This document shows, in pieces, positions 1-64,000 of a stretch of 64,000 bases of DNA; position 1 is the first letter of the stretch, and the number at the start of each line of letters is the position of its first letter. The DNA is from Bacillota bacterium (GTDB lineage Bacteria > Bacillota > Clostridia > Acetivibrionales > DTU013), in the NCBI GenBank assembly GCA_023435745.1, contig JAEZMD010000018.1, positions 344,090 through 408,089 on the forward strand, written 5' to 3'. Below the pieces are notes generated by a model that searched no databases, was not told the DNA's origin, and saw only the letters and a program-made list of their open reading frames with translations. Made by a program: the position numbers and the translations under genes.

Positions 1-2070
1 ACCCGTGGTATAGACAGCGGATGTAACGTTAGGTTTCAGCTGTACTTTTGAGGTATAAGTCGTAACGCTTGTTTTCCTGACCCAAAGACCTGATGAAAGT
101 CTGGCAAAGTCGCCTGTCATGCCTGTCACATAATCGACCATTCCCTTGCGGAGCTCGTAAGCTGCGCCGTTTCCGGTATTTGTTGATTCGTAGGTGTCGA
201 TGTCCTCTTTTATGATCTCCGCATAAAATGGAGATCTACTCATTATAACACCAACGGTGGCAGGGGCTTTGCGCGTTTTTACCGTACCATTGTAATTCAT
301 GGTGTATGAAGGTGTTCCAAGGTCGATGTTGCGGGGTGTACCTGTGAATGACGGTATAGTATATGTGTAGGTAAATTTAGCCGGGTATAGCCCTCCGCTG
401 GTCGATGCAGTCTTCATTGTATAGGTTTTGCCATTGAACCTGACGGTTACCTTTGAACCGGCCGGCGCCGTGCAGGACAATGTGATTTTCTCGCCCGGCA
501 TCTTGTATTCCTGAGCTTGGGGAAATACGGAGGTCGCGGTTATATCCGCTTTCGTCATCTTTTGCGCCGGCGAGGAGTCTGTTGATCGGTTGATGACTCT
601 TGTAACATAGGAGCCGTCCTGCGAGAAGGTAAATGTGTTGGTTCCATTGACCAGTGTTACCAGAATGCCAAAATAGCCTTTGCTTGAGCGGCTTTCAACA
701 AGTTTTCCGTTCAGGTAAAGAGGCTTGCTTGGATCGGATGCACCGTTCAGATAATACTGGCTGTATCCGGTTTTGATATTAGCGGACGGTCTTGTAACAG
801 TGACCGGAACGGCTGGAATCCCTCCGTCAATCCTCTCATATGCTGCTCTAATAGTTGCACTCAGGGCAGGATACTTTGCCAGGGAGGTATAATTGTAAAA
901 CATGCTGCCTTTTACCTCCGGATAATTCCGGTTCAGCCACATCTGCCTTTCAATTTCTGCAACGCCATACCAGGGGCTTTTTGGATCTGAATTACCGGCT
1001 TTGTATAATGCATGTCCTATATACAAATCAACCGAGGTACCCTTTACCACATCTACCCACCAGGTCAGCAATTTGCTGTAATCAGCAACTGAATATCCGA
1101 TGTTCCAATAAATCTGTGGAGTTATGTAATCAATGATTCCATCCTTTACCCACTTTCTCGAATCTGCATAGTGGTCATAATAGGATTCAAGACCTCTTGT
1201 ATCGCTGCCCAGAGAATGCGAAGCCTTGTTTGCCCAGATACCAAAGGGGCTTATGCCAAAGCGGATATCCTTGTCGGCTGCCTTGATAGCCTTGTACACT
1301 TCAGAAATAAGGGCGTTCACATTTGCCCTGCGCCAATCGCCAATATTCTTATAGCTCGTGCCAAAGGCGGCAAAGGTCTTTGAGTCGTCGAATTCTCTTC
1401 CGGGATAGAAATAATCGTCAAAGTGAATGCCGTCGATATCGTAATTGTTAACCAACTCCAATATACTGTCTTTGATAAGTTTGCGCACCTCTGGGATTCC
1501 GGGGTTGAAGTAGAGATTCTTATCGGAATATCTTACGACCCAGTCGGGATTCTTGCGCGCTGGGTGCGTTGAAGCAAGGGAAGCAATGGTCGGCAAAGGC
1601 TCGGATGAGGTTTTTTTGGTGATCCTGTACGGGTTGATCCAGGCGTGCAGCTCAATACCGCGTTTGTGAGCTTCTGTGATCCAGAAGGCGAGCGGATCAA
1701 AGCCATTTGCAGGGGCTTTCCCCTGTGTGCCTGTCAGGAATTTGGACCATGGGAAATAATTTGATTTATAAAATGCGTCCGCCGTGGGCCGCACCTGCAG
1801 AAAGACGGCGTTAAAGCCTGTTTTCTCAGCTTCGTCCAATATTTTCAGCGCTTCCGCTTTCAAAACAGATGGATCGGTTGTCGGTTTGGTGGGATAATCA
1901 ATATTTACAACCGATGCGACCCACATTCCGCGCATTTCTTCTTTCGCAGATGATTCGGCAGCAGGTCCGGAGGATGATCCTGCAGCGGGAACGGCGCTCA
2001 CCGGCGTAACTGAAAGGGATTGGCAAAAAATCAGTATAACAATAATTATTTTAAGTAAATATTTCATCAT
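1..2070 (-). CDS. Glycosyl-hydrolase-like 10 (DUF187 / YngK-type) secreted protein; the C-terminal end runs off the window
   Basis: Absent from the ORF track because there is no stop inside the window. The reverse strand from ATGATG at 2070/2067 (AGGAG at 2074-2078) reads MKYLLKIIIVILIFCQSLSVTPVSA (signal peptide), then EEMRGMWVASVVNIDYP...GFNAVFLQVRPTADAFY...IELHAWINPYR. It stays open to position 1. Confidence 0.75.
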   Translation of the reverse strand, partial: MMKYLLKIIIVILIFCQSLSVTPVSAVPAAGSSSGPAAESSAKEEMRGMWVASVVNIDYPTKPTTDPSVLKAEALKILDEAEKTGFNAVFLQVRPTADAFYKSNYFPWSKFLTGTQGKAPANGFDPLAFWITEAHKRGIELHAWINPYRITKKTSSEPLPTIASLASTHPARKNPDWVVRYSDKNLYFNPGIPEVRKLIKDSILELVNNYDIDGIHFDDYFYPGREFDDSKTFAAFGTSYKNIGDWRRANVNALISEVYKAIKAADKDIRFGISPFGIWANKASHSLGSDTRGLESYYDHYADSRKWVKDGIIDYITPQIYWNIGYSVADYSKLLTWWVDVVKGTSVDLYIGHALYKAGNSDPKSPWYGVAEIERQMWLNRNYPEVKGSMFYNYTSLAKYPALSATIRAAYERIDGGIPAVPVTVTRPSANIKTGYSQYYLNGASDPSKPLYLNGKLVESRSSKGYFGILVTLVNGTNTFTFSQDGSYVTRVINRSTDSSPAQKMTKADITATSVFPQAQEYKMPGEKITLSCTAPAGSKVTVRFNGKTYTMKTASTSGGLYPAKFTYTYTIPSFTGTPRNIDLGTPSYTMNYNGTVKTRKAPATVGVIMSRSPFYAEIIKEDIDTYESTNTGNGAAYELRKGMVDYVTGMTGDFARLSSGLWVRKTSVTTYTSKVQLKPNVTSAVYTTG

Positions 2071-2350
2071 TTGCTCCTTAATGACTTATTTTTATTTATA
2101 TCGACATATTATTTCTGTAAATGTTCCCTCAATCCCTGTCAGTTTAACATTTTTTAACCTTTTGCAGTAAGGTAACAGTAAACTATTAGCACTCCTTCGG
2201 ACAAACCGGCAGGCATCGGTTGGAAAACTCCCCGGCTGCAAGATTGGGATAATTTTAGGATGCATTGTTGTCATACATCATCTTGATGATATAATGATAT
2301 TATGTTCGGTCCGCTCGGTGTGGTTAAAGAATCATGTAAAGCGAGGTATT

Positions 2351-4498
2351 ATGATGGAAAAGCAATTTCGAAAACGTGCCCAGGAACTGGTGGAAAGCAT
2401 GACGTTGGAGGAGGCTGCATCACAACTGCGTTATGATGCGCCTTCGATCACGCGTTTGGGCATACCCTCCTACAATTGGTGGAACGAGGCATTGCACGGA
2501 GTCGCGCGCGCAGGAACGGCGACGGTGTTTCCACAGGCAATTGGGATGGCCGCTATGTTTGATCCGGAGTTTTTACGCAAGATTGCCGATGTGATATCAA
2601 CTGAGGCAAGGGCGAAATATAACATGCAATCTTCACTCGGTGATTATGATATTTATAAAGGGCTCACTGTTTGGTCGCCAAATATAAACATTTTTCGGGA
2701 TCCGCGCTGGGGACGCGGACATGAAACTTACGGAGAGGATCCCTTCTTGACAAAAACCCTTGGCGTCGCATTTATCCGCGGACTGCAGGGGGAATCGGAA
2801 TACCTTAAGACGGCGGCGTGCGCCAAGCATTTTGCCGTCCATTCCGGGCCGGAGGCACTTCGTCACAGCTTTGATGCAAAGGCGTCTGCAAAGGATATGG
2901 AAGAGACTTATCTACCAGCCTTCAAGGCGGCAGTGAAGGAAGCAAAGGTCGAAGCGGTTATGGGTGCATATAACCGCACAAACGGTGAACCATGCTGCGG
3001 AAGCAAGACGCTGCTTGAAGATCTGCTTCGCGGGCAATGGGGCTTTGAGGGTCATGTTGTCTCTGATTGCTGGGCTATCAGGGACTTTCATGAGCATCAC
3101 GGAGTAACGAGAACTGCAGAGGAATCAGCAGCCCTTGCCATCAACAATGGATGCGATGTTAATTGCGGCAACACCTACCTTCATATGCTAATTGCGCATC
3201 AGGAGGGTCTGGTGAGCGAACAAACAATCCGGAACGCTGCGACACGCCTGTTTACGACCCGGATGCGCCTTGGAATGTTTGACAGGGACTGTGAATACGA
3301 CAATATCACATTTGAGGATAATGACACCGAGGCACATCGTCAACTGGCTGCGGAGGCGGCCAGGCGGTCGGCGGTGCTGCTGAAAAACAATGGCATCCTG
3401 CCGCTGGATCAATCCAGATTAAAACGCATTGCTGCAATTGGTCCTACGGCGGACTCACGGAAAGTACTCGAAGGCAATTACTGTGGAACAGCGTCGGAGT
3501 ATATTACGAATCTGGAGGGTATCCGCAAGGCTGCCGGAGAAGATATCCGCATCTTTTATTCAGTCGGCTGTGACCTGTTCAGAGACCGGGTGGAGCCGCT
3601 TGCAATGCCAAATGACCGTATCAGTGAGGCAAAAGGCTGTGCTGCCGCAAGTGATGTGATCATCCTGTGCCTTGGGCTCGACGCAAGCATCGAAGGAGAA
3701 CAGGGCGACACGGGTAACAGCGATGCCGCAGGTGATAAAACCAGTCTTTTGCTGCCTCAATCGCAGCGTATATTGCTTAATGAAATGCTGTCTGTTGGTA
3801 AGCCGGTTGTACTTGTGCTCAACAGCGGCAGCGCCATTGACATAGGCGATGCGGCGGACCGCTGCGCTGCTGTTTTACAATGCTGGTACAGCGGTGCGCA
3901 GGGCGGACGTGCACTTGGTGAAATCCTGTTCGGCCGGTGCAATCCTTCCGGTAAGCTGCCGGTTACATTCTACCGTGATGGCACGCTGCCCGATTTTGAG
4001 GATTATAGCATGCATGGAAGAACATACCGCTATCTGGATCAGGAACCGCTGTATCCTTTTGGATACGGATTGTCATATACCTCGTTCCGATTCGATGACT
4101 TGAAAATCAATGCATATGAGGCGGGGAAGCCTTTGTGCGGGACCGTCACTGTAACAAATGACGGCAGATTTGACGGTGCTGAAGTGGCAGAGTTCTATAT
4201 AAAAAATCACATTGAGGAAAATGCAGCTGATCCAAGAAACGCCAATGTTCGCGACAGGATCGGAGAGCAGCCTCATTATTCACTGTGCGGGATGCAGCGG
4301 TTGTTCCTGAAAGCAGGCGAAAGCACAACCCTGCATTTTGAAATATCGCCGCAATGCCTTGAAACGGTGCTGGAGGACGGGACAAGGGTAACTCTGTACG
4401 GACGTTACTCTATCTTCGCGGGAGGAAGCCAGCCAGACAGTCGCAGCGTGGAATTAACTGGAAAACGGCCCCTTTGCACCTCGGTTCAGATCGGGTGA
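2351..4498 (+). CDS. Glycoside hydrolase family 3 beta-glucosidase/beta-xylosidase-like enzyme
   Basis: Shows GH3 hallmarks: NWWNEALHGV, RDPRWGRGHETYGEDP, KHFAVHSGPE and GFEGHVVSDCWAI (nucleophile Asp region). I prefer the ATG at 2351 (MMEKQF) over the track start at 2294. Confidence 0.85.
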   Translation: MMEKQFRKRAQELVESMTLEEAASQLRYDAPSITRLGIPSYNWWNEALHGVARAGTATVFPQAIGMAAMFDPEFLRKIADVISTEARAKYNMQSSLGDYDIYKGLTVWSPNINIFRDPRWGRGHETYGEDPFLTKTLGVAFIRGLQGESEYLKTAACAKHFAVHSGPEALRHSFDAKASAKDMEETYLPAFKAAVKEAKVEAVMGAYNRTNGEPCCGSKTLLEDLLRGQWGFEGHVVSDCWAIRDFHEHHGVTRTAEESAALAINNGCDVNCGNTYLHMLIAHQEGLVSEQTIRNAATRLFTTRMRLGMFDRDCEYDNITFEDNDTEAHRQLAAEAARRSAVLLKNNGILPLDQSRLKRIAAIGPTADSRKVLEGNYCGTASEYITNLEGIRKAAGEDIRIFYSVGCDLFRDRVEPLAMPNDRISEAKGCAAASDVIILCLGLDASIEGEQGDTGNSDAAGDKTSLLLPQSQRILLNEMLSVGKPVVLVLNSGSAIDIGDAADRCAAVLQCWYSGAQGGRALGEILFGRCNPSGKLPVTFYRDGTLPDFEDYSMHGRTYRYLDQEPLYPFGYGLSYTSFRFDDLKINAYEAGKPLCGTVTVTNDGRFDGAEVAEFYIKNHIEENAADPRNANVRDRIGEQPHYSLCGMQRLFLKAGESTTLHFEISPQCLETVLEDGTRVTLYGRYSIFAGGSQPDSRSVELTGKRPLCTSVQIG

Positions 4499-4545
4499 GA
4501 ATCGGCCGGCCTTAAAAAAAATCTGGAGGAGAATGTAAATTTTTC

Positions 4546-4574
4546 TTGACTTATTAATTTGCATGGATTAAGAT
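4546..4574 (+). promoter_or_regulatory. Sigma-A-like promoter for the leader and ABC exporter operon
   Basis: TTGACT (4546-4551), a 17-nt spacer, then TAAGAT (4569-4574), lying 45 nt upstream of the leader ORF. Confidence 0.45.
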
Positions 4575-4618
4575 AAATGCTGTGAGTGATCACAAATCTA
4601 AGAATAGGAGGCAGGTAC

Positions 4619-4726
4619 ATGTTTAGGATTGAAGTGAAAGCTTTTTACGCAGCCACAGTAAAAATGAATCGAATCGGCAATTTCGCAATATCTGATAACC
4701 CTGCCTTACTCACCGGTATCATCTGA
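4619..4726 (+). CDS. Candidate 35-aa leader peptide (MFRIEVKAFYAATVKMNRIGNFAISDNPALLTGII)
   Basis: AGGAGG at 4606-4611 sits 7 nt before the ATG at 4619, and the TGA is at 4724-4726. The ORF is below the track's size cut-off and is followed by overlapping alternative hairpins and a terminator. Confidence 0.4.
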   Translation: MFRIEVKAFYAATVKMNRIGNFAISDNPALLTGII

Positions 4727-4754
4727 CAGATTAGGTTGTTTACTGAAATGAGAG

Positions 4755-4798
4755 GGTCGCGGGTTATGCCTGCGGCCTTTATTTATTCCTGAAAGGCC
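4755..4798 (+). promoter_or_regulatory. Alternative hairpins A and B (anti-antiterminator and antiterminator candidates)
   Basis: Hairpin A pairs GGTCGCGGG (4755-4763) with CCTGCGGCC (4769-4777), including two G-U pairs. Hairpin B pairs GGCCTTT (4774-4780) with AAAGGCC (4792-4798). B shares bases with both A and the terminator stem. Confidence 0.4.
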
Positions 4799-4833
4799 GA
4801 GGCGTGTATTCTTCGGCCTTTTGTTTGTGTTTG
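4792..4833 (+). terminator. Rho-independent terminator/attenuator upstream of the ABC genes
   Basis: A perfect 9-bp stem, AAAGGCCGA (4792-4800) with TCGGCCTTT (4813-4821), is followed by TTTGTTTGTGTTT. Confidence 0.6.
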
Positions 4834-4893
4834 CAGCAGATCGGAAAATGAGCAGTTGAGTTAGGCGGATATTTTGGCTAAGGGGGAATTCTT

Positions 4894-6630
4894 TTGAAAC
4901 GACTATTAAAATTAATAAAAAAGCAGTGGCTAACCTACGCTATTGCCTTGACGGCGCTGCTGGCATCAATCTCGCTGGATATGTTTAACCCTCGTCTTGT
5001 AGGAGGAATCATTGACAGAGTAATCATGAACGGAGAAATGGATTACCTCCGGCCTGCATTACTGGCGCTGGTGGCAATCACAATTGGCCGCGCGGTTCTT
5101 GGTTATACCAAGGAATATGGATTTGACATTGCAAGCTCAAAGGTCATTGTGAACCTGAGAAAAAATTTGTTTGATCACATACAAAAGCAGTCATTCTCCT
5201 TTTTTGACGAGAACAACACCGGAGAGCTGATGTCTCGTATCAAGGAAGATACGGAGAATATCATGAATGCTATTTGTTACGGAGCGATGCTGTTTCTGGA
5301 GCAGGTCATCTATTTTATCATTGCCTCCGTCATCCTTTTTACAATCAACTGGAAACTTACGTTAATCAGTCTGGTAACAATGCCCATCATAGAGTATGTG
5401 GTATTCAAGCTGGAGAAACAGATGGGGATGACGTATGGGAAAATCAGTGATCAAAGGGCTCTTCTCAATACGACAGCCGAGCAAAACATATCCGGAGTAA
5501 GGGTAGTTAAGGCGTTTGGCAGAGAAAAACATGAAATTCAGAAGTTTCTTTCCCAAAATGAGGAGAATTATAGGATCAATCTGGAGCAGGCAATGGCTAT
5601 GGCAAAGTACTTCCCGCCCATTGAATTTTTGTCCAGCTTGGTGCTCGTTCTGGTAATCAGCTTCGGAGGATATTTTGTCATCGGAGGAGAAATGACGCTG
5701 GGGACGCTTGTTGCATTCAGCCACTATATTTTCATGCTGATCTGGCCGATGCGCATGATGGGATGGCTGACCAACGTTTTGGCACAGTGCATAGCTTCTG
5801 TCAGGAAAGTAGAAAAGATATTCAATGAAGAACCGACAATAAAAAACTGCGAGGCTCCGATAGCGCCTGAGGTGTTCCGCGGACATGTGGAATTCAGGAA
5901 TGTCAGCTTCGATTTTTCCGGCACAACCGTACTGAAGGATGTCAGCATCGACGCCAGACCCGGAAGTACAATCGCGATTATGGGTATCACGGGCGCAGGC
6001 AAAAGTTCGCTTGTAAACCTTATCGGCAGGTACTATGATTGTTCGGCAGGAAAGGTGTGCTTTGACGGCCATGACGTAAAGGAGATGGATTTATTCCTGC
6101 TCAGGAAGAATGTATCGGTCGTAATGCAGGAGACTTTCCTGTTTTCCGACACCATTGAGGAGAATATACGGTTTGGCACGGAGGGTGTTTCTGATGAGGA
6201 ATTTATGGCAGCTTGCAGAGATTCTATGGTGGATGAGTTTGTATCACAGCTTCCGGATGGCTACCAGACAGTCATCGGCGAGCGTGGTATCGGACTTTCC
6301 GGCGGCCAGAAGCAGAGGATTTCCATTGCAAGGGCTCTGGTCAGAAAAGCGAGCGTACTGGTGATGGATGACTCCACATCCGCATTGGACATGGGGACGG
6401 AATTTGCCATACAGAAGGCCATGGAGTGCAGGAAGGACATCACGCGGTTTATCATTGCACACAGGGTATCTGCAGTAAAAAATGCTGATGAGATCATTTA
6501 CTTCGATGGCGGAAGAATAGTTGAACGTGGCAGTCATCAGGAACTGTTAAACCTGAGAGGATGTTATTTTGACACATACTGCGAGCAGTACCGCGACTTT
6601 GTGGATGCTCTTGAAAAAGAGGTGGTATAA
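4894..6630 (+). CDS. ABC exporter half-transporter (TMD-NBD), the subunit with the degenerate ATP site
   Basis: Six-TM type-I exporter domain. Walker A is GITGAGKSS, the signature is LSGGQKQR, and Walker B is VLVMDDSTSALD, with Asp in place of the catalytic Glu. TTG start follows GGGGGA. Confidence 0.85.
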   Translation: MKRLLKLIKKQWLTYAIALTALLASISLDMFNPRLVGGIIDRVIMNGEMDYLRPALLALVAITIGRAVLGYTKEYGFDIASSKVIVNLRKNLFDHIQKQSFSFFDENNTGELMSRIKEDTENIMNAICYGAMLFLEQVIYFIIASVILFTINWKLTLISLVTMPIIEYVVFKLEKQMGMTYGKISDQRALLNTTAEQNISGVRVVKAFGREKHEIQKFLSQNEENYRINLEQAMAMAKYFPPIEFLSSLVLVLVISFGGYFVIGGEMTLGTLVAFSHYIFMLIWPMRMMGWLTNVLAQCIASVRKVEKIFNEEPTIKNCEAPIAPEVFRGHVEFRNVSFDFSGTTVLKDVSIDARPGSTIAIMGITGAGKSSLVNLIGRYYDCSAGKVCFDGHDVKEMDLFLLRKNVSVVMQETFLFSDTIEENIRFGTEGVSDEEFMAACRDSMVDEFVSQLPDGYQTVIGERGIGLSGGQKQRISIARALVRKASVLVMDDSTSALDMGTEFAIQKAMECRKDITRFIIAHRVSAVKNADEIIYFDGGRIVERGSHQELLNLRGCYFDTYCEQYRDFVDALEKEVV

Positions 6631-8423
6631 TGCCAATCAATAATTTTAAGGACGATGAGATATTAAAACAGAGTTTAAACATTACGATTGTAAAGAGGCT
6701 TTTGACATACCTGAAGCCATACGGCGGCGCAGTCGCCAAGACTTTGGTGCTGATGCTGGCGGCCATTGCGGTCGAGCTTTTCAACCCTTACTTTTTGAAG
6801 CTGGGGATTGATAGATATATCAAGGTGGGAGACTGGCGGAACCTGTTGCTTCTTGGCGGTATTATGATCCTGGCGAATGCACTGGCAATGATCTGCTCGC
6901 GCTTTCGGATCGTTATCATGGGTAAAGTGTCGAACAGTATTCTGATGACGATTCGTCAGCAGTTGTATACACATATTCAGAAGCTGTCCTTTTCATTTTT
7001 TGATAACAGACCGACAGGAAAAATACTTGCACGTATTATCGGTGATGTTAACTCTCTGAACGATTTGTTTACCAATAGCGTGACCAGTTTGATCCCTGAG
7101 CTTATAAAAATTGTGTCGGTTGTTGTGATCATGATGGTGATGAACTACAGGCTTGCTTTGGTTGCCCTGGCGACGCTTCCGGTTATGATGCTGGTTATGT
7201 TCACAGTCTCTATAGTATCAAGAAAGAGGTGGCAGATATTCAGGAAAAAGACTTCAAACCTGAATGCATTCACCCATGAGGACTTTTCCGGAATAAGGGT
7301 CGTACAGAGTTTTGCCGCTGAGAAGAATACATCGGCTATGTTTCTTAAGCTATGCAATGACTGGAGAAAAGCCTTTATCAGAGCAGTGCGGATGAATGAC
7401 TTCTTCTGGCCGACTGTAGAAATGTCGTGGGGTATGGGGACGGTTCTCGTCTTTTGGCTTGGAGCGACGCTGATTGAAACGAATACGATCACGCCGGGTT
7501 TACTTGTGGCATTTACAAGCTATGTATCAATGTTCTGGCAGCCGATCATGAACATAAGCAATTTCTATAACCAGCTTGTTACCAATATGTCTGGAGCGGA
7601 AAGAATCTTTGAGATCCTTGACATAGATCCTGACATCAAGGATAGACTCAACTCAACAGTTATGCCTAAAATCAGGGGAGACGTTTCTTTCCGAAATGTA
7701 ACTTTTGGGTATGATGAGGGTCAGCAGGTGCTCAGGGACGTCAGCTTTGATGTGAAAGCAGGTCAGACAATTGCGCTAGTCGGATCGACGGGAGCCGGCA
7801 AAACAACGGTTGTTAACCTGATCAGCAGGTTTTATGAAGTTACTGCCGGAAGTGTGCTGATTGACGGGTTCAATCTGAACAATGTGACATTAGAGAGTCT
7901 CAGGGGACAGATTGGTTTGATGCCGCAGGACACATTCCTATTTTCAACTACAATAAAGGAGAATCTGTGTTATGGTAAGCTCGACGCAACGGATGAGGAG
8001 ATCATTGCAGCAGCAAAAGCAGTGTCGGCTCATGACTTTATTATGAAGCTCGAGAAGGGGTACGATACTGACGTAAATGAAAGAGGAACCCGGTTATCGG
8101 CCGGACAGCGGCAATTGATCGCTTTTGCCAGAGCACTGCTGGCAAATCCCCGTATACTGATACTTGACGAAGCAACAGCAAGCATCGATACGCATACGGA
8201 GCGATTGGTACAGAGTGGCATTAAAAAACTGCTGCAGGGGAGGACCTCTTTTGTAATCGCCCATAGGCTTTCTACGATACGCAATGCCGACCGGATCATG
8301 GTGGTAGAAGATGGCGGGATCGTTGAAAGCGGCACGCATGAGGAGCTTATTCGCCTCCGCGGCCAGTATTACAATCTGTATACATCCCAATTCAAGTTTT
8401 TAAACGACGAGGAGGCGGTTTAA
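6630..8423 (+). CDS. ABC exporter half-transporter (TMD-NBD), the canonical subunit
   Basis: Start overlaps the upstream stop (TAATG). Walker A is GSTGAGKTT, the signature is LSAGQRQL, and Walker B is ILILDEATASID with the catalytic Glu. Confidence 0.85.
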   Translation: MPINNFKDDEILKQSLNITIVKRLLTYLKPYGGAVAKTLVLMLAAIAVELFNPYFLKLGIDRYIKVGDWRNLLLLGGIMILANALAMICSRFRIVIMGKVSNSILMTIRQQLYTHIQKLSFSFFDNRPTGKILARIIGDVNSLNDLFTNSVTSLIPELIKIVSVVVIMMVMNYRLALVALATLPVMMLVMFTVSIVSRKRWQIFRKKTSNLNAFTHEDFSGIRVVQSFAAEKNTSAMFLKLCNDWRKAFIRAVRMNDFFWPTVEMSWGMGTVLVFWLGATLIETNTITPGLLVAFTSYVSMFWQPIMNISNFYNQLVTNMSGAERIFEILDIDPDIKDRLNSTVMPKIRGDVSFRNVTFGYDEGQQVLRDVSFDVKAGQTIALVGSTGAGKTTVVNLISRFYEVTAGSVLIDGFNLNNVTLESLRGQIGLMPQDTFLFSTTIKENLCYGKLDATDEEIIAAAKAVSAHDFIMKLEKGYDTDVNERGTRLSAGQRQLIAFARALLANPRILILDEATASIDTHTERLVQSGIKKLLQGRTSFVIAHRLSTIRNADRIMVVEDGGIVESGTHEELIRLRGQYYNLYTSQFKFLNDEEAV

Positions 8424-8504
8424 AGAAGTAATCATTTTGTTTAAATGATTATAATTGTGATATTATATAAGTAAATATGTAAGAATCAAGGGGGAGGCCT
8501 GAGC

Positions 8505-8903
8505 ATGTCATTTTTTAAGGAATTCAAGGAATTTGCAGTTAAAGGAAACGTAATAGATTTAGCGGTCGGCGTCATAATTGGCGGTGCTTTCGGTAAGATA
8601 GTTACTTCACTTGTAAACGATGTTGTTATGCCTGTAATTACTCTGATAACAGGTCAGGGAAACTATAAAGACCTCGCTATTACTCTGCCGAATGCAGGAA
8701 AGTTGAATTATGGCCTCTTCATCTCAAATGTGGTTGATTTTGTGATCATTGCCTTTGTTATATTTATCTTTGTCAAACAGATCAACCGATTCAAGAAGAA
8801 ACCGGCCCCGGCGCCAATAACAACAAAGGATTGCCCTTATTGCCGAACCAGCATTCATCTGGAGGCAACAAAATGCCCGAATTGTACATCCGACTTATCA
8901 TAA
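8505..8903 (+). CDS. mscL: Large-conductance mechanosensitive channel MscL with a C-terminal CxxC...CxxC tail
   Basis: N-terminus reads [33 protein letters not shown], the MscL signature. The C-terminus reads [25 protein letters not shown]. Confidence 0.9.
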
Positions 8904-8946
8904 AGAATTTGCAGGCCGGAGACTGAAATGACTAAGGAGCGAAGGT

Positions 8947-9684
8947 ATGGGCTTTTATGAACAGATAGCACCTTACTACGATTATATCTTTCCTGCGGGA
9001 GATGAGCAGCTTAAATTTTTACAAAAAGCGGCGGGTCTCCCGCCGAAAAAAATACTGGATGTAGCCTGCGGATCCGGCGTATATTCGGTCAAGCTGGCAC
9101 AACTCGGGTATAAAGTGTGGGCGACTGATATCGATGCCGAAATGGTGCGCCTTGCCGGACAAAAAGCAACCGATGGCATGTCCGAGATAAAAACATTTAT
9201 CTCGGACATGCAGCAACTGGATCAGCATATCAGCGAGCAGTTTGATTGCATTTTTTGTATAGGAAACTCAATTGTCCACATTGGCAGTGCTGACTCCATA
9301 TTATCCGCGGTTTTTCAGATGAAGAACCGGCTTGCACCTGGCGGAAAGCTTCTGCTGCAGATCATTAATTTTGACCGTGTTCTTGCTAAGGGAGTAACCT
9401 CATTGCCTACTATTTATAATCAGGAAATCAACCTTGAATTCCAGAGGAATTATCTCAGAGATGACGACAGGGGCTTGATTTATTTTGATACTGTCCTAAC
9501 TGTGAATGAGGATAACGGGCAGAACAGGTTTGAAAACAGAGTCGAGTTGTTCCCCTTATTAGCCTTATCACTAAAAGAAATATTGACCAAAGCCGGTTTT
9601 CGTTCAATTAACTTTTACGGCGGCTTCAATCAGGAGCCCTACATACCGGATGAATCGTTTCTGTTAGTGACAGAGGCGTTTTAA
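8947..9684 (+). CDS. Class I SAM-dependent methyltransferase
   Basis: Motif I is ILDVACGSGVYS, followed by an acidic loop (WATDID) and a Rossmann-like layout. Confidence 0.7.
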   Translation: MGFYEQIAPYYDYIFPAGDEQLKFLQKAAGLPPKKILDVACGSGVYSVKLAQLGYKVWATDIDAEMVRLAGQKATDGMSEIKTFISDMQQLDQHISEQFDCIFCIGNSIVHIGSADSILSAVFQMKNRLAPGGKLLLQIINFDRVLAKGVTSLPTIYNQEINLEFQRNYLRDDDRGLIYFDTVLTVNEDNGQNRFENRVELFPLLALSLKEILTKAGFRSINFYGGFNQEPYIPDESFLLVTEAF

Positions 9685-9722
9685 TATTGCTCAGTAAAGT
9701 GCAAAGGAGAGACAGTTATTTA

Positions 9723-10160
9723 ATGATAGAGATTCATAAGGTGAAGGACAAAAAAGAAATGGATTTAATCCATGAGATCAGACGCGAAGTATTCATAAAT
9801 GAGCAGGGCGTTCCTGAAGAATTGGAAATGGATGAATTGGATCAGAAAGCTGTTCATGTTTTAGCTTATGTTGATGGCATGCCTGCCGGCTGCGGCAGAA
9901 TGATAATAGACGGGGATTATGCCAAGCTTGGCAGGGTTGCGGTCAGAAAAAATATGCGAAGAACCGGGATTGGCACAGGAATGTGCAAGCTGCTAATTGC
10001 GTTAGCGGAAGAGAGTCGTATTGATAACATTTATGTCAACGCCCAGCTCACAGCAGAAGATTTCTACACAAGCCTGGGTTTTGAAAGAGAAGGCGATACT
10101 TTTTTCGAAGCAGGTATTAAACATGTAAAAATGGTGAGAGTACTGTCCCATCCGTACTGA
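9723..10160 (+). CDS. GNAT family N-acetyltransferase
   Basis: Contains the acetyl-CoA motif RVAVRKNMRRTGIGTGM (Q/RxxGxG/A). The start is uncertain: the track gives TTG at 9687, and I prefer the ATG at 9723 downstream of AGGAGA. Confidence 0.7.
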   Translation: MIEIHKVKDKKEMDLIHEIRREVFINEQGVPEELEMDELDQKAVHVLAYVDGMPAGCGRMIIDGDYAKLGRVAVRKNMRRTGIGTGMCKLLIALAEESRIDNIYVNAQLTAEDFYTSLGFEREGDTFFEAGIKHVKMVRVLSHPY

Positions 10161-10860
10161 TTGTTACAATATTCCAGGGAATCATTTTTCCGCTGTCTAT
10201 CAATGCATTTTTAACAGCGTTTACTATGCCGCCGCAGCAAGGGACTTCCATACGCAGGACGGTAACGCTTTTAATATTATGGCTTGCAATGATCTGTGCC
10301 AGCTTCTGTGAGTAATCGTCCTCATCAAGTTTTGGACAGCCGATCAAAGTTATTTTACCCTTCATAAAGTCGTTGTGGATGTTTGCATAAGCATATGCCG
10401 TGCAATCTGCCGCAATCAGCAAATGAGCATTTTCAAAATAGGGTGCATTTACCGGGACAAGCGTAATTTGGCAGGGCCATTGGCCTAGCTGTGATTCTGC
10501 CCTTGAGGCAGTTATGCCCGCCGTATTATCATTCTTTTCTTTGCTGATGACGCGTGCACGTGAGCCCGGACATCCACAGCTTTCATGAACTGCCGCGGGT
10601 GTGGGAGCAGGCGTGACAGCGCTTCTTTCTAAGTGTGCATTTACTGCAGCTTCATCGAATTCTGCAGCCTCTCTTTCCTCTATGGTTATTGCACCTGTAG
10701 GACATTCGGGCAGGCAGTTGCCCAACCCGTCACAATAGCTGTCAGAAATGAGCTTTGCCTTTCCGTTCACTAATTGCAATGCGCCTTCGTGACAAGCATT
10801 TATACACAGCCCGCAGCCATTACATTTTTCCTCGTCAATCTTTATTATTTTTCTTATCAT
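10117..10860 (-). CDS. 4Fe-4S ferredoxin-domain protein with a Cys-containing C-terminal domain
   Basis: Contains CNGCGLCINAC and CDGLGNCLPECP cluster motifs, and later GCPKLD and EVPCCGG. I prefer the ATG at 10860 after GGGAGAG. The 3' end overlaps the GNAT gene by 44 nt. Confidence 0.7.
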   Translation of the reverse strand: MIRKIIKIDEEKCNGCGLCINACHEGALQLVNGKAKLISDSYCDGLGNCLPECPTGAITIEEREAAEFDEAAVNAHLERSAVTPAPTPAAVHESCGCPGSRARVISKEKNDNTAGITASRAESQLGQWPCQITLVPVNAPYFENAHLLIAADCTAYAYANIHNDFMKGKITLIGCPKLDEDDYSQKLAQIIASHNIKSVTVLRMEVPCCGGIVNAVKNALIDSGKMIPWNIVTISTDGTVLSPFLHV

Positions 10861-10965
10861 ATCCATCTCTCCCTGCAACATTTTTTACGATGTTTAAATT
10901 GTAGTATAAATATAAACGCAATTCGGTAACCAATGTTACAGATGGATACTAATAAATTCTATTAA

Positions 10966-12810
10966 TCAGGCAGTCTCAATTGGATGAGTCTTAAGCATAG
11001 CTTCTGTCGGCGACATGAAAACCGCTGCTTCGCCATCCTGTTCAAGCTGCATATCGCCGAGTAAACTATCTGCGACTGCCTCGCTGACATTGGTGACGGT
11101 AATCAATAATACAATTTCTTTCTCAGGCTGCAATTCTATATTTAGTATAGGTAATAAAACCTCCTGCTCATCATCCGTGCCTCTTCCATGTATGATTGTA
11201 GCTCCTTTAGCACCTGATTGCCGCGCTACTTCAACGACCTTTTCAGCAAATCCCCTGTTTACAACCACCATAATACAGTCATGCTGTATGTTGATCTCCT
11301 CCGTCAAATGAGAGGTAATAATACTCTTTTTTTCAATTGTAGGATATACAACAACTTTTTTATGTTTAAACACAGTCCCAAGAATCATGATAGAAAGAAC
11401 GGGAGCCATCGCTATCATTGCAATGACACCAAATCCGTCCACCAGCACGTTGGCGGTATCTATAACCGTAGCCGCTCCTTGAGCGAAAGCAAGCACAAAG
11501 GTTGCCGCCATAGGTCCCGAAGCAACTCCGCCTGCATCATAAGCAATCCCCACAAAAACCGGATCTGATCTAAATGAAAGAAATATAGCAGAGGCAAATC
11601 CTGGGAGAAGGAAATACCACAGCTTAACCTCAGGGACGACAATCCTTACCATAGATAAAGCAATTGCCATGCCGACGCCTAAGGAAAGAGTCATTCTTAT
11701 TAAATTAAGAGGTATATGTCCGCTGGTAACTTCTTCAATTTGCTCACCCAGTACATGTACTGCCGGTTCAACAAGCACAACTATAAGGCCCATCAGAAAG
11801 GCTATTCCAATTAATACCCAATGGCCCATTTTAGCAAGTTCCATGCCGATAATTCGCCCCATGTCCATAAATCCGGAGTTTACTGCCGTAAGAAAAATTG
11901 CAAGTCCCAGCAGAGTCAAGGAAAGTCCCTTTATTATTCCGAAAAGCTCATCCTTATGTAATTTAAATTTTCTAAAATTATAAATAAAGAACAAAACTGC
12001 TATGGGCAAAAGTGCGATAAGGGATTCTGTGAAGATTCCCGGGAACGCGTTTATTATCGGCCTGAAAATACCTTCAGCAACAATGTATTCACCAACATCT
12101 CCCTGTATGTTTTTCTGCCCCGAAATGATGGACATAAGCATAACGGCCAGAATAGGTCCTGCACTCATAACACCCACAAGTCCAAAAGAATTCTCCTCCG
12201 AGTTTTTTCCGCCCTTTACTTTGGAAAGCCCCAGTGATATTGCAAGGACGAAGGGAGTTGTAAGGGCGCCTGTGGTTGCGCCTGATGCGTCGAAGGAAAT
12301 AGCAAGAAATTCCTCTGACACAAGAATAGCTAATATAAATAGAATTCCATAGGTTACTGCCATAAATACGTTGTATGACGGTTTATCACGCAGCAGCCTG
12401 AAAACACCAAATGAAATCAAAACTCCAACACCTATAGATACCAGGTATACAATGACAGATGCGCTCAGAGTACCTCCCGAAGCTTCCTCGATCTGGGAGC
12501 CAAGAATAAGTAAATCAGGCTCTGCAACGGTTACGAGAAAGCCCAAAAGGAAACTAAGGATAGCAATTTTAAACGGTGATCTTGAAGTGGCTACTTCCCG
12601 CGACATATGCTCGCCAATTGGGTTCATAGACAAATCTACACCCCATAAAAAAATTGACAGTCCGACTAGGAGCAGCACGCTCCCGACAATAAAACGTACG
12701 ATAATCTCTGATTCAACATCGACAATAGTGAAGCAGAGCGCCAGCACTAATATCATAACCGGCAATAATGTCCGGGCGACTTCTTTTGTTTTGTCTATTA
12801 GCAAAGTCAT
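10966..12810 (-). CDS. Polytopic membrane protein with two DUF1538-like halves and a fused C-terminal PII-like domain
   Basis: About 16 hydrophobic segments fall in two similar halves. The C-terminal ~100 aa (CIMVVVNRGFAEKVVEVARQSGAKGATIIHGRGTDD...EIVLLITV) follow a PII beta-alpha-beta pattern. The ATG at 12810 follows GGAGGTGA and overlaps the upstream stop as ATGA. Confidence 0.7.
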   Translation of the reverse strand: MTLLIDKTKEVARTLLPVMILVLALCFTIVDVESEIIVRFIVGSVLLLVGLSIFLWGVDLSMNPIGEHMSREVATSRSPFKIAILSFLLGFLVTVAEPDLLILGSQIEEASGGTLSASVIVYLVSIGVGVLISFGVFRLLRDKPSYNVFMAVTYGILFILAILVSEEFLAISFDASGATTGALTTPFVLAISLGLSKVKGGKNSEENSFGLVGVMSAGPILAVMLMSIISGQKNIQGDVGEYIVAEGIFRPIINAFPGIFTESLIALLPIAVLFFIYNFRKFKLHKDELFGIIKGLSLTLLGLAIFLTAVNSGFMDMGRIIGMELAKMGHWVLIGIAFLMGLIVVLVEPAVHVLGEQIEEVTSGHIPLNLIRMTLSLGVGMAIALSMVRIVVPEVKLWYFLLPGFASAIFLSFRSDPVFVGIAYDAGGVASGPMAATFVLAFAQGAATVIDTANVLVDGFGVIAMIAMAPVLSIMILGTVFKHKKVVVYPTIEKKSIITSHLTEEINIQHDCIMVVVNRGFAEKVVEVARQSGAKGATIIHGRGTDDEQEVLLPILNIELQPEKEIVLLITVTNVSEAVADSLLGDMQLEQDGEAAVFMSPTEAMLKTHPIETA

Positions 12811-13484
12811 GACGTCACCTCCCTGCACTCCTCAGACCTGTTTTCAAACAGGCCGGTTGCCCGGTTCACAGGAAGAGTAAAGATGATACCGTTCCCGGCT
12901 TTTCCAAGCTCCAAATCATAAAATATCCTTTCCCTGATTGCAGTAGCTTTGTCTTTTGGCGTGATAATAATTACAATATCCTTTTGAGGCTCTATAACCA
13001 ATGGGAAATAAAAATCTGTCGGGATTCCGGCTCCGCGGCCATGGATAAGGGTACCGCCTCTTGCTCCCGCAGCTCTTGCCGCTTTTATGCAATCATTACT
13101 CCGCCCTTTATCCACGATGGTTATTATACAAAAGAATGGGGCGTCGATATCGTCGGGCGGATTTTCTTTTTCTTTTCCAAAGGGCTGCAAAGGCCAACGC
13201 TTGAATGGTATTGAAAAAGCGATTCCTTTGTTTCTCTTGCAGAGCATAAATTCCTCGTTAAGTTTTTCGTGTAAATTATCGCAAAGCGCGTTTGATGAGG
13301 ATATCATAAGAATCTCTTTGTGCATCTCTGTCAGACCCAGCTTATCATAAAGCTTGTTTTGCACTGTGCCTTCGCCAAGGAAGATTGTACCCCCCGTCGC
13401 ACCACATTCTTTTGCTTTACGCAATACAGCATTAGCTTTGCCTCTGCTTACGATAACAAAAAACATTGTGTCTATGTCTATCAC
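12807..13484 (-). CDS. Tandem double PII-like (nitrogen-regulatory-protein-P-II fold) protein
   Basis: Two modules are present: FFVIVSRGKANAVLRKAKECGATGGTIFLGEGT and FFCIITIVDKGRSNDCIKAARAAGARGGTLIHGRGAG. The start is uncertain (GTG at 13484 or ATG at 13466). Confidence 0.65.
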   Translation of the reverse strand: MIDIDTMFFVIVSRGKANAVLRKAKECGATGGTIFLGEGTVQNKLYDKLGLTEMHKEILMISSSNALCDNLHEKLNEEFMLCKRNKGIAFSIPFKRWPLQPFGKEKENPPDDIDAPFFCIITIVDKGRSNDCIKAARAAGARGGTLIHGRGAGIPTDFYFPLVIEPQKDIVIIITPKDKATAIRERIFYDLELGKAGNGIIFTLPVNRATGLFENRSEECREVTS

Positions 13485-13813
13485 TCCCTGATATTTATTT
13501 TTCCGGCTATAAAAAGATTGTTATTTCATGCAAAGATAGAAAATAATCAATGCGATCCGGAGCAAAGACGCCTTTTCCAGACGTGGTTTCAACTCTATAA
13601 TAATAACATAAAATAGCCATGGCGGCAACCGAATCAGGGCATATTTCCTAGACAAGTATAAAAGGTCATGAGAAATCTTAATGCTTGAATTAATAACCAC
13701 AAATCATAAACGTATGAGGTCAGCTTTTCAACAAAGTTGTAGATATGTTGATATCTTTGATGCCCCGTTATATTTTATGAACGATTACTAACGAATATGA
13801 CTGGTATTCCGCC

Positions 13814-15376
13814 TTACTCGCCGCCCTGTCCCGTCGTTCCGGCTGCTTCTACGGGCTTGATGCATTCCAGAGCAGGGCCTTCGATGATGTCGCCTGTGTA
13901 CGTAAATCTGGATCCGTGGCATGGACAGTCCCATGACAACTCAGCAGAGTTCCATTTCAGCTCGCAGCCAATATGTGTGCAGGTGGTGCTGACATAATGC
14001 AGCTCTCCGTTCATGTCTTTGTACATTCCAAGCTTGTATCCATCGACTTCGGTTATTACGGCGTCACCTTTCTCAACATGGTCCGCGCCTTCCGGAATAT
14101 TGAGTTTGCCTGTGATATAATTTTTTGCTACATCAGCATTTTCTACAATAAAATTCTTTGCCGATGACGCAGGTGTGAACCGTGACGGATTGTATACCGG
14201 CTCCCATGGATTTTCTTCCTTCAGGATCAGGTCAGAGATGATCATTGCGGCGGCGGTACCATTGCTCATGCCCCATTTTTCAAAGCCGGTGGCAACATAA
14301 ATCTTGTTTTTTCCAGAAGTCATCTGACCGACTATCGGTATTTCGTCCATTGAAGTGTAATCCTGCGCCGACCATCTGTAAGGTATATCAATAACGTCAA
14401 AATATTGCTGTGCGTAATCCCGTATGATTTCGTAATGTTCATGAAGATTGGCGCCGTGACCGGTTTTATGATTTTCTCCTCCTATCAGCAACAGACTGTC
14501 ATCGCCGGTGGTGTGTAAGCGAAGCGTTCGTGATGGATTTTCTGCGTTGATGTACATCCCTTCAGGAAAACTGCTATTGATGTGCATTCCCAGCAAATAA
14601 GCGCGTTCCGGATACAGTCTGGTGAAGTAAAGACCGGGCTTATCGTAGAAAGGATAGCGCGTAGCCTGGACTACACTGTCTGCCCGTATTTTTTTTCCGC
14701 TGTCAGTTACTACTATATGTGGTTCACCTTCCTCAATATCAACGACACGAGTGTTTTCGAAAATATGGCAGTCCTCTCCTTCAATAGCCGACGCCAGCGC
14801 CAAAAGATATTTGCGGGGATGGAACTGAGCCTGATCAGAGAATTTCACCGCCCCCTTTATTGCAAAAGGGAGATCAAGCTTTTCCACATATTCTGCGGGG
14901 AGCTTTAATTTGATGGCGGCGTTGGTTTCGTCTTCAATTTTTTTAACATAATTATCATCCTGGGTGAATACATAGGCAGGAGTTCTTTGAAAATCGCAAT
15001 TAATGTTTTTATCTTCGATGATATTTGAAATAAGATCTATGGCAGCCTGGTTAGCAAATGCATACTGCTGAGCTTTCTCCTCACCAACTGCATTAATCAT
15101 TTTTGAGTACTTTAATGAGTGCTGGGAAGTTATTTTGGCGGTTGTGTGCCCGGATACCCCTTTAACTATGCGGTTTGAGTCAATGACAGCCACTCGCATT
15201 CCGCTGCTTTTAAGCAGGTATGCGGTGGTCAATCCTGTGATACCCCCGCCGATTATGGCAACATCCACATCAAGGTCATTTTCTACCCTTGGATAATCGG
15301 CATCCGAAGTTGTCGCGATCCAATATGATATTGGCTGGTCAGTTAGTTTGTTCTTATTGCTGAGTTCCTTACTCAT
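13814..15376 (-). CDS. FAD-dependent oxidoreductase with a C-terminal Rieske [2Fe-2S] domain (YhfW-like)
   Basis: Contains the dinucleotide fold VAIIGGGITGLTTA and the Rieske motifs CTHIGCEL and CPCHGSRF. The ATG at 15376 follows GGAGGA. Confidence 0.8.
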   Translation of the reverse strand: MSKELSNKNKLTDQPISYWIATTSDADYPRVENDLDVDVAIIGGGITGLTTAYLLKSSGMRVAVIDSNRIVKGVSGHTTAKITSQHSLKYSKMINAVGEEKAQQYAFANQAAIDLISNIIEDKNINCDFQRTPAYVFTQDDNYVKKIEDETNAAIKLKLPAEYVEKLDLPFAIKGAVKFSDQAQFHPRKYLLALASAIEGEDCHIFENTRVVDIEEGEPHIVVTDSGKKIRADSVVQATRYPFYDKPGLYFTRLYPERAYLLGMHINSSFPEGMYINAENPSRTLRLHTTGDDSLLLIGGENHKTGHGANLHEHYEIIRDYAQQYFDVIDIPYRWSAQDYTSMDEIPIVGQMTSGKNKIYVATGFEKWGMSNGTAAAMIISDLILKEENPWEPVYNPSRFTPASSAKNFIVENADVAKNYITGKLNIPEGADHVEKGDAVITEVDGYKLGMYKDMNGELHYVSTTCTHIGCELKWNSAELSWDCPCHGSRFTYTGDIIEGPALECIKPVEAAGTTGQGGE

Positions 15377-15511
15377 ATAAATTCCTCCATTATATGCACT
15401 TAACAAATTTACTCTTATGATTTGTTAACAAAGAATATTTCATACAGAAAAATCTCCCGGGCATCGAGCCCACTCGATTTTTGTCAGATTCCGCTACGGC
15501 GGAATGGCTAC

Positions 15512-15538
15512 AAAAAAACTGCCCGTTAAGGCAGCTTT
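15512..15538 (-). terminator. Rho-independent terminator after the DUF1189 gene
   Basis: The minus strand reads GCTGCC-TTAAC-GGGCAGT followed by a T7 run. Confidence 0.6.
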
Positions 15539-15569
15539 TATATAGTATCTTGTGAGGCATGTATCCGGC

Positions 15570-16376
15570 TCAGAGAATATTACCCATGTTATCCTGACCG
15601 AACATTTTATCGAGCTCCTTTCGGATGCTCCTGATGGCGCCGTAGACATATACAGAGGCAATAACATAGAATAATATCCATAAAAAGGGTATCGTTACAG
15701 ATGCGATGCTTGGGATCGTACAAATCAGTAAGGGCATTGTCATCGAATAAATACTGATTTTAAATATGTTCTGGTAGCTAAGGTTTGTCTTTAGCGCTGA
15801 ATTAATGGTAAGTCCGATCAGGCTGATGATAAGCGCACTGATGAACTTACCGAAGACAAAACCTACTGCGAGCAGAACAAATACAAATATCCCCACCGGC
15901 TTCATGAGAGGAAGAGTTTGTGCGATACTGTCCCGTGTCAGTTCAAACCCCTGGAATGCACTGAGATTTGTAACTTGCTTGTTCGCATAGTTTTTTTGGA
16001 TAATTTTATCGCTTGTAATCAGCATTACGATATCATATTCGGCAAGTATTTTGTCCTCCGCATTTGGCGAGGTGTCTATCACAATAGGATATGCGCCTTC
16101 ATCCACTACGATCGGCATTTCCCCGCTGACCTGCAATTTACCGCCAGCAAGGGTAAAATCGGGTATCATGGCATCATAGTTGGCGATGAGATCATCGACG
16201 ATCCTGTCATATTGTATCCCAACTGGGATATAAACTGCCAAAGAAAGAAGGAATGAAAGCAACAGCAGGTATACTACTGCCTTACCGACACCCTGCCTGA
16301 GGAAGAGCCCGTACTTGGTGAAACTGGTAATGCTATAGAAGAAACGCGAAAAAATGTTAATTTTAGTCTCGTTCAT
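15570..16376 (-). CDS. DUF1189 (MalA-like) integral membrane protein
   Basis: The N-terminal pattern NIFSRFFYSITSFTKYGLFLRQGVGKAVVYLLLLSFLLSL plus several C-terminal TM segments is typical of DUF1189. Confidence 0.55.
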   Translation of the reverse strand: MNETKINIFSRFFYSITSFTKYGLFLRQGVGKAVVYLLLLSFLLSLAVYIPVGIQYDRIVDDLIANYDAMIPDFTLAGGKLQVSGEMPIVVDEGAYPIVIDTSPNAEDKILAEYDIVMLITSDKIIQKNYANKQVTNLSAFQGFELTRDSIAQTLPLMKPVGIFVFVLLAVGFVFGKFISALIISLIGLTINSALKTNLSYQNIFKISIYSMTMPLLICTIPSIASVTIPFLWILFYVIASVYVYGAIRSIRKELDKMFGQDNMGNIL

Positions 16377-16493
16377 ATTATCTCCTTCATACGAAAAATT
16401 TCCACTCTATTATACACTTATCATATCTGTGAATCAATTTGAAAAAATATCAGAAGTATATTATTATAGATTTTGTTATGATAGGAGGAGCAA

Positions 16494-17675
16494 ATGTCAA
16501 AGATGCATCTGATCGCCACCTGCGTGTTCGGGCTTGAAGCGGTTGTGGCAAGAGAATTGAACTGGCTGGGGTACACGGATCAGCAGGTGGAAAACGGCAG
16601 AGTTACCTTTGCAGGAGATGAACTGGCCATTTGCAGGACAAATATCTGGCTGCGGTGCGCGGAACGTATATTGGTAAAGATAGGAGAGTTCAAGGCACTG
16701 ACCTTTGATGAGCTTTTCGAGGGCACCAAAGCACTGCCGTGGGGGGATTGGCTGCCGGAAAACGCAGAATTTCCTGTGGATGGGAAATCGGTTGATTCAA
16801 AGCTCGCAAGCATCCCGGATTGCCAGGCAATTGTCAAGAAGGCGATCGTGGAAAAAATGAAGCTCAAGTATAAAAAACAGTGGTTTGAGGAAAAAGGCCC
16901 GTTGTACAGAATTGAGGTTGGGTTGCTGAAGGATATGGCGACCCTAACAATTGATACCACCGGCATGGGCTTGCATAAGCGTGGTTACAGAACCCTCGTT
17001 TCAGGTGCTCCATTGAAGGAAACGCTGGCGGCTGCCATGCTGATGATCAGCAGATGGAAGCCCGACAGGGCTCTGATCGATCCTTTCTGTGGATCAGGTA
17101 CGATCCCAATTGAAGCGGCTTTGATTGCGGGAAATATTGCGCCCGGCGCCAAACGAAGCTTTTCTGCAGAAGCCTGGCGACAGACACCGTCCGAGCTCTG
17201 GAAAATTGCACGAGAGGAAGCGGCGGACAAGATGAAAAAGGTCCCTGACCTGAGAATACATGGCTCGGATATCGATGAGGAAGTCATCAGTCTTGCTCGT
17301 TACCATGCGACGCAGGCAGGGGTGGCACAGGATATCCATCTACAGCGTCTTCCGCTCTCTGATATCAGTTCAAGATATAAGTATGGCTTTATCATATGCA
17401 ATCCGCCTTATGGAGAACGGCTTGGAGAGATGCCTGAGGTAGAGAGACTCTACAGGGAAATGGGGAGCACATTCAAAAAATTAGACACCTGGTCATTCTA
17501 TGTCATTACGTCACATCCGCGATTTGAAGCGCTGTTTGGGCGAAAAGCGGACAAAAAGCGCAAGCTGTACAATGGCAGGATCATGTGCAACTACTTTCAG
17601 TTTTACGGTCCTCCGCCGCCAAGACCGGTTTTTCGGCATCCTGATTCCGATAACGCGGAGGACGGCCTCGCATAA
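16494..17675 (+). CDS. THUMP-domain class I SAM-dependent RNA methyltransferase (YpsC/RlmL-like)
   Basis: An N-terminal THUMP-like region is followed by DPFCGSGTIPIEAA (motif I) and ICNPPYGERLG (motif IV, NPPY). Confidence 0.8.
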   Translation: MSKMHLIATCVFGLEAVVARELNWLGYTDQQVENGRVTFAGDELAICRTNIWLRCAERILVKIGEFKALTFDELFEGTKALPWGDWLPENAEFPVDGKSVDSKLASIPDCQAIVKKAIVEKMKLKYKKQWFEEKGPLYRIEVGLLKDMATLTIDTTGMGLHKRGYRTLVSGAPLKETLAAAMLMISRWKPDRALIDPFCGSGTIPIEAALIAGNIAPGAKRSFSAEAWRQTPSELWKIAREEAADKMKKVPDLRIHGSDIDEEVISLARYHATQAGVAQDIHLQRLPLSDISSRYKYGFIICNPPYGERLGEMPEVERLYREMGSTFKKLDTWSFYVITSHPRFEALFGRKADKKRKLYNGRIMCNYFQFYGPPPPRPVFRHPDSDNAEDGLA

Positions 17676-17731
17676 AATGTGCCTCAAAGTTAATAGTCAT
17701 ACCCGGATTGTCAGGGGGCAGGTAAATGAAT

Positions 17732-17782
17732 AAAAAAGTGGTATTAGTCCGATTTGTCGCTATCAGGCTATACCACTTTTTT
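17732..17782. terminator. Bidirectional terminator between convergent genes
   Basis: AAAAAAGTGGTA (17732-17743) pairs with TACCACTTTTTT (17771-17782), giving A- and T-runs on both sides. Confidence 0.6.
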
Positions 17783-17808
17783 GATTATCGCTGTTTTTAA
17801 CCGGTATC

Positions 17809-18558
17809 CTATTCTTGTCCTTCTTCTTCTTCTTCTTCTTCTTCTTCTTCTTCTTCCTCTACTTCTTCTTCGTCAAATGCTTCTTTTGCTTCTTCCTGAT
17901 CATCGTCTACAAATACTGCTTTTGTATCCGGATCATAGTCGACTTTCATTCCAAATATCTCCGCAAGAAATCTTATCGGAACCATGGTTCTGTTGTTTAC
18001 AATATGCGGCTTCACATCGAGCTCAACCGGTACCGGCTCCGCGCCATCCACTGACTTTGTAATGACACCGGTCTCCAGGTCGATTACTGCTGTGATCATC
18101 TGACCGTCTACGGTTTTCGTTATTGTGACTATATTTGGAGTACCAGACTCCCATTCCACTTTGGCGCCCAGTGCAGCCGTTACTGCTCTTACAGGTATTA
18201 AAGTTCTGCCCTGCTTGATGACCGGAGGTACATCGAATTTCACCAACTCATTGTTTACAAGAACGGGAATCGTTTCATCACCGTTACAACGCCGCAGATC
18301 AACCAGTTTCTTCAAAAGATACTTCCTGATTGTCTTATCTTTGTGATTTTCCCTGATCTGTTCTTCTAATCCATCGATGGTTTCTTCCGGGACGATGGTT
18401 ACTGGTGACCCGGCAGTGCTTGTCGTCTCAACAGCTTCCATAACAGGACCTTTAGATTTACCATTTTCAATGTCATTCGGATCCTTCTTTGCACTGACTG
18501 CAATAGCTGAACTAAATAGTATTGTAGCTGTCAATAATACTGAAATTACTTTTTTCAT
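17809..18558 (-). CDS. Secreted copper-amine-oxidase-N-terminal-like (stalk) domain protein with a poly-Glu C-terminal tail
   Basis: Signal peptide is MKKVISVLLTATILFSSAIAVSA. It contains the RTLIPVRAVTAALGAKVEW and RTMVPIRFLAEIFGMKVDY repeats and ends in EEEVEEEEEEEEEEEEEGQE. Confidence 0.7.
   Translation of the reverse strand: MKKVISVLLTATILFSSAIAVSAKKDPNDIENGKSKGPVMEAVETTSTAGSPVTIVPEETIDGLEEQIRENHKDKTIRKYLLKKLVDLRRCNGDETIPVLVNNELVKFDVPPVIKQGRTLIPVRAVTAALGAKVEWESGTPNIVTITKTVDGQMITAVIDLETGVITKSVDGAEPVPVELDVKPHIVNNRTMVPIRFLAEIFGMKVDYDPDTKAVFVDDDQEEAKEAFDEEEVEEEEEEEEEEEEEGQE
17820..17855. repeat. Perfect trinucleotide repeat (CTT)12, read as GAA codons on the coding strand
   Basis: Counted directly: 12 uninterrupted CTT units, followed by CCTCTACTTCTTCTTC. 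Confidence 0.95.
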
Positions 18559-18748
18559 CTTATTATACCTCCTGCCAAATGTTATTTGTATTTGTGTAAT
18601 AACTATTCGATAAGGAAAACGGTTTTTTTTTGGGAGAATTAATCAAATTAGCATAAAATAAGTCGATAGTCCCAGCTTTATGAATCTAAAGACCTATCAT
18701 GAGACAACAATGTATTTTATGCCAGGGTAATGACTGGAACAAAAAGGT

Positions 18749-18778
18749 TTGACGAACAATACTGTCGTATATTAATAT
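18749..18778 (+). promoter_or_regulatory. Sigma-A-like promoter of the aro operon
   Basis: TTGACG (18749-18754), an 18-nt spacer, then TAATAT (18773-18778). Confidence 0.45.
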
Positions 18779-18843
18779 ATAACTAATCTATGGCAGGTTT
18801 ATGTATTTGCAGCATCATGCAGAATGGTAGGAAGGGTTAAAAT

Positions 18844-20136
18844 ATGCTATTAAAGATAGAGAAATCTCTAACACATGGAAGTATCATGATTCCGGGGTCT
18901 AAGTCCCATACGATCAGAGCGCTGTTTATAGCAAGCCTTGCACGCGGGCGGTCAGTAATAGTTAATCCGTTGCTTTCAAAAGATACGCTCTCAGCAATAA
19001 ATGTGTGCCGATCCTTCGGAATCAAATTTGAGAATGGCGTGGACCGCTTTATTGTTCATGGCTTTGACGGTACGCCCTGTGTGCCTGAGGATGTTGTTGA
19101 TGTAGGCAATTCGGGCACATCACTGCGCATCGCAATGATGACTGCAGGCTTGATAAATGGCTGTACAGTATTTACAGGGGACTATCAGATTCGTAAAAGA
19201 CCACTGGGAGCGTTGATTCGTGCAATGAACGAACTTGGCGGGGAGGTCTTTACCACCCGTGGGAATGATATGGCTCCTGTTGTTGTAAAAGGCCGGCTCA
19301 GAGGTGGAAAAGCCCAACTGGACGCCGTTACATCCCAATATCTTTCCTCTATATTAATCAATGCGCCGCTGCTGGACGGCGACACTCAGATTGAAGTCAC
19401 CAGGCTCAATGAGATACCATATGTTGAGATGACCATGTGGTGGCTTAATAATCAAGGGATTGAATATAGAAACGATCAATTTAAAAATATATATATCAGA
19501 GGCGGACAGAAGTACAAGCCATTCGACATCTCCATTCCCGGTGATTTTTCAAGTGCAACGTTTTTTATGGTCCTCGCGGCAGTATCAGGCGGGGAGTTCA
19601 TTCTAAAGAATCTGGACATGGCTGATTCGCAGGGGGATAAGAAGGTGCTGGATTATTTGCAGGAGATGGGAGCTGTGGTTCGTTACACCGAGGAAGGCAT
19701 CATTATAAAAGGCAATGGCCTTAAAGGAATCGAAATTGATATGAACTCTACGCCTGATGCATTGCCGGCAATGGCGGTTGCAGGATGCTTTGCCGAGGGT
19801 GAGACACGCCTTGTCAATGTGCCGCAGGCCAGGTTGAAGGAGACGGACAGGATCCGTGTAATGTGTACTGAATTGGGAAGAATGGGCGCGGACATTGAGG
19901 AGCTGCCTGACGGTTTAATTATCAGAAGCAGCAGATTGAAAGGCTGTAAGGTTAACGGGTATGACGACCACAGGATCGTCATGGCACTGGCCGTTGCCGG
20001 CCTGAATTCAGACGGTGAGACAATCATTGATACTGCGGAGGCCATGAATGTGACATTTCCGGCATTCCCGCAGCTCATCAGAGAGTGCGGAGGAAATATT
20101 GAACTGATCAAGGAAGGATCGGATTCCGGCCTTTAA
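18844..20136 (+). CDS. aroA: 3-phosphoshikimate 1-carboxyvinyltransferase (EPSP synthase)
   Basis: Contains PGSKSHTIRAL, GNSGTSLR and RPLGAL motifs, and the length of 430 aa fits. Confidence 0.9.
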   Translation: MLLKIEKSLTHGSIMIPGSKSHTIRALFIASLARGRSVIVNPLLSKDTLSAINVCRSFGIKFENGVDRFIVHGFDGTPCVPEDVVDVGNSGTSLRIAMMTAGLINGCTVFTGDYQIRKRPLGALIRAMNELGGEVFTTRGNDMAPVVVKGRLRGGKAQLDAVTSQYLSSILINAPLLDGDTQIEVTRLNEIPYVEMTMWWLNNQGIEYRNDQFKNIYIRGGQKYKPFDISIPGDFSSATFFMVLAAVSGGEFILKNLDMADSQGDKKVLDYLQEMGAVVRYTEEGIIIKGNGLKGIEIDMNSTPDALPAMAVAGCFAEGETRLVNVPQARLKETDRIRVMCTELGRMGADIEELPDGLIIRSSRLKGCKVNGYDDHRIVMALAVAGLNSDGETIIDTAEAMNVTFPAFPQLIRECGGNIELIKEGSDSGL

Positions 20137-20148
20137 GGAGGGTTAACC

Positions 20149-21330
20149 ATGTTTGGAAATACATTTGGGAGAATGTTTCGGATAACCACTTGCGGGGAGT
20201 CCTACTCAGGGGGATTCCGGAAAGATCCGGTCATACCGCGGGAGCTTTATGGCGGGCAAATGGTCATTGTAGATGGCGTTCCTCCGGGATTGAAGATTAC
20301 TGCCGAAATCATCCAGGAGGAACTGGACAAGCGCAAACCCGGGAACTCCAGTCTCAGCACGCCACGAAAGGAAGCAGACAGAGTCTTCGTATACTCAGGG
20401 GTAATGGAGGATAACCTGTCTACAGGCGCGCCCATAGGATTGATCATACCCAGCAGCGACATTGAAGAGGTGCATATACGTCAGCATAAGGAGAACCGTG
20501 ACCTGGTCAGACCGGGACAGGCCTCCTATACATATTATAAGAAGTATGGCCGTTATTACGATTGGGCCGGGGCAGGCAGAGCGTCTGCAAGGGAAACGGT
20601 GGCGCGAGTTGCCGGTGGCGCCGTAGCAAAGCAGATTCTTGACAGGATGGGCATAGATGTCATCGCTTATATTGTCGAGTCGCACGGAATCAAAGCAGCA
20701 CCGGTTACTTATGAAATTGCGAAGGCCAATTACCGTAAAAATGAACTGAACTGTCCGGATCTTGAGAAGGCACAGGAAATGATCGACGATCTGCTGAAGG
20801 TCAAGGCGGCAAAGGATTCCTGCGGAGGGGTTGTTGAGGTAATAGCGGCCGGCGTCCCTGCCGGTTTGGGCGAACCTGTATTTGACAAGCTCAGTGCAAC
20901 GATCGCTCAAGCAATGATTTCCATTGGGGGCGTAAAGGGGATCGAGATTGGCGACGGCTTTAAACTTGCCGCAATGACCGGATCCGAGTCTAACGATACT
21001 CCTTATTATGATAAGGAAGCCGGCAGGATACGTTTTCGCACCAATAGAGCCGGAGGCTTGCTCGGAGGCATATCCAACGGAGAGGAAATCAGGATCAGAG
21101 TTGCGGCAAAGCCTACTTCAACCATTTTACAGCAGCAGACTACTGTTGATATTGCCAAAGGTACGAGCGTGGAGCATGTGTTTGCTTCAAGAAGCGATCC
21201 TACTATCTGTACAAGGCTTTACCCGGTTTGCGAAGCAATGATGAGAATCACTCTTCTGGATGCGATATATATGGCGGAGGGATATAAAAAAATCGCTTCC
21301 GTTATCGATCCACAGTGGGAGCAATTATGA
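20149..21330 (+). CDS. aroC: Chorismate synthase homologue, divergent active-site motifs
   Basis: Collinear with AroC overall (GVPAGLGEPVFDKL, GGLLGGISNGEEI, AKPTSTI). However it reads GESYSG instead of GESHG, RPGQAS instead of RPGHAD, and SRSDPT instead of GRHDPC. Confidence 0.75.
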   Translation: MFGNTFGRMFRITTCGESYSGGFRKDPVIPRELYGGQMVIVDGVPPGLKITAEIIQEELDKRKPGNSSLSTPRKEADRVFVYSGVMEDNLSTGAPIGLIIPSSDIEEVHIRQHKENRDLVRPGQASYTYYKKYGRYYDWAGAGRASARETVARVAGGAVAKQILDRMGIDVIAYIVESHGIKAAPVTYEIAKANYRKNELNCPDLEKAQEMIDDLLKVKAAKDSCGGVVEVIAAGVPAGLGEPVFDKLSATIAQAMISIGGVKGIEIGDGFKLAAMTGSESNDTPYYDKEAGRIRFRTNRAGGLLGGISNGEEIRIRVAAKPTSTILQQQTTVDIAKGTSVEHVFASRSDPTICTRLYPVCEAMMRITLLDAIYMAEGYKKIASVIDPQWEQL

Positions 21331-21830
21331 TGGCGAAGTCCGAAAACAGGAAGAATATCATACTCATCGGTATGCCCGGCGCCGGGAAAAGCACTGTTGG
21401 CGCACTGCTGGCCCGAAAGCTTGGACGAGCCTTTGTGGACACGGACGAACTGGTGAGAAAACTCGATGGGCGTCCTCTGAGGGATATTGTTGCTGAGGAT
21501 GGGCCGGAAAGATTTCTGGAAATACAAAATGCTGCTATAATGCCGATGGAATTCAACAATTGCATCATCGCGACAGGCGGCGGCGTAGTAAAAAGCGACG
21601 AGCTGATGCAATATCTGAAAAGGGCAGGTACCATTGTGTATCTGAAGGAGGATCCATACACGCTTGAGATGCGGCTGGAACCCGGAAGAAGGCTGGCAAG
21701 ATCAGACGGACAGACCTTCAGATTGCTATTTGAGGAGCGGGATCCTTTGTATATGAAGTATGCTGATTATGTTGTGAATTGCGCAGCAAAATCACCTGAA
21801 AAAATAGCACTGGAGATTATCAATGAATGA
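21327..21830 (+). CDS. aroK: Shikimate kinase
   Basis: Contains the P-loop GMPGAGKSTVG, followed by FVDTD. The ATG at 21327 overlaps the aroC stop (ATGA) and follows GGGAG. Confidence 0.85.
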   Translation: MMAKSENRKNIILIGMPGAGKSTVGALLARKLGRAFVDTDELVRKLDGRPLRDIVAEDGPERFLEIQNAAIMPMEFNNCIIATGGGVVKSDELMQYLKRAGTIVYLKEDPYTLEMRLEPGRRLARSDGQTFRLLFEERDPLYMKYADYVVNCAAKSPEKIALEIINE

Positions 21831-22641
21831 TTTGATTTCTGTAATAATCGCAGACGACAATCCGGAGTTTTGCACATTGCTTCATGAGTACATTGATCGT
21901 ACCGGAGATATGATTGTAAAGGGTACTGCAAATAATGGCATTGAAGCTGTTGAGCTAATCCGGCAGCTAACGCCGGATGTTGTTGTGTTGGATATAATCA
22001 TGCCAAAGCTGGATGGAATAGGTGTTTTAGAGAAAATCTCGGAAATGCCCTTTTCAAAAAGACCGATTCGCGTAGTATTGTCTGCAATTGGAAAAGATGC
22101 TGTCGTTCGCAGCGCTATTGAGCTCGGGGCGGATTATTACATCATGAAGCCTTTGGATTTTAATGATTTGGCTTCACATATAAGAAGGTTGTATGAAATG
22201 AGAGATCAGCCGAAAATGGAGCAGCAAGCAGCTTGGAAAAGTAAGGATGCTCTTGTGTCCGGATCAGGCGGCAGAAATCTTGAACAGATTGTAACCGTTC
22301 TGATTAACAATATCGGGATAACACCTAATCTGGCAGGGTATCGTATACTCAGGGAGGCAGTTATTCTTTTAGCGAATGAACCGGCGGCTATGAAATCCAT
22401 ATCAAAGCTTGCCTATCCTGTGTTGGCCGAAAGAAATAAAATGACTTCGAGAAATATCGACAGAGCAATTCGATGCGCAATCAGCAGCGCACGTAATAAA
22501 CAAAAAAATGACAATAATTGTAGAATAATTACATCGATTTTTTCCGGAGCCGGAAAGAATCCAAGCAACTCGCTTGTACTTAGAGTCCTTGCTGAAAAAA
22601 CGATACAAATGATGAATATGGGTACTGTTGAGCGGGATTGA
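21823..22641 (+). CDS. Spo0A-family response regulator (REC plus Spo0A_C-like domain), divergent
   Basis: The receiver (VIIADDNPEF...VVVLDIIMPKLDGIGVLEKI) is close to Spo0A. The C-terminal domain is collinear with Spo0A_C but its recognition region is altered (MTSRNIDRAIRCAISSAR). It overlaps aroK by 8 nt. Confidence 0.65.
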   Translation: MNDLISVIIADDNPEFCTLLHEYIDRTGDMIVKGTANNGIEAVELIRQLTPDVVVLDIIMPKLDGIGVLEKISEMPFSKRPIRVVLSAIGKDAVVRSAIELGADYYIMKPLDFNDLASHIRRLYEMRDQPKMEQQAAWKSKDALVSGSGGRNLEQIVTVLINNIGITPNLAGYRILREAVILLANEPAAMKSISKLAYPVLAERNKMTSRNIDRAIRCAISSARNKQKNDNNCRIITSIFSGAGKNPSNSLVLRVLAEKTIQMMNMGTVERD

Positions 22642-22661
22642 ACCTATCATAAAATTAAAAC

Positions 22662-22692
22662 AAAAAAGACTGCCCCAAGGCAGTCTTTCTTG
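22662..22692. terminator. Bidirectional terminator shared by the spo0A-like gene and hup
   Basis: AAGACTGCC (22666-22674) pairs with GGCAGTCTT (22679-22687), flanked by an A-run and a T-run. Confidence 0.75.
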
Positions 22693-22705
22693 TGCTATTG
22701 AAGCC

Positions 22706-22987
22706 TTATTTTTTCTTGTTAACTGTATCCTTTAAAACCTTGCCAGCCTTGAACACAGGAGCTTTGGAAGCAGGAATAGTAATTTCTTTCTTAGTTTGAG
22801 GGTTTCTGCCCTTGCGAGCTGCTCTTTTCCTAACTTCGAATGTTCCGAAGCCAACCAATACTACTTTGTCTCCACCCTTGAGAGCATCCTGTACGGAACC
22901 GATAAAGGCGTTAAGTGCTGCTTCGCTGTTCTTTTTGTTCAAACCGGATTTTGAGGCAATAGAATTGATTAAATCTGTTTTGTTCAT
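22706..22987 (-). CDS. hup: HU family DNA-binding protein
   Basis: Reads [11 protein letters not shown]...[20 protein letters not shown], the canonical HU sequence, at 93 aa. Confidence 0.92.
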
Positions 22988-23115
22988 TAATACAACCTCC
23001 TAAATTTGGAATTCGACATTATTTTATAATGAAAACGGCTTCAAGTCAAGCCTTCAGCAATAATTTAGTCTGATAGAACTACATTAAACATGCATATGTG
23101 ACTATATGTTTATTT

Positions 23116-23496
23116 TTACGACAAAATTCTCAACTCTATATCATTTTTCAGCACTGATTTCAGCTCTTTCAGAAAGCGATCTTCTTTGCTTTTCAACCGC
23201 GATTTTCCAAGAATAATACAATGAATATGATTTTCATCTGCATATCGTGCAATGGTCCCTGGGATATCTTTAGATTTCAGCACAGCCAGATTTGCTCCGA
23301 TGCTTTTTGAAAGGCCGAAAAGATATTCCAGCGCTTCTGATTCCGTATTGCTGTCTAAAAAATTAACATCATCCTTAACGACGTTAATAACATACAAGTT
23401 TCCGTTGTAATTCTTCATTAGTTCATTGGCTGCACTAATCAAGCGCTCACAGGTTTTTTGCTGTGTGACGCATACAAGTATATTTTTCGTTTCCAC
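23116..23496 (-). CDS. Universal stress protein (USP/KdpD-Usp-like) domain protein
   Basis: ILVCVTQQKTCERLI...LYVINVV...IHCIILGKS shows the USP alpha/beta pattern. The GTG start follows AAAGAGG, and an extended -10 (TGGTATAAT) lies upstream on the minus strand. Confidence 0.6.
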   Translation of the reverse strand: METKNILVCVTQQKTCERLISAANELMKNYNGNLYVINVVKDDVNFLDSNTESEALEYLFGLSKSIGANLAVLKSKDIPGTIARYADENHIHCIILGKSRLKSKEDRFLKELKSVLKNDIELRILS

Positions 23497-23593
23497 AAAA
23501 ATGCCTCTTTTCGTTCCGTTTTCAAGAACCGTCCTATAAGTTATTATACCAAACAGGATTGTAAAAGTCTTAAGGCAACTTGTGAATTTTTAT

Positions 23594-23836
23594 TTTGCTG
23601 CAACAGGCCGGTCTAGCTCCGAAATCGGCTTGTCCATGCAGTATTACTGCCCAAGAACTGCATGAGTTGCAGCATGATTCACAACAGGGCATGCTGCAAT
23701 TTGTAAAATACCGATTGCACCAATGCATTTCAGTTCAAGGTTCCAATGCTGAAATGCCTCCCCTGCGAGTTTTGGGATCGTGGCTTGCAGGGGCAAGTCG
23801 TCTGTGATACTCTAATCGACTTGGTGCGGTGCAATC
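23594..23836 (+). ncRNA. Candidate structured RNA: five tandem stem-loops, three of them closed into a four-way junction (function unknown)
   Basis: Paired arms are as follows. H1: 23635-42 with 23657-64. H2: 23665-76 with 23690-701. P0: 23713-21 with 23828-36. H3: 23725-33 with 23749-57. H4: 23760-69 with 23784-93. H5: 23794-800 with 23817-23. There is no convincing ORF or RBS on either strand. The G-U pairs in H2 and H4 favour the plus strand. Confidence 0.3.
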
Positions 23837-23850
23837 AATTTTGTATGAAC

Positions 23851-23879
23851 TTGCATTTTATACATCCATCATTTATTAT
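23851..23879 (+). promoter_or_regulatory. Sigma-A-like promoter upstream of the fumarate hydratase genes
   Basis: TTGCAT (23851-56), a 17-nt spacer, then TATTAT (23874-79). Confidence 0.5.
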
Positions 23880-23932
23880 GATTACGTAGCAGTGAGCGGC
23901 ATATCAATCATCCGCTGCTATTGGAGGACAGA

Positions 23933-24775
23933 ATGAAGGAAATAAGCGTTTCAAAAATAACAGATGTGGTCGAGCAGCTTTGTATAAGTGCAAACTATGA
24001 TCTGAACAGCGATATCATGGAGGCTCTTGAAACGGGGACGCTTGCTGAGGAATCTCCGACTGGCCGGATAGTGCTTTCCCAGCTTGTTGAGAATGCCAGG
24101 GTTGCCGCCCGGGAGAGAATGGCCATATGTCAGGATACCGGTATGGCTGTGGTTTTCCTTGAATTGGGACAGGAGGTTCACATCGTAGGAGGAAGTCTGA
24201 CACAAGCTATTAACGAAGGGGTCAGACGCGGTTATGAAAAGGGATTTCTAAGGAAGTCCGTCGTATCCGATCCTCTTAAAAGAGTAAATACAGGTGATAA
24301 TACCCCGGCTGTAATCCATTGTGATATAACAGAGGGGGACAGCCTGAAGATAACGCTGGCGCCGAAAGGGTTCGGCAGTGAGAATATGAGCGGAGTAAGG
24401 ATGCTGAAGCCTTCGGACGGAGTGGAAGGGGTAAAAGCTTACATAGAAGAAATGGTTGACAAAGCCGGTTCGAATCCCTGTCCACCTGTCATTGTGGGAG
24501 TTGGGATTGGCGGTACAATGGAGAAGGCGGCGATCCTTGCAAAAAAGGCGTTGCTTCGTCCTGTTAACAGGCGCAATGCAGATGAGGAGCTTCGAAGACT
24601 TGAAGAGGAGCTGCTGACGCGTGTGAATCGTCTTGGAATCGGGCCTGCAGGTCTTGGCGGCAGACTTACCGCACTGGCAGTAAATATTGAGGTTTTTCCG
24701 ACACATATTGCCGGACTGCCAGTGGCGCTCAATATGGGCTGCCATGTCACCAGGCATGCGGAGGAAGTACTGTGA
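23933..24775 (+). CDS. Class I (Fe-S) fumarate hydratase / tartrate dehydratase family, alpha subunit
   Basis: Contains ICQDTGMAVVF, GFGSENMS and a CPP cluster ligand region. The ATG at 23933 follows GGAGGA. Confidence 0.85.
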   Translation: MKEISVSKITDVVEQLCISANYDLNSDIMEALETGTLAEESPTGRIVLSQLVENARVAARERMAICQDTGMAVVFLELGQEVHIVGGSLTQAINEGVRRGYEKGFLRKSVVSDPLKRVNTGDNTPAVIHCDITEGDSLKITLAPKGFGSENMSGVRMLKPSDGVEGVKAYIEEMVDKAGSNPCPPVIVGVGIGGTMEKAAILAKKALLRPVNRRNADEELRRLEEELLTRVNRLGIGPAGLGGRLTALAVNIEVFPTHIAGLPVALNMGCHVTRHAEEVL

Positions 24776-25359
24776 TGACGGGCAGGGGAGGGATGTCTGT
24801 GGGGGATAAGATCAGGATCGAAACGCCGCTTAGAAGGGATACTGTGATGATGCTGAAAACAGGAGATGCTGTCGAAATCAGCGGGATCATATATGCTGCC
24901 CGCGACGCAGCCCACAAAAAGCTTGTGGCGTTACTAAACGACGGTAAGGAGCTGCCTTTTGATATCAGGGATCAGATCATCTATTATGTTGGCCCATGCC
25001 CGGCGGGTCCCGGACAGGTCATCGGTTCCGCGGGGCCAACCACTTCCGGCAGAATGGATGCATATGCGCCAAAGCTCATTGAACTGGGGCTCACAGGTAT
25101 GATTGGAAAAGGCCTTAGAAACCGGCCGGTCATAGATGCAATTATCCGGCACGGTGCTGTATATTTCGGCGCAGCGGGAGGGGCTGGCGCACTGCTTTCA
25201 AAGTGCATCATTGCCGAGGAAATCATTGCATTTCCGGAACTGGGACCGGAAGCTCTGAGAAAGCTGACGGTAAGGAATTTCCCTGCGATAGTCGTCATAG
25301 ATGCGGCAGGAACGGATCTGTATGAAATCGGTCGGAAAAAATTCAAGACTTTTGCATGA
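24775..25359 (+). CDS. Class I fumarate hydratase family, beta subunit
   Basis: GIIYAARDAAHKKL...YYVGPCPAGPG...GPTTSGRMD is typical of the beta subunit. The start overlaps the alpha subunit stop. Confidence 0.85.
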   Translation: MTGRGGMSVGDKIRIETPLRRDTVMMLKTGDAVEISGIIYAARDAAHKKLVALLNDGKELPFDIRDQIIYYVGPCPAGPGQVIGSAGPTTSGRMDAYAPKLIELGLTGMIGKGLRNRPVIDAIIRHGAVYFGAAGGAGALLSKCIIAEEIIAFPELGPEALRKLTVRNFPAIVVIDAAGTDLYEIGRKKFKTFA

Positions 25360-25468
25360 CCTTTTGAGCGACTTTTGCATGACTGATAAGATCAGCAAAA
25401 GAAGGGTATATTTTAATGGAATAGTAGTGTATAATTAACTGGAATTTTATTCATAGGAGGATTTGATT

Positions 25469-25678
25469 ATGGCAAAAGTAACAAAGGATATGATTATTGC
25501 TGACATTTTAAAGCTTGACAAGGGTACAGTGCCAATATTACTCGGCATTGGAATGCATTGCCTCGGATGCCCGTCTTCCTCAGGCGAAAGTCTTGAAGAC
25601 GCCTGCGCAATACATGGTGTTGATGTTGACCAGATCGTAAAGGAATTAAATGATTATTTGGAATCAAAAGAAGGATAG
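25469..25678 (+). CDS. DUF1858 (hybrid-cluster-protein-associated redox disulfide) small protein
   Basis: Reads ITKDMIIADILKLDKGTVPILLGIGMHCLGCPSSSGESLEDAC. The ATG is 7 nt after GGAGGA. Confidence 0.7.
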   Translation: MAKVTKDMIIADILKLDKGTVPILLGIGMHCLGCPSSSGESLEDACAIHGVDVDQIVKELNDYLESKEG

Positions 25679-25708
25679 TAATCTGTAGTACTGTAGGACG
25701 GAGGATAA

Positions 25709-26983
<1,275 letters not shown>

Positions 26984-27053
26984 TAACACTTCATTTTTAA
27001 AATAAATAAATATTGCGCGTTAAAATGCACCATAAATTGACACCTAACTACTT

Positions 27054-27091
27054 AAATGGTACTATTTATAAATAAATAGTACCATTTTTTT
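27054..27091 (+). terminator. purA terminator
   Basis: A near-perfect 16-nt palindrome, AAATGGTACTATTTAT paired with ATAAATAGTACCATTT, followed by a T7 run. Confidence 0.8.
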
Positions 27092-27127
27092 GACAATACA
27101 TTTTATTTGAATGGAGATTAAAGTAGT

Positions 27128-28621
27128 ATGAAAAAATATTTGGCAGCCCTACTAATTGGAATTATTCTGTTAACCTCGGCTGGATGCTCAAATGAAGAAG
27201 CAGGTCTTTATTCTTTATTGATGGAAACGTCACTTCTTAATGCCTATGAAACCAGTGGAAGTGTTACCGTTTCAATGAAGGGACAAATACTTGATGAAGC
27301 AATGCCTGATGAAGGTAATATGGATGAGATATTAAGTGCTATCAAATCTGGATTTGAAATCAGGTATCACATTAAGGAGAGTAAGAAACCAAATGCGTAC
27401 CAAATCGAAATTCAGTTCAAAAAAAGTGGAGATGCTGATTATGTAGATGTTACAACCATAACCGGTAATGAGGATGTTATGTATGTAAAGTTAGGTGAAC
27501 TTATTCGCTTCATTCAGCCATACGTTCTGCTTAATAATTCAGACGAAGAGCGTTTAATGGATGAGATCATTGAAAAGGTTGACTATCTTCAGATAGATTT
27601 AAAGTCAGGAATGAATACTGCAGTTTACTCGGGAGATGTCATAGAAACTGCGCAAAACGAGAGAATGATTCAACTCATTATGGAATTTGTGGATGTGTTT
27701 AAAGATGCTTTCAGGAATTTCTCGACAGGAATGGTAACAAGAAAGGGCAGCGGGTATGAACTCAGCTTAGAAGCAAAAGATATACAGCCTCTTATTGGCA
27801 GATTTGCAGAGTATTTGTGTGATAATATAGACACAATATTCACCGAGTTGTCCTATAGAATAATTGACATGACAGATGAGGAAATAAAAACAATAGAAGA
27901 AGTGTATCCTATAGGTGAAACTACCAGATCTGAGTTAATTGCAGGACTTGAAGAAATGCGAAATTCTATCAAGTCGATTACGCCAGAGGAGCTGGAAGAT
28001 GCGAAAAACAATGCCATACCGGAGGAAGTTCTCGAAAGTATTGATGGCTCAAGTCTAAGTTATTTTCTGAGCAGAACCGGAAATAAAAGCTATAATATAT
28101 CAACCGCACTTACATTCAAATATGAGGATCAGTTAACAATTGAAGTGAATGACACAGCAAAAATTACCGGTCTGGACGGTTTCTCAATTATTCAGCCGGA
28201 TGAGTTTATAACAATAGAAGAGTATGAGGAAATTGTTGAATCAGTAATCCCGCCAAAGCCAACCAGTATAACAATAAACAGTGTCACCGGAGAGGCAGTA
28301 ATTTCATACACAGACAATACAGAAATTGATACTGTGATATTGCCCATACTAAAAGACGGAAGCAATTATGTGCCATTAAGGTTAGTTGGAGAAGCATTCG
28401 GTGAAAATGTAGGATGGGACGACGCTACAGGAACCCCATATATTGACAGGAATGGTGTAAGAACTGAGATGAAAGGATTTATTAATAATGGGATAGCATA
28501 TACTAAAGTCAGAGACTTTGAACAGCTAGATTATATGGTGTTCTGGAGTGATTATACAAAGGCGATCACCATCTATAGGTTTAACGACAGATCTTTTCTA
28601 AGTGAGGCCAGGCTGTTCTAG
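27128..28621 (+). CDS. Lipoprotein of unknown function with a C-terminal copper-amine-oxidase-N-like domain
   Basis: Carries a lipobox (LLTSAGC). The C-terminus reads YVPLRLVGEAFGENVGWDDATGTPYI. The rest has no motif I recognise. Confidence 0.6.
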   Translation: MKKYLAALLIGIILLTSAGCSNEEAGLYSLLMETSLLNAYETSGSVTVSMKGQILDEAMPDEGNMDEILSAIKSGFEIRYHIKESKKPNAYQIEIQFKKSGDADYVDVTTITGNEDVMYVKLGELIRFIQPYVLLNNSDEERLMDEIIEKVDYLQIDLKSGMNTAVYSGDVIETAQNERMIQLIMEFVDVFKDAFRNFSTGMVTRKGSGYELSLEAKDIQPLIGRFAEYLCDNIDTIFTELSYRIIDMTDEEIKTIEEVYPIGETTRSELIAGLEEMRNSIKSITPEELEDAKNNAIPEEVLESIDGSSLSYFLSRTGNKSYNISTALTFKYEDQLTIEVNDTAKITGLDGFSIIQPDEFITIEEYEEIVESVIPPKPTSITINSVTGEAVISYTDNTEIDTVILPILKDGSNYVPLRLVGEAFGENVGWDDATGTPYIDRNGVRTEMKGFINNGIAYTKVRDFEQLDYMVFWSDYTKAITIYRFNDRSFLSEARLF

Positions 28622-28671
28622 AATATTAGAATAAGGCAAATTGGAATAGGATATATTAGAACGGGTTAATT

Positions 28672-28714
28672 AAAAAGTAAATCCACTTTGTAAGAGGAGT
28701 GGATTTTACTTTTG
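28672..28714 (+). terminator. Terminator after the lipoprotein gene
   Basis: GTAAATCCACT (28677-87) pairs with AGTGGATTTTAC (28698-709) with one bulge, followed by TTTT. Confidence 0.65.
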
Positions 28715-28867
28715 CAATTAAGTCAGAATGCTTTATTGGACAAAAATATGCGATCGCTGGTTGACAAGAGATCGATTATTACTGTATTATATATACTTGT
28801 GTGGCTCGACAGCCACACGGTATATATAATATTACAGCAGCCAAGCAAGCTGCAGGCAATTATATAC

Positions 28868-28943
28868 GGGCCATTAGCTCAGTTGGCAGAGCACTTGACT
28901 TTTAATCAAGGTGTCCCGCGTTCGAGTCGCGGATGGCTCACCA
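28868..28943 (+). tRNA. tRNA-Lys (anticodon UUU), CCA encoded
   Basis: Cloverleaf drawn by hand. Acceptor stem is GGGCCAT/ATGGCTC, D stem is GCTC/GAGC, and anticodon stem is CTTGA/TCAAG with loop CTTTTAA. T arm is CCGCG-TTCGAGT-CGCGG, ending in ACCA. Confidence 0.93.
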
Positions 28944-28977
28944 AAGAGTCTTTCACAAGCGTGAAGGGCTCTTTTTT
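28944..28977 (+). terminator. Terminator after tRNA-Lys
   Basis: AAGAGTCTTTCAC pairs with GTGAAGGGCTCTT as an imperfect stem, followed by a T6 run. Confidence 0.6.
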
Positions 28978-29083
28978 ATGCCTTCGCGGGTTGTCATGTT
29001 CTCAACCAGCCTGCCGACCTAATGGATTCAAAACCGGATACCTTGATTATTCTATAAATCCAGCCTGGCCATAGTATACGCGA

Positions 29084-29203
29084 CTACTCATTTTTGCAGC
29101 TTTAGAACATAATTATGTTTAAAAAGGCTTATTTTATAGACTACCAGCAATAAAAAAGGAATATTCACAGCAAATATAGTCCTAAAACTGCAAAAATGAG
29201 TAG
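29084..29203. repeat. 16-bp perfect inverted repeat flanking 88 bp of A/T-rich DNA
   Basis: CTACTCATTTTTGCAG (29084-29099) and CTGCAAAAATGAGTAG (29188-29203). Confidence 0.9.
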
Positions 29204-29355
29204 CGAGGTCCCTTCACCATCTATACTAGAAAAATGCTTTAAAGGCTACCGTCAGTGGCGCTCTGGCTTCGATGGATTTTCGCCGTTCTTAGCATAACAA
29301 CGCAGTTAGCGCAACTTAATTCCAAAATTGCGGCGGAAGATTAATCCCCCTCCGT

Positions 29356-29889
29356 TCACGAATATACGTTTCCCATTTCGCTCAACCTCTCTTCAATATA
29401 GCCTTTTACATCTTCCTTTGGTATATCCAGGGCTGCTGCAAATTCGCCAAAAAGTAAGTCTTCCGCTTTGCGAAGGTATCTTGTGTCGATTTGACCAAGC
29501 TTCTTTCCCTGCTCCTCCGCTGCTCTCTCTTTTGAATAGATATTTTTGAGCAGCCTGAGTAAATCAGAACAGTCATAAGTCTGTATGATTTCCTTATAAT
29601 AGCCTTCAAGCACCTTAAAGCTAAGGCCATCGTTCATATTTTCCTCGATAGACGGGATACGGGATATCAGTTGAAGTACCTGCGTACGGGAAACAACAGG
29701 CCTCATAAATATTTTTGTATCAATTGGCGTAAAAATTTTTTCGTTATGATATAGTGAGTAGAGCGTGTAGTAGAGCTTGCCTTGATTTACACCGTAAAGG
29801 TCAGGTGTGCTGACTGCTTCCACTCTGCAAACTCCATGACTTCCGTAAACTATTAGATCTCCGGTCTTATACATGATTTCTTTGAACAT
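29356..29889 (-). CDS. CarD/CdnL-family transcriptional regulator-like protein
   Basis: The N-terminus YKTGDLIVYGSHGVCRVEAV matches the CarD_CdnL_TRCF RNAP-interacting domain pattern. Confidence 0.65.
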   Translation of the reverse strand: MFKEIMYKTGDLIVYGSHGVCRVEAVSTPDLYGVNQGKLYYTLYSLYHNEKIFTPIDTKIFMRPVVSRTQVLQLISRIPSIEENMNDGLSFKVLEGYYKEIIQTYDCSDLLRLLKNIYSKERAAEEQGKKLGQIDTRYLRKAEDLLFGEFAAALDIPKEDVKGYIEERLSEMGNVYS

Positions 29890-30116
29890 CTCCTTTACCT
29901 TTCTATTATACCATTTTTCTGCCCAAAAAGGAAATGCGGCTAACGAAGAGTGGCTGAAGAACAGCTTTTCACGGCTTTGATTTATCTATTTTGCGAATCT
30001 TTCCGACAATAAATACGATGATAGAAATGATGTGATTGAACAATTTCGCTTTTTTTGGTAAAATGAATCCATTATTTAATTTTATGCTAATGTAACAATT
30101 ATTTACGGGAGGCGTC

Positions 30117-30725
30117 ATGGATATTCCGCTGCAAGGGGATATACTACTGAGCATCTACAGTATTGATTATCTTTTAAAGTGCAAAGTAAACGAGATTTCT
30201 GGACGTATTATTAAACTCACTCCAGTATCCGGGAAAGTAGATATGCTATTATTGCATGATCCTGTGGTGCTTTTGTTATATAAAAGCGGTAACATGGAGA
30301 TACTTCCTGCGGATGTTGCGCAGATTGACACACAGCAAAGCCTGGTCACGCTAAGCCTCCGCAAAAGACAAGTGGATGAGGAGCGACGTATTTTTGAGAG
30401 GTATCCTGTGTCGCTGGAGGTCAGTGCCCGCAGAAAGTTTTCCAATAAGCGGATTCATCTGGCAGTCAGGGATATCAGCTTATATGGTATGGGAGCCGTA
30501 TCACAGACCGATCTCGAAGTAGATGAGATGATAGATATCGATCTGATTGCTGAAAGAAACATGTTCTACTTCAGCGGTCAGATCATCTGGAAAAACAGTC
30601 TGGGTGATTGCTCCGAATACGGTTTGAAGTATACCAATTATGATGTTGCGACCAAAAATGCGCTTGAAGAATTTCTGGGCAAACAGAAGGATTATTTCTA
30701 TAATATGATTCCTAAGGCCAGATGA
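30117..30725 (+). CDS. PilZ-domain (c-di-GMP-binding type) protein
   Basis: Carries an RxxxR motif (RIFER within EERRIFERYPV) and a DxSxxG motif (DISLYGMG) at the expected spacing. Confidence 0.7.
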   Translation: MDIPLQGDILLSIYSIDYLLKCKVNEISGRIIKLTPVSGKVDMLLLHDPVVLLLYKSGNMEILPADVAQIDTQQSLVTLSLRKRQVDEERRIFERYPVSLEVSARRKFSNKRIHLAVRDISLYGMGAVSQTDLEVDEMIDIDLIAERNMFYFSGQIIWKNSLGDCSEYGLKYTNYDVATKNALEEFLGKQKDYFYNMIPKAR

Positions 30726-30763
30726 TTTAGTGATACAGGGGTAAGAGGGACGGACCGCGCCCC

Positions 30764-33253
30764 CTAATTGTCCCGGTAGAACTCAAGGTTGCGCTGCAAA
30801 ACGGGGTTGAGCATTCCATTTTGTTGAGTGTAATGTCTGTAACGGTTTTCCAGTTCTCTGATATGCTTTGTCATGTGGACTTTCAGCAGATTGACAGAAT
30901 CAATATAGATCGGCTGTTTCTCCAACTGACTTCTGATTTCCTTTGAGAACGGACAATATTTGAAGAATATGCTTCTTGCGACCTTGTTCATGCGAGGATT
31001 ACCTTTGGATTCATTATTGATCCACAGCTCATAGTCGGAGGTGAATATATCGCGCAGTTTATTCTGATACTTCGTCGTCTGTGATTTCACTTTCTCCTTA
31101 GCCTCTTCGGAGAGATCGCGGTTTTTCCTGTAAAACTGTATATAGTCTGCATATTCTGAAGTGAGCGAGCTCTGGGCAATATTGTTCCAGGCTGACCCCA
31201 TCATTGTCCGGCAAAGCTCCCATCTGAAATTGCCAATCAGCTTCAGAAGCATATCGTCAATATTTTCATCGGTAAATACGGGGATAATCAGCCTGCCGGG
31301 CGTATTTCTGTGTCTTCCTGTGATTTCCTGCCACATCATTGCGCGTGTGCCATAGACAGGGACGAGGATAAAGTCGGGGATAACCTGCATCATTACGATT
31401 TCCTTTTCAATGCCCTCGGAGGGTGATCTGAAATGTATCTCCCTGTGGAAGGCCGAATAATCGATATCAAGAATTTTCTGCAATTTTTCGCAGATGATGG
31501 CTGGAGTGACCAGAGAACGGACAGGGTTGTATGGCGCCATATCTCTGTGAAGGATTGGAAAGTATAATGCTATCTGGCCGTGGCAAAGTCTGTGATTGAG
31601 ACGCAGCATATGATTGACCTCAAAGGAAAGCCGTCCCTCGGCATCTGATTCATAAGAGACTTTGTCCTTATCTGTTATCTTGCCCTGTTTTTTAAGCTCG
31701 CGAAAAGTATCGAAATAATCGTTGCCGAAATTATTAATGGAGGGATCCTTTTCCATCGTATTAATTTTCTCCAGCCAATCAGACATAAAATAGACATTTG
31801 CGATTCCGGTTTCATGATTCGCACCCGCAAGTTTGTAAATTGCCATTGTCTGACTGTAATCAAGCAGCTTCTCATCCATATATCCATAGTTGAGAAACAT
31901 CCGGATCAGTCTGGATTGATCTTTAGTTTGAAAAGCCTTTTTAAACACCTTCAGGTAAATCTCAAAATACAGATCTGTAAGAGCTCCGCGGATGGATCTG
32001 GCTGATTCGTCAGCGGACAGGCGATCCTTGAGGTTCCTGAAGGCTGTCAGGTTCATCATAAAACAGATTTCCTTATCTTCGGATATCTCTGCAAATTTGA
32101 GGATCTTTGTGACACTGTCGAGCAATTCCTCAGGCAGGGTATTATGGTCCTGCGTTTCAATTGTTTTGGAGGAGCTGTCAATGCCTTCGGACTGCGCAGA
32201 TTTAAGGGATGCAATAAAATTTCCGTGAAAATGCTCCAGGTACTCAAAGTCGATATCGATATGGTGTTTGTATTCTAATTTAATATGAGCAGAAATATCC
32301 CTGAGTTTATCCAGGATGTAGTTCGAAGCGCTCAGAGCCGGAGTATAGTCAAGAGCGTTGTCCCGCATGGCGCGGGCGGCGTTGAGGAACGCATGATAGC
32401 AGCTCTCATCATGGTCTTGATATATTAGTGCAATAGTGTTTTCCAGTCGGCTGACGACTGCAGACAGCTGAGTCAGCAGGCGTTCGAGACATTCGGATGC
32501 TCCGGTGATATGTTTTTCGGTAATTAACCTGTCTGCGGCAAAGAACGCTTTTTTTGGCTCGGTCGGTATGTTGAACAGATGGACATAATAATCGATTTCT
32601 TCCTTCAGCTGCGTCGCTTCGGGAAAGAAATCGTCATCTTCATCAGGATCAAACGACTCAACAAGCTGCTTACTGAAATAAACCGGAACCAATATGCCGC
32701 TGTTTCTTCTCTCAGCCAGCTCTGCCGCGCCCTTTTGGGATATTTCCCATTTTACAGGCTCCAGACGGTATTCTTCTGTAATGGCCATGTAGTAGGTGCA
32801 AAGGTTGTTGTAAAGGCTTTCAGTCATCAGGCAGTACCGATAAAGCTTTTGGTATGTTTGCTGAGAACTGTTTATTAGGTTGCAGATTGAGTTGAGTATG
32901 TAACCGCCATAATCCTTCTGGCTATGGATGAAGTCCATCAGACTCTGCGCACTGTCTTCCACATATGCGTATATATTGCAATCAGCCGCCGCAGTGACGG
33001 TCAGGCTGCTTCTTCCGGTCCGCAGCAGATCGTTTGCGCCGATAAAGATATTCTGATTCAGATCAAACAACCGGTAGCTTTTTTGTGGCAAATCGTCGAA
33101 GACGACCGGAGCTCCTTTGGCGAGGGAGGATATATAAACATCCAGCTTGCCTTGTAAAAGCAGGCTGAGCGCATTTGTCTCAGAGCCCTCAAGCGATATG
33201 AAGCTGTCCTTTTTTATAGTATAGTTTCCGGTCTTATGTACGGTTAAACTCAT
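30764..33253 (-). CDS. 829-aa cytoplasmic protein of unknown function; the N-terminal ~130 aa resemble a cyclic-nucleotide-binding-like beta-barrel
   Basis: A single uninterrupted ORF with no TM segments or catalytic motifs that I recognise. The cNMP-like resemblance (LEGSETNALSLLLQGKLDVY...IGANDLL) is weak. Confidence 0.5.
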   Translation of the reverse strand: MSLTVHKTGNYTIKKDSFISLEGSETNALSLLLQGKLDVYISSLAKGAPVVFDDLPQKSYRLFDLNQNIFIGANDLLRTGRSSLTVTAAADCNIYAYVEDSAQSLMDFIHSQKDYGGYILNSICNLINSSQQTYQKLYRYCLMTESLYNNLCTYYMAITEEYRLEPVKWEISQKGAAELAERRNSGILVPVYFSKQLVESFDPDEDDDFFPEATQLKEEIDYYVHLFNIPTEPKKAFFAADRLITEKHITGASECLERLLTQLSAVVSRLENTIALIYQDHDESCYHAFLNAARAMRDNALDYTPALSASNYILDKLRDISAHIKLEYKHHIDIDFEYLEHFHGNFIASLKSAQSEGIDSSSKTIETQDHNTLPEELLDSVTKILKFAEISEDKEICFMMNLTAFRNLKDRLSADESARSIRGALTDLYFEIYLKVFKKAFQTKDQSRLIRMFLNYGYMDEKLLDYSQTMAIYKLAGANHETGIANVYFMSDWLEKINTMEKDPSINNFGNDYFDTFRELKKQGKITDKDKVSYESDAEGRLSFEVNHMLRLNHRLCHGQIALYFPILHRDMAPYNPVRSLVTPAIICEKLQKILDIDYSAFHREIHFRSPSEGIEKEIVMMQVIPDFILVPVYGTRAMMWQEITGRHRNTPGRLIIPVFTDENIDDMLLKLIGNFRWELCRTMMGSAWNNIAQSSLTSEYADYIQFYRKNRDLSEEAKEKVKSQTTKYQNKLRDIFTSDYELWINNESKGNPRMNKVARSIFFKYCPFSKEIRSQLEKQPIYIDSVNLLKVHMTKHIRELENRYRHYTQQNGMLNPVLQRNLEFYRDN

Positions 33254-33353
33254 TTCGTTACCGCCTCGTTTCTTTAGTAATGATGAACATTAGCGAAGCC
33301 GGTTTGTGCATAAATTTTGCCGGAGATGTACAATACCTCCGATTATATGAGTC

Positions 33354-33382
33354 ATTATACTTTATTTTTAATCATCTGGAAA
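33354..33382 (-). promoter_or_regulatory. Sigma-A-like promoter for the 829-aa gene
   Basis: On the minus strand: TTTCCA (33382-33377), a 17-nt spacer, then TATAAT (33359-33354). Confidence 0.45.
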
Positions 33383-33396
33383 CCATAAATTTGTAA

Positions 33397-35004
33397 TTAT
33401 CTTCCGAGTGAAGCAATCTCCTCAAGGGACAGGCCTTTATTACGCTCCAGTGCCCATCGTATGGACCATTCGTTTTCAAAGAGAAGTACCGGCCGCTCTT
33501 CGCTATCTTCGACGACTGTTGTTGAACTGGTCAGGTTTAGCCTCTTGATATCTTCCGCCTCCGAGGTCAGCCATCTTGCAAATTTAAAGGCCAGCTGCTG
33601 CATACGAAGATCGACATTATATTCGTGCTTCAATCTGTGCTCGAGCACTTCAAACTGAAGCACACCGACAGCGCCGATAATCAGAGCCTCCATACCCGAA
33701 TCAGGCTGCTTGAAGACCTGTATTGCCCCTTCCTCGGCAAGCTGCGCGATTCCCTTGAGAAACTGCTTTCGTTTCATGGAGTCTGCAGGCGAAACGCGGG
33801 CAAAATGTTCAGCAGGGAATATGGGTATTCCCTCGAATCTGAAACGCGCACTGCCCTCGCACAATGTATCGCCTATTTTAAATATACCCGGATCAAACAC
33901 ACCGATGATATCGCCGGGGTATGCCTCCTCAACGATGGCGCGTTCCTGAGCCATAAATTGCTGAGGCTGGGCCAGCTTGATTTCTTTTGCCGCCTGTACA
34001 TGGTAAACCGACATGCCTCTTGTAAACCGGCCCGAGCAGATGCGTATAAATGCGATCCGATCTCTGTGGGCCGGGTTCATATTGGCCTGTATTTTAAAGA
34101 CGAAGCCGGAGAAGTTTTCAGACTCCGGATCAATCTCAGCGTCTGTAGTAGCTCGGATTCCCGGCGCCGGAGCCAGGCGGATGAATTCTTCCAGAAACGG
34201 CTGCACGCCGAAATTGGTCATAGCACTGCCGAAAAACATTGGTGTCAGTTCTCCGCTGCGGATCTTCTCAATTGAAAACTCATCTCCCGCAAGGTTCAGC
34301 AGTTCAATATCCTCACAGAGCTTATCGTGATAGTGGACGCCGAGAAGATCGGAAAATATCTGATCATTCACGCCTCCTTTGATGGATTTCACCTCTGTCT
34401 GGCCATGCCTGCCGCCCTCAAAAAGTTCGATCTGCTTGAGCTCTCTATTATAAACGCCTTTGAAATCGCCATCTGTACCGATGGGCCAGTTCATCGGATA
34501 GGAGCGTATGCCAAGCACCTGCTCGATTTCCTCCATCAATTCAAACGGGTCTCTGCTGGCTCTGTCCATCTTGTTTACAAAAGTAAATATAGGAATACCG
34601 CGCATTTTACAAACGTGGAACAGCTTGATCGTCTGGGCTTCCACGCCCTTTGCACCGTCGATCAGCATCACTGCACTATCCGCAGCGACCAGGGTACGGT
34701 AGGTGTCTTCACTGAAGTCCTGGTGACCCGGAGTGTCCAATATATTAATGAAATGGTCATCATATTCAAACTGCATGACACTGGAGGTAACGGAAATCCC
34801 GCGCTGCTTTTCAATTTCCATCCAGTCTGAAACAGCGTAATTGCCCGCTTTCCTTGCCTTTACGGTACCGGCGAGCCTGATGGCGCCGCCGTATAGAAGA
34901 AGCTTCTCTGTAAGGGTGGTTTTCCCTGCGTCAGGGTGGGAAATGATTGCAAAAGTTTTTCTGCGTCTTGTTTCATTTTTGATTATTTCTTTTTTGTCAG
35001 GCAT
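33397..35004 (-). CDS. prfC: Peptide chain release factor 3
   Basis: Contains AIISHPDAGKTTLTEKLL, DTPGHQDF and NKMD GTPase motifs. The length of 535 aa is typical of RF3. Confidence 0.92.
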   Translation of the reverse strand: MPDKKEIIKNETRRRKTFAIISHPDAGKTTLTEKLLLYGGAIRLAGTVKARKAGNYAVSDWMEIEKQRGISVTSSVMQFEYDDHFINILDTPGHQDFSEDTYRTLVAADSAVMLIDGAKGVEAQTIKLFHVCKMRGIPIFTFVNKMDRASRDPFELMEEIEQVLGIRSYPMNWPIGTDGDFKGVYNRELKQIELFEGGRHGQTEVKSIKGGVNDQIFSDLLGVHYHDKLCEDIELLNLAGDEFSIEKIRSGELTPMFFGSAMTNFGVQPFLEEFIRLAPAPGIRATTDAEIDPESENFSGFVFKIQANMNPAHRDRIAFIRICSGRFTRGMSVYHVQAAKEIKLAQPQQFMAQERAIVEEAYPGDIIGVFDPGIFKIGDTLCEGSARFRFEGIPIFPAEHFARVSPADSMKRKQFLKGIAQLAEEGAIQVFKQPDSGMEALIIGAVGVLQFEVLEHRLKHEYNVDLRMQQLAFKFARWLTSEAEDIKRLNLTSSTTVVEDSEERPVLLFENEWSIRWALERNKGLSLEEIASLGR

Positions 35005-35138
35005 CTATTCAATATTCCTTTAGTACGAATTAATTTATTTTGCATCTCATGATAACTTATTTCAAAGGTTTCTGTCAAATACTCAGCCAATATATTATAA
35101 TGGAATAGAGAAATCTCAGAAACAGCGGGGTGAAACAG

Positions 35139-36806
35139 ATGACAAATACAAATGAACAGATCAGAGTCCTTATTGATAACCGTGAAGAGGCGGTAGTCCA
35201 AAAAGGGTTTACGCTGCTGCAGCTGTCCCGCGATTACGGACGGTCTCATTCGCAAACCATTATTGCGGCAAGGGTGGATAATGACATCAGAGAACTCAGC
35301 TATGTGCTTGATAAGGATGCCAGGGTCGCCTTTATTGACCTGACGGAAGAAGACGGGATGAGGATTTATCGCAGAAGTCTTTATTTTATTTTTATGAAAG
35401 CCGCCAATGATCTTTTACCGGACAGACGCGTGATCATAAGTCATGCGGTGAGTAAGGGATTGTTTTGTGAGCTCAGAGGAGAAAAAGAACTGGAACCTGC
35501 CGAGGTTGGGCAAATAGAGGCCAGGATGCATGAAATTGTTGCTCAGGCAATACCGTTTGAAAAAAGGGAGATTCCTTTGGAGGAGGCAGAAGCCCTTTTC
35601 CGGACCACCGGCAGAATGGACCGTTATCACTCGGTTGAGCACAGAAAAAAGAGCCTTGTAACGATCTATAACTGCGGCGGTATGGACGACTACTTCTATG
35701 GCTATATGGCACCTGATACAGGTTATATCAAGGTCTTTGGGCTCAAACACCATCAAGGAGGACTGATCATACGGTTCCCTGACAAAGCCTATCCGGAAAC
35801 GCTGCCCGAGTATGTGGAGCAGGAAAAGCTTTTCAACATCTATCTGGAATATAAGAAATGGGGGCGGATCCTGGAGGTTGAAAATGTCGGAGCGCTCAAT
35901 GATCTGGTCAAGCAGGGCAAATCCACCGAGATTGTGAGAATCTCGGAAGCGCTCCATGAAAAAAAGCTGGCAAGGATAGCGGATATGATCGCAAATAACG
36001 GGCACCAAAAGCGCATTATTCTTATTGCAGGCCCATCCTCGTCAGGAAAAACCACATTTGCGCAAAGGCTTTCCATCCAGTTGCGTGTAAACGGTCTAAA
36101 GCCGGTGACGATTTCTCTGGATGACTATTTTGTGAACCGTGAGGATACTCCGAAGGATGAATTCGGAGATTATGATTTTGAGGCGCTTGAGGCGATCGAC
36201 GTGAGGTTTTTCAATAAGCAGCTGAAGGAATTGATACGGGGGTTGGAGGTAGAGCTGCCGTTGTTCAATTTCAATACAGGCTGCAGGGAGCCTGTGGGTA
36301 AAAAGCTGCGGATCGATGAGGACAATGTGCTTGTGATCGAGGGGATCCACGGCCTGAATGAAAAGCTGACATGCGAGATCCCAACGGAGGCGAAATTCAA
36401 GATATATGTCAGCGCATTGACGTCGATGAATATAGATGATCACAACAGAATCCCGACTACAGATAACAGAATCATAAGGCGTATCGTCAGGGACCACCAG
36501 TTCAGGGGAAGCAATGCGTTGAGTACTATAAGAAGATGGCCTTCAGTCAGACGCGGGGAAGACAGGAATATTTTTCCGTTTCAGGAGAGTGCTGATATTA
36601 TGTTTAATTCATCGCTGATGTATGAGCTAGGCATTCTGAAGACATATGCCGAACCGCTGCTCAACGAGATCGACAACAGTGCTCCTGAATACTCGGAGGC
36701 CCGCCGCCTTATAGAATTCCTCAGTTACTTTGTACCGATGGACTGCAGGGATGTGCCGGCTAACTCCATCATCAGAGAATTTATAGGGGGTAGCTGTTTT
36801 TATTAA
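35139..36806 (+). CDS. TGS/ThrRS-N-like domain fused to a uridine/nucleoside kinase domain
   Basis: The C-terminal half has the P-loop IAGPSSSGKTTFAQRL and a Udk-like fold pattern. The N-terminal ~270 aa resemble the ThrRS N-terminal TGS and second additional domains. Confidence 0.7.
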   Translation: MTNTNEQIRVLIDNREEAVVQKGFTLLQLSRDYGRSHSQTIIAARVDNDIRELSYVLDKDARVAFIDLTEEDGMRIYRRSLYFIFMKAANDLLPDRRVIISHAVSKGLFCELRGEKELEPAEVGQIEARMHEIVAQAIPFEKREIPLEEAEALFRTTGRMDRYHSVEHRKKSLVTIYNCGGMDDYFYGYMAPDTGYIKVFGLKHHQGGLIIRFPDKAYPETLPEYVEQEKLFNIYLEYKKWGRILEVENVGALNDLVKQGKSTEIVRISEALHEKKLARIADMIANNGHQKRIILIAGPSSSGKTTFAQRLSIQLRVNGLKPVTISLDDYFVNREDTPKDEFGDYDFEALEAIDVRFFNKQLKELIRGLEVELPLFNFNTGCREPVGKKLRIDEDNVLVIEGIHGLNEKLTCEIPTEAKFKIYVSALTSMNIDDHNRIPTTDNRIIRRIVRDHQFRGSNALSTIRRWPSVRRGEDRNIFPFQESADIMFNSSLMYELGILKTYAEPLLNEIDNSAPEYSEARRLIEFLSYFVPMDCRDVPANSIIREFIGGSCFY

Positions 36807-36821
36807 GGTCCGGGTGTGACG

Positions 36822-36861
36822 TAAAAAACGGGGGACGTTTCTCTAACGTCCCCCATTTTTC
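36822..36861. terminator. Bidirectional terminator
   Basis: CGGGGGACGTT (36829-39) pairs with AACGTCCCCC (36845-54), with an A-run upstream and a T-run downstream. Confidence 0.8.
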
Positions 36862-36867
36862 TTAGCT

Positions 36868-37044
36868 TTACCTTGTGCTGCCGGGGAAGAAGGTTGCGCA
36901 ATCCGTTTCCTCTGAGCTCATCGACTCTCTGGGCTCAACCTGTATCTGCTGGGCAGTACAGTGGTCACCCTGCATATAATAGTAGCAAGTATTTACAGAG
37001 CATTTAATTGATTCATTGGGACGATCCATTTTACTTGTCTTCAT
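36868..37044 (-). CDS. DUF1540 small Cys-containing protein (58 aa)
   Basis: Below the track's cut-off. GGAGGA lies 6 nt before the ATG at 37044. It reads MKTSKMDRPNESIKCSVNTCYYYMQGDHCTAQQIQVEPRESMSSEETDCATFFPGSTR, which fits the DUF1540 C-x-V-x2-C...C-x-A pattern. Confidence 0.7.
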   Translation of the reverse strand: MKTSKMDRPNESIKCSVNTCYYYMQGDHCTAQQIQVEPRESMSSEETDCATFFPGSTR

Positions 37045-37197
37045 TGTTCATCCTCCTTCAAATTTTTCTTTTTTCTTCATAGCTATTATTCTCTCGAATG
37101 ATTGATTTTATTAATTGTTGCTGATCAGTCAGTTATAGATGTTGTGCAATAAAAGGAATTTTAGCGTAATGAAGCTTAGAGATTTAGAGTCAGAACG

Positions 37198-37218
37198 GGG
37201 GAAATTTCCGAATTTTAT
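37198..37218. repeat. Copy A of a 21-bp direct repeat, GGGGAAATTTCCGAATTTTAT
   Basis: Identical to 37548-37568 and contains the palindrome GGAAATTTCC. Confidence 0.95.
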
Positions 37219-37269
37219 CTCTTTCCAGAAATCCTTCTCAGAAAGGCCATAATCCATCGATGGCTGGAT

Positions 37270-37401
37270 TTGCAACTAATGGGCGTTTTTTATTAAAAAA
37301 TGTCTATTTTTTTATGAATTAATCTAAAATAACTGCTTTTAATGTGTGATTATGTTAATGGATTCAGGATTATGTATCATTATTGCGCCCATTACTTGCA
37401 A
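37270..37401. repeat. 16-bp inverted repeat (15/16 match) flanking 100 bp of A/T-rich DNA
   Basis: TTGCAACTAATGGGCG (37270-85) and CGCCCATTACTTGCAA (37386-401). Confidence 0.85.
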
Positions 37402-37547
37402 AAACCACCACCGACCAATAAAAATGAACTCAGGGAGCTCGTTTGAATTCAGTTGATTCCTTCCTTATAGTATAGCGCAAGCTAAAATGGCTTATTTAAA
37501 ATATCTCATACGAGGTTTTTGGTAAAGGGTAAAAATCATGCTTTACA

Positions 37548-37568
37548 GGGGAAATTTCCGAATTTTAT
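37548..37568. repeat. Copy B of the 21-bp direct repeat, abutting the xylB -35
   Basis: Identical to 37198-37218, and its last base is the first T of TTGTAA. Confidence 0.95.
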
Positions 37569-37596
37569 TGTAATTTCTATATTCAAATGATATACT
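37568..37596 (+). promoter_or_regulatory. Sigma-A-like promoter of xylB
   Basis: TTGTAA (37568-73), a 17-nt spacer, then TATACT (37591-96). Confidence 0.5.
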
Positions 37597-37598
37597 TA

Positions 37599-37613
37599 GT
37601 AATATAATATTAC
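37599..37613. promoter_or_regulatory. 15-bp perfect palindrome GTAATAT-A-ATATTAC, an operator candidate
   Basis: It lies directly downstream of the putative -10 and upstream of the xylB RBS. This is a classic repressor position, but the A/T richness makes chance palindromes likely. Confidence 0.3.
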
Positions 37614-37637
37614 AAAGTCGTGTTTGGAGGGAAGAAT

Positions 37638-39188
37638 ATGGCATATCTATTAGGGATTGATATTGGCACCTCAGGAACGAAGACGGTTCTCTTTGATGAA
37701 GCGGGGAGCACAGTTGCCAGTGCGCTGGAAGAGTATCCTCTTTATCAGCCCAATATCGGCTGGGCGGAGCAGGATCCGGAGGACTGGTGGCAGGCCACAG
37801 TGGGCGGTATCCGCAGAGTACTTGCCAAAAGCGGGATCAAGGCTTCCGATATCAGCGGGATTGGCCTGTCGGGACAAATGCACGGTCTGGTGCTTCTGGA
37901 TGCCGACAACAAGGTGCTCAGACGCTCCATTATCTGGTGTGACCAGAGAACGACTGCAGAGTGTGAACAGATCACTTCAATCATCGGAGCGGAACGACTG
38001 ATTGAAATCACTGCAAATCCGGCGCTCGTTGGCTTTACCGCATCGAAGATCATGTGGGTGAAGAACAACGAACCTGCACTGTTTGAAAAGGCCAGAAAGA
38101 TTTTACTTCCCAAAGACTACGTTAGATTCAGGCTTACAGGTGAATTTGCCACAGAGGTTTCGGATGCCAGCGGTATGCAGCTGATGGACATTCCGGGCAG
38201 ATGCTGGAGCAAGGAAGTCCTGTCGAAGCTTGGAATAGACACAAGCATGGTTGCCGAGATTTATGAATCACAGGAGGTCAGCGGCAGGATTACAAGTGCC
38301 GCCGCATCGCTGACAGGGCTTGCAGAAGGTACGCCGGTAGTCGGCGGAGGCGGAGATCAGGCAGCCGGCGCCGTAGGAAATGGTATCGTCAGGCCCGGGG
38401 TTGTATCTTCAACGATAGGTACCTCCGGAGTCGTATTCGCTTATCTGGACAAAATCAGCATTGACCCGAAGGGAAGGGTACAGACCTTCTGCCATGCGGT
38501 CCCCAATACCTGGCATGTGATGGGAGTAACACAGGCGGCAGGCTTCTCGCTGAAATGGTTCAGAGATAATTTATGTAAGGATGAAATGGCAACAGCTGAG
38601 CTTATGGACGTGGACCCTTATGTTTTGATGGATCAGGAAGCCGAAAAGGTCCGCCCGGGCAGCAACGGCCTGATTTACCTGCCTTATCTCATAGGGGAGA
38701 GGACGCCTCATCTGGATGCTGATGCAAAAGGTGTATTCTTTGGACTATCTACGATACATAAGAAGAGGGACATGATCCGTGCGGTCATGGAAGGAGTCGT
38801 TTACAGCCTCAGAGATTGTCTGGAGATTATCAATGGGATGGGAGTCAATGTCAATGAAGTCAGGGCTTCCGGCGGCGGTGGCAAAAGTCCGCTGTGGAAA
38901 CAGATGCAGGCCGACATATTCGGAGCGCCGATCACCACCATCAATTCCAGCGAGGGTCCGGCGCTTGGCGTCGCACTGCTGGCCGGCGTTGGAACCGGTG
39001 TTTACAGGGACGTTGCGCAGGCCTGTGACGCGGCGATCAAAGTAAAAAAGGTTCAACAGCCTGATATGGAGCTGTATAGCAAGTATTCCAAATTCTACGG
39101 GTTGTATGGACAGCTTTACAGATCCCTTAAAAACGATTATAAGGACCTTGCTGAAATCATGAAGAGTGCTTATGGAGAAGGCGTATGA
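37638..39188 (+). CDS. xylB: Xylulokinase (FGGY family)
   Basis: Reads LGIDIGTSGTKTVLFD with an FGGY layout, and sits in a xylR/xylA context. The ATG at 37638 follows GGAGGG. Confidence 0.88.
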   Translation: MAYLLGIDIGTSGTKTVLFDEAGSTVASALEEYPLYQPNIGWAEQDPEDWWQATVGGIRRVLAKSGIKASDISGIGLSGQMHGLVLLDADNKVLRRSIIWCDQRTTAECEQITSIIGAERLIEITANPALVGFTASKIMWVKNNEPALFEKARKILLPKDYVRFRLTGEFATEVSDASGMQLMDIPGRCWSKEVLSKLGIDTSMVAEIYESQEVSGRITSAAASLTGLAEGTPVVGGGGDQAAGAVGNGIVRPGVVSSTIGTSGVVFAYLDKISIDPKGRVQTFCHAVPNTWHVMGVTQAAGFSLKWFRDNLCKDEMATAELMDVDPYVLMDQEAEKVRPGSNGLIYLPYLIGERTPHLDADAKGVFFGLSTIHKKRDMIRAVMEGVVYSLRDCLEIINGMGVNVNEVRASGGGGKSPLWKQMQADIFGAPITTINSSEGPALGVALLAGVGTGVYRDVAQACDAAIKVKKVQQPDMELYSKYSKFYGLYGQLYRSLKNDYKDLAEIMKSAYGEGV

Positions 39189-40384
39189 CAAGAAGCAGGA
39201 CAGGGAACAGTAAGTTTCTGAAGGCCTATAATGAAGCCGGAATACTGGATCTGATCCGTACGGGAAAGGGTATATCAAGAGCGGATATTTCCAAAGAAAC
39301 AGGACTGTCGCCCACTGCGGCGGGTGCAATTGTATCCTCTCTGATCGAAAGGGGCTACATCCGCGAAACAGGTATAGGAGAATCCAGGGGCGGAAGAAAA
39401 CCTGTTTTGCTTGAGCTGAGGCAGGATTCATATTACTCTGTCGGGCTGGATGTGGATGTGGACAGCATTTTATTCATCCTTATGGATATTACGGGAAAGG
39501 TAACATATGAAGGAGCTGCCGTACTGACTGACAATGCTCCGCAAGCGGCGGCAGAGACAGCGGCAGCCTGCATCAGAGAACTCGTACGCGAATGTTCCAT
39601 TGAGAGGGAGAGACTGCTTGGTATTGGTGTGTCTGTTCCAGGCATGGTGGATGCCGTTTCCCATCGTATCGTTCTTGCGCCGAACCTCGGTTGGGAGGAT
39701 GTGGACTTTGGAGCACTGTTAAAGGAACAGATCGGACTGCCGGTGTATATTGAAAATGAGGCAATGGCTTCCGCTATTTGCGAAAATTGGCTCGGAGCCT
39801 GCCAGAACGACAACAATTTTGTATGTGTTAATATTAAATCCGGTATAGGCGCCGGTATTTTTGCCGGAGGAAAGCCCTACAGAGGAGCAGGCGGCAGCGC
39901 AGGAGAGGTCGGGCATGTCGTTGTGGATGAGAACGGTCCCAGGTGCGGCTGCGGAAACTATGGATGCCTTGAGACGATTGCCTCAACCGGAAGGATCATT
40001 GAGAAGGCAGAAAGAATGGTCGGGCAGGGCATTGTGTCCAGTCTCAGCAAGATCGGCAACGCAAAGAACATCCATCTCAGTGATATCGCGGATGCTGCCA
40101 GGGCAGGAGATGATGCGGCAAAAGGCCTGTTGAATGAAGCAGCCGGATATCTCGGTATCGCATTATCCAACCTGGTGAATACGCTGAACCCTTCAAAGAT
40201 CGTGCTTGGGAAGAACTTTACTGTCTACGGTGATTTGGTAATGGAGACGCTAAGGGGTGTTATTGACCGCAAAGCATTGAAAAGGCCGGCCGCCGGTGTT
40301 GAGATAATCGCATCTGAAATGGGGGAGCGGGTATCCACTTTAGGAGCGGCAATTGTACCTTTGAAGCTCCTGTTTGGCAGGTAA
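39185..40384 (+). CDS. xylR: ROK-family transcriptional regulator (XylR-type)
   Basis: The N-terminal wHTH (ISRADISKETGLSPTAAGAIVSSLIERGYI) is followed by a ROK sugar-kinase-like domain with CGCGNYGCLE. It overlaps the xylB stop (ATGA). Confidence 0.75.
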   Translation: MTRSRTGNSKFLKAYNEAGILDLIRTGKGISRADISKETGLSPTAAGAIVSSLIERGYIRETGIGESRGGRKPVLLELRQDSYYSVGLDVDVDSILFILMDITGKVTYEGAAVLTDNAPQAAAETAAACIRELVRECSIERERLLGIGVSVPGMVDAVSHRIVLAPNLGWEDVDFGALLKEQIGLPVYIENEAMASAICENWLGACQNDNNFVCVNIKSGIGAGIFAGGKPYRGAGGSAGEVGHVVVDENGPRCGCGNYGCLETIASTGRIIEKAERMVGQGIVSSLSKIGNAKNIHLSDIADAARAGDDAAKGLLNEAAGYLGIALSNLVNTLNPSKIVLGKNFTVYGDLVMETLRGVIDRKALKRPAAGVEIIASEMGERVSTLGAAIVPLKLLFGR

Positions 40385-40417
40385 GAATCGGCTGAAATAT
40401 TAGTTCCGATTCTTTTA
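40385..40417 (+). terminator. Hairpin/terminator between xylR and xylA
   Basis: GAATCGG (40385-91) pairs with CCGATTC (40406-12), followed by TTTTAC. Confidence 0.5.
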
Positions 40418-40562
40418 CGGGGAATGGAGCGGGCTGGTCGCATACTGCGTATGCTGCTCGCCTATACAGCCAAGTTAGTGTAGTTCCCCGGAAAAGTTTA
40501 TCGGAAGTTATATTTTAACGATTCAATATATAATTAATTATTATAGAATGGAGGATATTATC

Positions 40563-41879
40563 ATGGGAGAAATATTTAAAGGAATTGGAAAAATCAAGTT
40601 TGAGGGGCAGGGCTCCGACAATCCGTTGGCTTTTCAGCATTACAATGCTGATGAGGTAGTTGCGGGCAAAAGAATGGAGGATCATCTGAGGTTTGCAGTG
40701 GCGTACTGGCATACATTCCAGGCGACCGGTAAGGATCAGTTCGGCGTTGGTACGGCAATCAGACCATGGGACAGCATCAGCGACAAAATGGAACTGGCAA
40801 AGTTGAAAGTAGAGGCAAACTTTGAATTCTGCGAGAAGGTGGGTTCACCGTTCTTCTGCTTCCACGACAGAGATATTTCTCCTGAGGCCGACACATTGAA
40901 GGAGACTAATAAAAGACTTGATGAAATTGTTAGTGTTATGAAGGAAAGGATGAAAAGCAGCCCTGTGAAGCTGTTGTGGGGCACTACCAACGCCTTCGAC
41001 CATCAAAGGTTTGTGCATGGCGCTTCCACCTCTCCCAATGCTGATGTGTTTGCATTTGCGGCAGCTCAGGTGAAGAAGGCTATGGAGATCACTCATGAGC
41101 TCGGTGGTCAGAACTACGTATTTTGGGGCGGCAGAGAAGGCTATGAGACGCTGTTGAACACAGATATGAAGCTGGAACTGGACAATCTTGCACGTTTCCT
41201 GTCCATGGCTGTAGATTATGCAAAAGAAATCGGCTTTAATGGACAGTTCCTCATCGAGCCCAAGCCGAAGGAACCCACAAAGCACCAGTATGACTTTGAC
41301 GCAGGAACTGTTATCGGTTTTCTGAAGACCTATGGCCTTGACCCGTATTTCAAGCTGAATATTGAAGCCAATCATGCAACTCTTGCGGCGCACACCTTCC
41401 AGCATGACCTGAGGGTAGCGCGGATCAACGGAATGCTCGGAAGCATTGACGCAAATCAGGGAGATATGTTGCTGGGCTGGGATACGGATCAATTCCCGAC
41501 CAATATTTACGACACTACGCTGGCTATGTATGAAGTGCTCAAGATGGGCGGACTCACCACAGGCGGTCTGAACTTCGATTCCAAGGTCAGAAGAGGATCC
41601 TTCGAGCCTGTTGACCTGTTCTATGGGCACATTGCCGGAATGGACACTTTCGCAAAAGGACTGAAGGTAGCTGCAGCGATGATCGAGGACGGCAAGATTG
41701 ACAAATTTGTTGCTGACAGATACCAGAGCTATAACACCGGTATCGGAAAAGACATCATAAATCGGAAGGTCGGCTTCAAAGAGCTCGAAAAATATGCACT
41801 GGAGAATGACAAGATCACAAATACATCAGGCAGGCAGGAAATGCTTGAAACTATTTTGAACGGATACATCTATAAGTAA
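40563..41879 (+). CDS. xylA: Xylose isomerase
   Basis: Contains [16 protein letters not shown] and [17 protein letters not shown]. The ATG at 40563 follows GGAGGA. Confidence 0.95.
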
Positions 41880-41920
41880 ATCAATGAATCAAGGCGTACA
41901 ATTAAGGTAATCAACAGTCA

Positions 41921-41966
41921 AAGAGGGGATGCGTTTTGCAGTGATGCAGGTGCATCTCTTTTTTTG
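41921..41966 (+). terminator. xylA terminator
   Basis: An imperfect GC-rich stem (AGAGGGGATGC with GCATCTCT) followed by a T7 run. Confidence 0.6.
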
Positions 41967-42006
41967 ATTTCGAGATCTGAAAAAAATTTTATTCTATTTT
42001 ATCAAT

Positions 42007-42081
42007 AAAAACGAAGTGAAAAATCGTTCTTATGCTGATATCCCGGGGGTTAAGGCATAAGACAGCGCATAACTTCGTTTT
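42007..42081. repeat. Nested inverted repeats forming a ~75-nt two-tier hairpin
   Basis: The outer stem pairs AAAACGAAGT (42008-17) with ACTTCGTTTT (42072-81). The inner stem pairs TCTTATGC (42028-35) with GCATAAGA (42055-62). Confidence 0.8.
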
Positions 42082-42191
42082 ATACTTATTTGATGGATGT
42101 ATTGTAGAATTAAAAAGGAAAATAATGATAGATGGTATGAAATTCAGCGCCGAACGCGCAATTAAAGAGCAATAGGGAGGATGAAGTTATC

Positions 42192-43898
42192 ATGAAAAAG
42201 CGTATATTAAGTTGCATCCTGACAGTCGTGTTGTGCATGTCCCTGATACCAGTTACTGTGTTCGCAGCAGGAGCGACCATTTCATTGAACAAAACTGTTT
42301 ACGCGCCAGGCGAGCGTATTATTGTCACAGTTTCTGAAATAACGCAGCAAATGGTAGAAGATGATGCGTTTGTCTCGATTTACATGGCTGGCTCAGCGCA
42401 TAGCGAATGGGGAGACTATTTTTATGTCGAGATCGGCGAGAGTCAGGGCGAACTCAGGGCCCCGGATGCATACGGCTCTTATGAAATGCGGCTCTATAGA
42501 AAAAACGGTGAATATACGAATGAGACATTTGTGATGAAAGTGGCATTTAAGGTTGGAGATGTATCTGTAGATAATCCCGGAAAAATTGAACTGGATAAAG
42601 ACGCATACCTTGCTAATTCGCAAATTACGGTAAAGGTTACCGGCATTACGGAGCAGATGGAAGAGGACGGCACGTTTGTCTCTATTTATAAAAAAGGCGC
42701 GCAGCACGATCAATGGGGTGTCTATGCCTATCCCAAGGCGGGGAACGGCACTATAGAACTGACTGCCCCTAATCTGAACGGTGATTTTGAAATGCGTCTT
42801 TATTCAGAGGATCATTATTACTCGGATGCGACATTTGTAATGAGCGTGCCTTTCAAATTAAGCGGCGCAACGATCCCCAAAGGTTCCGCATGGGCGTCGG
42901 GTGAGATTGAAAAGGCAGAGGCTCTGGGGTTGATCCCGGATTCGATAAAGAAAGCAGATCTGACAAAGCCCATCACCCGTGAGGAGTTCGCGGAGCTGGT
43001 GGTTAAGCTGTATGAGAAGAGCACCGGTAAGGCGGCGGCACCTGCGTCACCCAATCCGTTCACTGATACAAAGAACCCTGAGATACTGAAGGCATTCAAA
43101 CTTGGGATCACCACCGGTACTTCTGCAACCACGTTCGCGCCTAAGGCGCTTACCAACCGGGAGCAGGTGGCCACCATGCTGAGCCGGGCAATACGCGGCA
43201 TGGCGCCAGGTGGGGATTTCTCCACGACGGGTGCTCCTATCTTTTCGGATCGGAAGGACATATCCTCATGGGCGTTGGATCATGTACTGTTCATGGCCAG
43301 GTTGGGAATCATCAAGGGCAGCGGCGACAAATTCATGCCCAAGGCAACCACAACGGCTCAGACGGCGGCAGGATATGCGACCACCACCAGAGAGCAGGCA
43401 ATCGCCATGAGCGTGCGTTCTTTTGACCAGATGGATACCATCAGGGAGAGCCAGGGTACGGCGGATCCGGAGGCTGCACAGCCAGATCCGCAGGCGCCCG
43501 TGGACAAGGATCCTTCACAGCCAAATCCGAAAACATCCGCAGACAAATCTACTAATAAAGACATATCCGGTACGTGGTGGTACAGCTATGCGGTAGGTAA
43601 TGTTGGAATGTCCATAATGGTTGAGCTTAATGAGGATGGTACATTTGAAAGAGCAGTAGGAAGCTCAGCAGGATATTCATATGCAGCAACTGCTTTTGAA
43701 GGCAAGTACAGAATATCCGCAGAAAAAATTATTTTTTATGATCAAAAGAAGAGCACAGGATATGCGTCTTCATGGGAGGAGCTCTGGAGGATTTCTGATG
43801 GCCTGGTCAAAGATGTTCCTGCAGAAGATACTGAATTTTCATTCGGTGGGATCGTCGACGGCAATTTGATTATGAATGATTCGGAATATCACAGGTAG
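42192..43898 (+). CDS. Secreted cell-wall protein: two ~95-aa tandem N-terminal repeats, SLH domains and a C-terminal lipocalin-like region
   Basis: Has a signal peptide. The internal repeat spans roughly 42270-42864. SLH-like segments include FTDTKNPEILKAFKLGITTGTSATTFAP and FSDRKDISSWALDHVLFMARLGIIKGSG. Confidence 0.7.
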   Translation: MKKRILSCILTVVLCMSLIPVTVFAAGATISLNKTVYAPGERIIVTVSEITQQMVEDDAFVSIYMAGSAHSEWGDYFYVEIGESQGELRAPDAYGSYEMRLYRKNGEYTNETFVMKVAFKVGDVSVDNPGKIELDKDAYLANSQITVKVTGITEQMEEDGTFVSIYKKGAQHDQWGVYAYPKAGNGTIELTAPNLNGDFEMRLYSEDHYYSDATFVMSVPFKLSGATIPKGSAWASGEIEKAEALGLIPDSIKKADLTKPITREEFAELVVKLYEKSTGKAAAPASPNPFTDTKNPEILKAFKLGITTGTSATTFAPKALTNREQVATMLSRAIRGMAPGGDFSTTGAPIFSDRKDISSWALDHVLFMARLGIIKGSGDKFMPKATTTAQTAAGYATTTREQAIAMSVRSFDQMDTIRESQGTADPEAAQPDPQAPVDKDPSQPNPKTSADKSTNKDISGTWWYSYAVGNVGMSIMVELNEDGTFERAVGSSAGYSYAATAFEGKYRISAEKIIFYDQKKSTGYASSWEELWRISDGLVKDVPAEDTEFSFGGIVDGNLIMNDSEYHR

Positions 43899-43912
43899 TG
43901 AACAAAATGGCG

Positions 43913-45664
43913 CTACACCGGCAGTTGGATTGTGAATTTTGTTCCTTTGCCCAGCTCACTGTACAGCGTGATATCTCCATTGTACATATTTATAATGTGC
44001 TTGACGATGGATAGGCCGAGGCCTGTGCCGCCCATGCTGCGGGAGCGGCCTTTATCCACGCGATAGAAGCGTTCAAAGATTCTGTCATGGTGCTTTGGAT
44101 CAATACCGATGCCTGTGTCTTCGATGCAAATCACAACTTTTCCGTTAGCCGTGGCCGCATTGATGCTCACACTGCCATTATCTTTGTTATAATTTATCCC
44201 ATTATCTATGAGGTTGATGAGCATTTGTTTGATTCTGTCTCTATTGGCTTCAATCATTATCTCGGGATTAGCATTCAAACTAAGCGTGACTCCTTTTTTT
44301 TCAGCAGGAATTTGCAATACCGATACTACTTCGGATATAGTCTCGGTCAGATTGTGCCTGGTGATGTTCGTGTCGCTTGCGGAGTTTTCTATTTCAGAGA
44401 GCTGAAGGATATCGTTGATAAGCATAGTTAACCGTTCAGCCTCAATATCAATGATCTCCAGAAACTTCGGTGCAACCTCCGGGTCATTGACGGCGCCATT
44501 TCGCAATGTTTCAACAAATCCTCTGATGGAGGTGAGCGGTGTCTTTAACTCATGAGTCACATTTGACACAAACTCGGTGCGGATTTTTTCGAGCTTTTTC
44601 ATTGTTGTGATATCGAGTATTGAAATAATTGCTCCTGAGTTGGGGTCTTCTCCTTCCTGGGATCTGATCGGGCTGGCGTGTATGCTGAATGTTCCTGTCT
44701 CAGGAGCGCCCATGATGAGTTCTGTTACCACAGAGGTGTTGGTGGCTACGGTTTTTTCCATGATCTCATTAATCTGACGGTTTCTGATCACTTCGATCAG
44801 CTTTCTTCCAAGTGCGTTTTCCTTTGTAATGCCGAATAGCTGCTCGGCGACGGCATTAATCAGAACCACCCGCAGTTCGCGATCAACAGCCACAACACAG
44901 TTTGTCATACTGTTTAATATTGCATCGAATTGTACATTCTTATCTGTCAGGTCTGCTACTGTTTTATCAAGCGTGAATGCCATGTCGTTAAAGGTGGCTG
45001 CAAGCTGTCCCAGATCATCGGGCTTCGTAATTGCAACCCTTTTGGAATAATTTCCGTCAGCTATCTCCTTTGCTGCTGCGGTCAGGTCTTTCACAGGTCT
45101 GCTGATGTCTGATGAAAAAAGCAGAGCCAAAAGGCCTGTCAGCAAAAGTCCTGGAAGCATTCCAAGCAGGCTGTAAAACAATATTTGCTTATCACTTCTT
45201 CTGAGTTGATCCAGAGGAACGGACACCCTGATGATCAGGTCAGTTTGTAAGGAGGGGACTGCAATATATAAAAAATCCTTCCGAAGGGTAGAACTAAAGC
45301 GGATATCTTCTCCGATTCTGCCATTGAGAGCTTCTTGCACCTCAAGTCTGTCAAGATGATTTTCCATGCTGCTGTAGTTGGTTTTTGATTCTCCCAGAAC
45401 ATTCCCCCGACCATCAATCACAGTGATTCTGAGATCGGATAGGGCATCCGAATATGTTTTTGCAAGCGCGTCATAATCAAGTTTACCACCTGCCTGTGCT
45501 GTCCTTGACAACTCATTATCAAAAAGCAGCGCAACTGTTTCTATGCGTTCTCTTACATCATTCTTATAAAGATCGCGCGCATGCTGCGCAACAAAAAAAC
45601 CGGTTATGGACATTCCGGTAATGGTCAAAATAATAAAATAGAGAATAATTTTTTTTCGCATCAC
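43913..45664 (-). CDS. phoR: PhoR-type sensor histidine kinase (TM-HAMP-PAS-HisKA-HATPase)
   Basis: Contains the H-box SNVTHELKTPLTSI, plus DNGINY and GTGLGLSIV. It lies at the distal end of the pst-phoU operon. Confidence 0.75.
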   Translation of the reverse strand: MMRKKIILYFIILTITGMSITGFFVAQHARDLYKNDVRERIETVALLFDNELSRTAQAGGKLDYDALAKTYSDALSDLRITVIDGRGNVLGESKTNYSSMENHLDRLEVQEALNGRIGEDIRFSSTLRKDFLYIAVPSLQTDLIIRVSVPLDQLRRSDKQILFYSLLGMLPGLLLTGLLALLFSSDISRPVKDLTAAAKEIADGNYSKRVAITKPDDLGQLAATFNDMAFTLDKTVADLTDKNVQFDAILNSMTNCVVAVDRELRVVLINAVAEQLFGITKENALGRKLIEVIRNRQINEIMEKTVATNTSVVTELIMGAPETGTFSIHASPIRSQEGEDPNSGAIISILDITTMKKLEKIRTEFVSNVTHELKTPLTSIRGFVETLRNGAVNDPEVAPKFLEIIDIEAERLTMLINDILQLSEIENSASDTNITRHNLTETISEVVSVLQIPAEKKGVTLSLNANPEIMIEANRDRIKQMLINLIDNGINYNKDNGSVSINAATANGKVVICIEDTGIGIDPKHHDRIFERFYRVDKGRSRSMGGTGLGLSIVKHIINMYNGDITLYSELGKGTKFTIQLPV

Positions 45665-46374
45665 ATCACCCTCTCACTTTTGTCGCTGAACCTGTAGCCG
45701 ACCCCTCTTATTGTTTCTATATATACGGGATTGCCGTCGTCCTCTTCAATCTTTTGCCTTAGGTACCGTATATGAACATCTACCGTCCGGGTTTCGCCAT
45801 AATAATCGAATCCCCAGATTTTATCCAGCAGGTGCTCCCGGGACAAGACCTTTCCCTTGTTTTGCATCAAGATCTTCAGCAAATCAAATTCCTTCAGTGG
45901 CATCTCCACAGGTTGGCCTTTCTTGTAGACTTCATGGCGGGAGAGGTCAATTTCGATATCACCATGCCGTATTATATCCGAATCCGGCAAGGATGATTTT
46001 ACGGTCCTTCTGAACAAGGCCTTGACCCTTGCCAACAGCTCGCGTACGCTGAACGGCTTGGTAATGTAATCATCGGCTCCCAATTCCAGACCCAGCACCT
46101 TATCAAACTCTTCGCTTTTTGCAGTGAGCATGATAATTGGAATCTCTTTTGAACTTGGATCTGATCTTAACAGTCTGCAGATTTCAAAACCGTCCATTCC
46201 CGGCAGCATAATGTCCAGTATAAAAAGGGCGGGAAGGGAGGTCTGCAGTTCCTTTACCATTTTCTCACCGTTTTCAAATACAAGAACCTTGTAGCCTGCA
46301 GCTTCCAGATTATATTTAAGCAACTGCTGAATATGAACATCATCCTCCACTATATAGACCAATTCTTTTAACAT
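45661..46374 (-). CDS. phoP: OmpR/PhoB-family response regulator (PhoP-type)
   Basis: Contains the receiver motif DIMLPGMDG and the winged helix RGVGYRF. It overlaps phoR by 4 nt. Confidence 0.75.
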   Translation of the reverse strand: MLKELVYIVEDDVHIQQLLKYNLEAAGYKVLVFENGEKMVKELQTSLPALFILDIMLPGMDGFEICRLLRSDPSSKEIPIIMLTAKSEEFDKVLGLELGADDYITKPFSVRELLARVKALFRRTVKSSLPDSDIIRHGDIEIDLSRHEVYKKGQPVEMPLKEFDLLKILMQNKGKVLSREHLLDKIWGFDYYGETRTVDVHIRYLRQKIEEDDGNPVYIETIRGVGYRFSDKSERVM

Positions 46375-46448
46375 CTTCTCACCCTTTCTTCAATGACTCT
46401 TCGTCTTCGGGGACGGTTCTCAACTTTACATCAAAAAACGCTGCCGGA

Positions 46449-47159
46449 TTATTCCGGATTATCGGCTAATTGAGGCACATGGCCCTCATCTTTATGGTAT
46501 AGCCTTGCCAGATGCTCATGCTCTCCGGTAACATTGAATACGACCCACTCGCCGATATTGGTCGCGTGATCTGCCATACGCTCAAGATACTTGGCGATAA
46601 ACATAAAGTCAATACCCTGCTCAACTGTGGACGGATTATTTCGCATCAAATTGATTAGTTCCAGAATGATCTTGTTGAAAAGGTTATCAACCTCATCGTC
46701 ACTTGCGCAAACGTTTTGAGCAAGCCGGATATCATGCCTGACGTAAGCGTCTATAGATTTGTTCACCATGATCTTGGCCAGCTCCGCCATTTTTGGGATG
46801 TCGATAAGCGGCTTGATGTATTTCTTCCCGGACATACGAAGTGTAATTTCTGCAATGTCGGCAGAGGCGTCTGCAATACGCTCCATATCAGTAATAATTT
46901 TTAACGCGGTGCTGATCGTCCTCAGATCCTTCGCCAGCGGCTGCTGCCGCGCGATCAGGTTCATGCATTTTCTTTCTATAATTCGCTCATAATCATCAAT
47001 TACATCATCGTTGCGAAAAACCTGCCTTGCCAGCTCAACATCCTGATTTTTAAGCGCAAGAATGGTATTATCTATAGATTCCTCCACGAGGCTTCCCATT
47101 TTGATCAAGTCTAAATGAAGCTCCTCCAGCCCTATGTCAAAAGAATGTCTTCCTACCAT
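46449..47159 (-). CDS. phoU: Phosphate signalling complex protein PhoU
   Basis: Contains two PhoU repeats (DxxxD, ERIADxA / ERMADHATNI). The ATG at 47159 follows AAGGAGGA, and the track's N-terminal extension is unlikely. Confidence 0.85.
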   Translation of the reverse strand: MVGRHSFDIGLEELHLDLIKMGSLVEESIDNTILALKNQDVELARQVFRNDDVIDDYERIIERKCMNLIARQQPLAKDLRTISTALKIITDMERIADASADIAEITLRMSGKKYIKPLIDIPKMAELAKIMVNKSIDAYVRHDIRLAQNVCASDDEVDNLFNKIILELINLMRNNPSTVEQGIDFMFIAKYLERMADHATNIGEWVVFNVTGEHEHLARLYHKDEGHVPQLADNPE

Positions 47160-47202
47160 AATGCATTCCTCCTTATATAAACTCCCCGTATCTTTCATTA
47201 TA

Positions 47203-47970
47203 TTATCCGAACCTGCCGGTGATATAATCTTCCGTGCGTTTGTCCCTCGGTTTACTAAATATTTTTTCCGTACGGTCAAATTCTATTATTTCTCCAAGCA
47301 GAAAGAAAGCTGTTCTGTCTGATATTCTGCCTGCCTGTTGCATGTTGTGGGTTACAATAATAATTGTATATTTTTCTTTAAGCTCACCGATCAAATCTTC
47401 AATCTTTAATGTCGATATGGGATCAAGGGCTGAGGTGGGTTCATCCATGAGCAATACCTCCGGCTCGACTGCGAGAACTCTGGCAATACAGAGTCTTTGC
47501 TGCTGGCCTCCGGAGAGACCAAGTGCATTTTGTTTCAGGCGGTCTTTTACCTCATCCCAAAGAGCCGCATTTCGAAGACTGTTTTCTACTATCTCGTTTA
47601 GCTGGGATTTGGACTTGACGCCATGTATTCTCGGCCCGTAGGCGACATTGTCAAAAACGGACATCGGGAAAGGGTTTGGCTTTTGAAACACCATCCCAAC
47701 TCTCTTTCTTAATTCAACGGTATCATAATCCCGATATATGTTCAAGCCGTCCAGATATACCTCGCCGGAGATGGTGACGTTTGGGATGAGATCATTCATC
47801 CGGTTTAATGTTTTAATAAATGTGGATTTACCGCAGCCGGACGGCCCGATGAGGGCTGTGACATACCTGTCCGCAATTTCAATATTAATGCCCTTTAGCG
47901 CTTGAACTCCGCTGTAAAACAGGTTAAGCTCTTTGGTATTTATTTTTGCTTTGTTGTTATTCATAATCAT
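47203..47970 (-). CDS. pstB: Phosphate ABC transporter ATP-binding protein
   Basis: Contains [22 protein letters not shown] and [11 protein letters not shown]. Confidence 0.93.
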
Positions 47971-47995
47971 CTGCCTTTCGTGTTCTCGAATTGAC

Positions 47996-48901
47996 CTAAT
48001 AACGTCTTTGAAACCTATTCCTGATAAATATCGCGGCTGAATTCATTACAAACAAGAGCACCAGCAGGACTACTATAGCAGCCGCTGCAAGATTTGCGTA
48101 TTCTTTAGTAAGAACAGTGTCAAGTGTCCAATAGTATATTTGAATGGGAAGTGCTGTAAAATCATCCATGAATCCATTAGGTGTTTTCAGTAATAATGCG
48201 GGTATACCCAGGACGACCAATGGAGCCGTTTCACCTATGGCTCTTGAAAGGGACAGGATAGAACCCGTCATAATACTGGGCAATGCAGTGGGTAACACAA
48301 TTTTCCTGATGGTGGTCCACTTGCTGGCACCCAAGGCATATGAAGCATCTCTTAAAAACCCCGGTACTGCGCGGATTGCTTCCTGACTTGATACAACAAC
48401 GATCGGAAGAACCAGCAAAGACATTGTAAAACCTCCTGCGAGAATACTGGAGCCTAGTTTAAGCATTCTGCTGAAAACCGTTAATCCAAGCAGACCAAAG
48501 ATAACGGAAGGTACTCCTGATAAATTTGATATATTAATATTTATAAGACTATGAATGAAGCCATTTTTTAAGTATTCTTCCAAGAATACCGCTGTTGCGA
48601 CTCCCAAAAACAGCGTTACGGGTGCGACAACCAGCATAAGCAGAGCAGAGCCGATTAGAACTCCCTTTATTCCTGCTTTTCCAGGAGAAATCGATAATTT
48701 GCTTGTCAGGAATTGAATATCCAGCCAGCCAATACTCTGACTGAGCACTCTATATATTAGTAAAGCTAAAACAAACAATGCAAATATAATGGTAAGTGAA
48801 AACAGTCTCTTTGCCGCCTTATCCAGCAGAATTCTTCTTTTTATTCTCTTTCGGGCTATTTCAGGATTGATATATGTTTTCATGACCCTTTCAGCGCTCA
48901 T
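47996..48901 (-). CDS. pstA: Phosphate ABC transporter permease PstA
   Basis: Shows the BPD permease fold with EAIRAVP...[10 protein letters not shown], in a pst context. Confidence 0.88.
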
Positions 48902-49818
48902 GCTCGATACTCCCTTCTAAACTTTGCCGTAACATACTTCGCACCAAGATTCATGATCAATGTAAAGACGAAAAGGAGCAGTCCCACCGCATATAAGCTG
49001 TAGTATCCGATTGTGCCGCTGCCGGCATCACCGCTTGTAAATTCTACGATATAGCCTGTCATCGTCTGCATTGGCTGAGTAAAATCAAGTGTAAAATTCT
49101 TTGCGCTGCCGCTTGCGATCGCGACAATCATTGTCTCGCCAACCGCTCTGGAAATTGCTAGTACAAAAGAAGCGATGATACCTGAAAGTGCTGCCGGAAC
49201 GACTACTTTTACAGTAGTTTCAAGCCTTGTTGAACCAAGAGCCAAAGCTCCCTCCCGGATTGAATCAGGCACGGAATTCATAGCATCCTCGGATAAGGAA
49301 GCGACAAGAGGAATTATCATGATTCCCATTACGATACCTGGGCTGAGTGCATTTTTCGCTTCTAGTCCCGGAATTATTTTCATCAATAGTGGTGTGACAA
49401 ATGAATATGCGAAAAAACCATAAACGATAGTGGGGATTCCTGCCAGGACTTCCATAACCGGCTTTATAATCTTTCTTTTACTTGCCGGACAAAACTCACT
49501 CAGATACATTGCAGCTGTCAGTCCAATGGGGATTGCCACCAGCATCGCGATTGCGCTTGTAACAAATGTACCTCCGATTAACGGCAGGAAACCGAATGAT
49601 GGATCTGCTTTCAACGGAGCTAAATCCGCACTGAATATTTCTGTCAAAGGAATCTCTTTGAAAAATTTCGCCGCATCGAGAACCAGAGTTATAATAATCC
49701 CGATAGATACTACTATAGAAACCGAAGTAATTAAAAAAAGGATAGCGTATATTATTTTATCTGTTTTTTGCGATATAACATTTATTTGGTTGGATTTAGA
49801 CAAATTTTTCTTTATCAT
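48898..49818 (-). CDS. pstC: Phosphate ABC transporter permease PstC
   Basis: A permease with REGALALGSTRLET, overlapping pstA by 4 nt. Confidence 0.88.
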   Translation of the reverse strand: MIKKNLSKSNQINVISQKTDKIIYAILFLITSVSIVVSIGIIITLVLDAAKFFKEIPLTEIFSADLAPLKADPSFGFLPLIGGTFVTSAIAMLVAIPIGLTAAMYLSEFCPASKRKIIKPVMEVLAGIPTIVYGFFAYSFVTPLLMKIIPGLEAKNALSPGIVMGIMIIPLVASLSEDAMNSVPDSIREGALALGSTRLETTVKVVVPAALSGIIASFVLAISRAVGETMIVAIASGSAKNFTLDFTQPMQTMTGYIVEFTSGDAGSGTIGYYSLYAVGLLLFVFTLIMNLGAKYVTAKFRREYRA

Positions 49819-49920
49819 TGGAACACTCCGTTTCTATATGGATTAAAACGAAAAGGTTGATTATTCCTTTTCGTCCTGAATTCTGCGGAATCAGTAATGG
49901 CTTGTTGTGCAGATTGCGTA

Positions 49921-50964
49921 CTATTTGATGTCATCTAGCTGTTTGAGGTATTCTGCATACTCCGCATCTGGCAGCGGGGCAAATCCATTTACGCCGGCCA
50001 GCCTCCTGGCGCCCTCGGGCGATACGACATATATTGCATAGTCGAGAACCTGTGGCTTTTGCTTTGCGTAGCTTAAATTCAGGTATGTGAACACAGGGCG
50101 GGTGAACCCGGAATAAGGAAGCTCTTCGCCAATAGTGTCTATACCAGGCTCGATCGGTCCGTTTCCAAAGTCGACCTTTATCGCAGCAAGCTTATCTTTG
50201 TTGTTCACGTAGTAGCCGAAGCCGAAGAATGCGATGGCGTTTTTATCATTTGATACAAGGTCTACAAGCGTTGAATATTCTTGCTGGAGATTGGCTGATT
50301 TAACCATTTCCTGCTTGTTCAATATTGTCTCTGCAAAGAATTCGTATGTTCCATGGTTTTCGTTCGGACCATAGAATTTTATTTCTTCATTGGGCCAATC
50401 TGCTCTAATATCAGACCAAAGCACCTTATCCTCAGCGTTATATTTTCCCGACAGATACATGTTGATAATTTCATCCTTCGTCATTTCAGCTGCCCATGTG
50501 TTTTCCTTATTGATAACAATTGTCAGACCGTCAAGTGCCAGCTTAATTTCCATGGCCTCTATCCCGTTTTCCTTCAGTCCTGCTGCTTCTTCATCTTTTA
50601 TTTTTCTTGACGCATCGGCAAAGTCCAGCTCACCGTGAATGAATTTTTTGAAGCCTGCGCTAGAGCCCGCTCTTCCAACCTGTATGCTTACATTTGGTTG
50701 TACATTAGTCATGTATTCTTCCGCAATGTTAGCCATCAACGGGTATACAGTTCCGGAACCATCGATGATTACCTTACCCTCAAGCTCTGTTTCTTCGTCT
50801 TTCGTGAGATCTGCTGTTTGTGATGTTGTTATCTCGTTTTTCCCCGCCGCATTCTGATTATTATTCTGATTCACTGCTTTTCCACACCCTGTTAATACGA
50901 GCATGGACAGTGCAAGCATCACTGTACTAAACGTTGTTATCCTTGATAAAAAGACTTTTTTCAT
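49921..50964 (-). CDS. pstS: Phosphate-binding lipoprotein PstS
   Basis: Carries a lipobox (LVLTGC), and GSGTVYP and GRAGSSAGF are typical of PstS/PBP-2. Confidence 0.88.
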   Translation of the reverse strand: MKKVFLSRITTFSTVMLALSMLVLTGCGKAVNQNNNQNAAGKNEITTSQTADLTKDEETELEGKVIIDGSGTVYPLMANIAEEYMTNVQPNVSIQVGRAGSSAGFKKFIHGELDFADASRKIKDEEAAGLKENGIEAMEIKLALDGLTIVINKENTWAAEMTKDEIINMYLSGKYNAEDKVLWSDIRADWPNEEIKFYGPNENHGTYEFFAETILNKQEMVKSANLQQEYSTLVDLVSNDKNAIAFFGFGYYVNNKDKLAAIKVDFGNGPIEPGIDTIGEELPYSGFTRPVFTYLNLSYAKQKPQVLDYAIYVVSPEGARRLAGVNGFAPLPDAEYAEYLKQLDDIK

Positions 50965-51028
50965 TTAACATTCCTCCCCCTGGTTTTTCATTTCTATTCG
51001 CTTCACAGTAATAATCATATATTTCTTG

Positions 51029-51067
51029 AATTAACAACTAATTAATCCGAAGTTAAATTCAGGTTAA
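51029..51067 (-). promoter_or_regulatory. Pho-box array: four direct hexamer repeats at exact 11-bp spacing
   Basis: The minus strand reads TTAACC-tgaat-TTAACT-tcgga-TTAATT-agttg-TTAATT, with hexamers starting at 51067, 51056, 51045 and 51034. This lies about 65-100 nt upstream of the pstS ATG. Confidence 0.7.
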
Positions 51068-51068
51068 C

Positions 51069-51180
51069 TTTTCCGGGAATGAAGCATAAACTGGCTAATA
51101 GGGGAGAAACGTCCCCGAAAATCAGTCCCCGAAAATAGAAGAAACGTCCCGGAAAAGCGAGAGAAACGTCCCGGAAAATC
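51069..51180 (+). repeat. Array of GTCCCSGAAAA repeats: four direct copies plus one inverted copy
   Basis: Direct copies lie at 51111-21, 51125-35, 51146-56 and 51168-78. The inverted copy TTTTCCGGGAAT lies at 51069-80. An 18-nt version, AGAAACGTCCCSGAAAA, occurs three times (51105, 51140, 51162). Confidence 0.9.
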
Positions 51181-51197
51181 ATGAAAAGGAAGTGTGG

Positions 51198-51704
51198 ATG
51201 ATACAGCGGACAATAAGGCCGTATGACAGGCAAAAGGTTCTTAAATATGCACATAAGTGGGCTTATTCAAGAAATACCGCTTATCTTGATTTTGAAAATA
51301 TGGGAGGGGACTGTACCAACTTTGCTTCTCAGTGTATTTTTGCGGGCAGTGGTATCATGAATTACACCCCGGTGTACGGCTGGTTTTATTTCAGCTCATA
51401 TAACAGGACGGCTTCCTGGACGGGAGTTAATTATTTTTATGATTTTCTTGTAAATAATAAGGGACCGGGGCCTTTTGCACAGGTCGTGGATGTGTCACAA
51501 GCGGAGCCGGGTGATATCGCACAGCTCTCGTTTTCCAGCAGCACAATTTTCAATCATTCTCCTATCATCGTCAGTATGGGTGAATCGCATGGGCCGGAGA
51601 CGATACTTGTTGCAGCCCATACCTTTGATACTGATTATTACAGGCTGCTGGACTTTGAGCCTGCCTATATAAGATACCTTCATATCATTGGAGTCCGGGA
51701 ATAA
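51198..51704 (+). CDS. Putative amidase-domain (Amidase_6-like) protein
   Basis: YDRQKVLKYAHKWAYSRN...GGDCTNFASQCIFAG matches the putative-amidase-domain pattern. The start is either the ATG at 51198 or the GTG at 51192. Confidence 0.6.
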   Translation: MIQRTIRPYDRQKVLKYAHKWAYSRNTAYLDFENMGGDCTNFASQCIFAGSGIMNYTPVYGWFYFSSYNRTASWTGVNYFYDFLVNNKGPGPFAQVVDVSQAEPGDIAQLSFSSSTIFNHSPIIVSMGESHGPETILVAAHTFDTDYYRLLDFEPAYIRYLHIIGVRE

Positions 51705-51741
51705 AACAGCCCCTCACTTGAGGGGCTATACCGTTTTTTGT

Positions 51742-52197
51742 TTATTTTTTAGCCTTAGTAACAGTCTGTAGGTCTTCCTCTGTCAGAACCTTCTCCAAGT
51801 CAAGCATAAGCACTAATCTGTCGTCAAGCTTAGCGGTTCCGCTCAGAAACCTTTCCTTCAGGTTTGACAGTGCTTTTGGTACAGGCTCGAATGCCGACTC
51901 ATCCAGCTTGACGATTTCCTTTACCTCATCAACGATGACGCCTATTTCTGAGGCGGAGGTATTTGTAATAATAACCTTGGTGTTATCGTCAAATTCCGGA
52001 CAAGGCAGGTTAAAACGCTTTCTGAGATTGAATATGGTATAGACCTTGCCCCGAAGATTTGCCAGACCTTCGATATAACCCGGCGCGTTGGGTATTTTGA
52101 AGATCTCCAGCATTCTTTCAATACTGCTGATATTTTCAATATCAAGACCAAATTCCTCTTCATTGATGGTAAATATGACAAATTGCCGTACACTCAT
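51742..52197 (-). CDS. cheW: Chemotaxis coupling protein CheW
   Basis: FVIFTINEEEFGLDIENISSIE...GLANLRGKVYTIFNLRKRF shows the CheW fold pattern, at 151 aa. Confidence 0.85.
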   Translation of the reverse strand: MSVRQFVIFTINEEEFGLDIENISSIERMLEIFKIPNAPGYIEGLANLRGKVYTIFNLRKRFNLPCPEFDDNTKVIITNTSASEIGVIVDEVKEIVKLDESAFEPVPKALSNLKERFLSGTAKLDDRLVLMLDLEKVLTEEDLQTVTKAKK

Positions 52198-52244
52198 ACC
52201 AGATTCCTCCCTTTTTTCATAAAAACTATTGAATTACGCAACTG

Positions 52245-53447
52245 CTATGATCGATAGTTGGAATTGATCTTCACGTAATCAAGTGAGAAATCGCAGGTCC
52301 ATACACGATCCGCATAAACACCCTTGCCCAGCTTAACCAGCAGTCTGACCTCATTCTTTTGCAGCAAAGCCCTGGCGGCCTCCTCGTCGAAATCAACCGC
52401 ACATCCGTTTTTGCAAACCAAAAGGTCACTAATATATATATCGGAATAATTCGGATCAAATTCAGCTCCTGAATAGCCGGCCGCTGTAAAAATCCTGCCC
52501 CAGTTGGCATCTTCTCCGAAAATCATGGTTTTGACCAGAGGTGATTTTGCTATGGAACAGGCGGCTTTATAGGCGTCCTCGGGACTTCCCGCGCCTTCAA
52601 CCGACACTTCGATCAGCTTGGTTGCGCCTTCGCCGTCTCTAGCGATTTGCCTGCTCAGGAAGGTGCATACCTCCTCCAGACCGTCTCTAAATAATTCGTA
52701 ATCTTCTCCTTCATGGATAATGCCGGCATTGTCCGCCAGCCCGTTAGCAAGGACCAGCACCATGTCGCATACGCTGGTATCACCGTCCACGGTGACCCTG
52801 TTGAAGGTTTTGCCGACAACCTCCTTCAGCGCTTTATCCAGCAGCTTTCGGGATATGTTTGCATCCGTTGTGATCACACCGATCATGGTTGCCATATTGG
52901 GATGGATCATACCCGAGCCTTTTGCCATACCGCCGATCACGACTCTGGTCTCCTGAATATCCAGTTCAACGGCGACTTCCTTGAACAGCGTGTCCGTGGT
53001 CATTATAGCTTCCTCGGCATCGTGGCCGCCGTCGGGATCCATTCCGGATACCAATTGTTCAAGCCCCGGACGGATCTTATCCATATCAAGGGTTTTTCCT
53101 ATAACGCCGGTGGATCCTACCAGGATATCGCCGGGAGTACATTCCAAAAGATCTGCCGTAATCGTCGCGATCTCCAGTGCGTCCTTGTAGCCCTGTTCGC
53201 CGACACATGCGTTGGCACAGCCGCTGTTTATCACGATTGCGTTAGCGTAGCCGCTTTTGATGTGATCCATCGTAAGCTGCAATGAATGCCCCTTCACTTT
53301 ATTGGTTGTAAAAACGCCTGCCGCCGCAGCGCTGTCTTCGGAACAGATAATTGCCAGATCCTTTTTTCCCTGCTTTTTCAGGCCGCAGGCAATCCCGGTG
53401 GCAAAAAAGCCCTCAGGCGCTGTGACTCCTCCGTCTATTTTATTCAT
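52245..53447 (-). CDS. argJ: Bifunctional ornithine acetyltransferase / N-acetylglutamate synthase
   Basis: Contains GVTAPEGF and the autoprocessing site ATMIGVITTDA (ATML-type), at 400 aa. Confidence 0.92.
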   Translation of the reverse strand: MNKIDGGVTAPEGFFATGIACGLKKQGKKDLAIICSEDSAAAAGVFTTNKVKGHSLQLTMDHIKSGYANAIVINSGCANACVGEQGYKDALEIATITADLLECTPGDILVGSTGVIGKTLDMDKIRPGLEQLVSGMDPDGGHDAEEAIMTTDTLFKEVAVELDIQETRVVIGGMAKGSGMIHPNMATMIGVITTDANISRKLLDKALKEVVGKTFNRVTVDGDTSVCDMVLVLANGLADNAGIIHEGEDYELFRDGLEEVCTFLSRQIARDGEGATKLIEVSVEGAGSPEDAYKAACSIAKSPLVKTMIFGEDANWGRIFTAAGYSGAEFDPNYSDIYISDLLVCKNGCAVDFDEEAARALLQKNEVRLLVKLGKGVYADRVWTCDFSLDYVKINSNYRS

Positions 53448-53559
53448 CCTATCACTCCAAACACATTTATATAAGTATTTCTACATTCCGCATCAAACAA
53501 GTAAATTATACAAAAAGTTACGGATGTATTCAAGAAAATGTGAAAATAAAAGCAGACCC

Positions 53560-53588
53560 TTGACACACTTTTTTGTTTCGTATATCAT
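53560..53588 (+). promoter_or_regulatory. Sigma-A promoter of the valS T-box leader
   Basis: TTGACA (53560-65), a 17-nt spacer, then TATCAT (53583-88). Confidence 0.7.
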
Positions 53589-53610
53589 CATAATAAATAT
53601 TTGAAAAACG

Positions 53611-53867
53611 TTGATCGGGAGGAGTAAACAGACATCTGCCCCAAAGAGAGAGAAGCTCGCCGGCTGAGAGGCTTTTCGGGGATAAAGCTGTTGAAGGTCG
53701 CCCGGGAGTTCTGCGATAAATACGATGAAGCTTGGCTATGGATGCCCGGCGTACCGTACAACCGCAGCGGTAGGAGCCGTTATTTCTGCAGAGCAGCCCC
53801 GGGAGGGGAATTTTGGTGGTACCGCGGAGAACAGCCTTCGTCCAATGAGTTTGGATGAGGGCTTTTT
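53611..53867 (+). promoter_or_regulatory. T-box riboswitch leader, valine specifier (GUC)
   Basis: Has Stem I elements (GGAGTA, AGAGAG, GGCTGAGAG) and a candidate specifier, GAA-G-GTC-G, at 53697-99. The T-box sequence AATTTTGGTGGTACCGCGG lies at 53809-27. The terminator pairs GCCTTCGTCCAA with TTGGATGAGGGC and is followed by TTTTT (53833-67). Confidence 0.88.
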
Positions 53868-53931
53868 ATATGACCGAGGATTCGAATAATGTGCAAAATA
53901 TAAACGAGATTTTATACAGGAGGACTAGAAC

Positions 53932-56601
53932 ATGGAAGAGATGAACAATCTGGCGAAGACATACGATCCTGTCCAGGTGGAGGACCGGCTGTACAAGGAA
54001 TGGATGGAGAAGGGCTATTTTCACGCAGAGCCGGACAGCAGCAAAAAACCCTTCACTATCGTGATCCCTCCGCCGAACATTACCGGCCAGCTTCATATGG
54101 GGCATGCCCTTGATAATACATTACAGGATATCTTGATCCGATGGAAGAGGATGCAGGGTTATTGTACATTGTGGCTGCCCGGCACAGACCATGCCAGTAT
54201 AGCGACAGAGGCCAGGATCGTTGAAACAATGGCCGCGGAGGGGATAACCAAGGAACAGATCGGCAGAGAGAAGTTCCTGGAAAAAGCCTGGGAATGGAAG
54301 CGGGTCTATGGCGGCAGGATTGTGGAACAGCTGAAGAAGCTGGGCAGCTCCTGCGATTGGGAACGTGAACGGTTTACTATGGACGAAGGCCTCAACAAAG
54401 CGGTGATCGAGGTGTTCATAAAGCTATATAAGAAAGGCTTGATATACAGAGGCGACAGAATCATCAATTGGTGTCCTAAATGCCGCACATCCATCTCGGA
54501 TGCGGAGGTGGAGCATGAGGAGATGGACGGCCACTTCTGGCACATCAAATACCCTGTTAAGGGCAGCGACGAGTATATCGTTGTTGCGACCACAAGGCCG
54601 GAGACTATGCTTGGCGATACGGCTGTTGCTGTGAATCCCGAAGATGAAAGGTATGCCGGTCTGGTTGGAAAAACGCTGATATTGCCGCTGATGAACAAGG
54701 AAATCCCTGTCATTGCGGACTCCTATGTAGATAAGGAATTTGGAACCGGAGCCGTTAAAATTACGCCGGCTCATGACCCCAACGACTTTGAAGTAGGACT
54801 GCGGCACAAGCTGCCCCAGATCAGGGTTATGGATGACAACGCAATAATGAATGAAGCGGCGGGCAAGTATGCCGGCCTTGACAGATATGAAGCGCGCAGG
54901 CAGATTGTAGATGATCTGAAGGCGCTGGGTTTGCTGGTGAAAACAGAAGATCACAAGCATAACGTTGGCTCCTGCTACCGGTGTAATACTGTCATCGAAC
55001 CGATAATGTCACGCCAGTGGTTTGTAAAAATGAAGCCCCTTGCAGAGCCTGCAATTGATGCGGTCAGGGACGGCACCATTAAGTTTGTACCGGACAGATT
55101 CTCAAAGATTTATTTTAACTGGATGGACAACATCCAGGATTGGTGCATCTCCAGGCAGCTGTGGTGGGGACATCGTATTCCGGCTTACTATTGCCGGGAA
55201 TGCGGTCATATGATGGTGGAACGCGATAATCCGGATGTATGTGCGAAGTGCGGCAGCTCCAGGATCGAGCAGGATCCCGATACGCTGGATACCTGGTTCA
55301 GCTCTGCTCTATGGCCGTTTTCCACATTGGGCTGGCCGGATAAAACGAAGGATCTGGAATATTTCTATCCAACCAATGTGTTGGTCACCGGATATGACAT
55401 AATTTTCTTCTGGGTGGCCAGGATGATCTTCTCAGGTCTGGAGCACATGGGCAGAGAACCATTCTCACATGTGTTTATCCATGGTATCGTCCGGGATGCT
55501 CAGGGCAGGAAAATGAGCAAGTCTTTGGGCAACGGCATCGACCCGCTTGAGGTCATCTCACAGTACGGTACCGACGCACTGCGGTTTGCGCTGACAATAG
55601 GCAATTCACCCGGAAACGATCTGCGGTTCTCCACTGAAAAGGTTGAGTTCAGTAGAAATTTTGCTAATAAGATCTGGAATGCAACGAGATTTGTATTGAT
55701 GAATTTTGATGAAAATATCGATTTTAGCGTCGTGGACAGCCGGAAATTTACCACTCCCGACAAGTGGATTCTGAACAGGGTGAATACGCTGTCTGCTGAA
55801 GTCACAGAAAATCTTGAGAACTATGAGCTTGGGATAGCACTGCAAAAGATATATGAATTCATCTGGGAAGAGTTCTGTGACTGGTACATCGAGCTGGTTA
55901 AGCCGAGGCTGTTTGACCGGGAGGACGACACAAGAGCTGAAGCACAGTGGGTGCTCAATTATGTGCTGGGTACTGCCATGAAGCTGCTGCACCCATTCAT
56001 GCCTTTTGTAACAGAGGAAATCTACAGGCATCTGATCAATGACGATGAAAGCATCATGATATCGGCCTGGCCTGAATATGATGAGAAGCTGTATTTCCCC
56101 GACGCACAAAAGGATATGGAATTGATCATGAATGCCATCAAGGCGGTCAGAAATATTAAGTCGGAAATGAATGTGCCGCCACCAAGGAAAAACAAATTGA
56201 TATTTGTGACAGGAGAGGCCGAAAGTGAAATTATCAATAGCGGTAAAAGATTTTTCGAACGTCTTGCGGGGGCATCTGAGATCACCGTACAACAGGATAA
56301 GGCCGGAATACCTGCCGATGCGGTTGCCGCAGTAATCCCGGGCGCCGAGATATTTATACCGCTGGAGGATCTTGTGGACATAAGCAAGGAAATCGAAAGG
56401 CTGGAGAAGGAAAAGGTCAATCTGGAGAAGGAGCTCGAGAGAGTCGACAGCAAGCTGAACAATGAGAGCTTTGTAGCGAAAGCGCCGGAGAAGGTGATTG
56501 AAGAGGAACGCGCTAAAAGGGTGAAATATTCCGACATGTATGTAAAACTGATAGAGCGCCTCAATAGCCTGAAAAATGATACAAAAGGGGCGCAAAAGTG
56601 A
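53932..56601 (+). CDS. valS: Valyl-tRNA synthetase
   Basis: Contains [13 protein letters not shown] (HIGH) and KMSKSLGN (KMSKS), with a C-terminal coiled coil, at 889 aa. Confidence 0.96.
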
Positions 56602-56667
56602 TACAATGGTGACAATCAGGCGATGTGATTACTAAATAAAGCCGATTTAAATGCAAGGGGACGGTGA

Positions 56668-58635
56668 ATGATGGATTACGGATTCGTGAGAGTTGCCGCG
56701 GCGGTACCGGAATTGAAGGTAGTCGGCTGCAGCTATAATGCTGACAGAATAATTGAAATGATCGGTGAAGCTGAGACGGCCGGAGCCCAGATGGTTGTCT
56801 TCCCGGAGCTGTCGCTGACTGCATATACCTGCGGAGATCTGTTCCATCAGGAGCTGCTTCTGAAACAGTCGCTTGCCGCATTATGCAAAGTGATGGATAG
56901 TACAAAAGCCCTCAATGTGCTGGCTATTGTCGGCCTGCCGATGGCAGCGGACAACCAGCTTTTCAACTGTGCGGCAGTTATGCAAAAGGGCGAAATTCTC
57001 GGTATCGTACCAAAAACATATATTCCGGGGTATAAGGAGTTCTATGAGGAACGCTGGTTTGCAGCGGGTACCCTTGCGAAAAGTCCTTTTGTCAGGCTTT
57101 TTGGGAAAGAGATCCCTTTCGGAACAGATCTTCTATTTGAAGCGGATGGTTCGGAGACGGTAAGCTTTGGCGTAGAAATATGCGAAGATCTGTGGGCGCC
57201 GGTTCCTCCGAGCACACATCAGGCAATCGCAGGTGCGGTCATCTTATTTAACCTTTCAGCAAGCAACGAGATCATCGGCAAGTCAGAATACAGGCGTGAG
57301 CTGGTAAAACTGCAGTCGGGCAAGTGTGCGGCAGGTTATGTCTATGTATCCTCCGGTGTGGATGAATCCACAACGGACATGGTGTTCGGCGGGCATGCCA
57401 TGATTGCTGAAAATGGCGGGATGCTGAGCGAGTCCGAGAGGTTCCTGCGCAAGAAGCATCTGACCATAAGCGATATCGATGTACAAAAGCTGTTGAATGA
57501 CAGGATCAGGCTTACCAGCTTTATGGAAGCTATTCCTGCGCGCAGCTTCAGAAAGATTCCATTCCATATGGAACCGCTGGATCTTGGAGATTCGCCCCTG
57601 AGTTCTGAAGATCGGTCTTGTGCGGTAAAAAAACTGCTCAGGACTGTTGACCCGCATCCTTTTGTGCCTTCAGATGAAGCAGCCAGGGACATTCGCTGCG
57701 GTGAAATTTTTGCCATTCAGACAACCGGGCTTGCAAAAAGACTCGCCCATACCGGCATGAAAAATGCGGTACTTGGCATCTCCGGCGGGTTAGACTCCAC
57801 TCTGGCGCTGATTGTTACGGCAAAGACCTTTGACATGCTGGGAATCCCCAGAGAAAATATTACGGCGATCACTATGCCCGGTTTTGGCACAACTGATAAA
57901 ACCTACGAAAACGCATTACAGCTTATAAGATCCTTTGGAGCCGAGCTTCGCGAAATCGATATAAAGCAGGCATGCCTGCAGCATTTTATGGATATCGGAC
58001 ATAATCCTGATATCCATGACGTGACCTATGAAAATGTGCAGGCCAGGGAACGCACACAGATCCTGATGGACATTGCGAACAAGCAGAGCGGCCTTGTAAT
58101 CGGAACCGGAGACCTTTCGGAACTGGCGCTGGGCTGGTGCACATATAATGGCGACCATATGTCAATGTATAGCGTTAACTGCAGCATTCCCAAAACGCTT
58201 GTCCAATATCTGGTGCGCTGGGCGGCGGACAATGTAGCAGAGCAAGCGGCGGCAGAGGTTCTGCTGCGCATCCTGGATACGCCGATCACCCCCGAGCTTC
58301 TGCCGCCAGACAGCAACGGCGCTATACGGCAGAAGACCGAGGAAATCATCGGACCCTATGAACTGCATGATTTCTTCCTTTATCATACACTCAGATACGG
58401 AGCTTCGCCTAAGAAGCTTATGATGCTGGCAAAACATGCATTTGAAGATATCTACGATGCCGAAACCATCTTGAAGTGGCTCAAGCTGTTTTTCAAGCGT
58501 TTTTTCTCCCAGCAGTTCAAACGTTCCTGCATGCCGGACGGGCCGAAGGTCGGTACTATCAACCTTTCACCGCGGGGAGACTGGCGAATGCCAAGCGATG
58601 CGGCAGCTGAGCTGTGGATGAGAGAGATGGAGTGA
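56668..58635 (+). CDS. nadE: Glutamine-dependent NAD+ synthetase (large form: CN-hydrolase plus NAD synthase domains)
   Basis: The N-terminal nitrilase-like domain (VFPELSLTAY, EICEDLW) is followed by ISGGLDSTLAL (a PP-loop). Confidence 0.88.
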   Translation: MMDYGFVRVAAAVPELKVVGCSYNADRIIEMIGEAETAGAQMVVFPELSLTAYTCGDLFHQELLLKQSLAALCKVMDSTKALNVLAIVGLPMAADNQLFNCAAVMQKGEILGIVPKTYIPGYKEFYEERWFAAGTLAKSPFVRLFGKEIPFGTDLLFEADGSETVSFGVEICEDLWAPVPPSTHQAIAGAVILFNLSASNEIIGKSEYRRELVKLQSGKCAAGYVYVSSGVDESTTDMVFGGHAMIAENGGMLSESERFLRKKHLTISDIDVQKLLNDRIRLTSFMEAIPARSFRKIPFHMEPLDLGDSPLSSEDRSCAVKKLLRTVDPHPFVPSDEAARDIRCGEIFAIQTTGLAKRLAHTGMKNAVLGISGGLDSTLALIVTAKTFDMLGIPRENITAITMPGFGTTDKTYENALQLIRSFGAELREIDIKQACLQHFMDIGHNPDIHDVTYENVQARERTQILMDIANKQSGLVIGTGDLSELALGWCTYNGDHMSMYSVNCSIPKTLVQYLVRWAADNVAEQAAAEVLLRILDTPITPELLPPDSNGAIRQKTEEIIGPYELHDFFLYHTLRYGASPKKLMMLAKHAFEDIYDAETILKWLKLFFKRFFSQQFKRSCMPDGPKVGTINLSPRGDWRMPSDAAAELWMREME

Positions 58636-58670
58636 CTATCCATTACCGGATATAGGAGGAACTCATCAGG

Positions 58671-59723
58671 ATGAAGATACTTAATACAGCAATTATAGGC
58701 TGCGGAGCCATATTTGTAAATCATGCCGAGGCTGTTGCCGGTCTGGACACATCCAGGCTCTATGCGGTATGCGACGAGGATAAGATGAAGGCGGAGGAAG
58801 CGGCACAGCGCTTTGATTGCCGTTGCTTTACAGACTACAGAGAGATGCTGAAGGATGAGAATATTGATGTGGTACACATTTGCACTCCTCATTATCTTCA
58901 TGCTCCAATGGCTGTCGAGGCAATGCGGCGCGGGAAGCATGTATTGACGGAGAAGCCCGTGTCTGTCTGTGTGGAGCAGGCTCTGGAGATGAACAGGGCT
59001 TCAAAGGAAACAGGCAAGGTGCTGGGCGTCTGCTTTCAAAACAGGTATAATTCTACATCGTTGAGAATAAAAGAAATTTTACTCTCAGGCAATGCCGGAA
59101 GGATACTGGGCGCAAAAGCGATCATTACATGGAACAGGCAGGCTGCGTATTATACCAGGAGCAGCTGGCGGGGCAGCCGTGAAAAGGAAGGCGGAGGCGT
59201 GCTGATCAATCAGGCGATCCATACGCTGGATCTGATACAGTGGTTTATGGGTGAGGTGGATAGTCTCAAGGCTCATGTAGATACCCGGCTCTTAAATGGA
59301 ATCATCGAGGTCGAGGACACTGCCGACGCTACGATTACTTTTAAAAATGGAAGCAGCTGTATTTTCTATGCAACAAACAACTATATGGCCGACTCGCCGA
59401 TTGAGCTTGAGATTATTTGTGAGAAAGCGGTTATCAGCCTGCGGGACAAGCTGACGGTTACTTACTCCGACGGCGCTGTTGAGCAGGTATCTGAGATAGA
59501 TACCGCATCAGGAGAGAAAGCATATTGGGGCTGCAGCCATAAGCATCTGATCCGGGACTTCCATGAAAAGCTCCATGAAGGCAGGGAGTTTGAGCTGACA
59601 GGTGAGCAGGGGATCAAAACAATTGAAATAATTGAGGCAATATACAGATCTTCGGAAACAGGGATGCGTGTGGACTTCAAAAACAGGGCATACTTCGGGC
59701 TGAGGGATGCACATGGCACTTGA
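58671..59723 (+). CDS. Gfo/Idh/MocA family oxidoreductase
   Basis: Contains AIIGCGAI (Rossmann fold) and GKHVLTEKP, the family motif. Confidence 0.8.
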   Translation: MKILNTAIIGCGAIFVNHAEAVAGLDTSRLYAVCDEDKMKAEEAAQRFDCRCFTDYREMLKDENIDVVHICTPHYLHAPMAVEAMRRGKHVLTEKPVSVCVEQALEMNRASKETGKVLGVCFQNRYNSTSLRIKEILLSGNAGRILGAKAIITWNRQAAYYTRSSWRGSREKEGGGVLINQAIHTLDLIQWFMGEVDSLKAHVDTRLLNGIIEVEDTADATITFKNGSSCIFYATNNYMADSPIELEIICEKAVISLRDKLTVTYSDGAVEQVSEIDTASGEKAYWGCSHKHLIRDFHEKLHEGREFELTGEQGIKTIEIIEAIYRSSETGMRVDFKNRAYFGLRDAHGT

Positions 59724-59779
59724 CAAAACCTGCTCTGTGCCTTAAAATAGCATATGGCTCTGAAAATTGCCACAGATGC

Positions 59780-59857
59780 GGTGGACTTAGCTCAGTTGGT
59801 TAGAGCGCCAGGTTGTGGCCCTGGAGGTCGTGGGTTCGATTCCCATAGTTCACCCCA
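59780..59857 (+). tRNA. tRNA-His (anticodon GUG) with G-1 and encoded CCA
   Basis: G-1 at 59780 pairs with C73. The acceptor stem is GTGGACT/AGTTCAC, the anticodon stem is CCAGG/CCTGG with loop TTGTGGC, and the T arm is GTGGG-TTCGATT-CCCAT. Confidence 0.92.
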
Positions 59858-59863
59858 TAAATG

Positions 59864-59895
59864 CGGGAAGCAGATTATTCTGTTTCCCGTTTTTG
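59864..59895 (+). terminator. Terminator after tRNA-His
   Basis: CGGGAAGCAG pairs with CTGTTTCCCG (one G-U), followed by TTTTT. Confidence 0.7.
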
Positions 59896-60034
59896 ATGTT
59901 CGCAATCATTCTCTTTTGCAAATATTTTCTTTTCGTCCATCTTGAAAATCAAAATAATCGTATCCCAATCAATATTATTGCATTTACGGGGCCGGGCAAG
60001 TGTAATAAAATGAACTGAGAGAGGGGTGGAATAA

Positions 60035-62068
60035 ATGGACAGTGTATTCAGCATCTATGGGGCGGGATTGATCCGCGAATGTAATAATGAAATCCTCCGG
60101 ATCGAGCCATGGGGGGCCGACAGCCTTCGAGTCCGCGGCACAAAACAAGCCGCTGTCGAGGAGGGGAAGGACTGGGCGCTGCTGCCTCAGGAAAGCTGCG
60201 CCGATGCAAAAGCTGTTATTTCGGAGGATGGCCTGACGGCTAAGGTAATAAACGGAAAAATCACTGCAGAGATATCAGCAAGCGGAAAAATCACATTTTA
60301 CAATCGTGAAGGCAAGGTTTTGCTGGAGGAATATGTCAGGAGCCGTGCAAATCTAAATGAATTCGTCAGCGCCCTGTGCATCGATGCCCGCGAATATTCG
60401 CCGATTCCCGGAACGAATGATTTTAGACTGACCATGCGCTTTGAACCAAATGAGAAGGAGAAGATCTTTGGAATGGGCCAGTACCAGCAGCCTTATCTTG
60501 ACATGAAGGGCTGTACCCTTGAACTGGCTCACAGAAATTCACAGGCAAGCGTTCCGTTCGCACTTTCCAGTGAAGGCTATGGTTTTCTCTGGAACAATCC
60601 TTCCACGGGAAAGGTGATTTTTGGCAAAAACGTAACAGAGTGGTTTGCCGGGTCTGTTCAACAGCTGGATTATTGGATCACAGCGGGGGACAGTCCCGCC
60701 GAAATAGAAGAGGCATATGCCCGTGCAACCGGCACGGCGCCCATGATGCCGGATTATGGTATGGGCTTCTGGCAATGCAAGCTCCGTTACCAGACACAGG
60801 AGGAGCTGCTTGAGGTGGCCCGTGAATATAAGCGCAGAGGGCTTCCCATCTCTGTGATCGTTGTTGATTTTTTCCACTGGACGAAGCAGGGAGAGTGGAA
60901 GTTCGACCCTGAATACTGGCCCGATCCTGAAGCGATGGTGAGAGAACTCAAACAGATGGGAATAGAGCTGATGGTCTCAATATGGCCGACTGTGGATAAG
61001 ACCAGTGAAAACTTTGCCGAGATGTCGAAAAAGGGCTATCTGGTAAGGACTGACAGGGGTAACTCCATCGTGATGGACTGGATGGGCAATACCATGTTTT
61101 ATGACGCAACCAATCCAAAGGCTCGAAAATATGTATGGGAGATTGCCCGGAAAAACTATTATGAAAAAGGAATAAAAATCTTTTGGCTGGATGAGGCCGA
61201 ACCGGAGTATTCCGAATACGAATTCGACAATTACCGCTATCATGCCGGTACAGCGCTTCAGGTGAGCAATATCTATCCGGTCATGTATGCGAAAACCTTT
61301 TTTGACGGCATGAAAGCCGAAGGCCAGGAAAACATTATCAACCTGATACGCTGCGCCTGGGCGGGAAGTCAGCGCTATGGAGCGCTCGTCTGGTCGGGTG
61401 ACATTCATTCCAGCTTCAGATCACTGAGAAACCAGTTAAGGGCGGGTCTCAATATGGGCATCGCCGGGATTCCCTGGTGGACTACGGATATTGGAGGATT
61501 CCACAGCGGGGACATCCGTGATCCCGAGTTCCATGAATGTCTGATCCGTTGGTTCCAGTACGGGGCTTTCTGCCCGGTATTCAGGCTCCATGGCGACCGT
61601 GAACCGCACTCAGAGCCCATTGGTACGTCGGGCGGCGGTAAATTCGGAAGCGGCGCGGCTAATGAAGTCTGGAGTTATGGCGAAAAGGCGTATGAGATAT
61701 TTAAAAAATACATGCTTCTGCGGGAGCGCCTGCGCCCTTATATCACCGGACTGATGGAGGCGGCGCATGAAAAAGGAACGCCGCCGATGAGACCGCTGTT
61801 TTACGATTTCCCGCAGGACAGCACTGCATGGGAGGTTGACGACCAGTATATGTTCGGACCTGATATCATGGTAGCGCCGATCCTGTATGAAGGTGTACGC
61901 AGCCGAAGGGTCTGGCTGCCCGCAGGTGCAAGCTGGAAAAACACAATCGACAGCAGACGTCATGAAGGCGGCCAATGGATCGAATGTGATGCTCCAATTG
62001 AATCAATCCCTGTATTCCTGAGGGATAACGCCGATCATTCTGGGTATAGTTTTCTTCAAGACATCTGA
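60035..62068 (+). CDS. Glycoside hydrolase family 31 (alpha-xylosidase/alpha-glucosidase type)
   Basis: Contains KIFWLDEAEPE (nucleophile region), LVWSGDIHSSF and IPWWTTDIGGF, which are GH31 signatures. Confidence 0.85.
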   Translation: MDSVFSIYGAGLIRECNNEILRIEPWGADSLRVRGTKQAAVEEGKDWALLPQESCADAKAVISEDGLTAKVINGKITAEISASGKITFYNREGKVLLEEYVRSRANLNEFVSALCIDAREYSPIPGTNDFRLTMRFEPNEKEKIFGMGQYQQPYLDMKGCTLELAHRNSQASVPFALSSEGYGFLWNNPSTGKVIFGKNVTEWFAGSVQQLDYWITAGDSPAEIEEAYARATGTAPMMPDYGMGFWQCKLRYQTQEELLEVAREYKRRGLPISVIVVDFFHWTKQGEWKFDPEYWPDPEAMVRELKQMGIELMVSIWPTVDKTSENFAEMSKKGYLVRTDRGNSIVMDWMGNTMFYDATNPKARKYVWEIARKNYYEKGIKIFWLDEAEPEYSEYEFDNYRYHAGTALQVSNIYPVMYAKTFFDGMKAEGQENIINLIRCAWAGSQRYGALVWSGDIHSSFRSLRNQLRAGLNMGIAGIPWWTTDIGGFHSGDIRDPEFHECLIRWFQYGAFCPVFRLHGDREPHSEPIGTSGGGKFGSGAANEVWSYGEKAYEIFKKYMLLRERLRPYITGLMEAAHEKGTPPMRPLFYDFPQDSTAWEVDDQYMFGPDIMVAPILYEGVRSRRVWLPAGASWKNTIDSRRHEGGQWIECDAPIESIPVFLRDNADHSGYSFLQDI

Positions 62069-62242
62069 GGGCCTTTTGCATTGGTATATATCTGAATTGC
62101 TCCGGGAGATTGCCGGATTACTTAAAGAATCATGATAGCAAATAATGTCCATATGGAAGGGTAATGTGGCGAGACTTCATCGGACTCTTTTAATATAATA
62201 AAAGAAAACGGTGATAGGGATTATTTTGAGGAGGATGAACTG

Positions 62243-62962
62243 ATGAAAAAAGCATTGATCGTACATGGCGGATGGGACGGTCACGAGCCGGTGCAAGTAT
62301 CTGAGGTATTTCGAAGCGTCCTGGCCAGGGAGAATTTCGAAGTGGAGATCAGTGATACGCTGGACTCTTTTTTGGATGTGGAAAAGCTGAAGTCACTGCA
62401 TTTGATTGTTCCGGTATGGACGATGGGAAAAATTACATTAGAGCAGATACAACCTGTTATAGAGGCAGTAGCTTCAGGGGTGGGAATTGCCGGCTGCCAT
62501 GGCGGCATGTGCGATTCGTTTCGGGAATGCGTGGAATGGCAATTTTTGACCGGGGGTCAATGGGTTTCACATCCGGGAGGCGACGGAGTCAGATATAAGG
62601 TGAATATACGAAGAGCATCCAGCCCTATTGTTGAAGGTATAGAGGATTTTGACGTAAAAAGCGAGCAATACTATGTGCATGTTGATCCGGCCATCGAGGT
62701 GCTTGCAACTACGAGGTTCCCCGTAGTGAACTGGTATCATGCTTCAAATGGAGAGGTAGATGTGCCTGTAGTCTGGACCAAGAGATGGGGGCATGGGCGG
62801 GTGTTCTACAATTCTCTTGGGCATCATGCGGATATCTTCGACATCCCTGCAGTTCTGGAGATGATGAGAAGAGGATTCCTTTGGGCGGCGGAAGGCAAAG
62901 ATATCGCAGTGCGCGACGGTTTAAATGCAGATGTGTTTAAGAGCGAAGCTAAAATGTTTTAA
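62243..62962 (+). CDS. ThuA-domain (trehalose-utilisation-like) protein
   Basis: KALIVHGGWDGHEP...FYNSLGHH is a ThuA-like pattern, and the gene is adjacent to Gfo/Idh/MocA genes. Confidence 0.7.
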   Translation: MKKALIVHGGWDGHEPVQVSEVFRSVLARENFEVEISDTLDSFLDVEKLKSLHLIVPVWTMGKITLEQIQPVIEAVASGVGIAGCHGGMCDSFRECVEWQFLTGGQWVSHPGGDGVRYKVNIRRASSPIVEGIEDFDVKSEQYYVHVDPAIEVLATTRFPVVNWYHASNGEVDVPVVWTKRWGHGRVFYNSLGHHADIFDIPAVLEMMRRGFLWAAEGKDIAVRDGLNADVFKSEAKMF

Positions 62963-62989
62963 TAATTAGCAAAGGAGATGGCGAATGAG

Positions 62990-64000
62990 ATGAAAAAGGT
63001 AAAAGTGGGGATTATCGGCTGCGGAAACATCAGCGAAATTTATTTTAAGAACCTGACGCAGAAATTTCAAATAACTGAGGTGGCGGCATGCGCCGACCTG
63101 GTCCCTGAACGTGCTGCGGAAAGGGCTAAGGAATTCAATGTGCCAAAGGCCTGCTCCGTTGAGGAGCTGCTGGCCGATCCTGAAATCAGGATAGTTGTCA
63201 ACCTGACTATTCCTGCGGCTCATACGGAAATCAACCTTGCAGCATTGAATGCCGGCAAGCATGTGCATTGTGAAAAACCTCTTGCAATAACGCGGGAGGA
63301 GGGCAAGAAGGTCCTGGAGCTTGCGAGGGAAAAGGGGCGCCTGGTGGGCTGTGCGCCGGATACATTTCTGGGCGGAGGCCTGCAGACCTGCAGGAAGCTT
63401 GTGGATGACGGATGGATAGGTGTGCCGGTCGCGGCTACTGCTTTTATGACCTGCCATGGACATGAAAGCTGGCATCCTTCTCCGGAATTCTATTACAAGG
63501 TGGGCGGCGGCCCGATGTTTGACATGGGACCGTATTACCTGACGGCGCTGGTTTCTCTGCTTGGCCCGGTAAGGCGGGTTACAGGCTCCGCGAGGATTTC
63601 CTTCCCTCAGAGAATGATTACCAGCGAGCCGAAATACGGCGAGATTATTGATGTTGAAGTGCCGACCCATGTGGCGGGCATACTGGATTTTGAAAATGGA
63701 GCGGTGGCTACCATCATTACCAGCTTTGACATATGGAGCGCCAATCTACCCCGCATTGAGATATACGGCAGCGCGGGGTCTTTAATGGTACCTGATCCCA
63801 ATACCTTTGGCGGTCCGGTATTCTTCCGTATGCGCGGACAAAATGAGTGGAAGGAGATTCCGCTGGTATTTGGTTACAGTGAAAACAGCCGGGGCGTGGG
63901 TGTTGCGGATATGGCTCATGCGTTGACATCAGGCGGGAAAAACAGGGCGAGCGGCGATATGGCCTACCACGTGCTGGATATGATGCAGGGCTTTCATGAT
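62990..64000 (+). CDS. Gfo/Idh/MocA family oxidoreductase; the 3' end runs off the window
   Basis: Not in the track because there is no stop inside the window. It reads [18 protein letters not shown]...[11 protein letters not shown] and stays in frame to 64000. The minus-strand track ORF at 62966..63670 lies antisense to it. Confidence 0.8.

Follow-up and report, generated by a model that had tools for sequence, protein, structure and literature searches.

The small mobile elements of bacteria known as MITEs have terminal inverted repeats (TIRs) and flanking direct repeats but no transposase, form very stable folds, and leave empty and filled sites among related genomes (PMC3184786). They are usually under 200 bp in length, and can reach about 400 bp. 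The window analysed here, the whole stretch of 64,000 nucleotides, contains a non-coding block of 246 bp (23591-23836) that is probably a copy of a MITE-type DNA transposable element, non-autonomous, gene-free and not previously catalogued. It sits in the spacer between usp and fumA, which extends from 23497 to 23932 and measures 436 nt, rather than the 424 bp given in an earlier note on this DNA.

Five inverted repeats, H1 to H5, had been described in this spacer, and a re-check of the sequence recovered all of them in place, together with the long-range helix P0 (23713-21 with 23828-36) and a second copy of TGCTGCAA. The inventory of stems was nevertheless incomplete, as it lacked a sixth hairpin (H0) and another closing helix (Table 1). 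The plus-strand RNA has a minimum free energy of -102.7 kcal/mol, with z = -5.8 against 200 dinucleotide shuffles, versus z = -3.4 for the minus-strand RNA of the same copy; single-stranded DNA parameters leave the structure unchanged (z = -5.3). Perfect hairpins, counted with a stem of at least 7 and a loop of 8-20, number five in 250 nt, whereas the 64-kb window as a whole would predict 0.24; this density is the window maximum (Poisson P of about 5e-6 per 250-nt frame).

Table 1. Positions, in the window, of the parts of the element and of the sequences flanking it
Feature	Positions	Strand	Remarks
Probable usp promoter region	23543..23590	-	TTCACA-17-TACAAT (23586-23558); block TTTGGTATAAT, reverse complement of 23543-53; putative function
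Left target-site duplication copy	23585..23590		AATTTT; single copy at empty sites, both sides in window and L082
Left terminal inverted repeat	23591..23607	+	TATTTTGCTGCAACAGG; matches reverse complement of right end
Left arm	23591..23712	+	closing helix, H0, H1 and H2; minimum-free-energy and consensus folds
Left closing helix	23591-98/23703-10	+	encloses H0-H1-H2, as P0 encloses H3-H4-H5
H0	23603-12/23624-33	+	sixth hairpin, from fold
H1	23635-42/23657-64	+	inverted repeat
H2	23665-76/23690-701	+	inverted repeat; core 23667-76/23690-99
Right arm	23713..23836	+	P0, H3, H4 and H5; inverted homologue of left arm
H3	23725-33/23749-57	+	inverted repeat
H4	23760-69/23784-93	+	inverted repeat, one G-T
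H5	23794-800/23817-23	+	inverted repeat
Right terminal inverted repeat	23820..23836	-	reverse complement GATTGCACCGCACCAAG; comparison of ends
Right target-site duplication copy	23837..23842		AATTTT; both sides of insert in window and L082
Probable fumA promoter	23851..23879	+	TTGCAT (23851-56), 17-nt spacer, TATTAT (23874-79); from sequence and conservation, putative function

The usp-fumA arrangement is kept in about 70 of 80 loci, and these include both filled and empty sites in close relatives, as is found for MITEs. The site is filled in the window and in three related loci. The element is identical to that of the window in L081 and about 95% identical at the nucleotide level in L082 (Usp 92%), whereas the copy in L001 (Usp 91-92%) has two internal deletions, 23648-23752 and 23765-23786, and has lost half of the structure. 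Empty sites are intact in L083 (Usp 87%), L085/L087 (82%) and L002 (77%), in which the uninterrupted sequence, TTGTKAAWTTT joined directly to GTATGAAC, contains a single copy of the 6-mer that is duplicated around the element. L084 (Usp 84%) likewise has no copy, its site bearing a small deletion, and none is present in about 65 further syntenic loci. The insertion appears to be confined to one shallow lineage, consisting of the window organism and two relatives with a Usp identity of about 92%, one copy being in decay. That the usp-fumA locus can do without the element is shown by the decay of the L001 copy.

A homologous copy was found in another setting, at positions 606-837 of L088, an unrelated metagenome contig, after the stop codon of a Glyco_tran_28_C (MurG-like) gene. 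This copy was reached via a protein-database search with a spurious ORF frame (match P0123), and it brings the independent insertion sites found to two, in two different organisms. Both are flanked by the target-site duplication characteristic of MITEs, the sequence of which differs by site: AATTTT in the window and L082, and ATAAAT in L088 (600-605 and 838-843). The boundaries of the element are identical; its start base is the same in both insertions, and the end ...GTGCAATC is common to the window, L082 and L088. The copies are small, as MITEs are, at 246 bp in the window, 244 bp in L082 and 232 bp in L088, with no transposase gene and no conserved ORF. The terminal inverted repeats are about 17 nt long (consensus GATTnnACTGCAACAAG), with agreement at 15/17 positions in L088 (GATTTTACTGCAACAAG versus GATTGCACTGCAACAAG) and at 10/17 in the window and L082.

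The element is composed of two arms of about 120 bp each, and the reverse-complemented right arm aligns to the left arm along its full length, H5 corresponding to H0, H4 to H1, H3 to H2 and P0 to the left closing helix. A profile of the whole element also matches the opposite strand of L088 (E = 6e-7). The repeat core occurs at the borders of each arm as inverted copies of 8 bp (GATTnnAC ... GTnnAATC), and each single-stranded arm would, as a result, fold as a closed three-hairpin 'cloverleaf'. P0 and the four-way junction described in the earlier note derive from these same inverted copies. The note had also proposed a kissing interaction between the loops of H1 and H4. The complementarity is present in the sequence, but it is not conserved, being lost in L082, whereas another part of the loops is complementary in L088; it reflects residual homology of the two inverted arms. 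The kissing loop was dropped as a functional switch, since arm homology accounts for the complementarity, and so was the proposed alternative fold, for which arm homology and the resemblance of the terminal inverted repeat to the H2 stem account for the pairing. The two strands of the L088 copy fold nearly alike (z = -9.1 and -7.4), which is what a DNA palindrome predicts. A tRNA-like cloverleaf was rejected on the grounds that tRNA models do not recognise the element: ARAGORN reported no tRNA or tmRNA in 23400-24000, and the Rfam tRNA model matches only at 28868 and 59781.

The reading favoured in the earlier note was that of a cis-regulatory, riboswitch-like leader RNA of the Fe-S fumarate hydratase operon. 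The element does lie upstream of fumA on the same strand, has a high structure content, and follows a weak promoter-like match (9/12) at 23519-23547, but a leader function is highly improbable given the distribution of the element: orthologous spacers with a Usp identity of 87% or less are without it despite conserved synteny, half of the L001 copy is deleted, and a homologous copy stands beside unrelated genes. It also has no terminator or RBS-sequestering partner. The note had been unable to assign the block to any RNA family, and this is borne out for both the window and L088 copies by Rfam 15, which gives nothing at gathering score, only noise at E >= 1.4; the lack of an Rfam match is itself a point against a leader RNA. 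The position of the promoters points in the same direction. The probable fumA promoter lies downstream of the element, in a block (23843-23888) that is identical in L001 and has two differences in L082 (23865 and 23880), and a -35 sequence TTGC[AT]... with a -10 sequence TAT[AT][TC]AT recurs upstream of fumA in most close relatives. On the other side, the putative usp promoter scores 10/12 in a consensus scan, and ATTATACCAAA, AAAAGTCTTA and TTGTKAATTTT are conserved across relatives. The insertion splits a conserved direct-repeat box, TGTKAA-N5-TGTKAA. With the predicted fumA promoter downstream, the element would be upstream of both divergent promoters and not in a leader. The notion of a plus-strand RNA specific to this operon must be given up for a sequence that is absent from relatives' spacers, is flanked by a target-site duplication, has a copy elsewhere and is followed by a conserved candidate promoter. 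With a homologue in an unrelated context, the palindromes are essentially dispersed rather than locus-specific, an outcome that the earlier note had itself named as contrary to its reading.

The helices are conserved to a greater extent than the sequence between them. In the comparison of the window with L088, 84% of the paired columns are identical, versus 59% of the unpaired ones, plus 14 gap columns (Fisher p = 1e-4), and stems, but not loops, are kept in both L082 and L088. When six arms are compared, compensatory Watson-Crick changes are seen at 9/29 core pairs, and 166/174 cells are paired. For the three full copies, the paired cells make up 96%, and four pairs are altered on both sides, versus none at any slid register; covariation on these copies alone, with too few sequences, is not significant against shuffles (71/500). 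The helices of the earlier note have, thus, been retained in the diverged copy, with compensatory changes. One pair displays the full A-U / G-U / G-C series over L088, the window and L082. Wobble pairs in the core stems of the window copy, as read on the plus strand, are G-T in five cases and A-C in none (own count); this bias hints at a constraint on a single strand, the plus strand, albeit with few pairs and a structure derived from that same strand.

These observations would also suit a structured non-coding RNA gene on the plus strand, mobile or horizontally spread, with two cloverleaf-like domains and with loops carrying antisense- or guide-like specificity, a proposal that is compatible with DNA mobility. 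The better folding of the window plus strand, its G-T wobbles, the three-step series at one pair, the conserved stems with diverged loops and the compensatory changes between arms all speak for such a gene, and a precedent exists in the Bacillus cereus group, in which the mobile repeat bcr1 is transcribed and shows compensatory changes (PMC3184786). It is nonetheless unlikely. There is no sigma-70-like promoter inside the element and no intrinsic terminator after it, Rfam again provides no match, the L088 strands fold almost equally, half of the structure is lost in L001, and arm homology suffices for the loop complementarity. Template switching can, moreover, produce compensatory changes in DNA hairpins with no selection acting on an RNA (PMC8794818, PMC7202029). 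For a MITE-type element, the persistence of the stems would reflect a constraint on the element family, through pairing of the ends or palindrome correction during replication, and would not be due to a function for the fumarate hydratase operon.

We know of no need, on the part of a cut-and-paste transposase, for three distinct conserved hairpins per arm with loops of 11-16 nt. There is a slim chance that the family is more than a passive MITE and that the conserved double cloverleaf is a functional form, either a structured RNA or a single-stranded DNA intermediate. In the RNA version, the transposon would carry constant stems as a scaffold for varying loops of 11-16 nt, with a guide-like or antisense role, whereas in the DNA version the mobilising enzyme would recognise the folded ends of a single-stranded intermediate. 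If the latter were true, the element would represent a mode of transposition joining hairpin recognition with a true 6-bp target duplication.

Mobilisation as single-stranded DNA is also the essence of another proposal, that of an IS200/IS605-type derivative (PATE) or a REP/BIME cluster, moved by a Y1 (HUH) transposase that recognises subterminal hairpins. In the IS200/IS605 and REP/RAYT families, the insertion point lies 3' of a short, fixed motif and the target is not duplicated. An IS200/IS605/PATE origin was suggested by the likeness of H0 and H5, which have near-identical stems and lie subterminally, 12-13 nt from each end; the stability of the structure with single-stranded DNA parameters is consistent with it, and the plus-strand wobble bias suits a single-strand intermediate. 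Two different 6-mers (AATTTT and ATAAAT) are, however, each duplicated here, which argues against both the IS200/IS605 and the REP/BIME forms of this proposal, and the resemblance of H0 to H5 is that of corresponding parts of inverted arms rather than of direct repeats. The origin was dropped on the strength of these two points. The loops, at 11-16 nt, exceed the 3-5 nt typical of the hairpins of these families, no GTAG or CGTC tag is present, and no tnpA or tnpB is found nearby. Such an origin is, overall, very unlikely.

The possibility that the region encodes a small protein can be given almost no credence. The candidates are a 70-aa ORF on the plus strand (23595-23807) and a Cys-rich 52-aa ORF on the minus strand (23570-23728); the former has a counterpart in the L088 copy, P0123, which was called in the same frame, is equally long and is 48% identical, and the latter is of interest for its composition. 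The conserved residues fall on stems, however, and the L082 copy, although 95% identical, is out of frame owing to the loss of 1 nt. The copies lack homologous start codons, the L088 ATG being partly made of the flanking duplication, and a stop in L088 interrupts the minus-strand ORF. Neither is preceded by a Shine-Dalgarno sequence, no gene is called over the element in L081 or L082, and exact-sequence look-ups of the window pseudo-ORFs returned nothing. Reading frames are not preserved between copies, in agreement with the earlier description of the region as non-coding, and a SCIFF-like or other Cys-rich peptide was rejected for the same reason.

Searches for more members of the family yielded few copies. 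BLAST found no further copy in the 64-kb window, only 10-12-mers, and nhmmer, run with profiles of the single arms and of the complete element, recovered only the known copies from about 690 kb of related loci. A metagenome scan for a left-end pattern shared by the window and L001 gave 0 matches, and one for the H1-H2 stem pattern gave three, all of them chance matches in coding DNA; viral-contig scans produced 0 matches in three cases and 11 chance matches in a fourth. Blastn found nothing in a plasmid collection for the window or L088 copy, nor in a phage collection for the window copy. In the protein database, a profile built on the two pseudo-ORFs revealed no additional copies. Sequences resembling the terminal inverted repeats were not seen elsewhere in the window or related loci, and no autonomous IS or transposase with matching ends was found in the window, the related loci or the scanned collections.

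The events at this locus can be pictured as follows for a MITE-type element. A transposase acting in trans would have cut the A/T-rich spacer with a 6-bp stagger, at a point between the two back-to-back -35 regions, probably in the common ancestor of the window organism and its relatives at about 92%, and the insertion would have duplicated AATTTT and moved the usp and fumA promoters 252 bp apart. At this locus, the element has most likely become a passenger that no longer moves, and any influence on regulation would be no more than a side-effect. The insertion, which would part back-to-back promoters as well as splitting the direct-repeat box, provides a natural experiment, in that relatives with and without the element are comparable for usp/fumA expression. 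What had looked like an "orphan riboswitch" candidate ahead of an operon for Fe-S fumarate hydratase is, thus, probably mobile DNA. A palindromic transposable element alone can yield a multi-helix junction and covariation-like signals, and this calls for caution in the discovery of RNA motifs in metagenome-assembled genomes. The analysis also adds a MITE-like family, with defined ends, duplication length and arm structure, in uncultured Acetivibrionales-type Clostridia, unmatched in curated RNA families or the searched collections.

REP/BIME sequences and PATEs resemble this element in being intergenic clusters of hairpin palindromes, with hairpins near the element ends. They differ from it in having a fixed motif, no target duplication, and short, G+C-rich hairpins with small loops, rather than a variable 6-bp duplication and loops of 11-16 nt. 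The Correia/NEMIS elements of Neisseria and the BOX elements of pneumococcus are also intergenic mobile repeats, which alter spacing or transcript structure when near promoters, and BOX elements are modular arrays of stem-loop units (PMC3184786). These families have other hosts, sequences and duplications, and tens to hundreds of copies, versus the two loci found here. Another comparable repeat is bcr1, an interspersed Firmicute repeat of about 155 bp with short direct repeats and a patchy distribution between relatives, the cruciform-like fold of which consists of independent stem-loops kept by compensatory changes (PMC3184786). Copies of bcr1 repeatedly lose structure (PMC3184786), and the L001 copy decays likewise. 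The two differ in their direct repeats and folds (5 bp and two stem-loops in bcr1, 6 bp and 2 x 3 hairpins here), with no sequence similarity detected, and bcr1 is known to be transcribed. The MITEs Nezha of cyanobacteria, Chunjie of Geobacter and MITEAba12 share with this element a small, non-coding form, A/T targets, terminal inverted repeats and direct repeats, and, as here, were recognised by comparing occupied with empty sites among close relatives (PMC3184786; PMC10969869). The fold of Chunjie has a free energy of about -98 to -130 kcal/mol (PMC3184786; PMC10969869), a range that includes the -103 kcal/mol of this element. The present element is set apart by its 6-bp duplication, with no partner IS found in the searched sequences, and by its shape: most MITEs form one long hairpin from both ends, whereas this element forms two three-hairpin domains, because inverted copies of the repeat core border each arm individually.

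The inverted repeats that an earlier note had described in the spacer between the divergent usp and fumA (fumarate hydratase) genes are all present when the sequence is read directly. They belong to a 246-bp block, referred to here as the element, which is made up of hairpins H0–H5 and two long-range helices. The plus strand (23590-23850) folds at −102.7 kcal/mol (z = −5.8 relative to 200 shuffles that preserve dinucleotides) and the minus strand at −84.8 kcal/mol (z = −3.4), while DNA parameters give the same architecture (z = −5.3). The whole 64-kb window contains 61 perfect hairpins (stem of at least 7, loop of 8–20), five of which lie in one 250-nt frame at the element, the densest spot of the 64 kb, where 0.24 would be expected; the cluster is real and not due to chance.

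Features of the element, its flanks and the remainder of the window
Feature	Position	Strand	Remarks
Spo0A and HU genes			further left of usp
Usp-family gene	23116-23496	-	left of element
usp promoter-like TTCACA-17-TACAAT	23586-23558	-	10/12 consensus
Second long-range helix (left closing helix)	23591-98/23703-10	+	encloses H0-H1-H2, as P0 encloses H3-H4-H5; absent from earlier note
H0, sixth hairpin	23603-12/23624-33	+	from fold; absent from earlier note
P0	23713-21/23828-36	+	closes H3-H4-H5
Probable fumA promoter, TTGCAT, 17-nt spacer, TATTAT	23851-56, 23874-79	+	from consensus and conservation only
Class I fumarate hydratase alpha and beta subunit genes, then DUF1858 protein gene			right of element
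tRNA gene	28868-28940	+	Rfam RF00005, 66.5 bits
T-box leader	53602-53848	+	Rfam RF00230, 96.9 bits (gathering score 93)
tRNA gene	59781-59854	+	Rfam RF00005, 68 bits

A scan with the Usp protein, using one genome per species, yielded 80 loci, which come from uncultured Acetivibrionales, Hungateiclostridiaceae, Ruminiclostridium and related Clostridia. About 70 of these have usp and fumA side by side in divergent orientation, usually with a spacer of 165–300 nt, versus 436 nt in the window. Among the relatives' loci, L081 (a Logan assembly) has an element identical to that of the window, and L082 (Usp 92% identical to that of the window) has the whole element at about 95% identity. L001 (Usp 91–92%), which has flank variants in common with L082, bears a decaying copy in which H0, the left half of H1, a remnant of H4, H5 and the right end are all that is left; the counterparts of 23648-23752 and 23765-23786 are missing. 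The site is empty and uninterrupted in L083 (87%), L085–L087 (82%) and L002 (77%), in which CTTGTGAAATTT or CTTGTTAATTTT runs directly into GTATGAACTTGCA; L084 (84%) is without the element and has a small deletion at the site, and none of the more distant loci of the set contains it. The window reads CTTGTGAATTTT, then 23591-23836, then AATTTTGTATGAAC, and comparison with the empty sites thus indicates that the 246-bp block was added together with a second copy of AATTTT. The simplest history would be that the element inserted once, before the lineages of the window, L082 and L001 separated, and later decayed in L001. The earlier note had favoured a plus-strand RNA upstream of the Fe-S fumarate hydratase operon, but a conserved RNA specific to the fumA locus is contradicted by the absence of the element from spacers at Usp identities of 87% or less.

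No second copy was detected in the window by BLAST within the 64 kb, DNA scans of plasmid, phage and viral collections gained no copy, and two metagenome scans gave no family member. As a spurious ORF might have been called in another copy, the longest stop-free frame (23595-23804, plus strand) was translated and searched against 1.84 billion representative proteins. Two matches were to repeat proteins of low complexity. The third was to P0123, 70 aa long and annotated "hypothetical protein" (48% identity over the full length), which had been called on L088, a 982-bp contig of JGI metagenome 3300069939. Positions 606-837 of L088 are a clear homologue of the element in an unrelated context: they directly follow the stop codon of a Glyco_tran_28_C (MurG-like) gene. 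This copy is bounded as in the window, beginning with GATTTTACTGCAAC (window, TATTTTGCTGCAAC), ending with GCAGTGCAATC (window, GCGGTGCAATC) and flanked on both sides by ATAAAT (600-605, 838-843). The two insertions, at the only two independent sites known, have equal boundaries and 6-bp duplications differing in sequence; as read from the sequences, this is the signature of staggered-cut transposition, and it excludes families with a fixed motif and no duplication. In L088 (600-607), the insertion interrupts the stop codon of the MurG-like ORF: today's TGA combines the last T of the duplication with the first GA of the element, and the reconstructed empty site has TAA at the same position, so that the length of the ORF is unchanged.

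The element consists of two inverted arms. In all copies, the right arm, once reverse-complemented, can be aligned along the entire left arm, H5 corresponding to H0, H4 to H1, H3 to H2 and P0 to the left closing helix, and a full-element profile also matches the opposite strand of L088 (E = 6e-7). The terminal inverted repeats (TIRs) match at 15/17 positions in L088 and 10/17 in the window; each arm starts with GATTnnAC and ends with the inverted copy GTnnAATC, with central pairs of TT/AA (left arm) and GC/GC (right arm). These arm-bounding cores, together with the homology of the arms, account for three further proposals of the earlier note. The P0 helix of its four-way junction is present, and is explained as pairing of the terminal-repeat core with its internal inverted copy. 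The loops of its H1–H4 kissing interaction are inverted homologues, and their complementarity is not conserved, being lost in L082 and shifted within the loops in L088. The sequence behind its alternative fold, TGCTGCAA, sits within the left terminal repeat, overlaps the core and resembles the H2 stem. The minimum-free-energy fold of L088 pairs both termini together, and its two strands fold almost equally (z = −9.1 and −7.4), as is to be expected from palindromic DNA.

Between the window and L088, stem columns are 84% identical, versus 59% for unpaired columns, which have 14 further gap columns (Fisher p = 1e-4), a pattern indicating that within-hairpin pairing was kept while the loops drifted. 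Standard pairs make up 96.4% of the pair cells over the three full copies, and four pairs have changed on both sides (none at any slid register), but with three sequences only, the shuffle control was not significant (71/500). With the six arms taken as homologues, 166 of 174 cells are Watson-Crick and 9/29 core pairs show compensatory changes from one Watson-Crick pair to another; one pair series comprises A-T (L088), G-T (window) and G-C (L082). On comparative grounds, this shows that a constraint or a correcting mechanism acts on the element family. Kept pairing is no proof of an RNA, however, because palindromic DNA behaves alike on both strands, and because perfect stems can arise and persist through template switching at quasipalindromes, with no selection acting on a transcript (PMC8794818, PMC7202029). 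G-T pairs, the kind from which a plus-strand RNA had been argued, do occur (five, and no A-C pairs, on the plus strand of the window copy by our own count), but they are only a weak hint of plus-strand constraint, biased by the definition of the structure on that strand.

Rfam 15 gave no family match at the element, even at E ≤ 10 (elsewhere in the window, it found the T-box and two tRNAs), in agreement with the earlier note, which could match the region to no RNA family, and ARAGORN found nothing there. The region is also, as had been stated, non-coding. The 70-aa plus-strand frame was rejected as a gene, since its apparent conservation is due only to that of the stems and frames are broken in other copies: in L088 its start codon derives from the flanking duplication, and a 1-nt deletion in L082 shifts it after 24 residues. 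A Cys-rich minus-strand ORF, frameshifted in L082 and stopped in L088, was likewise rejected, and gene callers called nothing in the element of L081 or L082. Sequence scanning revealed no sigma-70-like promoter within the element and no intrinsic terminator after it.

The block GTATGAACTTGCATTTTATACATCCATCATTTATTATGATTACGTAG (23843-23888), downstream of the element, is unchanged in L001, nearly identical in L083 and L002, and different at two positions in L082, 23865 (A>G) and 23880 (A>T); most close relatives have a box similar to the probable fumA promoter 26–120 nt upstream of fumA. We infer that the element is located between two back-to-back promoters, upstream of both, which would place it outside the fumA leader and argues against a fumA leader RNA. 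Within 23543-23575, the block ATTATACCAAA (reverse complement TTTGGTATAAT) provides an extended -10-like motif for usp and, together with AAAAGTCTTA, which has no obvious promoter role, is the most conserved part of the spacer across roughly the 25 closest relatives. With the insertion, the distance between the two -35 regions grew from about 12 bp to about 264 bp. A dozen close relatives (L002, L005, L006, L008, L009, L011, L014, L016-L018, L021, L022) have a TGTKAA-N5-TGTKAA direct repeat at a fixed distance from a conserved AAGTCTT block; in the window (23580-23590, 23843-23850), L082 and L001, the element separates the two halves of this repeat. The repeat (e.g. TGTGAATTTTGTGTTAA), 16 nt from AAGTCTT and between the usp and fumA promoters, appears to resemble OmpR-family response-regulator sites (WalR/PhoP-type consensus). 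A regulatory side-effect of the insertion is possible.

The presumed fumA 5' UTR has a hairpin of its own (23888-23919; AGCAG(TGA)GCGG ... CCGCTGCT) immediately upstream of the GGAGG ribosome-binding site. L082, L001 and L083 retain this hairpin, whose place is taken in L002 by a different one (GGCGCTGACAGCGCC); it may serve mRNA stabilisation or regulation. Unrelated G+C-rich, hairpin-prone extra sequence (60-200 nt) is found in the usp-fumA spacer of other lineages, either in the stretch separating the direct-repeat box from the fumA -35 (L014, L016, L017) or between the usp start and the usp promoter blocks (L004, L007, L012); insertion or expansion appears to have recurred in this spacer. 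Elsewhere in the window, long perfect palindromes with 4-nt loops occur at 9176-9211 (16-bp stem) and 27054-27087 (15-bp stem; A/T-rich, about 70 nt after an adenylosuccinate synthetase-like ORF ending at 26983), and may be terminators or protein-binding sites. An overlapping hairpin pair at 4773-4821 with a common arm, AAAGGCCG (CGGCCTTT...AAAGGCCG...CGGCCTTT), looks like a bidirectional terminator arrangement.

Comparison of the loci demonstrates an insertion that has a 6-bp duplication and TIRs, carries no gene, exists in a second copy elsewhere and has decayed in one lineage. The element would have been mobilised by a transposase acting in trans and cutting A/T-rich targets with a 6-bp stagger; searches gave no partner IS, and the ends of the element alone give no family assignment. 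An IS200/IS605 or REP-type origin is ruled out by the duplication, the hairpins in inverted arms and the large loops. The element fits the published description of bacterial MITEs (PMC3184786, PMC10969869) in its size, lack of transposase, TIRs, duplication and filled/empty sites; several copies per genome and a cognate IS, as further criteria, would complete the match. Its "double cloverleaf" build of two sets of three hairpins with well-kept stems is unusual. In behaviour, the element comes closest to bcr1 of the Bacillus cereus group, a Firmicute repeat that has short direct repeats and independent stem-loops maintained through compensatory changes, and whose structure has decayed repeatedly (PMC3184786).
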